36,120 bases of DNA, taken from NCBI GenBank assembly GCA_023645945.1, contig JALAIB010000069.1, forward strand, positions 1 through 36,120. Reading direction: 5' to 3'. Shown piece by piece: positions 1 to 36,120 of the stretch; positions within the stretch are counted from its first letter, which is position 1; every line of letters starts with the position of its first letter. The position numbers and the translations under genes were made by a program. The DNA comes from Diploschistes diacapsis (Eukaryota). A model generated the notes under the pieces. That model was given only the letters and a program-made list of their open reading frames with translations, had not been told where the DNA came from and made no database searches.

Positions 1-2171
1 CCATTGGGGTTGTTACTGGGATGTAGGATTTGGGGTAAGAATGGGGTAGGAATCAAGGTCCGGCTGCTAGGCTGGAAGAGGGCGGGCTGGGACAGGTGTG
101 GAAAATGATTTGGGATAAACGCTAGTGTGGATTGAAAGATATGGGAAAGTAGGAGATAGAAGGAGTTTATCTTGAAGAAGTAAGAGATGAAAACATTCGA
201 AATGCATATGCCTTACCTCTATCTTGGGGATGCGCTCACTCCAAACATCCCACATCTACGCTTCACTGGCCTCACACCGCTCGTTCATGCAATCCGGAAG
301 AGCAAGAAGCACGAGTTGGTCTCTCGATCGAGTATCTCGTAGTCGGATAGACTCGCGAGTGAAGCGCACATCCAGCGGCACGCCTCAAAGACGTGATGAC
401 CCAGAGGAACAATTCTTTCCTCAAACTTCTTAGCAGAAACGTCTTAACAAATCTTGGACTGCACCCGGTTTCAAAGACATCGCGAAAATCGGCTTCCATG
501 GTCTCTTTTCGTTCGAAGGCGTTGTTTCCGCTCGCTGCGCCATTTCATGTATGACACTCCGAGTACTCCACATCAAGAGGTATCAAGATTAAGGCAGCTC
601 TTGCGGGCTCAGGCATATCTAGGTGTACACTAGGTGTGCAAAACGCACGATTAGTTCAGGGAATTGTGAATATCAGACACAGCTGGGCTTTTCTATGGAA
701 GTGATAGGGAGGGGAGGTATCATTATTGAGAGACTTTTTAAACCTGCAACTGTCTAGGCAGAGTCTGTTTTGCAGTGATAACAACAGAAAATCAAGACAC
801 TATCTTGGTGTGCATATGTACCCAAAACCAAAGTAACTCATAGCAATGGGGTGGCTTCTCCAGGCACCTCGTTGGCAGCGAGGATTCGAAGGAAAAGAAT
901 CCCTTGTGCGGAGGTATGGTCTCCGTGAAAGTCTGGCGAGTTCACCAGCTACGTCGTAGCTGCCGTAGCTTGTAGTGTAGCTCTGGCGATGTGGGTGTTA
1001 AGTATCAATTCGACTGTTGCACGTATCGAACGAGTTGTTCCCTGTTTCGGGTTCGGTCTCAGACAAGCCGCGCCGTTAGGCTTGAAATGGGCGTGTAAAA
1101 CAATCTCTTAGGCGGAAGAGCAAGTTGCTTGTGCGATGGGACACATTTGGAAAGCCCACAGCTGGAACTCTGCATGAAGGAGAATATGAAGAATGAGGCT
1201 GGATAAGCGGTTTAAACTGAGATGGGTTGCCAACTGCTCACAGATCTTGTGCACACCAAGATTCAATACCTGGAAGTACTATTCCGATTCTCAAGTATTG
1301 TGCACATCGAAATGTCCCCCGCCCGCCACATGTAGCTTGCTTTTCTTTTCTGGCAAAGCACATTGAGTTGGGTCTGTTTATCATGGAGTTTTATTCAGGG
1401 ACTCTTCTGACAGCACTTCGATTCAGCTACCTTCAATATCGATATCTGCCCTCACTGACCCAAAAGTGGGAACCCAGAGCGCCCGTAATAGCCCCGTATC
1501 AAGGGCATCTGCAGATTATTAAACAGTTTTCTGCACCGTGAGCATCTCATTTCGATATGTTCCTTCAGTCACCCTTACTGGTCTTCATCAGACGCTCGGT
1601 AGGCCACCCACATATTTTTCACCCACACCGCCTTAAGAAGCACCCAAACCCGGCTTGACATGGACCAACTCTACGTACCCAACCAACGCACCCTTTCATC
1701 TTCCCCCAGCGTGCAAAAAATCTCCTGTCAAGCCCTTTTCTAGCCCTGATGGTGGCTCTCTCTAGCAATGCCTTCCACCTAGAACTATGGACCCTGTTTT
1801 GGAGGCCCTACCTCGTCGGCGACCACTTTAACCAACCACGCCTTCATGGTCCATGAGAAAGGTAGTGTTAAGGACCATCCATGCATAATCAATAGTAATT
1901 GGTTTGATAGAGACGACGCAAGGGTTGGCTTCTGGATCCCAGTGTTGACAGCGCCGGACATGAAGAGCAACTAGTTGAACGAGGGGTTTACGGACCTCGG
2001 CCATCAAGGTAATATGACTGGCGACCTATTTTACTTGAGGAGCAACAGTAGTATGCGATGGACAAGAATGGCCTGGCAGTTGAAGATGTACGAGAAGCAG
2101 TGCGACAGGAAGACGAGAGCCGGTATAGGTTGGAATCTTACCCCAGTGCACATGGGTTACGGCGGTGAAGG

Positions 2172-3419
2172 CTAAATGTACTTCTTTTCCGGGTCGAATC
2201 TGTCGAGAGCATCCATGGTCTTCTCGTACCTGCGGGCATTAGCACGACCCGACGATAATCAAGCACACCACTTACATAGTGAAGACAATCCCTCCACTCA
2301 ATATCAGTCGCGCCAGCCGTGGAACGGCGCCGGACCAGAACGTCAGAACGCCCTCGTCTCTGAAAATATGAGCCACGCAAGCGAAGCTATTCTTGTAATC
2401 TTTTTTGGCCTCAATTGACTGCATCCTCGTCTTGACAACATCCAGTGGCTGCGTGACATATCTACCTAGATTAGCGCAATTCCGACAGCGCCCCCTTACC
2501 TTACTTACACCGTGATAGTGCCCGCTATACCCCCCAACGCGAACGTGCTGAGAGCTCCCAGCTTCTCTCCCGGCGCAGCGTATCCCTGTGCAAACTGCTT
2601 CAGAGTGGTATAGCTCCCAAATCTAGTCGCAGAGTTTGCAGCCTGTCGCGCTGTCGTGGGCACAAAGCCTTGGAAGAAGCCCCTGATGCCCTTTTCGCGA
2701 GCTATCACAGATGTGCCGTGCAGGAAACCTCGCATGCGGGGCTTTGCCAATTTACGGTCATCGATGCTATAGAGATATATTAATATCCTCGTCATGTAGA
2801 CTTTGGGGAAGCGCACAGCTGAGTCTTGATACTCTCAAACGGGGTCACTGCAAGCAACGACTCCGTGATACCCGCCCCAAAGCCGGCAAGTACCGTGCCG
2901 GGCCCGGACAACTTGCCATCAGCGTCCGAGAGGAGGGATTTATACGAATCAAAGGCGACGAAGCCTTTGCCATGCGTCAGCCGTTCGTCCCAAGCCGGCC
3001 AGACGGCTAAACCCACGTATTCCAGCCTTCAATGAGTTTCCAATAATCAGGGTCGTACATCCGGCGTACCATTGCTTCCCGAACGGCGGCCATCCAAGCT
3101 TCTGTCCGTCCGGTAACCGTCTGTTAAGCTGCGATCTTGTCTTGGCAACTGATGCAGCAAGTTAGATGAGTCTCGCGAGCACGTAGCGGTGCTTACATTC
3201 TGCGGGATATGTGATTGCTAGTAGTAATTAGCACTGCAACCGAAGCCTGAGGGCCAGATCCGATCCCATACCAATCTCAACTGCTCCAGCGGTTGATCCA
3301 GCAATGATTGACCTCAGTGCGCTGGGCTTGTCGCAGTTCAGCTAGGCACCTTACGAGTTTCCTGACCGTAGGTGTCTTACCTTCTCCTTCTTTGAGGGTG
3401 TCTGGTTTTGTGCTGACAT
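2172..3419 (-). CDS. CTP1: Mitochondrial citrate/tricarboxylate carrier (SLC25 family), 8 exons
   Basis: Hand-spliced exons 3419-3381, 3326-3272, 3217-3197, 3148-3017, 2964-2817, 2766-2509, 2461-2276, 2229-2172, all GT-AG and in frame. Protein MSAQNQTPSKKEKPSALRSIIAGSTAGAVEIAITYPAEFAKTRSQL...PEKKYI*. Three carrier signatures: YPAEFAKTR, TPFESIKTQ, QPLDVVKTR. RQAANSATRF and GAVPRLARL are typical of citrate carriers. Confidence 0.93.
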
Positions 3420-3771
3420 GATTGTGTCAATTGCTCCGTACAATTGAGAGGAGCAGAGAATGTTTGAACCGAAATTTCCTCTCCGTCCTCGGCAGATATC
3501 CCCAATGGCTGCGGAGCGCTCCCCGGTGCCAGCTTCAGGCTTCAAAGGTTGAGCTCGTGCTCGGTAGGGCTGAACAGGGTTCTAAGCTCTACCGGCCGCA
3601 AAAAAAACTCCGGAGAAATCCACGTGCCATCAACACCTTCAATCCAACCTTAATCACGCCCTCCTCAAAGCGCCCACACAACCTCACAGCCACCCCTCAT
3701 ACGACCTCAAGTGCATCCACATCCTTCAAACGAAGATTGGCCCCCAAGAACCTTCCCGAGCGGCAGGCCCA
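3420..3771. promoter_or_regulatory. Short divergent intergenic region (probable bidirectional promoter) between CTP1 and uS17m
   Basis: 352 bp between two head-to-head start codons of genes for mitochondrial proteins. Contains an A-run near 3600-3607 and CACGTG at 3621-3626. Confidence 0.55.
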
Positions 3772-4239
3772 ATGCCCCTCCGCCCCGTCCCCTCCCTCAT
3801 CGGCGTCTGCGTGCGCTCCGGGACAATGGACAAAGCCGTCAAAGTGCGCACGACGAAGCAAAAGCTCGACTCCTACCTCGCCAAAACCTTCAAGGTTTAT
3901 CCCTCCTACCTGCTGCACGACCCCAACAACTCCGTGCGCACGGGCGACATCGTGCGCTTCCAGCAGTTTCCCGTGCCCACCCCGAGCAAGCGGATACGGC
4001 ACATGGTGACGGAGATTGTTAGCGCGTGCGGGCCGCGGGTGGAGGAGAGGCCGCCACTGATGAGTGAGGAGGAGAGGAAGAGGGTGCTAGGGGAGGTGGA
4101 GAGGAGGCAGGATGAGAAGAGGGCGAAGAAGGAGAGGGAGAAGGAAGAGATTTTGAGGAGGAGGGAGGAGGGGAGGGAGAGGGCGGCGCTTGCGGATTTG
4201 TTGGGTGGGGAGAATGTGGTTTTTGGATATACACATTGA
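3772..4239 (+). CDS. MRPS17: Mitochondrial small-subunit ribosomal protein uS17m
   Basis: Intronless 155-aa ORF with uS17 motifs LIGVCVRSGTMDKAVKVR, YLLHDPNNSVRTGDIV and SKRIRHMVTEIV, followed by a charged helical tail typical of fungal uS17m. Confidence 0.9.
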   Translation: MPLRPVPSLIGVCVRSGTMDKAVKVRTTKQKLDSYLAKTFKVYPSYLLHDPNNSVRTGDIVRFQQFPVPTPSKRIRHMVTEIVSACGPRVEERPPLMSEEERKRVLGEVERRQDEKRAKKEREKEEILRRREEGRERAALADLLGGENVVFGYTH

Positions 4240-5664
4240 AGCTGGGGCGTTGAAAAAGAGGAGAAGAGAAGAAAGCGAGAGGGATTGACGAGAGAAAGAA
4301 GAAACAAGCGCTGAAATACAAGATGTAGTATAGATATATGAACCTCGTTGCTCTGTGAGTTGTTTAAAGAAAACCCTCCCTCCTTTTCCAAGCGTCGACT
4401 CAGTATGATGTGGCAAAGTACGTGGACCATTGTAGCCCGGATTGCCGGTTTATCGACCATAGAGCTCGGTATGTACATACCTGCCAAACCTCACCGGCCC
4501 TCTATATCCCATGAGCATATCACTTCGCCCATCTTCTTGCCACGCAGTATCCTCGCACCCTCGCACCCCATACCCCCTCCACGTCTAACCTACCTCCTAA
4601 TACCTACCATCTTGCACCACACACCGGGCCGCCAACTTCGCTAGCCAAGCCAACACAGCTGTACAGGTCCATAAATTACCACCCCCCTCATCGCCCCTTT
4701 CTTGAGCTCTGGGGTCGTACTCAAAGATGGCCAGCCATGAACATATACATGCACACATGCACATATAGATATGTTTTGCTCTCGTCTCGTACACCAACTA
4801 CTTGGTGTAGCTGAGCATCCAGCTCGAGATCGGCCCATGGACCTCGGACCTCGACTCGGGGAGAGGAGGGGAGGGGAAAGGGTCGATCGAGCGAGGCAGG
4901 AGACTTGGTTTTGTTTTTGGATTATCTTTTCTGCGGAAGGGGGAAGGAGGGCCTGGTGGGGTGATTGGGTGGTTGAGGAATAAAGCAAGGGTAGCAGATA
5001 CACGGCGTGGTGTAACCTGCATTTGCGGTAGTTGGTAAAATGGGTTGGTTGAGTAAGAAGCAGGAGCTCAGTTAAAGGGCAGACTTGACAGGAACAAAGA
5101 GCAGAAATGGGGGCAAGCGAGGACACACTTGAGTACATGGGGTCAGATGAGAAGTGAGAGCAGTAGTAGCTGTGAAATTCCAAGCCGCTGATGGTGGTGA
5201 TGATGATGACGATGATGGTATCTTACAGCTCCAACCTGCAATGCCCCCTTATTTCCTCATGTGTTTGACTTCCTGGCGAGGTATCGCAGGCACTTGCACA
5301 CGATGCACAGGGCCAGAAAGCCCCAACGACCCAACCTTGTCCAACCCACAAACCTTCCAATACCCATCTCATGAAGTCATCGTCGTTAGATAGAGCCAAT
5401 TGCAATATGTATGCCCAAAAAAGCCTGTAAACGCCATGCCTTTGCTAAAAACGCAATACTCGAATTTGCAACGCTGTAATATAGAGATTGCAGGAGGAAG
5501 CGAACCAAAGTCTAATGGATGTATCGCGAGCTTTTTGCCTGCCTCCCAATCGCTTTAAGAAGAGTGCAGGAATGAATCTCAATTGAAAACGTGGGTATCA
5601 AAAAGTGAGTGTAGAAACAAAAAAACTTAGCGGAACCAGCAGGGGAAAACGCCGACAGGAAGCT

Positions 5665-7421
5665 TCAACACTCGCTCTCATATCGTTCTTGAGGTTCGAC
5701 AGTCGTATTGTGATGCTCTCTGGCAGCCTGCGCGATTCCCGCCGAGGAATCCGGCTCCGGAGTTTGTGCCATGGCCACCTCATAACTCGGCGCTGGTGGT
5801 CTCGGCGAGATCTGTCTGGGTATTGAGGCGTCCGAGTCGCTAGTGTCGGAGCGTGAATGCGGACTATGTCGCGGACTTGTGTAATCAGGTGGTGGGATAG
5901 AAAACTCGTGCTGAGGTATGAGCTCTTGCTGTGGGTGCTGCTGCTGCTGTTGTTGTTGTTGCTGCTGCTGCTGAAACGAAGATATCTGATCCGGAATTTG
6001 TCGCTGGATTCCAAGACCCATGTCGGAGCGATCGGCTCCCGCGCTGCTGCTGGTTCCTTCCCCCACATCCTCATTCGAAGCCACATGCACTAGCTGCGCT
6101 AGTGAGATATCTGTCGGTGAACGGACCGGCCCTGGGCTGGTTGGCCCGCCTGTGACGGGTGCATATCTGCTTCTTGTCCGTCCATGCCTGGGCTCATGGT
6201 TAAACGGCGCCTGCCGCTGTTGAGGCTCATTACCTCCTGCCTCCAGCAGGATGCTACCTTGTTCGCTGCCGTATGGTGGCGGTGGGGCTAGGCTACCCGT
6301 CATTGGGGCAAGACCCCACTTCTTGACGATCGCTTCTATAAAGACGAATCCACTTTGACCAAAGTTGACATGCACGGTACAGGGACCGTTAGCGCCGACT
6401 GTAGGAAAGAAGTTCTGCGTCTTAAGACCATGAGCAACATCATCTAATTTCTTCCCATTGCGAGTGAAGAAGACCGTGCCTGTTCGTGGTCGATATCCTA
6501 TACCGATAACATCTCCTTGCACATATTCAGGACCGTAGGCTGTCGGCGTAAATGGCTGGTTGAAGCGACGATGACCATCCGAAGTGTAAGCTAGAGATGT
6601 TTTATGCCACCCTACTTGCGTCAGCAGGAAACTTCCTAGAGGCACATGTTCGGATTACCTGGTAACCGGAATAATGGATAAGGTTTTGTCGTCATCCCAA
6701 TGCTAATTAATGTCGTTTCAGGCTTATCGTATATTTTTGCCTCCCAATAATAGACCTCATTCTGCTTCGGGATGGGCAAGTTGCTTTGTACACTGCATTC
6801 AGAGTCGAAGAATTCGATCTCTGTCCGCGCCTCCACAAAACAGTTGGCGATCTCCAACTCCGGCTCGAACTCCCAAGCCGAAACGCCCTTCTCTTGTATG
6901 GCGAGGAACTGCGACAGCGATATATCGGTCTGAAACGACTCGGGAGGATTTGCTTGTATAAATGCTGTAGCGAAATATCAGTATATCAATTTCGTTCCAA
7001 TGCTTCCGCCCTAAAAAAGTATGTGGAACTACATACCCTTGGCGCGTTGATATTCAGCCCGCTGCATATCATCCATCGTTTCCATCGCTTCCGCCTCTTC
7101 TCGCAACAATGCTTGTTCGTCATCATACTGACCCGGCCTTCCCATGCGGTCTAAAAATATCCTGCCTCGCGTTGTATTTCGGAAGAAGTATATCAGGGCA
7201 ATAACGATGGCGATGAGTATGGCGAAGCTCGAGGCGGAGAGCATTCCGATGAGAATGCCCCTGCCGGTTGATCCATCGTCCATTTCGACGACTTCCGTCA
7301 TTCGTGACCTACCATGGTGGCCGACTGCCCTTGCTGGTATGGAGGTAATGCCTAATCGCGGTGTCGCATGAGGCTGATGTAATGACGTGGAGAAGCTTGA
7401 CGATGCTGCCATGATGAACAT
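5665..7421 (-). CDS. SSH4: SSH4/EAR1-type single-pass SPRY-domain Rsp5 (Nedd4) adaptor, 3 exons
   Basis: Exons 7421(or 7412)-7037, 6964-6659, 6611-5665. N-terminal TM helix (ILIGMLSASSFAILIAIVIALIYFF), then IQEKGVSAWEFEP, EVYYWEAKIYDKP, KPYPLFRLPGWHKTSLAYTSDG, GDVIGIGYRPRTGTVFFTRNGKKL and PPxY motifs (PPPPY, PPDY). Confidence 0.9.
5938..5973 (-). repeat. Coding trinucleotide repeat (CAG)4(CAA)4(CAG)4 encoding Q12 in SSH4
   Basis: Plus strand reads (CTG)4(TTG)4(CTG)4. Confidence 0.9.
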
Positions 7422-8249
7422 TATCTTGATGAACGCGGAGACATTTGTGTGTAAAGTAATCTCAGATAAAGGATCTTACAGAGCAAACAGTAAGCCGGTA
7501 GAGGACCAATAACTTGTGGTGAGGATGTGGTGGGAATGCGTTGACCTGGCTGGCGGATATGTAGTGATGATTCCTGTGGAGAGAGCTTGGCAACGAGCCC
7601 TGTGAGGATGCAGTGGAAGCTAATAATAATAGTAGGGCGGCGACTGGCCGAGTGCTGGTGGATCTCTGTGACTAAGCCGGATTGGGTATATTCTAACTCC
7701 AATGTTTTATATTGCTATCAAAGCAATATTCAAATCGGCACTGACTTTTTCTGATCAAGTAGCGAGGTTGATATTCCTTAAAGTCCTTCGGGAAAGCCTC
7801 GCTATGTCATATGCTTTGATATCCGTGAACATGCTACAGGCTTGCGTCCATGTGCATTGCCATGCACCAGAGAAACTATTTACGTGGTTCTTCGCGCATA
7901 GCACCTTATAAGTATCTATCGAATTACCGTCTTCATTCAAACCGGTGGAGCCCCCTCGATGGTTTCCTCATGTGCGAAGCGCTACTTTATTTCCCCCCTT
8001 TTCTTACCTCAATTGCTGTCTACATCATTACGAATTTCTTGACCATAGTTCTTTACTGCCTATTGCTATCTGATTTCTATTTGCGTTCAGTGACAGGGCT
8101 AAAGGGAATAGAGTTGATGAGCTACAGGCAGAGGATACCAATATCAATCATTCCGAGGGAAGCGCACATGCGCCGGAAGCTCATGAGAGTACCAATGCAC
8201 CACGGTATCATCTGTTGCCAGATGGTCCATAGGCGCGTGTTAGTAAAGC

Positions 8250-9648
8250 TTGCTAAGAAGCCCTGCTAAGTGCACAAGTCATCTGAGATACCAGCGGTCC
8301 GAAATCACTCCAGACACTAATCCACCCTATCTGAGTGAGTCGAAAGAGAAGAGAACGGTTCTAAGTAGTTGGAGAGTTAGCCGAAGTCTACTGACATTCG
8401 TCTGTACACTTACTTCTGGTACTTGCTGTCGCCCTTGGTGTAGGCCTCGGCGTTCGGCTTCACGATAGACCACGATTATCGAACGATAATTGTCAAAATA
8501 TTTCAACGAATACCTCTAACCCTAATCCCACTACTACTCCAGCTACTCCTTCATTGCAACCTGGTGCCTTGAATGGCGCTTATTTATCCGCAAGTCAACC
8601 TTCAAAGGGCAATAAGCACCTTTCCTTCCAGTATTTCAACAGCAGCATTGGGCATGCATTCTATATACAAGATCCACGGGCTGGATGTTACAACCAGCCT
8701 TGTTCCTATAAAAACCAACCTCGAATCAACACTGATTGCTGCGATTTCTGTCAGCCAAGGATCTACAGAGGGACTGTTCATAAATGTATACCATGTCGAT
8801 ATCAATAACGCACTTGCTGTTACTCAGTACAATCCCGATGGTCTTATTAAAGATATGCCACAGAATTATCCCGCCCTCATGGATCAAACTTTCCTATCGC
8901 GACGACCATCAACAGCTTGAGTATCTGCAAAATGTCTCCCAACGCCTCTGTGGGTCCCTACAATGAGTATCTGGACGAATTATTCCTCTTTTATGGAAGC
9001 CCATCCCAAAACCTGACCGTCCTGCATGGCTTATCTTATCCGTCCCAAACCTCATCCGATGGGGACTTGGCAATTCCAGGACGTGAGTCAGGTTTGGTAC
9101 GATAATTTTGCCAGCGCCTGGATAGGCTGGTCTGCGCCCCTATCTCGATAATTGCTAACGACTCAACCTGCGCAGGGGCCTTCTTTAAGCTCAGACTTGC
9201 CAGCAACTAGCAGGTGGTGCCTAATACGGTTCCGAACTTTCAACCTTCGAACTTCTCAACACTAGGTAAGTTGAAAAGGTTCATCAATTCATGTGACTGC
9301 GTTAACAAGCCTCGGCCAATAGTAGCTGGAAAGGTCTTACTAGTTGCCGACTTAGAACTGGAGTCCGCAAAGTTTCAATTTTTAGATATTCAAGATTTCA
9401 GTCAGCCTTAGCCAATACCTTGAGCGATCTTCCACCAGGAATATCTAGTGTTGTATGGAACAGAACCCTGTGGATCGGCTCTGACATCTCGCCTAGCTCA
9501 CCTTTCCCCCTTTGGCCGTCTTACTTGCATCTTCACCAACAGTCCAGACTTTATATATCACTAGCTCAATGAAAGCACGTTCCTGGAAGAAATCGGTACG
9601 GGTGATGGATAGGGTACCTCAAATGTCATCCAAGTTCCTGGCATTTGA
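8250..9648 (+). pseudogene. Disrupted gene for a single-pass membrane protein with a lectin/beta-propeller-like ectodomain
   Basis: Protein-like segments fall in different frames: EKRTVLSSWRVSRSLLTFVCT / LLLVLAVALGVGLGVRL...GALNGAYLSA...SFQYFNSSIGH (8401 onward) / TLIAAISVSQG...INVYHVDINNAL / LFLFYGSPSQNLTVL / PFP-FGRLT...FIYH*LNESTFLEE...G*GTSNVIQVPGI*. Several frameshifts and an in-frame TAG at 9562-9564. Family resemblance is from memory; boundaries are approximate. Confidence 0.5.
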
Positions 9649-9801
9649 TGTGTTTGGGGATCTCGAATCATTTTGTCTTTCAACAGTTAGAGAATCAAAT
9701 CTTGTCATTCCGCAACGAACCCGCACGAAACTAGCTACCTGCTAAGCCTGGAGCCAAAAACTCTACCGACGTAGGCAGCGATTCGACGTGATCCTGTAGC
9801 A

Positions 9802-10385
9802 TCATTCCCCACAGATCCCAGCACTCTGCATAACCATCACTGCTACTTGGACCTTCACGAACGCCCACAGAGAATCCTCTCCCTCGCTCGTCCTAAACAG
9901 CCTCTGCCCATCCCCCGCAACCTCTCTATTGCGAAGCACCCAACGAAACACCCCATATGGTGTCCTCAGCAGGTAGCCCACGACCCGGTGTTTTTCCCGC
10001 GCACACAAGTACTCATTTCGCCTGTACTCCTCAGCAAGGCGGTAGGGCCCCCCCCCCCGTTGTCATCACGGCCCAGGTATGCCCCCTCATGCTTGAATCA
10101 GGACCACCCGGTCCCTTCTCGACACATGTCCAGCGGCAGCTCTCGCTCGTGCCCACGATTTCAAAAGTCTCCTAGTTGGGACGTGTCCGGCCCCTGTTCA
10201 CGCCGGTTGCCCCGACCGCTATCGCCATGTCGAATCACACATGTCTCGCCGGGGCCGGGGGCACAGCTCCAGGATCGCCCGGGTTGGTGCCGCAAGGCGT
10301 CTGCTTCGAAGTCGTTGGCGACGGTCGTGTGGGTCTGGGGGGGTGTTCATGTCGAGTTGATGGACTGGTCGTCGTCGCGGCCATT
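9802..10385 (-). pseudogene. Frameshifted member of an uncharacterised small fungal protein family (PxPGxTxxIR...WxCVEKxGW...YLGxD...EYxCAR...GYLL)
   Basis: Minus-strand pieces in different frames: SCAPGPGETCVIRHGDSGR / SCRWTCVEKG / GWS*FKHEGAYLGRDDNGGG / PYRLAEEYRRNEYLCAREKHRVVGYLLRTPYG...WAFVKV. One shift falls in an 11-C run at 10048-10058. Motif order matches a family of hypothetical Pezizomycotina proteins recalled from memory. Confidence 0.5.
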
Positions 10386-10752
10386 TCGGCGCCGTTCTGG
10401 TTGACGTTTGCTGTCTGTGTTTCAATCGATGTAGAGATGAAACCTCTGAATGGGTATCGAATCAAGAGATGGGATGGATATTTTCGATTGTGTACGTTCT
10501 TTGGGAGCTGAGATAGGAAAAGCTCTCGTAATGAGCCGCTCTTCACATATATACTATGTGCACTGTTAATGGGTAGAGACGATAACGACTTAACATCGTG
10601 GGGTACCGAAGATAGATGGATTGAGCTCTGGCTCGATTCAAGTTTTGGGTTAAAGAATAGAAGTATGCGACGTAGAAATTATTTTCGCCCATTTTTTAAT
10701 GACTTAGACACTGTTCAATTATTATCATTACAATTACCGGACAGTCAACCCA

Positions 10753-11757
10753 TTAAGCCTTCTTTTTTCTCGGCAATCCAGCTTTCCTCCGCGCCGCGCG
10801 GTCGCCCTCGGCCAGCCACCTACTCGCATTGACAAGCTGGACAACATTGATGAACTGTTTGCCAAGCATAACGATGACCGAAATCCCAGCAAGAATCCAG
10901 GGCCACTTAGAGTCAATCTTGTTGGCACGAGCCAGCTCGAGTGCTCCAGCACTGTACGGGTTCGGAAAGAGCTTGGAGAGGGTGGGATGCGCTGGGCTCC
11001 CTGGCTGAGCCGACCGGAGAGTCTCACCCGGCGGCTGGAGAAGGGACGGCGAAAGCGTGGGCGAGGAGAAGGAGAGAAGATAGAGAGAGATCCAGAATAG
11101 CTCGTTGAAGGCGCAAAAGGTGAAGAGAACGGTCTGCTTTGATTAATCCTTATTGCGCTAGGACATGGCAGTAGTGACATACCTTGTTCGTGTAATAAAG
11201 ATTCAAGACCCTGCTTCGACTCGAGGCCACCTTCTTATGACTCTGACCCTTGCCGGCCATAGTCAAGGTTGCAAACATGTGCATGTAGTGGCTGGCAAGA
11301 TCCAGGCTGATAAGCGCCTGGAACACGAGCGACCACCGTGGCCATGCTTGGCTCAAAAAGACCAGCAAGCAAGTTGTCGTGCAACGATCCGTCACCATAT
11401 CCAGCACTCCACCAAACTGCGTCGACTGTTCGAAATACCGAGCTGCGTAACCGTCGAGCGCATCGAGCAAGCAGGACACGGTGTATAGGGCAGAGCACGT
11501 TCGCGGATGTAGGGGCATGTAGTAGAGAGAAGCCAATGCTAGGACAATGCGGAAGTACCCTGTCGGGATTAGTTTCACGCGGATACTACTTTTCACTCGC
11601 ACTAACCTATCAGATTTGGCCAGAAAATGAAAATGTTCTCCTCGGTATCCAGATCTCTTAGTGTCTCCGCTTCTTCAAAGTGGACGTGGCCATTGACTCT
11701 CTTATCTAGCGTAGTCTCTTCTTTCCTCGCTTTGCTCCTTGTTTTTATCCCCTCCAT
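10753..11757 (-). CDS. PIS1: CDP-diacylglycerol--inositol 3-phosphatidyltransferase (phosphatidylinositol synthase), 3 exons
   Basis: Exons 11757-11607, 11559-11183, 11133-10753. ENIFIFWPNLIGYFRI, the CDP-alcohol phosphotransferase motif LLDALDGYAARYFEQSTQFGGVLDMVTDR, LDLASHYMHM, FCAFNELF and KQFINVVQL. Confidence 0.95.
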
Positions 11758-12278
11758 CTTCGAATATCTTTCTCGACCCGGAGGTCCCCAAGGTACTATA
11801 GAAGCTTGTTGAGGTTGGCAAGAAGTTTTCGCCAGGAACTCTACACAGTGGTTCAGAGCTTATCAATAGTACCCCCAGGCTTCCACAATTGAGTGCTTCC
11901 GCTTGCGATACGCGTCCACGGGTCTCAACTTTCTTTGATAGGCAGCCTAGGAGCTCTCTGTCCTCCATCAAACGCGACTCAAAAACATACGTGAATGCTG
12001 CTGGATTGGATCCCTGAGAAAGAAGATAAGTTCGAAAGTAGGGTAGCCTCCAGAATTCCTGCCAGTATGAATCTAAAGTTCTTTTGAGCTGCGGAGAAAG
12101 TTTGATTCTGATTGGGTGTTTACCTCAACAGCGCTAAAAGCTCGCTCGTACGTCATTGTTGAGTAGTTAGTTTCCAACAACAACTTCCATATAGTATTAG
12201 ATCGTCAGATCTCAACGCCATTGAGATGGCATTGGGTCGGGATCAACGCCTAGATTGCATTTCGAATCTTGAATAGAG

Positions 12279-13421
12279 CTAATGTGATTGGCAGGTGCTC
12301 ACAAGACTACGAATGCACTGGGAAATAGCGAACATGGTCATGGCAGCTATCAAGGCTGGCATGAATCCTACATACAGTGAACAAAATTGTGGACAGAACC
12401 ATCCATATAACGGTGGTCCAAGAATAGGCGATGCATCAAATAACCTCCTACCCGCCACTGGCTTGCTGCACCTTCTTCCGCACCAAGGGTCCTTCTTCTG
12501 CTTACATGACCTGCCTTGGGCATAGCAGTTGAGACACAAATCATACTCGCCATAGCAGTGTTCGCAAGCTGGACCACGTAATCAGCAATGTGTCATTGAC
12601 AATCTCGATCACAGCAGCCTTTGATGGAATAGTGATGTGAAACTTGCAGGTTTGCTACTCACAGTATATATCCGTGTTCCGCTGAACCGCATTGCAACCT
12701 TTGCATCAGCATCCATTCCAAAAGAAGCCTCTCGATTACTCAAGGAGACTTGTGGTCTCTTTGGTGCATGATGCGAAGCCCATGATCTGGTTGATGGTGA
12801 AGGTGCTGAGCTGCGCAGAAGTCGCAAAGGTCAAAAGTGTCGCTTCATTGGCAGCAGTCTATTTCCATCAGCGAGAGTCTTTTCGGTGCCATAGGGTGAA
12901 AGGCTAACGCAGATACTCGGTGAAAGACGTATCGAAATATCTGCTACATCCATGCATCTCAGGCGGTGGAACTTCTCGGACCTCAGCCTTTTACATACTT
13001 GTGGTGGTAGCTTGTCGGTCCACTCGGCCACTGAATCCTCAAGAACTTCGCCAGGAGCGAGATCGACGGCAACGGGCTGGAAATCGTTTCAGGCACCCCA
13101 AAGTCCATACCTCCCTCCACAGCGTCATTGTCGGCCTCGTCGCGCTGATGGAGAGGAACTCCACGTTTCATAAGTTCCGTCTGAATGATGTCGAGTTTGA
13201 GCTTTGCGGAGTCGCCTGCTCGACCGGCGTAGATTGGGTGAAGAACCGTCAGGCCGCCAGTAGCAATGGCATGGACAGTACCGGTTACCACGCCTGCTTC
13301 GCTCTTAGTGATCTGCCGAGTTTTGACGAGCTCATCTTGTTTGAGCGATTGCGTATCTTTCGGCGTTGACGCTAGCCGCATAGGTAGGCGCATCGAATTC
13401 GAACCACTCGTCAACCACCAT
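12279..13421 (-). pseudogene. Disrupted gene: helical/hydrophobic N-terminal domain plus two tandem ZZ-type zinc fingers
   Basis: ATG 13421 MVVDEWFEFDAPTYAASVN, frameshift to KQDELVKTRQ...AIATGGLTVL...IIQTELMKRGVPLH. ZZ1 reads LRC-(frameshift)-GCSRYFDTSFTEYL|HCCQ*SDTFDLCDFC...H...H across a GT-AG intron at 12908-12859, with TGA at 12847-12845 where a Cys is expected. ZZ2 reads C*CKGCNAVQRNTDIY|SCEHCYGEYDLCLNCY across an intron at 12662-12569. The 3' end is approximate. Confidence 0.65.
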
Positions 13422-13939
13422 CCTTGCAGCACAATGACAGTCAAGGCATATGAAGGAGTCATGCATTTTAAGTACTACTCAAGAGGTATAGTCTCCTGGA
13501 GCAACATATGTACCGTACCACAATGTGCTATAGTACCTTAGCTTGCCCAGATTCCTTGTACAAAGTATACGGAGCAAATGAAGAGTTGGTGCTCTAGATC
13601 AATATCCATGATCCAACCAACAACCGTCGTGCCATTCAGTCTCAGCGCTATTTGGAACCTATCTGGGTTACGGATGTGCGTGTTAGCAATGCCTTCCTTG
13701 TAGTAAAACATTCGCCGACCCAAATTCTCCTACTATCAGCTACTGAATCAGAGAATATTTCCAAGGTTTCCTTTGATGGCGTGGCTAATTGTTGACAAGC
13801 GTCGCTACAAGTAGCGCAATGCTACTCTACTGATGGCGGATCACGTAAGCTCAAGGGCAGCTTATGAGCTGCAGGTAGAGCTTCACGGCAGGTTTGATTG
13901 TATCAAATTTCATACAAGATCGTCTGAGCGCTCGCTGTG

Positions 13940-16401
13940 ATGTTTCCTGCGCTTACGCTGGCCGTTCTAACCTTTTGTGTTTTGCAAGCTATTGCTCAAT
14001 TCCCGCCCGAGCCTCAAGGCGTGACGGTGTTGAAGTCCAAATTCCATGAAGGAATTCACATCTCTTACAAAGAAGTAATATGGTCATCTTCTACTGCATT
14101 TCCGTGCTTCTGAGCCTTTCTTATATGAGGTGAAAGATGATGGAGACCTCGACACCATTACTGAACAACGACTATAGCCCAAAATATGTGAAACGACACC
14201 CGGCGTCCGCTCCTACAGCGGCTATGTCCACCTCCCACCCAACGCCCTTGACGAGCCGTGGGAGAGACAGGACTATCCCATCAACACGTAAGGCGGAACC
14301 TGTATACCAAGCCTTACATTCGGCGTTAACATGGCATAGGTTCTTCTGGTTCTTCGAGTCTCGGAAGGATCCCCATCATGCGCCGCTCGTTATATGGCTT
14401 AATGGTGGGCCAGGAGGAAGCTCCTTGGTAGGCTTGTGTAACCCAAGGGAAAATACCATTGAAGCATGGAGTTTTTGACTTTGCTGTAGCTGGGAGCGCT
14501 CAACGAGAACGGGCCCTGCTTCGTGGGCGCGGATTCAAACAGTACATACCTCAATCCTTGGTCTTGGTATATGGCTAGGCAGCTTCTACAGCCATTGTCC
14601 ATACTAAACTCGCTTAGGAACAATGAAGTGAACGTTCTGTATATCGACGAGCCAGTCCAGACCGGCTTCTCCTATGACATCCTCACAAATATCACCCTGA
14701 ACACGCTTGCTGGTGAGCTCGGACACGCTGCTAAGCCAGTAGACTTTTCAGATGGCATTGTGCCCGAACAGAACACCACCTTCTTTGTTGGGACGCATGG
14801 TACTCAGAATGTCACCCATACCGCCAACACTACGATGCATGCTGCTGTAGCTTTTTGGCACTTTGCGCAGACGGTAACAGCTGCTTCCCCTTTCCACACG
14901 AAGCACTCCGCTGACCATTGTTAGTGGTTTGAAGAGTAATTTTGATCCCCATCCCACTTTGCTGTAAGCTAAGACCGTAGATTTCCCGCATATAAGCCGT
15001 ACGACGAGAAGATCAGCCTCTTCGCCGAGTCATACGGCGGCAAATACGGACCTGCCTTCACCAGCTACTTTATCCAACAGAACGAACTTATCGCCAACGG
15101 GACGCTGAAAGGACCTGGGGTGCATTACCTGCACATGGACACATTGGGCATTGTCAACGGTAAGGAAACACTAAGACCCCACTTTACCAAAGCCTTTGCT
15201 CAGCTTCCTACTTCCAGGCTGCATCGACGACCTGTACCAACACGCCGCCTACACCGAATTCACATACAACAACACCTACTCCATCCAGGCCATCAACTCC
15301 ACAGAATACGTCTACCAACTCCACGAGCTGTACCGCTCAGGTGGTGTCCTCGATCAGATCCAGCTCTGCCAAGTCGCCGCCCGGACCCTCGACCCAAATG
15401 AACACGGCGATATTGAAAAGGTTAACGCTCTTTGCTATGCGGCCGGCTATGCTGGCTTCAAGCTCAATTTCGAATCGTACACCCACGATGGGGCCTTTGG
15501 CGAGTGCGACATCACGCACCCTGGCGCGGACGCCTTTCCGACAAACTATTGGACAGGGTTTCTGAATCAGCAGTGGGTGCAGAAGGCGCTTGGGGTGCCG
15601 GTGAATCATTCGAGCGAGGCGGAAATTGTGAGTATGGCTTTTGGAATCACGGGAGATTTTACCAAGGGTGGGCTGGTGGAGGATATCGGGTATGTGCTGG
15701 ACAGGGGGGTGAAGGTTGCGCTGATGTACGGGGACCGGGACTGGTATGTCGAGCCTTACTTATCAGGGATGGTTAATGCTATAATCGAATAGGATCTGTA
15801 ACTGGGTACACTCTACTCCGACCCCAATGCCGTTCTTCCTTTGCCTCAACTGACTTCCATCCAGATCGGCGGTGAAAATGCCTCCCTCCACATCCCCTAC
15901 TCCGACGCCCCCTCCTTCCGCAGCGCAGGTTACGCCCCCATCTCTCTCTCCCCCGCCCACCTCCACAGCGGCGGCCAGGTCCGGCAGCACGGCAACCTCT
16001 CCTTCTCCCGCGTCTACCAGGCCGGGCACATGGTGCCCGCGTACCAGCCCGAAGTCTCCTACCAGATCTTCACGCGAGCGCTGTTCAATAGAGACATCGC
16101 CACCGGCACGATTGATTTGCAGAAGACGGGCTGGAACTATTCGACGGCGGGCCCGGATTCGACGTGGAGAGTGCTCAACGACGTCCTTCCGGCGCCGGAG
16201 CCGGTGTGTTATGTGCTGGAGCCGAGCTCATGTAGCAACGAAGTGTGGCGGGCGGTGAAAGAGAATAGGGTTGTGGTGAGGGATTGGGTCGTTGTTGAGG
16301 TTTTGGAGGAGAGTCGTCAAGAAGAGCGAAAGAAGCCTGGAAACATTGGCTTTGGTGCTGGTGGGCAAGTTGTGCTAGGAGGTGGAAAACTTGACCTGTA
16401 A
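13940..16401 (+). CDS. Secreted serine carboxypeptidase (family S10, carboxypeptidase S1-like), 10 exons
   Basis: Exons 13940-14074, 14178-14287, 14340-14427, 14490-14566, 14618-14873, 14925-14935, 14981-15159, 15218-15743, 15793-15805, 15865-16401. Signal peptide [19 protein letters not shown], then [30 protein letters not shown] and catalytic triad motifs AESYGG, YGDRDWICNW, QAGHMVP. Confidence 0.93.
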
Positions 16402-17007
16402 AAAGTCCAAGACGCCGGTGCCACAGTCGGAGGCTGCATACAGCTGTCCTAGCACTGTTAAGTGTAACTTTTGCTTCAACTCTGGTAGAGCGGGTCCGTT
16501 GAAAAGGTTTCTATTTCAGATTCCCTATCTCCCTCTCTAGTTACATTAGCCAAATGATATTAATTCGAATGATATAGTTCGAGGCTGCCTTTCTCTACGT
16601 GAGTCCATAAGGAACTGGCCGGGCAATTGCGCTGCAAATAAATGGAGCTAGAAATTGCAAACCCTCCCCTGGTCTCTGTGGCTTTCTGCTCTTTGTATCT
16701 TGGTGTTTTTTGACCTCTTGAGATGTGCTTTGCATGAGTTTAAACGAACGTAGATTATAACGCTCTTCAGAGTCTTCAGAGAACGCGCCATTAGTAGATC
16801 AAATACCATCCAATCTCGCAGACAGAGTAAAGGCTCCCCAAAAAAACAACGCAGATGCCAAAGTCAAAGGCGCAGAAGAACTTGATCTGAAGTCCCTTCA
16901 AGCTCCCGAGGCATGAACTTCGCTTGCCTACTTTGAGGCCCTGAAACTGGCCTTAAGATCCAACCTATTGCTTGGAAGAGCCTCGTTTACCCTAAAACCT
17001 CAGCTCT

Positions 17008-17691
17008 TCACCACGACGACAGAGCAGCCAGTACCTTCCTCGCCTCCTCAACAGCTCTGCCGTCGCTGAGAATGGCAGCTATCAAAGCCGAGTCTATCAA
17101 GGGGAACTCCGCTTGCAGCACATGCTGACTGTCATACGCATGTTCCGACGCCGACAAAGCTGAATCGTCCACGCCGTCCTCCGCCTTGAGCATTGACGGG
17201 GTTGATTCTTCTTTACCTCGGCCTCCACGAGTCGGGGCGAAAGTAACATAATCCCCCAAACTCCTCGACTCCGCCGGCAAAGGTGAAACCGAATGTCCCG
17301 GATAGCCATCATCAGCGTACGCAACAAGCCCACCACGTCCGCCGCCACGCCTTCCATACCTTCCGCGCTGCCCTCGTCCTGAAGAAATTGGACGCTCACT
17401 CTCGCGCAAATGTTCAGAAGGAGAAGCCGAAGCCCAAGGTAGATACACAGGAGAAGCTTCCTCTGAAGATACGGAGCTGGTACCAGTTGCTGTGTCTGGG
17501 GTGGACGATAGTGACTGGACCCGTCCGATCTGGCCGTCCTGTAACCGGACCTTGATTCCATGCGGGTGGTCACCGCGGGTGAGTATGTCGGCGATGCGGC
17601 CGGCGGTCAGTCTGCCGGAGCGTTGGTCCGCTTTCAGAATGATGTTTACGCGGGTACCGGCGCACAGGGCGGATGCTACGGGGACGGGCAT
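17008..17691 (-). CDS. YwbE/DUF2196-domain protein with RGG-rich linker and C-terminal CUE-like domain
   Basis: Intronless 227-aa ORF. VNIILKADQRSGRLTAGRIADILTRGDHPHGIKVRLQDGQIGRVQ is the YwbE signature. Linker GRGQRGRYGRRGGGRGG. C-terminal LQAEFPLIDSALIAAILSD...VEEARKVLAAL fits the CUE pattern (FP motif then three short helices). Confidence 0.82.
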   Translation of the reverse strand: MPVPVASALCAGTRVNIILKADQRSGRLTAGRIADILTRGDHPHGIKVRLQDGQIGRVQSLSSTPDTATGTSSVSSEEASPVYLPWASASPSEHLRESERPISSGRGQRGRYGRRGGGRGGLVAYADDGYPGHSVSPLPAESRSLGDYVTFAPTRGGRGKEESTPSMLKAEDGVDDSALSASEHAYDSQHVLQAEFPLIDSALIAAILSDGRAVEEARKVLAALSSW

Positions 17692-18046
17692 TGTGTGGGG
17701 GGGAGAATGTTCGCAGTTTGTACGTAGATGGTGTGGAACGGACTGTGAAGCGTGGGATCAGGAGTGTTCTGCTTATTGGGATCTGATGCAGGGAGCTACT
17801 AGGCTTTTCTCTTACCAAGTACCCCCTTTCAATTCAAACATATAGAGGAGGGTCTGCGCGCAATACGCCCTTCTTTGGGGCTGTGGGAATGAACCAGCGA
17901 TCCCCTACTAGACAATCGAGTGATGCATGGAGAATGGTGTAAAGTAGCTCTTGTATCTGACCTCGATTTATTATCATTCTTAAGCGTCTTCACAAAGCTA
18001 CACCAAAAAGGCGATCCCGTGGCTTCCAAGCAATCCTTCCTGAGCC
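17692..18046. promoter_or_regulatory. Short divergent intergenic region between the YwbE-CUE gene and the glutathione-synthetase-like gene
   Basis: 355 bp between head-to-head start codons. No specific binding site identified. Confidence 0.5.
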
Positions 18047-19600
18047 ATGCTCGACCAGCTTCCATGGCCGCCTGAGACCAACGACGAGCAGCTCGCGGCT
18101 TTAGTGCAGCATATTCACGACTGGCAAATCACCCACAGCTCCCTACTCAAGCTTATCTGGACAGAGCAAAAGCACACCGTTCTTGCCCAGCCTATCGGTG
18201 TCTCCTTGTGGCCGACGCTCTTTCCCAAAGCCTCTTTCGAGCAAGCCTTGCGCCTACAGACAGACTTCAACGAGCTCTACACCGCCGCAGCCTGCGATGA
18301 AGAATGGCTCTACCAAACGCTAAAGCCGCTGATGACAGCGGGTAGCCTGACCTCGAAGCTATGGAGCATCCACGAGAAAGTCAAGGAGGAAGGCTACGTA
18401 CAGCAGACCTCTCTCGGCATATTCCGATCCGACTACATGCTCCACGCCGTCCCAAATCCAGGAAGCAGACCCTCGCTCAAGCAGGTCGAATTCAACACCT
18501 TCTCCTGCGCCGGAGCCTGTCACTCCAGCCAGATCTCCTCCCTCCACCGCCATCTGCAGAGAATAGGCGCCTATCCAACCTCCATTTCTCCACCCAACAG
18601 CACAATCCCAAACCCCATCACCCTCCCGGCCAGCGACAACACCTCCTCCCTCGCCTCCGCCCTAGCAAAAGCACACCGCGCCTACGGCCCGCCCAAAAGC
18701 CGCTCCGCCCCGCAAACCGGCATCCTCATGCTCGTCCAGCCGTGCAACGTAAACATCTGCGATGAGCGGCCCCTCGAATACGCGCTCTGGGACCGCGGCA
18801 TCCCCACCTACCGCGCCACGTTCCCGGACGACGTCACATCTCACACCTCCTCGACCTCGACGCGGGAACTATTGTACCGCCCCCCGACCCGCACCCGGCA
18901 CCACCTGCCGCCGCTGGAGATCTCGGTCGCGTACCTGCGCGCGGGCTACGACGAGGCCGAGTACGCGACGGACCAGGGCGTCGCCGCGAGATACCGGCTC
19001 GAGCGGTCGCGCGCGATCAAGTGCCCGTCGCTGCTGGCGCACCTGACGACGCTGAAGAAGGTGCAGCAGGTGCTGGCGCGGCCGGGGGTGCTGGAGCGCT
19101 TTCTGTCGGCGGAGAAGGCAGGGAGGGTGCGGGAGACGTTCATGCCGATGTATCCGCTCGATAGGTCGGAGGCTGGGATGGAGGGGAGAACGCTTGCTTT
19201 TGATTGGAAGATGTCGGGGAGCCATGTGCTCAAGCCATCGCTGGAGGGAGGGGGGCATAATGTTTATGGGAAGGAGATTCCGGAGTTTTTGGAACAGTTG
19301 CCGACGGACATGTTCGGCGCGTATGTCTTGATGGAAACTATAAGGCCGCCGCCTTTGCGGAACGTGCTGATGTCGCCGAGGGGCGTGCATGAGGGGCCAG
19401 TGATTAGCGAGCTCGGTGTTCTTGGTCTGTGCTTGTGGAATCACCAGGGCGATAATGGCAAGCAAGAGGTTAATTGTGACCTTCTGATGAATGAGCAAGC
19501 AGGCTTCACTTTCAAGACCAAAGCGAGTGAGGTTGACGAGATGAGCGTGGTGAAGGGCTATGGATGCTTCGATAGCCCATGCTTGATTGATGACGAATAA
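18047..19600 (+). CDS. Eukaryotic glutathione synthetase-like ATP-grasp ligase (divergent paralogue)
   Basis: Intronless 517-aa ORF with GSS landmarks LGIFRSDYMLH, LKQVEFNT, YLRAGY, LERSRAIKCPS, KKVQQVL, VLKPxxEGGGxNVYG, YVLMETIRPP, ISELG and GxGCFDSP. Substrate-binding loops deviate from canonical Gsh2, so no symbol is given. Confidence 0.88.
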   Translation: MLDQLPWPPETNDEQLAALVQHIHDWQITHSSLLKLIWTEQKHTVLAQPIGVSLWPTLFPKASFEQALRLQTDFNELYTAAACDEEWLYQTLKPLMTAGSLTSKLWSIHEKVKEEGYVQQTSLGIFRSDYMLHAVPNPGSRPSLKQVEFNTFSCAGACHSSQISSLHRHLQRIGAYPTSISPPNSTIPNPITLPASDNTSSLASALAKAHRAYGPPKSRSAPQTGILMLVQPCNVNICDERPLEYALWDRGIPTYRATFPDDVTSHTSSTSTRELLYRPPTRTRHHLPPLEISVAYLRAGYDEAEYATDQGVAARYRLERSRAIKCPSLLAHLTTLKKVQQVLARPGVLERFLSAEKAGRVRETFMPMYPLDRSEAGMEGRTLAFDWKMSGSHVLKPSLEGGGHNVYGKEIPEFLEQLPTDMFGAYVLMETIRPPPLRNVLMSPRGVHEGPVISELGVLGLCLWNHQGDNGKQEVNCDLLMNEQAGFTFKTKASEVDEMSVVKGYGCFDSPCLIDDE

Positions 19601-19664
19601 AGAGCGCTATCAATGGCATTAAACAGTTCCCTGAACGCCTGCACCATAAGCCAGCTTCGCATTT

Positions 19665-21482
19665 TCAGCTTGCATCATCATATTCGCCAACCTCACGATC
19701 CTCAAATTCCATGAAACCGCTCTCATTCCCTGTGATGTGCTGCCAAGCCCTGCGGACTTCTCGCAGCACGCTGTCGTTAAATGCAAGATCAGTACTGGGG
19801 TTTGACAAGAGGACGGTCTTGTCCGGTGGCTCAGAGGCTGGGTCTTCTGAATAGGATGACTCTTCATTCGTCCATGCTTTTTGGGAATAGAAGAGACTCC
19901 AAAGCATATCGATCTCCTCACCGTCCTTGGCAGATGTACTCAACAATGTCGCCATAGCCATCTCCAACCATTGCTTTCCCTCATCAGCGACCGCTCGAAT
20001 GCTTGCATATAGAATGCCTAATATACACGTCAGCAAGGTACTCCAGCATCTTCCTGATCGCTTGAGAAACAGAAAACGCATTGTCAGAATGTCAGAGGTA
20101 ATTATCCCCAAAGAAAGTTCGGATAATGTAGATAAGTATTCATATTTCACAATCATCATTTGCGTTGCTGAAAAAAGGGTGCTTAACTTACTTTGACCAG
20201 CCGGGCATTCTCCCGTTTCACTGCTGTGAACCATGATGTATACAGGCGTAGAGTTCATCGAGCCACCCTGCTGTAACGATGAAGGTGGGAACACAACGAC
20301 TGTACAAGCCGAAGGAGGAGCGCCGTCGGCAATTGGAGGAAACAAAATAGCTAAATCAGAGGCTACAATCGATATAGACCGTGTGAAAAGACCCGTTTCT
20401 GGTACACTTTCTGTGCTTGACTGCAGATCTTCTCTTAAGCCTGTTTTCCACTTTGTCTTGACTCGCTCAGCGTTTCCAAGCATGAGCCGATAGTAATCAT
20501 CAGAGTTGCTAGGAACGCCTTGCACTCCCTTGCCGAGCATATAGACACCACCGCCAACTGCACATGCCCGGCATCCAACCTGTGCAATTTCAGCTAGGCC
20601 GCCCCATTTAGGAACAACAGCTCCGAAGCCTGGCCCAAAAGTTCCTATGGAAGACAAATGTCTCAATATTCGCGGCAGAGCAAACGATGTTTTAGTCTGT
20701 GCCGCAGGAGAAGGAGACAACGTGAGAGCTTGTATGATTGGCTGTAGCTGTAGTGGTATATTGTATTGCTGGGAGAGGAAGTTTTCGAACGAACTATCTC
20801 CAAACTCTTCAATGGCCTGCGAGAAAGCTTCGGGATCTGTGATGAATTTCAAGAACCTCATCAACAATCTCTTAGATTTCAGATCTATTGACTTGTCGGC
20901 GAAGACGTCTTCGCGACTGCTTGGAATTTTCCTGAGGCTGCCATTGCCGCCATCTGAGCGCTGTTCGTAGATCCACCATGCCCCTACTGCTAGGAATTCC
21001 AACTGTCGATAAACCTTGGAAGATACTAGGGTCGGTAGCAAAGCCGATTTAGAGTAGATGATCTGCGGGGACAGAGCAAGGCTGTATGCTCTCGAGAACC
21101 CTAATGTAGAGCCCTCAAAAATGCTGTCTCCCGTTTGTGACTTGGACACAATGTGGGCATCGAAGAACTCCGATGACCCTAATTCAAATGAGCCCGAGTT
21201 GATGCTATAGTTGAACCGAGCGCACCTCTGCTTACGCTCTTCACCCATTCTTCAGCATCTTGAAGACTGAGCGCCGCCTCTGCGCCGCCATAGTAGTTGT
21301 TTCGATCAACATGGAGAATCTTCTTGTCCGATCGGGATAAAGCTCTTGTGTAAGCGCCTGGTCAGTCAGAAAGGAAGTAGACCGTGTAGACGATAAGTTA
21401 CTTACAGTGCTAGTAACGACTGTGCGAGCCCCGTACCTGCGATGACAAGGTCAAAGTTAGTCTCGCTGATGGAGTCCATCAT
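19665..21482 (-). CDS. MRS6: Rab escort protein / Rab geranylgeranyltransferase component A (GDI/REP family), 4 exons
   Basis: Exons 21482(or 21479)-21406, 21344-21226, 21178-20192, 20017-19665. FDLVIAGTGLAQSLLALALSRSDKKILHVDRNNYYGG, LVSSKVYRQLEFLAVG, IPSSREDVF, WGGLAEIAQVGCRACAVGGGVYML, HSSETGECPAGQ and an acidic C-terminus. Confidence 0.92.
20075..20166 (-). ncRNA. snR62: Intronic box C/D snoRNA, snR62/SNORD34 (U34) orthologue
   Basis: Inside MRS6 intron 20191-20018. Box C ATGATGA 20159-20153, D' CCGA 20122-20119, box D CTGA 20087-20084 (a second CTGA at 20095-20092), terminal stem AACGCA/TGCGTT. The 14-nt guide CTTATCTACATTAT before D' is complementary to LSU rRNA AUAAUGUAGAUAAG as recalled. 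Confidence 0.85.
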
Positions 21483-21700
21483 AGCATTTGTGGGAAGTTT
21501 TGAAATTTTATGGTCAGAGCGGAAACCTAAAAGACCCCAATGTGTCCCTTTTTCCTTGGCGAAGACATGGCCTGGGCGGAGTCAAATCCTTATCTTTTCA
21601 GTGGTAGAGTGATGATATGTAGCTCTTCTGCGCTACATGTATAAGGCTCATTCCTTTTTCTCGGTCGGGCTCTATTGAGATACGAGAATGCCTTGCTTGT

Positions 21701-22868
21701 TCATAAGGTGGGTAAAGTGAGTTCGTAATTACTATCAAACTTGAGCATTTGCACTATATACTGGTAGCTGTTCCTCCTGACTACCTCTTGCCATTGGGCC
21801 ACCTTGTTGATACTCTGACCATAAATGGAAATAATGCATAGAAGAAGCGACTTCTCCTTTTGCGTTGCACACTCAAGCGTGAATTCCGCTTTCAAAAGAG
21901 TACTCTACAGCTATATTGAATGTGCCAAATGGAAGGAGTATGGCCGACGACACGAATCGGCTCCCTATTGCTACGCCTACGTCCATCATCTGAGGAATCG
22001 GAACCGAGCCTCCCCCCATGAAAAGAGATGAGCCACGTCTGTCCAGGTGTCGATATCACCGTTGTTTCTCATTATATGGAAGGCATTTAACATGGTCGCG
22101 GTCTGTTGAGAGAGAATAAACGTACATTTCTGGAGATGAGCCACCGTATCTCTGGTACTGTTGACTGCTCAATATTAGGCTCTAGGTAGAGTGGAACCTT
22201 CATTGGCTGGCCAACAATGGCACTAGCTCGAAGCTCAACTATGATCGAAATGCGGACAATGGCAGTTGCTTGCTCGAATGGAAGACTGTATGTATCAGGC
22301 ATACAGTACTGGATTGCTGGATGCGTAGTCGGACAAAATTGCTACAACTGTACTTCGCGTATGCACTTACGTCCCGTATAGAATGTGCCTGATATTTCAA
22401 GCTGCGCTACCAACTCATAACTGACATAACCTTGTTTGTCGTCCCGGAGACCGGTGCTACCGCTTTGCATCGATGGCGGCAACTGCTGCAGAGTCAGGAT
22501 TGAATTGGTGTTGCAAAGGACCTTGGTATTCGAATTGGTTTCCGGTAACGGCGCAGTATTATCCAGTACTTCCAGGGATACGGGATTGAAACTGCCGGTT
22601 TATTCAGCCAGGCTGAGAGCAAATGGCCCTTGGAACAGAGTCTGGGAGAGTCGAAAGAATGTTACGAGACTGGCATATGTTTGCCATTCTCGCACTCAGC
22701 GGTGGCGAACCTCTGCGAAGGCTCTTCCCTCGAATACAATAGATGTGCTTTCGGCGTTCACCTGCCCAATGGCGTTGAGGCAGACATTGCCAGTATGGTC
22801 TCACCAGTATGCCATGCCCGGTGATTTTGATCTAGCTTGATAGTAAGGTTTTGTCAGGCGTTATGCAT
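21701..22868 (-). pseudogene. Disrupted arrestin-fold (alpha-arrestin N-domain-like) gene
   Basis: Minus-strand pieces: LTIKLDQNHRAWHTGETI-(frameshift)-GNVCLN...SIVFEGRAFAEVRHR*...FFRLSQTLFQGPFALSLAE*...QQLPPSM...GYVSYELVAQLE, then IVGQPMKVPLYLE and PFGTFNIAVEYS-(frameshift)-LKAEFTLECA. Order matches fungal arrestin-like proteins. Several stops and frameshifts; ends approximate. Confidence 0.68.
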
Positions 22869-23271
22869 CAAGTTGCCTAATGGGTACTGAGCCTAAACAA
22901 TTGCGAAGCAAAAATAAATGGAGAGGAAACCACATGTTTTGGTGTTGTTGAAGATGGGAATGAGAACTCACGATACGGCACATCTGTGCGTAGGTTCAGC
23001 ACTCTAGCTGCATATCCCGACAGATTTGAGTGTGCCGAATCCAACATTTGCCGTATAACTTGCCAAAATAGTGACTGTCAGTCATTTTTGTAAAAGCGCA
23101 GAAGTCGAACTTGAAGACACAGATTATATGCTCACATATTGAGCGCTGAATCGATGAATAGGAGAAGAGACCACAGGATGCAGTATAGATATAGTAGTCG
23201 AGAAATTGTTGATTGTGCTGTGGATGCCAAATATGGCCTCCCTTTAACATAACGCTGGTGTAAATGCTTCG

Positions 23272-23279
23272 TATATACA
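23272..23279 (-). promoter_or_regulatory. Candidate Puf3-binding element (UGUAUAUA) in the NDUFB4 3' UTR
   Basis: Minus strand reads TGTATATA about 50 nt after the stop codon and matches the UGUAHAUA consensus. Confidence 0.5.
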
Positions 23280-23329
23280 ATGCTCCACCGTACCTCGTGC
23301 GTCCTTGTAACGATTGTAGTTCCTCCACT

Positions 23330-23722
23330 TTAGAACTCTGCAACAGTATCGCCCCTAAGTTTCCCTCTCATGTTGTACTTTCCCTATCACCGAGCTGTTA
23401 GTAGAGCATCGACGCACTTCCATCACTTAGGCCCACCTCTGTCGAGTACCCAAGATAGGCAAACATCGAAGGAACAATGATAACATATGTGATTGTAATC
23501 CAAGCTGTCCGTGGCGTCCATCGGAAGTATTTGTGTCGGTTAACCAGCATGTCTTTCGGGGATGAATTAGCTGGCAGTTATAGTAGCGAACAACCTCTGG
23601 GAGGGAACGTACTATTATATTTGACCAGCGCCGGGTCGAAGGCTAAAGCTGTGCGTGGGTTAGGCATTAAGAAGGGGGAGCTTGTGGTAGCTGGACGAAC
23701 TGGGCTTGTTGTGGCCAGCCAT
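23330..23722 (-). CDS. NDUFB4: NADH:ubiquinone oxidoreductase accessory subunit B15 (NDUFB4/NB5M), 75 aa, 4 exons
   Basis: Exons 23722-23701, 23648-23613, 23552-23437, 23383-23330, each intron GT-AG with a CTAAC/CTAAT branch point. Protein MAGHNKPTLAFDPALVKYNNMLVNRHKYFRWTPRTAWITITYVIIVPSMFAYLGYSTEGKYNMRGKLRGDTVAEF*. DPAL...RxKYFRWTPRT plus one TM helix is the family signature. Confidence 0.92.
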
Positions 23723-24260
23723 TGTGAGGGTATGAAGCGAAAATCTGTCGAACACTTGGGGGTTCTGGAAATTAAAGAGTCAGGGAAGCAGTAGAAATAT
23801 AGTTCAAGCGTCCGAATGTAAGTGTGAAATGAACTGTCATCGTCTTCGTGAAGCATGCTCAATGCCTTGTAGGGCGGAATAAGCGGGTCACCAAGTCCCG
23901 ATAGGGCTGGTTCAATAAACTTCGTGGAACTGCAGCTTTTACGTGCACTACCACCAAGTAGATTCGCTCTTTTATGGAATAACACTTCACCTGCTCAATG
24001 GCCATGGCCTCTCTTTACGAATGTACGTGCGCTGATAGCTCAATGAGCGGTGAGACTCTTGTCCGAAGAATCACGACCCAAAGGGTTGGTGGGTAACGGA
24101 ACTAAACCGACCATCACGTGCAAGGGTAGCAGGGGATCACCTCAGGAATTAGTTCTTACGAAGGATTTGCAGAGCGACGGGGATTGAGATATTATAAACT
24201 GCCTGTCCTCCTCTCGTGTCCCTAGTTTCCTACCCTCGAGATCATATGACGGTATTCAGT

Positions 24261-25269
24261 ATGGCCTCAACTATGAACCAAGACGTTAAGCTTACGCTGC
24301 ATTGGTATGTGGGGTTCTGATTACCCAGCTCATGGGCGGCACCGACGAGCATGTCGCAACGGCGCACATAGATCCCAACTTGATTCATAGAAATCCCATC
24401 CTATTAAAAAACGGCCTTGGAACGCTACTAATTCGCTGCACCATCTAGGCTGAGCGAGTCTCGCTCCCACAGAGTCCTTTGGTTGCTGGAGGAACTCAAT
24501 GTTAACTACGATGTAAAAATCTACAAGCGCATGGATAACAAGCTTGCTCCTCCAGAATTGGAAAAAGTACATCCTCTAGGAAAATCACCAGTCATTACCA
24601 TACAGAAAAATGGCCAGTCAGAGCCCCTTGTTATAGCCGAATCTGCGCTCATCATCGAGTACCTCATCGAGCATTTTGGACCTCAGTACATTCCAAACCG
24701 CTACAAGGACGGACAAGATGGCCAGCCATGTGGTGAAACTGAAGCGTATATGCGTTATAGATGGTAAGTACCGCACCAAAGATAGCTTTGGTCAAGCTAA
24801 CCTTCCAGGTACATGCACTTTGCCGAAGGCTCAATGATGTTCTTCTTAGTAACCAAACTCATCCCAGACGGTATGCACACGACTTGTTCTCTCAGCGCAG
24901 CTAACTTACGATGGTCAAGGTATTCGAAGCCAAGCCCCGTTCTTTGTGAGGTTCATCACGAACACAATCGCCAGCAAAATCGAGAACTTCGTCAATCCCA
25001 ACATCAAGAAGCAGCTGGCTCTACTCGAGTCCCAAGCGGCCTCGGCTCCAGATGGTGGGCCCTGGCTGTGCGGTTCTCACTTGTCCGGCGCCGACTTTAT
25101 CATGAGCTTCCCGCTGCAAGGTGTTAAGCATGGCAAACTGATCAACGAGAAGGACCATCCAAAGCTAATGGCCTTTGTCGATAGGGTCGAGGCTACCGAG
25201 TCATACAAGAGGGCTTCGCAGAAGATTGTCGAGATAGATGGCAAATTCGATGGTCTGTTCTCTAACTAA
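24261..25269 (+). CDS. Glutathione S-transferase, GTT1-like, 4 exons
   Basis: Exons 24261-24304 (alternative in-frame ATGs at 24246 and 24273), 24449-24763, 24809-24870, 24920-25269. LHWLSESRSHRVLWLLEEL, LAPPELEKVHPLGKSPVI, AESALIIEYL, MHFAEGSMM and WLCGSHLSGADFIMSFPL. Confidence 0.92.
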
Positions 25270-26188
25270 CTTTTGCAAGCGATGGGCGTACGAGATTACT
25301 CTTTTGGAAATGTTGCCATCTGTGCTGATAGATTTCTCAAAGAAGTCTCAGAAAACCCAGGATTTGTTTGTCCCTATTGTTCAAGGCACTGTTGAAGAAA
25401 TGTGTCATTGAACTACTAACCGTGCTGTATAAGATGTACTATACGATCGTGCCCGCATTATGGGCCTATGCTACCCTTGTTGGTAGAAGGCCTCCAAAAA
25501 CAAGTACCAGTAACTGGAGGATTATGTAGTATAGAACATGAATCTCACCCCCAAAACTGTGACTCCGTCCTCAATAGTACGGCTCCACCCATAGAACGAA
25601 GGGAGAGCCTCGAAATGACATTCCAACAACCCAAGGTTCACTCGATGCAAGGCACAACTGTAGTAGAACATAAGTTAGCCTCTCGTGCTGATGCTTGTAC
25701 TCTTAGCGAGCGTGGTCATGCTCTCGTCGGAGTCTCGCCCAGCACGTTGCTTTTGCTTTTGCCGTTTGAACCTAACTATTGGATCATCTTAATCTCAATT
25801 CGCTCTTGTCTCCCACACCTTGGACTTTGCTTGTGTAGCTAAAAGATTTCGACGCACCATCTCCTCGAATCGGGCATCGCTGTATCTAAGATGGCTTGCT
25901 CACTGTAAGCTTGATATGATATGATACTTGGTGGTGTCTTCGGCTGTCTTTCAGAGCCGCCTTTGACAAGGATTTCGGGTGGCCTAACCTACGATCTTTG
26001 TTTCCTGTACAGAACCACTGTGAAGCAACCTCTAGAGCCTGATGTATCTTTTCCTCGAGCGCTCGAGCCGCAAGCCACTACTGACGCGGGAATTGTCCAC
26101 TCGCCATTCTTGCTTTCATCAGGTAGCACATGCGTCCAACCAGTCTACCTACTTGGAAGACGTACGGCACAGATCAAATCGCCTTTAG

Positions 26189-28012
26189 ATGACCCACCAT
26201 ACCGAGACCTTGAATGGTGCAGAAGATAATGTCTATTCCTCACGCGCAGCCTCTCAGACCGTCAGTATGTCGTCGCAATTTGGAGAGAACCCTATAAAGC
26301 GCAACACTAGCGAAGACAACATACGAAACTCCGTCGAATCACTTCGCGACGGCCCCCCGAGTATACTTCGACAGCGGCAAATAGAGGCATTCCGAGATGG
26401 CGGCGGAGGCCTCCCAGCCGAAAAGGGGTTTCCCATACAGATTGGGTCGGAGCTGTTTCGACTATCGGGCGCTTCGATAATGTCAGATGGTCTGCGGATT
26501 GCTATTCATACTTCGGGCAGCAATGGTTCTGACTGTTTTAGAGCACCCTCGTATTTCTCCAAGTTCTTCGAAGACCAGTTACGGAACAACAACAACGGCG
26601 ACGGGGGAGTGAAGACGCTATACATAGATCGCGATCCAGCGACGTTTCAGGACATAGCATGCCATCTACAGGGTACGTCGGCGGGTTCGCAGGTATCGCT
26701 CTGTATATTTACACTGGGTAGGCTACCATGTACAAATCCGCAATGGGCAGCACTACGTGAGGCTTTTTGCGGATGCCCAGTTCTATAGTCGTGAGCATAT
26801 CCGTATCTTTGGCCTCCCTGCACCAGCTCACTGTCGTCACCAGTGCCTCGCTTAATAAAACAGCTTTTCGACTCGGAAATATTCATACAGATAGGGGATC
26901 AGGATTTTCATATACCACGCGATATATTCTCTGCAGCCGGAGATTCCCCAAACTTCTTTTCTCTTGGGTTCGCAGTGTTTTTCAACTCGCCAGAGGAAGT
27001 GTTTCCCGGACTTGACAGAGAGGGTCTGCTCCGACCGCCCTCGATCGCAGCGCCCCGCGTACAGGGTCGATCCGCGAGTACTTTTTCGGACATTCTGCAT
27101 CTGCTAAGGGGGTATCCATTGAATATCAGGAATGCGGAACATAGGGCGGAGTTGCTGCGAGACTGCCGCTATTACCACTTGCGTGGACTAGAACAGAAGC
27201 TCGTTTACCATAGCATCAGCTACAACCTACAACGGCAGAAATCGGAGATTGTGATCCGGCTCGAGGATCTTCGCCAGTCTGGCATTTCCTTCGTCGGCGA
27301 CGTCACGCCTGCCGATCGCTCGGCCCTTGCAGGGTGGGTGAGTTATTCTCGGCCGTTTGTGGATGAAACAAGCTACGAGCTCATTGTGGAGATTGGGGAC
27401 GAAAGCACCAAGATCGATTGCCGGAGCATGCGAGCGGACTTCTATGGCCAAGCAAAGGCCCGCATTACGAGCTTGTTCCAGGTCGTGGCCAACAAGATGA
27501 ACCTTCCCACCAATATGCCCCTCGGCCTGATGATGTCCAGCGGCGGCATCGCAGCACAGCCCGTGAGTCCCGGAAACACGCCGCTCAGCGAGGACCGAGT
27601 GAAGGTGCTCGTCGAACGGGATGCGCACATCGTCCTGGATGGAGAAGAAGTGGGCAAGGGGTATGCGACAGATGTTTTTGAGGAGCCAGAAGGAGGCGTG
27701 CACAACAATGAAGTCGGAGACGACTCTTCGAACCAATCATCGAACTGGCGCTCGCCCAAGCAAGGGGCCACGGCAATGCCCAGTCGCTCCCCGAGCGTCA
27801 AGCCGCCGCCCCGAAAGCGGAAGCGAAGAGGCAGTCTGGATGACTTTGGAGAGTGGATCATCGTCAGAGGCCAATGGCGACTGCGTGTGCAGCCGAGAGC
27901 CGATCAAGGTCACGCCGGGCAGAGGATGGAGATTGTCATGTGTGCCGTGAAGCTCGATGCAGTAAGCGGGCAAAGGGGCAGGAATATGCAGCGGGGTTTT
28001 TTGATGGGTTAA
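26189..28012 (+). CDS. BTB/POZ (K-tetramerisation-type) domain protein, YLR108C/YDR132C-like, 4 exons
   Basis: Exons 26189-26489, 26544-26672, 26722-26790, 26844-28012. FPIQIGSELFRLSGASIMSDAPSYFSKFF, LYIDRDPATFQDIACHLQGY, LFADAQFYSLPRL, GDSPNFFSLGF, LLRDCRYYHLRGLEQKL and a basic NLS-like PPPRKRKRR. The first acceptor is atypical (see findings). Confidence 0.85.
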
Positions 28013-28614
28013 CAAGAGTGGATTTTGATGCCACTTTTATTGCTTGCAAGGGCTAATGTACGGTGCATCTTGTGCATGCTTCGGAAGTTTCACGGTGGTT
28101 TGATACCCTGAGACACGTACGGTATGAGATATAGTGGGATAGTTTGGACAGTTCAGCAATCAGTCTCTGCCATTTCGCGTAGGTCGGTTTTTGTATATCC
28201 GAGGAATAATACGTAGATTGCAATGCGTTATTTGTAATTATTTGAGCCATTTCAAAGTATTCAGAAAACCTGACAAATCGGACTTTGATCGACTGTTAGG
28301 AAACATCGACTTGCCTCGGTAGAGTGACATGAGCATGTCCTACCATAAGGATGCACTTTTGAAGTAAGAGTTTCGTAGATTTGCTGGCACATTATTGCCC
28401 GGGTACATCCAAAACCCCCGGCAAATTTACCCTACTAACCAGGTATTTCAGGTATACCATTAACATGCCTCATAACTCTGTAATTTGTCAGGTCCAGGCG
28501 AGGTACGTCGAGTATGTATATATTAACCACTCTTCCCATTCCCTCTACGACTCCAACCCTTCCGATCGATCTCCTTACAACATCATCCTCCAGTCCTAAA
28601 CAATCCTCGCCAAG

Positions 28615-29751
28615 ATGGGATCGAAAGACGAAATCGTCTTCACGGTCTTCAAGGGCTCCAAATCTGGCGACATCGTCCAGTCGAGAACCACCCACAAGCC
28701 CTTGACCGGCGACCAGGTCCTCGTTTCCATTACCGCCTCCGGCCTCTGCGGCACAGACCTCCACTATCGTCAGGTCGACGTGAGCCCCTCTCTAGCCCTC
28801 TCTATTCCTTTGTTCATACTTGCTAACTAGCCCCGCAGATGGTCCTCGGCCACGAAGGCATTGGAACCGTTACCGCTACAGGCCCCGGCGTCACCAAGCT
28901 CAAAAAGGGTGACCGCGTGGGCTGGGGCTACGAGCACAACTCCTGCGGACGGTGCCAGCAATGTCTCCAGGGAACCGAAACCTACTGCCCAGAGCGCGCC
29001 ATGTACGGTTACGCGGACCTGGACCAGGGCAGCTTCGCGTACGGCGCCGTCTGGCGCGAGGCTTTTCTTTTCAAAATCCCGAACGGGCTCACCGACGAAG
29101 AGGCCGCGCCACTCATGTGCGGCGGCGCGACGGTCTTCAATGCGCTGCACATGTACGGCGCACGGCCAACGGACAGGGTCGGCATCGTCGGTGTCGGTGG
29201 GCTGGGGCACTTGGCCATCCAGGTAAGCTCGACATCTCAGTCGGTGTGCGTACCAACCTTACGATGGCTAGTTCGCCGCCAAAATGGGCTGCGAGACGGT
29301 CGTCTTCTCCGGCACCGACAGCAAAAAATCCGAAGCCCTCTCGCTCGGCGCCACCGAGTTCCACACCACCAAGGACGTCAAAAAACTCGTACTTAGCAGC
29401 GGCCTTATCGATACCCTCCTCGTCACCACCTCCGCCTCGCCGGATTGGAGCCTCTATGTCCCCATCCTCAGCCCCGGTGCCAAGATCTTTCCATTGAATG
29501 TCGACGAGGGTGATTTCAAGTTTCCGCACATGGCGCTGTTGGGGGGCGGAATCACGGTGCAGGGCAGCTTAGTGGCGCCGAGGCATGTGCATGCACGCAT
29601 GCTGACATTCGCGGCACAGCATGGAATCAAGCCGATGGTGAATATATTCAAGATGGATAGGGAGGGGATCGAGAAGGCGATGAGTAGGTTAGATGAGGGC
29701 AAGATGAGATATCGTGGGGTGCTGGTGGCACCGAAGGAGAGCAAGCTTTAA
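28615..29751 (+). CDS. Zinc-dependent medium-chain alcohol dehydrogenase (cinnamyl-ADH-like, probably NADP-dependent), 3 exons
   Basis: Exons 28615-28779, 28839-29222, 29272-29751. GLCGTDLH, GHEGIG, structural zinc site CGRCQQCLQGTETYC, APLMCGGATV, GVGGLGHL, FSGTDSKK and GKMRYRGVL. Confidence 0.93.
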
Positions 29752-32552
29752 GGGATGGAGGGGGTGGGAAAGGATAGGTGGTGAAGCGAAGCAGGGTGTA
29801 GATTACAGTGCTACGCGTGGAGCAGTCGTGAAGTGAGGTGTCCGCAAGCAAAAGATTGTACAGCAAGGTCAGGAGCGATGTCAAAAGCAAAAGGGATGTG
29901 ATGGAAAAGCAGCAGAAAGTCGTACATTCGAGTAACGGTTTCTCACCAATGAACTCCTAGGAACTAGTTTGTTTCTGCGAATCGTTCCAAGCTTCCAGCT
30001 TTGTCTAACCCGAGTTCAGGACAGGACAGCACCAACCCCCTACATATCTACAACCTGAACAGTCTAAACGCCCCTCCCGGTCTAAGAGGCCTAGCCCATG
30101 AAGTCTAGTCCCTCAGGCGATAGCTCTATTTGTATTGATAATGATTTGCATAGTAAACTTCCAGTATTGTTCACCTGAGCAGGAGCCCGAAGGATGCTTC
30201 AACTCAATCACAAAGTAGATCCGAGAATTAACGGAGAGCGTCAAGCATCTCAGGTTCGTCATGTCATGGTTAATATGAAGCATCCTTTGAGCCCTGCTGT
30301 AGGCATAAAAAGATGCAGGAGGGTATTTGCCGTGCTGATTGTCATTATTATCGCCTGCCCCTCTAGGTTTCACAACATTTCAACCTCCATGAATTTTACA
30401 TCAACACTCTCTGAGTCGATTTATAGGACGTCCGAACATGTACCCATCGTTTGAGACACACTCGCTTGCTCGCAAATGACAGAGTTTGCACAGCTTCAGG
30501 AGATACGCCTCCTATCGGATTCAGAACTTCCGACCAACTCTACAAATAGCCGATCTGGCTGGTTACGGCAGAAGCCAAGCCCACAAGTGCCTAGTCCCCA
30601 TCACCGCGAAAAGGTGATTGCTGTTTGATAGGGTAAAAATACTGCCTTAAAATAATAAGATAGGAGGCGAGATGAAGGTGAGGCGCGTTAGGTAAGGGTG
30701 ATGAATAGAAGTATAGACTCCACGGGAAAGACTGACGAGAGTGTATCATGATGATACTTTCTTTTTCGCTCTCGACCTGGCAAGTTATGCCGGCGTGCCT
30801 GCCCATCTTCTCCTCGAAAATGAGACGGAACGTCTTGTTGGGCCAGAGAGAGGGGTCCTGGGAGGAGGCGCTGAAGGGGGGTGGAAGGGATCCTCAGGAG
30901 CTACGGGGAACTCCACCAGGCAGCCCTTCGGCACCTTGAGGTACCAGAGCTATCCCTTTCAGTCCTCGAATTCTTTGAAGTAGTCTAATTTCTCTTGCAC
31001 AGTTATGCAAGACGCTATACCTAGCCTCGAATTCATTGATCTTTCCTTAACCGGGGATCACGATACTATCCACAGCCTGCAATACTTGCAAGGTGGCCTC
31101 CTCGATCTCATGTCCAATCAACGCTGCAGTATAGCAAGTTGGAAGTTGGGGCTCGCTTCTAGAACACTTTCTTGCTTGCCAGCTACTAAAGAATCCAGTA
31201 ATAAGGAGCCTGGATTCATCTCTAACAGAATACCGGACGCCTGCCACTGGAAATCGGAGCATAAAATTATCCAGAACCGGGAGAAGAACCGACCGCCTAC
31301 TGTTGATGATGGTTTAATCCGAACGTCTTCCAAACAACCTCTTCAAAATTTACTATACCCAAAGAAGTTTTTCGCGAGGGCACCTGCCATGTTGTGCGGG
31401 ATGCAATACGCCCACTGCTTCTGCAACTTCCTTTCTTAGATGTCTGCGGCGACAGCGAGGCTGAGAAAAGCCTGGCAAATCTTGAGGGCTCCGTACAGCA
31501 ATATAAGCTTATGGAGAGTTGCAGCCAGCTTGACAGCCATACGAAGCGTCTCCGCTCCTGCTTTTGAGCCCATAGGCGACGCGGGCTCGAGGAACAACAT
31601 AATAGCAGCTAAACGAGGTCTACGCCGTGGTTTCTCAACCTAAAACCTCGGAGGATGGGGGATTCCGATAAGAAGGTCCTGTTGCGCTCCCCGTAGTTAA
31701 AGAAGTATCCCCTGTTATATACCTTGTCCCCCTGAGCAGGGTATTATAATGTCTCGAGAGTATGATTCTTCGCGTTGTGAAACGTTGGGAGCGGTAGGCT
31801 GGCAGCTTAATGCATAATCCTTTTTGTTAATTGCTACTTATGCAGGTGATGGAGATACCAGTGCCCTCGGGCGAGTCTTTTACCGTGCTGTGAAGTCCTA
31901 ATCCCTTGAGCTTCCGGGTCGTAGGGTTTACGAAATGCGAGGAGTGATGCTAGTTCTGCTAGCTCTGAGAGACGAGAGTGTCCGGCACTCAGCCTGAGGA
32001 AGACCAAGTCGCCGCTGGAAGTTGTTCTGGGGACAAGCCTAAAGCAGCCTGAACCAGTTAAAAATACCATCTGAGAGTACTTTACCCTGGCTTACCATTA
32101 TGAAAACGGCATAATGGAAGAACGCGAATTATATATCGGCTTATACCGAGAGGAAGAAGACAGTGACCTGTAGTAGATTTTATAAGTTTTGTTTTAGCAG
32201 TAGATTTTACTGTCCCAGGAAGCCCCAATGAGGACTGGGAGATATCATAGACTAAAGGAGGTGCCAGAGGACTGCTTAGTATAGCGTGCAGAAAGTGTAG
32301 CATTCGGCTTGAGTATAGCTGTAGGTGGTTTAGGAAGTGGTGTGACACTATAAAAATCTGGTGTTTTTGGAAGCACCTCTGGCTCATCATCATTCATCAA
32401 TTCGCTATGAGTATATCAGTGTAAAGATGGTAAAATAGAAGAACGTCTGAAACTATCTTGGTTTGTTCCAAAGCGGTTAAACAACTTCCTGAGTTGATCT
32501 AGAATCTGTCTTGACCGTCCTAGGACTTTAATATCCCGTATTTTAGCTCTAG

Positions 32553-32570
32553 CTCTCTCTCTCTCTCTCT
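32553..32570. repeat. (CT)9 microsatellite
   Basis: Read directly from the sequence. Confidence 0.85.
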
Positions 32571-35500
32571 CACCTAAGGGCTTTCGTTCGCTATAGGGTA
32601 GAGCAAGAGCTTGTAGCACCCAGCCTGACATTTCTGGCTGCAGCGTAGAAAGTATCTCTCCAGTAGGATAAGCCTCTCGACCGCTAAAGAAAGTTTCCTG
32701 GAATGCGCTCTATCATCTTTGGATTATAACTGTTGACTATTGCTCAGAACTTTTTGCCTTTATGCTAAATCGGCCCTAACAGAACGCGCATATTGGGCGA
32801 TGATGGTCTTCCCCTGGAATACTTCTTGTTGTAGCTCGATTGTTGATGGATTATGGGCTGACCCATTTTGCGGCAGCTGATAGCGCAACTACCGTTGGGG
32901 AGACAAGGTAATAACTGTCCCTCAGCTCTTCCGTTACCGGCTCCCTCTTCAAGGTGCTGATATATTCGCAAGATCATTTTATAAGTACGGACATTCATGT
33001 CCATCTCCTTCCCAAACAATTTGCGAAAGCAAACTGTTTTCGGATTAGGCAGTCAACTTGAAGCTTCCCGGTCGGTAAGTGACTCGGCCATTTACGAGGC
33101 GGAATTTCTTAGAATGAATTTGGAAAAGTAGATGTCATCTAACAAACTTCGCCTAGTTCAGATAAAGTCGCTCGAGCGAACGGTTCGCCTCGCACGAGAT
33201 CCTGCTAAGGGTAGACTTGTATCTGAAGCTGTGCATCGTATGTATTGCAGTCCCGGTGTTGGTATATTGCTGGACTGGTCCAGTTCAGTCACTGACCCTG
33301 ACTAGTTCTTTCGGATGATTACGTCTGATATCGAAACTGGTCTTACAATTTTTTTTGTCATTGAAACACTAAGATCAGATCAGGTGAGCCAGTCCTTTCG
33401 CAATCCCTTTCTTGGGCACTTTCGGCGACTCGATCTAGGCTTCTGGAAATCTTGACTTCCCTATTACTCACTCGAGGGTTCAGTCGTACGTCCTGATGTT
33501 TTATGTCATAGAGAGCGTCTAATGCCCAGCGATACTGTCCGGGGTTTATTATTACACCAAAGCGCGAGATTTTAAGAAATATACATCTCTTGGTGTAAGA
33601 TTGTTTCGGTAGCGCCTTCCGCAAATTTGGGCTCCCTCGGGCCTAATGTAGAGAATCTGAAGATTCATCCTATCCAACTTGACACTTTCCACTCCTATTG
33701 TAGAGATCTCGATTATTAAAAGCACTGTAATCATACCGCATCTGAAAGGAACTACTCACTAAATCTCAAGTCTATTTGCGTTTCACAGTTGAAGCTTATA
33801 CTGTGGGAGTCCTGGAGCGACACTTCATGATCTGAAGGATTGGTGTCTAGTTTGCAAGGATTCCACATGGATAACAGTAGATTCCTCCTATAGGTACTTG
33901 AACTTCATTATCTAGTCTTGTTCGTCCTCGGTTCATATACCACAGACATGTAGTTTATCGGGTTCAGAAATCAGTCAAGCATTTGTTTGACCCAACGCTG
34001 TCTATATGACTCCAAAGGCAAACTTCCATCCGGAATTGTTTGAGTGAATTTGCTGACAAGTGCAGTATTTGAGAAAAGATAGGGCGTTACGTTCCCCAAT
34101 GAACTAGCCATGGAATAAAGGCGCCTAAGTTGCGTAGGGGTTGCCTGCAACTCTGCAGATTAGAGAAATTATGAAGAAACAACCGTATCATGCTCAAGCC
34201 ATAGCCCATGGAAAACCTCAACCATTGTTTCATTACAAATTATATCATACCTAACAGCGTCTTTTGCATAAATATGAAAGTGGCTTGAAAGTTAGATTTA
34301 TTAGTGCCTTCCATTGTCAACGTTGGTTCTGTTGGTTTGATCGAGAGACGAGCCACAGCTTCCTACCCGGAGCCTAAATTGGATGAGAACTTGTCAGGCG
34401 AAGAAAGTAATGTTAAGGAAGCAGAGTAAATCAGTATAAGTTCCAAATGAAGTAGATTTGTTCTCTTTAGTTGCAATTACCCTTCTTGTCGTATGGGCTC
34501 TGTCTAAGATGGAAGTATTGTTTTTGGTGACAGCCGTTATCGCTTCAGGCCTTAGATACTAGAAATACGAGGATAAGGTACATATCCAAAACCATATATA
34601 TAGATATTATACTCCACACCTTGCTGAATCTCAAAATCGGTTATGAGGAAGGTGCCTCGGAAGTGTATACGCGGTATTGTACTCGCTCACAGCGGTGGGA
34701 TATGAACCAGCCAGTTTCAGTGAAAAATTTGAATGAGATTAACAATGCGTAATTTCCCAACCTTTGAGTGGCCAGAGCTTAACAGTGATAACACTTCTTG
34801 TTTAAGGGTTTGGTCTCCTTTTCCTGTTTTAGAAAACGATATCTCGATGGAAGTAATGATTGACCTTGCAACCTTATTCCGAGATGTTTGTTGAAACCGA
34901 GAAGTGTGAATAGCTCTATTGTACAAGAGCACAACGCGGCCCCAGAGCACGAAACAAAGAGACAGGAAGCTATTGACCACATGATGAAAAAGAGCCAAAA
35001 ACTCAGCACTTTGCACCTAGTCAAAAGCTGGTTGAACCAAAATTAATTCTTCCGCCTTCTAGTCAGATCAGAACGATGGTTTGTTGTCTCATCTTCGCAG
35101 GTTGGGTTTGACTGATTATCCATCAGTTCTAACGGTATCATGAAACCATTATGATGTATGAAACCGCTTGTAGGAATTCTGTTCTGTCTATCCTGTGGAT
35201 CATCCACGCCAATTAAACAGCCCCTATGGAAAACTGATAATATGAGAAAACCTAGATTACTCCTTAAGTTTCTTGTATAATCCTATTAACAGTTGTCAAG
35301 GTGCGTCTAATATGCGTTTTCTTTCCATGAACTTTCTTGACCTTTCATGAGCTTAAATATCGACTAGAGAAGTGTGAGAAGATGCTTCAGACCAGATCAG
35401 CAACCGAATAAGTGTCTCCACTTGGTTGCCCAGACCTCATCTGATTTTTGTCGAAATCCGAAACCTGTCCGCTATTCCTCCCAGCTTCTTTTTGTATTGT

Positions 35501-35744
35501 TCAGCTAAGATAAGGTTCTTACTATCTTCTATCGAGACGTTTGTCTTAAATCTGGATCCGCCTAAACCCTACCTGCGTCTTTGGATATATCGACAGCAAA
35601 GCCTCCATTAAGTACTCAAGATGATTTTGCTTAACTCCTAGAGGTTGTATGCAGAGGCAAATTGAAGGATGAATGAGTATCATCCCACATATTTATGGCT
35701 CTTATCTTTCATTAAGATCCGAGGCTCGAAACCCACATTCTTAC

Positions 35745-36120
35745 AATGATAATCGATTATACGTACGACGAGCTAAAAAGTATTTTAAAATAAAAATAAC
35801 AACGGTTGTTACGATAAAAAGCGTTGATATCAAAAGATGGTTTAAGTTTAGTAAAGAAAAGACAAAATATTATTTATTCGTTTAATTAAAACGATATAAC
35901 GGAAAAAATAGTGAATACTTCCCTTACGAAACGAAGACGTAAGAAGAACGTTAAAATAGATCGAATAAAGTTTAATATAGATCTATCGACACGAATAGTT
36001 TCGTAATAAATGAACGTACTTATGAAGTTAGGTAACGATCAATGGAACGTTAGCGACGCCGTTAAATAACTCGATTTGATTATATAATCTAAAGAAATAG
36101 AATTTAGAATAAAAATAAAT
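35745..36120. repeat. AT-rich RIP-like degenerate tract, probably the edge of a mutated repeat or transposon; runs off the window
   Basis: Abrupt fall in GC with abundant TpA. Hand count for 35761-36120 gives about 39 C, of which about 24 are in CpG and about 5 in CpA. No transposon protein motif is recognisable. Confidence 0.6.

Follow-up and report, generated by a model that had tools for sequence, protein, structure and literature searches.

Two plant enzymes, homoglutathione synthetase (hGS, 3KAL) and rice OsGS2, are duplicates of glutathione synthetase (GSS) in which the acceptor has been altered. In hGS two adjacent alanines of the A-loop are replaced by Leu-Pro (PMC5919673), and OsGS2 yields both hydroxymethyl-glutathione and glutathione (PMC6508825). 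The glutamate pocket of GSS is called conserved in plants, fungi and animals in the available text of PMC5919673, where the plant variants alter the terminal amino acid only. The nematode GS-like effectors described there keep the ATP site and lack canonical activity, and Gpa-GSS5, which has none of the six canonical glutamate-pocket residues, still forms glutathione, slowly and with a preference for glycine (23 units; potato GSS, 7532). Contacts in the canonical active site are known in detail: the gamma-glutamyl group is contacted by R267, S151, E214 and N216, and the glycyl carboxylate is bound by R450 and the amides of V461/A462, preceded by two near-invariant glycines (PMC2845819, available text); the glutamyl alpha-carboxyl is held by R267, and Q220 touches both the substrate and E214, with which it forms a hydrogen bond in human GSS (PMC6297838, available text). 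Fungal ATP-grasp amide ligases of broadly GSS-like fold, Cp1B and AnkG, also exist (PMC12568646, available text).

The stretch of Diploschistes diacapsis DNA analysed here (the window, 36,120 nucleotides) carries a GSS paralogue (Table 1) that can be set against each of these systems. With eukaryotic GSS (yeast Gsh2, 1M0T/1M0W; human, 2HGS; PF03917+PF03199, TIGR01986) it shares fold, length, core residues and R267/N216/Q211. It differs in being kept beside a canonical GSH2 and in a set of substitutions fixed in its clade: S151A, F152G, L155H, E214N, Q220E, Q366S, R367L, R450K, G459M, G460S, A462V and A463K (human numbering). The two A-loop alanines changed in hGS are sites altered in the window protein too, with Val-Lys instead of Leu-Pro, so that it does not have the hGS pocket; moreover, the donor of hGS and OsGS2 stays gamma-Glu-Cys, whereas the donor pocket of the window protein is also altered. 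An intact ATP site combined with an altered donor pocket, from which new substrates were inferred, has likewise been described for the cyst-nematode proteins Gpa-GSS22 and Gpa-GSS30. However, according to the available description, the nematode effectors form an expanded, hypervariable set of secreted proteins (24 proteins with 21 pocket compositions) and have lost R267/N216, both of which are kept in the single fixed alternative pocket of the variant clade. Judged by sequence, the window gene represents a genuine, ancient GSS paralogue that occurs in many filamentous ascomycetes, its active site fixed in a single alternative form. It is, on balance, predicted to be an active ligase whose preferred substrate pair is other than gamma-Glu-Cys and glycine.

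A GSS-family protein and a separate canonical GSH2

The window gene is a single exon with no internal stop. Its protein matches GSH_synth_ATP (1e-117) and GSH_synthase (1e-28) in Pfam and scores above the cut-off of the TIGR01986 eukaryotic GSS equivalog (371.8 against 329.8 bits), for which two Aspergillus relatives gave 334.5 and 317.6. An AlphaFold2 model built on a 65-sequence alignment (pLDDT 92.4, pTM 0.92) matched human GSS (Z 45.3; 464 residues at rmsd 2.0), with soybean hGS (Z 45.0) and yeast Gsh2 (Z 44.6) scoring level with it. GSS structures as a group gave Z 38-45, and the top ESM Atlas matches were glutathione-synthetase clusters only. The window protein is thus a member of the eukaryotic GSS structural family by domains, fold and core residues. 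When the protein was aligned with human GSS (2HGS), each of the 11 core residues considered (R125, D127, E144, N146, K305, K364, E368, G369, G370, E425 and K452) was found, in agreement with the intact ATP site proposed in the first-pass annotation of this DNA. Every motif and human-numbered residue listed there maps correctly, and its positions 18488, 18737, 19511 and 19538-19564 are exact.

Protein and family searches recovered exactly two GSS loci in the assembly. The second, on contig C158, is the separate canonical GSH2 whose existence the annotation had left to be checked: its open frame of 515 aa, interrupted by three GT-AG introns (98, 48 and 47 nt), encodes canonical motifs, and its protein is identical to the window protein at 202 of 463 aligned residues (44%). 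It is this gene that is orthologous to housekeeping GSH2, and it falls apart from the variant clade; the window gene is neither that orthologue nor the sole GSS of the genome. Glutamate-cysteine ligase (GCL) and the mitochondrial S17 gene of the window each had one match in the assembly, which, fragmented as it is (4361 contigs), fits one fungus, and an origin of the two copies in a mixed assembly of two fungi is unsupported. Gene structure and the names of the best matches mark the window as DNA of an intron-bearing filamentous ascomycete. Recent horizontal transfer was ruled out as far as codon use can tell, the GC3 of the window gene (0.76) lying within the range of 14 window ORFs (0.49-0.83). 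Elasticomyces elasticus is also named with both GSS types (P0054 and P0382, possibly from different strains). Two GSS homologues with 37% and 28% identity to yeast Gsh2 are tabulated for Talaromyces marneffei in the available part of PMC10449922, and Z. tritici is said to possess one GSS (bioRxiv 2020.02.20.957431, available text).

The two copies also differ in gene structure. Like the window gene, most clade loci of full length match as a single, intron-free block, in contrast to the three introns of the canonical GSH2; retroposition or intron loss would fit this pattern. Clade loci matching in pieces are L019/L020, L028, L029, L038-L041, L056 and L059.

One alternative active site fixed across a fungal clade

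A first search gave 1178 matches among 8000 scored candidates, the best 120 of which were used. In these, G156, N234, E240 and K503 of the window protein were each present in 119/119 non-self matches, and the substitutions are therefore not due to chance. The same shared states, together with the intact ORF, rule out private decay or a pseudogene. Named members of the clade belong to Lachnellula, Phialocephala, Mollisia, Cadophora, Aspergillus, Penicillium, Talaromyces, Rasamsonia, Mytilinidion, Lepidopterella, Rhizodiscina, Elasticomyces and Stictis, which we take to represent four classes of ascomycetes. The sole basidiomycete name among the named matches, Athelia psychrophila (P0089), possibly reflects transfer or contamination. 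Searching 50% representatives with a profile brought in deep clade members as well as canonical GSS.

Two phylogenies recovered the clade as a unit. In a FastTree analysis of 148 of 265 proteins, chosen for a length of 440-700 aa and with the first-search matches thinned, all 73 proteins with E at site 240 formed one group (support 1.0, stem 0.44). In an IQ-TREE analysis of a hand-picked set of 68 proteins, all 25 variants grouped together (SH-aLRT 100, stem 0.43), and 20 canonical sequences, mostly from named filamentous ascomycetes and including that of C158, formed a separate group (SH-aLRT 95.8), the variant clade branching among fungal GSH2 sequences. These separate groups indicate that the duplication predates the split of those lineages, and they bear out the conserved clade envisaged in the first-pass annotation.

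Purifying selection on the clade, also envisaged there, is supported by the closest 22 of 276 Nei-Gojobori pairs drawn from 23 loci and the window: dN/dS was 0.08-0.18 in 12 of the 13 pairs with measurable dS, and 0.30 in the remaining, near-identical pair, the pairs not being independent of each other. For the window gene, whose nearest relative is 57% identical at best, dN/dS was 0.33-0.34 with dS near saturation.

Residue states were counted in 415 proteins, a biased sample of cluster representatives ranked by similarity, and the variant and canonical groups were defined by site 240 (E in 211, Q in 194, neither in 10), so that the count of that site itself is circular. The new states G156, H159, N234 and K503 are as fixed as the catalytic residues (Table 1), and the combination of F152>G, L155>H, E214>N, Q220>E and A463>K is seen in 184 of the 332 rows that could be scored at each of these five positions. 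All 11 core residues are kept in 177 of the 184 variants covering these sites, the window protein included. Also kept in the variants are R267 (204/205), N216 and Q211 (196/210), whereas Y270 is relaxed (Y in 105/206, against 193/194 in canonical GSS), as are P272 and W280.

The substrate-contact substitutions listed in the first-pass annotation were all confirmed, with one correction: the human A-loop reads DGGVAAGVA, and the EGGVAAGxG used for comparison is the fungal and plant form. Changes missing from that list are L155>H, G303>T and the absence of both P272 and W280. The claim of a rewired gamma-glutamyl pocket holds in part, for E214N and Q220E; Q211, N216, R267 and Y270 are kept, four of the six residues of the canonical glutamate pocket (Q211/E214/N216/Q220/R267/Y270), and one carboxylate is retained. 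The window protein therefore has neither that canonical pocket nor the canonical acceptor site, with K490 and MSVVKG where canonical GSS has R450 and GGVAAG.

Table 1. Features of the window. Residues of the window protein are followed in brackets by their human equivalents (alignment to 2HGS), and counts are given as variant versus canonical proteins where both are available, in the 415-protein sample and with the groups described in the text.
Feature	Position	Strand	Description	Counts in clade (vs canonical)
S10 serine carboxypeptidase	14134-16401	+	In window; not recurring beside paralogue elsewhere	
DUF2196 gene	17008-17691	-	Divergent, ~355 bp upstream of window gene	
GSS paralogue, predicted ATP-grasp ligase gene	18047..19600	+	517 aa + TAA, stop codon included	
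FRSDY	18422..18436	+	Catalytic R127 (R125), D129 (D127) kept	R 198/198, D 197/198
EFNTFSCAGACH	18488..18523	+	E148 (E144), N150 (N146) kept; A155 (S151), G156 (F152), H159 (L155) changed	A 186/204 vs S 133/146; G 203/204 vs F 138/146; H 200/204 vs L 138/151
QPCNVNICDER, gamma-glutamyl pocket	18737..18769	+	Q211, N236 (N216) kept; N234 (E214), E240 (Q220) changed	N234 204/211 vs E 184/193; N236 209/211
YLRAGY, S-loop	18932..18949	+	R298 (R267), Y301 (Y270) kept in window protein	Y270 variable across clade
TLK	19049..19057	+	G303>T; T304>L; ATP-binding K337 (K305) kept	F at T304 site in most clade members
KPSLEGGGHN, G-loop	19232..19261	+	K396 (K364), E400 (E368), GGG, N373 kept; S398 (Q366), L399 (R367), H404 (N372) changed	S 183/203 vs Q 191/194; L 170/202 vs R 194/194
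ISELG	19403..19417	+	E455 (E425) kept	198/200
FKTK	19511..19522	+	K490 (R450, glycine-carboxylate contact) changed; K492 (K452) kept	K 180/203 (R 17/203) vs R 191/192
EMSVVKGYGCFD, A-loop, acceptor-specificity loop	19538..19573	+	M499/S500 (G459/G460), V502/K503 (A462/A463) changed	M 187/199 vs G 189/191; S 191/199 vs G 191/191; V 179/198 vs A 179/191; K 195/198 vs A 162/191
GDI/REP-family gene	19665-21251	-	Convergent, end 64 bp past window-gene stop codon	
Glutathione S-transferase	24432-25269	+	In window; not recurring beside paralogue elsewhere	
Zinc alcohol dehydrogenase	28827-29751	+	In window; not recurring beside paralogue elsewhere	

We found no description of the variant clade in the open-access literature; subscription papers were mostly outside this survey, and a prior report is possible. 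The available parts of PMC13338154 and bioRxiv 2026.06.09.730884 hold nothing directly on the clade. The gsh2 deletion in F. graminearum (PMC10790779, available text) is uninformative for it, as that species may or may not carry the paralogue.

Candidate substrates and the second-synthetase alternative

In its boldest form, our reading would be that an old GSS duplicate changed both its donor and its acceptor pocket, and might now join, for example, an S-substituted or non-cysteine dipeptide to an acidic amino acid. The chemistry would be that of the GSS family, in which the donor carboxylate is converted to an acyl-phosphate and then attacked by an amine. We take F152 to lie beneath the substrate thiol and E214 to sit at the substrate amine. 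The retention of R267, N216 and Q211, together with the move of the acidic residue from 214 to 220, suggests that the donor would still end in a gamma-glutamyl-type alpha-amino-acid tail. The paralogue has no recurring partner gene and there is one GCL, which points to a donor drawn from general metabolism, most simply the ordinary gamma-glutamyl pool. More tentatively, F152>G and L155>H may open up space for a second residue bulkier than free cysteine, such as an S-substituted cysteine or another amino acid, and the rebuilt A-loop with its invariant K503, together with R450K, may accommodate an acceptor with a side chain instead of glycine. K503 is not a swap for the lost R367, as it is present in all 17 members that retain the G-loop arginine (R399). 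The best guess for the acceptor would be an acidic residue, Glu or Asp, giving a tripeptide of the gamma-Glu-X-Glu/Asp type. The product is likely to be a glutathione analogue rather than glutathione; that this exact pair of substrates is the right one is a good deal less probable, and we regard it as an unlikely guess.

The main rival is a second, slow or conditional, glutathione synthetase that would make the same product with other kinetics, cooperativity or regulation, as a back-up or as a stress- or stage-specific enzyme whose swapped residues are co-adapted; we consider this rather unlikely, and it has several points in its favour. The window protein scores above the TIGR01986 cut-off and keeps four of the six glutamate-pocket residues; R450K leaves the charge unchanged, as E214N/Q220E does the net charge, and since E214 and Q220 form a hydrogen bond in human GSS, the latter pair may be a neutral charge swap. 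A single GCL makes gamma-Glu-Cys the obvious donor. The diverged nematode Clade 1 and Clade 2 enzymes still produce glutathione (PMC5919673, available text), and, as Gpa-GSS5 does so with none of the six pocket residues, pocket changes alone are no proof of new substrates; OsGS2, with its two products, counts on the same side. Against this, about a dozen sites that are near-fixed in canonical GSS hold other, equally fixed residues in the variants, among them both A-loop glycines and the specificity alanines, whereas a copy serving only as a back-up should drift or vanish and not keep new invariant states across several fungal classes.

One fixed alternative site over several fungal classes points to a conserved metabolite or reaction under the label 'glutathione synthetase', and annotations of clade members under that name would overcount glutathione genes. 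It is possible, if tentative, that many filamentous fungi, numerous Penicillium species and Aspergillus sections Flavi and Nigri among them, have an unrecognised second branch of glutathione metabolism that makes one conserved non-glutathione gamma-glutamyl tripeptide. In that case the paralogue would be the first variant of GSS for which a donor different from gamma-Glu-Cys is identified. Food-grade Aspergillus and yeast lend themselves to work on the clade, which would also be a convenient system for approaching the substrates of the nematode GS-like effectors and may supply a new amide-forming biocatalyst.

Genomic neighbourhood and deviating members

A metagenome scan gave 74 loci, of which 46 carried clade motifs, 23 were canonical and 5 were left unclassified by pattern. 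The flanks of 50 of them (the 46 and 4 of the 5 unclassified) were compared with the window. Flanking genes were shared within close lineages only, the exceptions being a generic ABC transporter match and a PhyH-type gene that L009 and L030 both have, and none was common to the window; many of the contigs being short, no recurring gene cluster emerged from the 50 loci and the window. Pfam scans of 22 + 123 flank ORFs, mainly of at least 130 aa and from 20 loci, revealed mixed housekeeping and catabolic genes, with no NRPS, PKS or GCL among the 145.

These flanks bear on another explanation, that of a stand-alone tailoring ligase of secondary metabolism which, like Cp1B (E-64, 9CJN) and AnkG (NK13650), would be fungal, of GSS-like fold and active in forming amide bonds on non-glutathione substrates, here with a non-glutamyl acid donor. 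The existence of such enzymes (PMC12568646, available text), the patchy presence of the paralogue and an IucA/IucC gene directly upstream of it in one lineage are in line with this idea. However, no neighbour other than PhyH in two loci is common across lineages, which argues against a cluster enzyme, though some species may have clusters, many contigs being short; no NRPS or PKS domain was found in the flank ORFs; and the pocket residues, with R267 and N216 kept, are uniform, unlike those of the usual diversified cluster enzymes. Cp1B is also remote from the window-protein model (Z 22.0, rmsd 3.8 over 421 residues, 12-14% identity), and is encoded in a gene cluster and without Pfam match, in contrast to the strong GSS matches of the window protein, which is not Cp1B-like. 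AnkG is reported to be ~30% identical to Cp1B and is termed an 'ATP-dependent glutathione synthetase' in one highlight (PMC11610942, available text). Taken together, a tailoring role appears very unlikely.

Two local arrangements were observed. In L059 (2603-20886; also in L038 and L039), the IucA/IucC siderophore-synthetase-like gene lies ~600 bp upstream of the paralogue on the same strand, and a 3-beta-HSD (Erg26-like), Erg28 and a short-chain reductase, presumably Erg27-like, are found within ~18 kb; these Erg-type neighbours may form a cluster of sterol C4-demethylation genes. In L009 (7523-7993) and L030 (8598-9041), the PhyH-type dioxygenases near the paralogue are 77% identical, and the two loci have nothing else in common. 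A third locus, L045, is an 8-kb contig that bears one gene part twice, in inverted orientation, at either end (83-1158 and 6858-7933); an assembly artefact is the probable cause.

The least probable explanation is a paralogue with little or no catalytic activity, whose role would be to bind nucleotide or gamma-glutamyl peptides or to regulate GSH2. Nematode GS-like effectors that keep the ATP site without canonical activity (PMC5919673, available text) and a few deviating clade members offer precedents, but against it stand the 177 of 184 members, the window protein among them, that keep all 11 core residues, the catalytic arginine found without exception and the G-loop glycines. Core residues deviate in 7 of 184 members and in the loci L021 (268-1785) and L024 (1466-2986), these two having lost the equivalent of E144 and the G-loop consensus; P0137 is similar. 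The frames of L021 and L024 are open and the pair, one of the twelve above, has a dN/dS of 0.17, so that a low dN/dS is no proof of catalysis; the two may represent a pseudo-enzyme sub-lineage.
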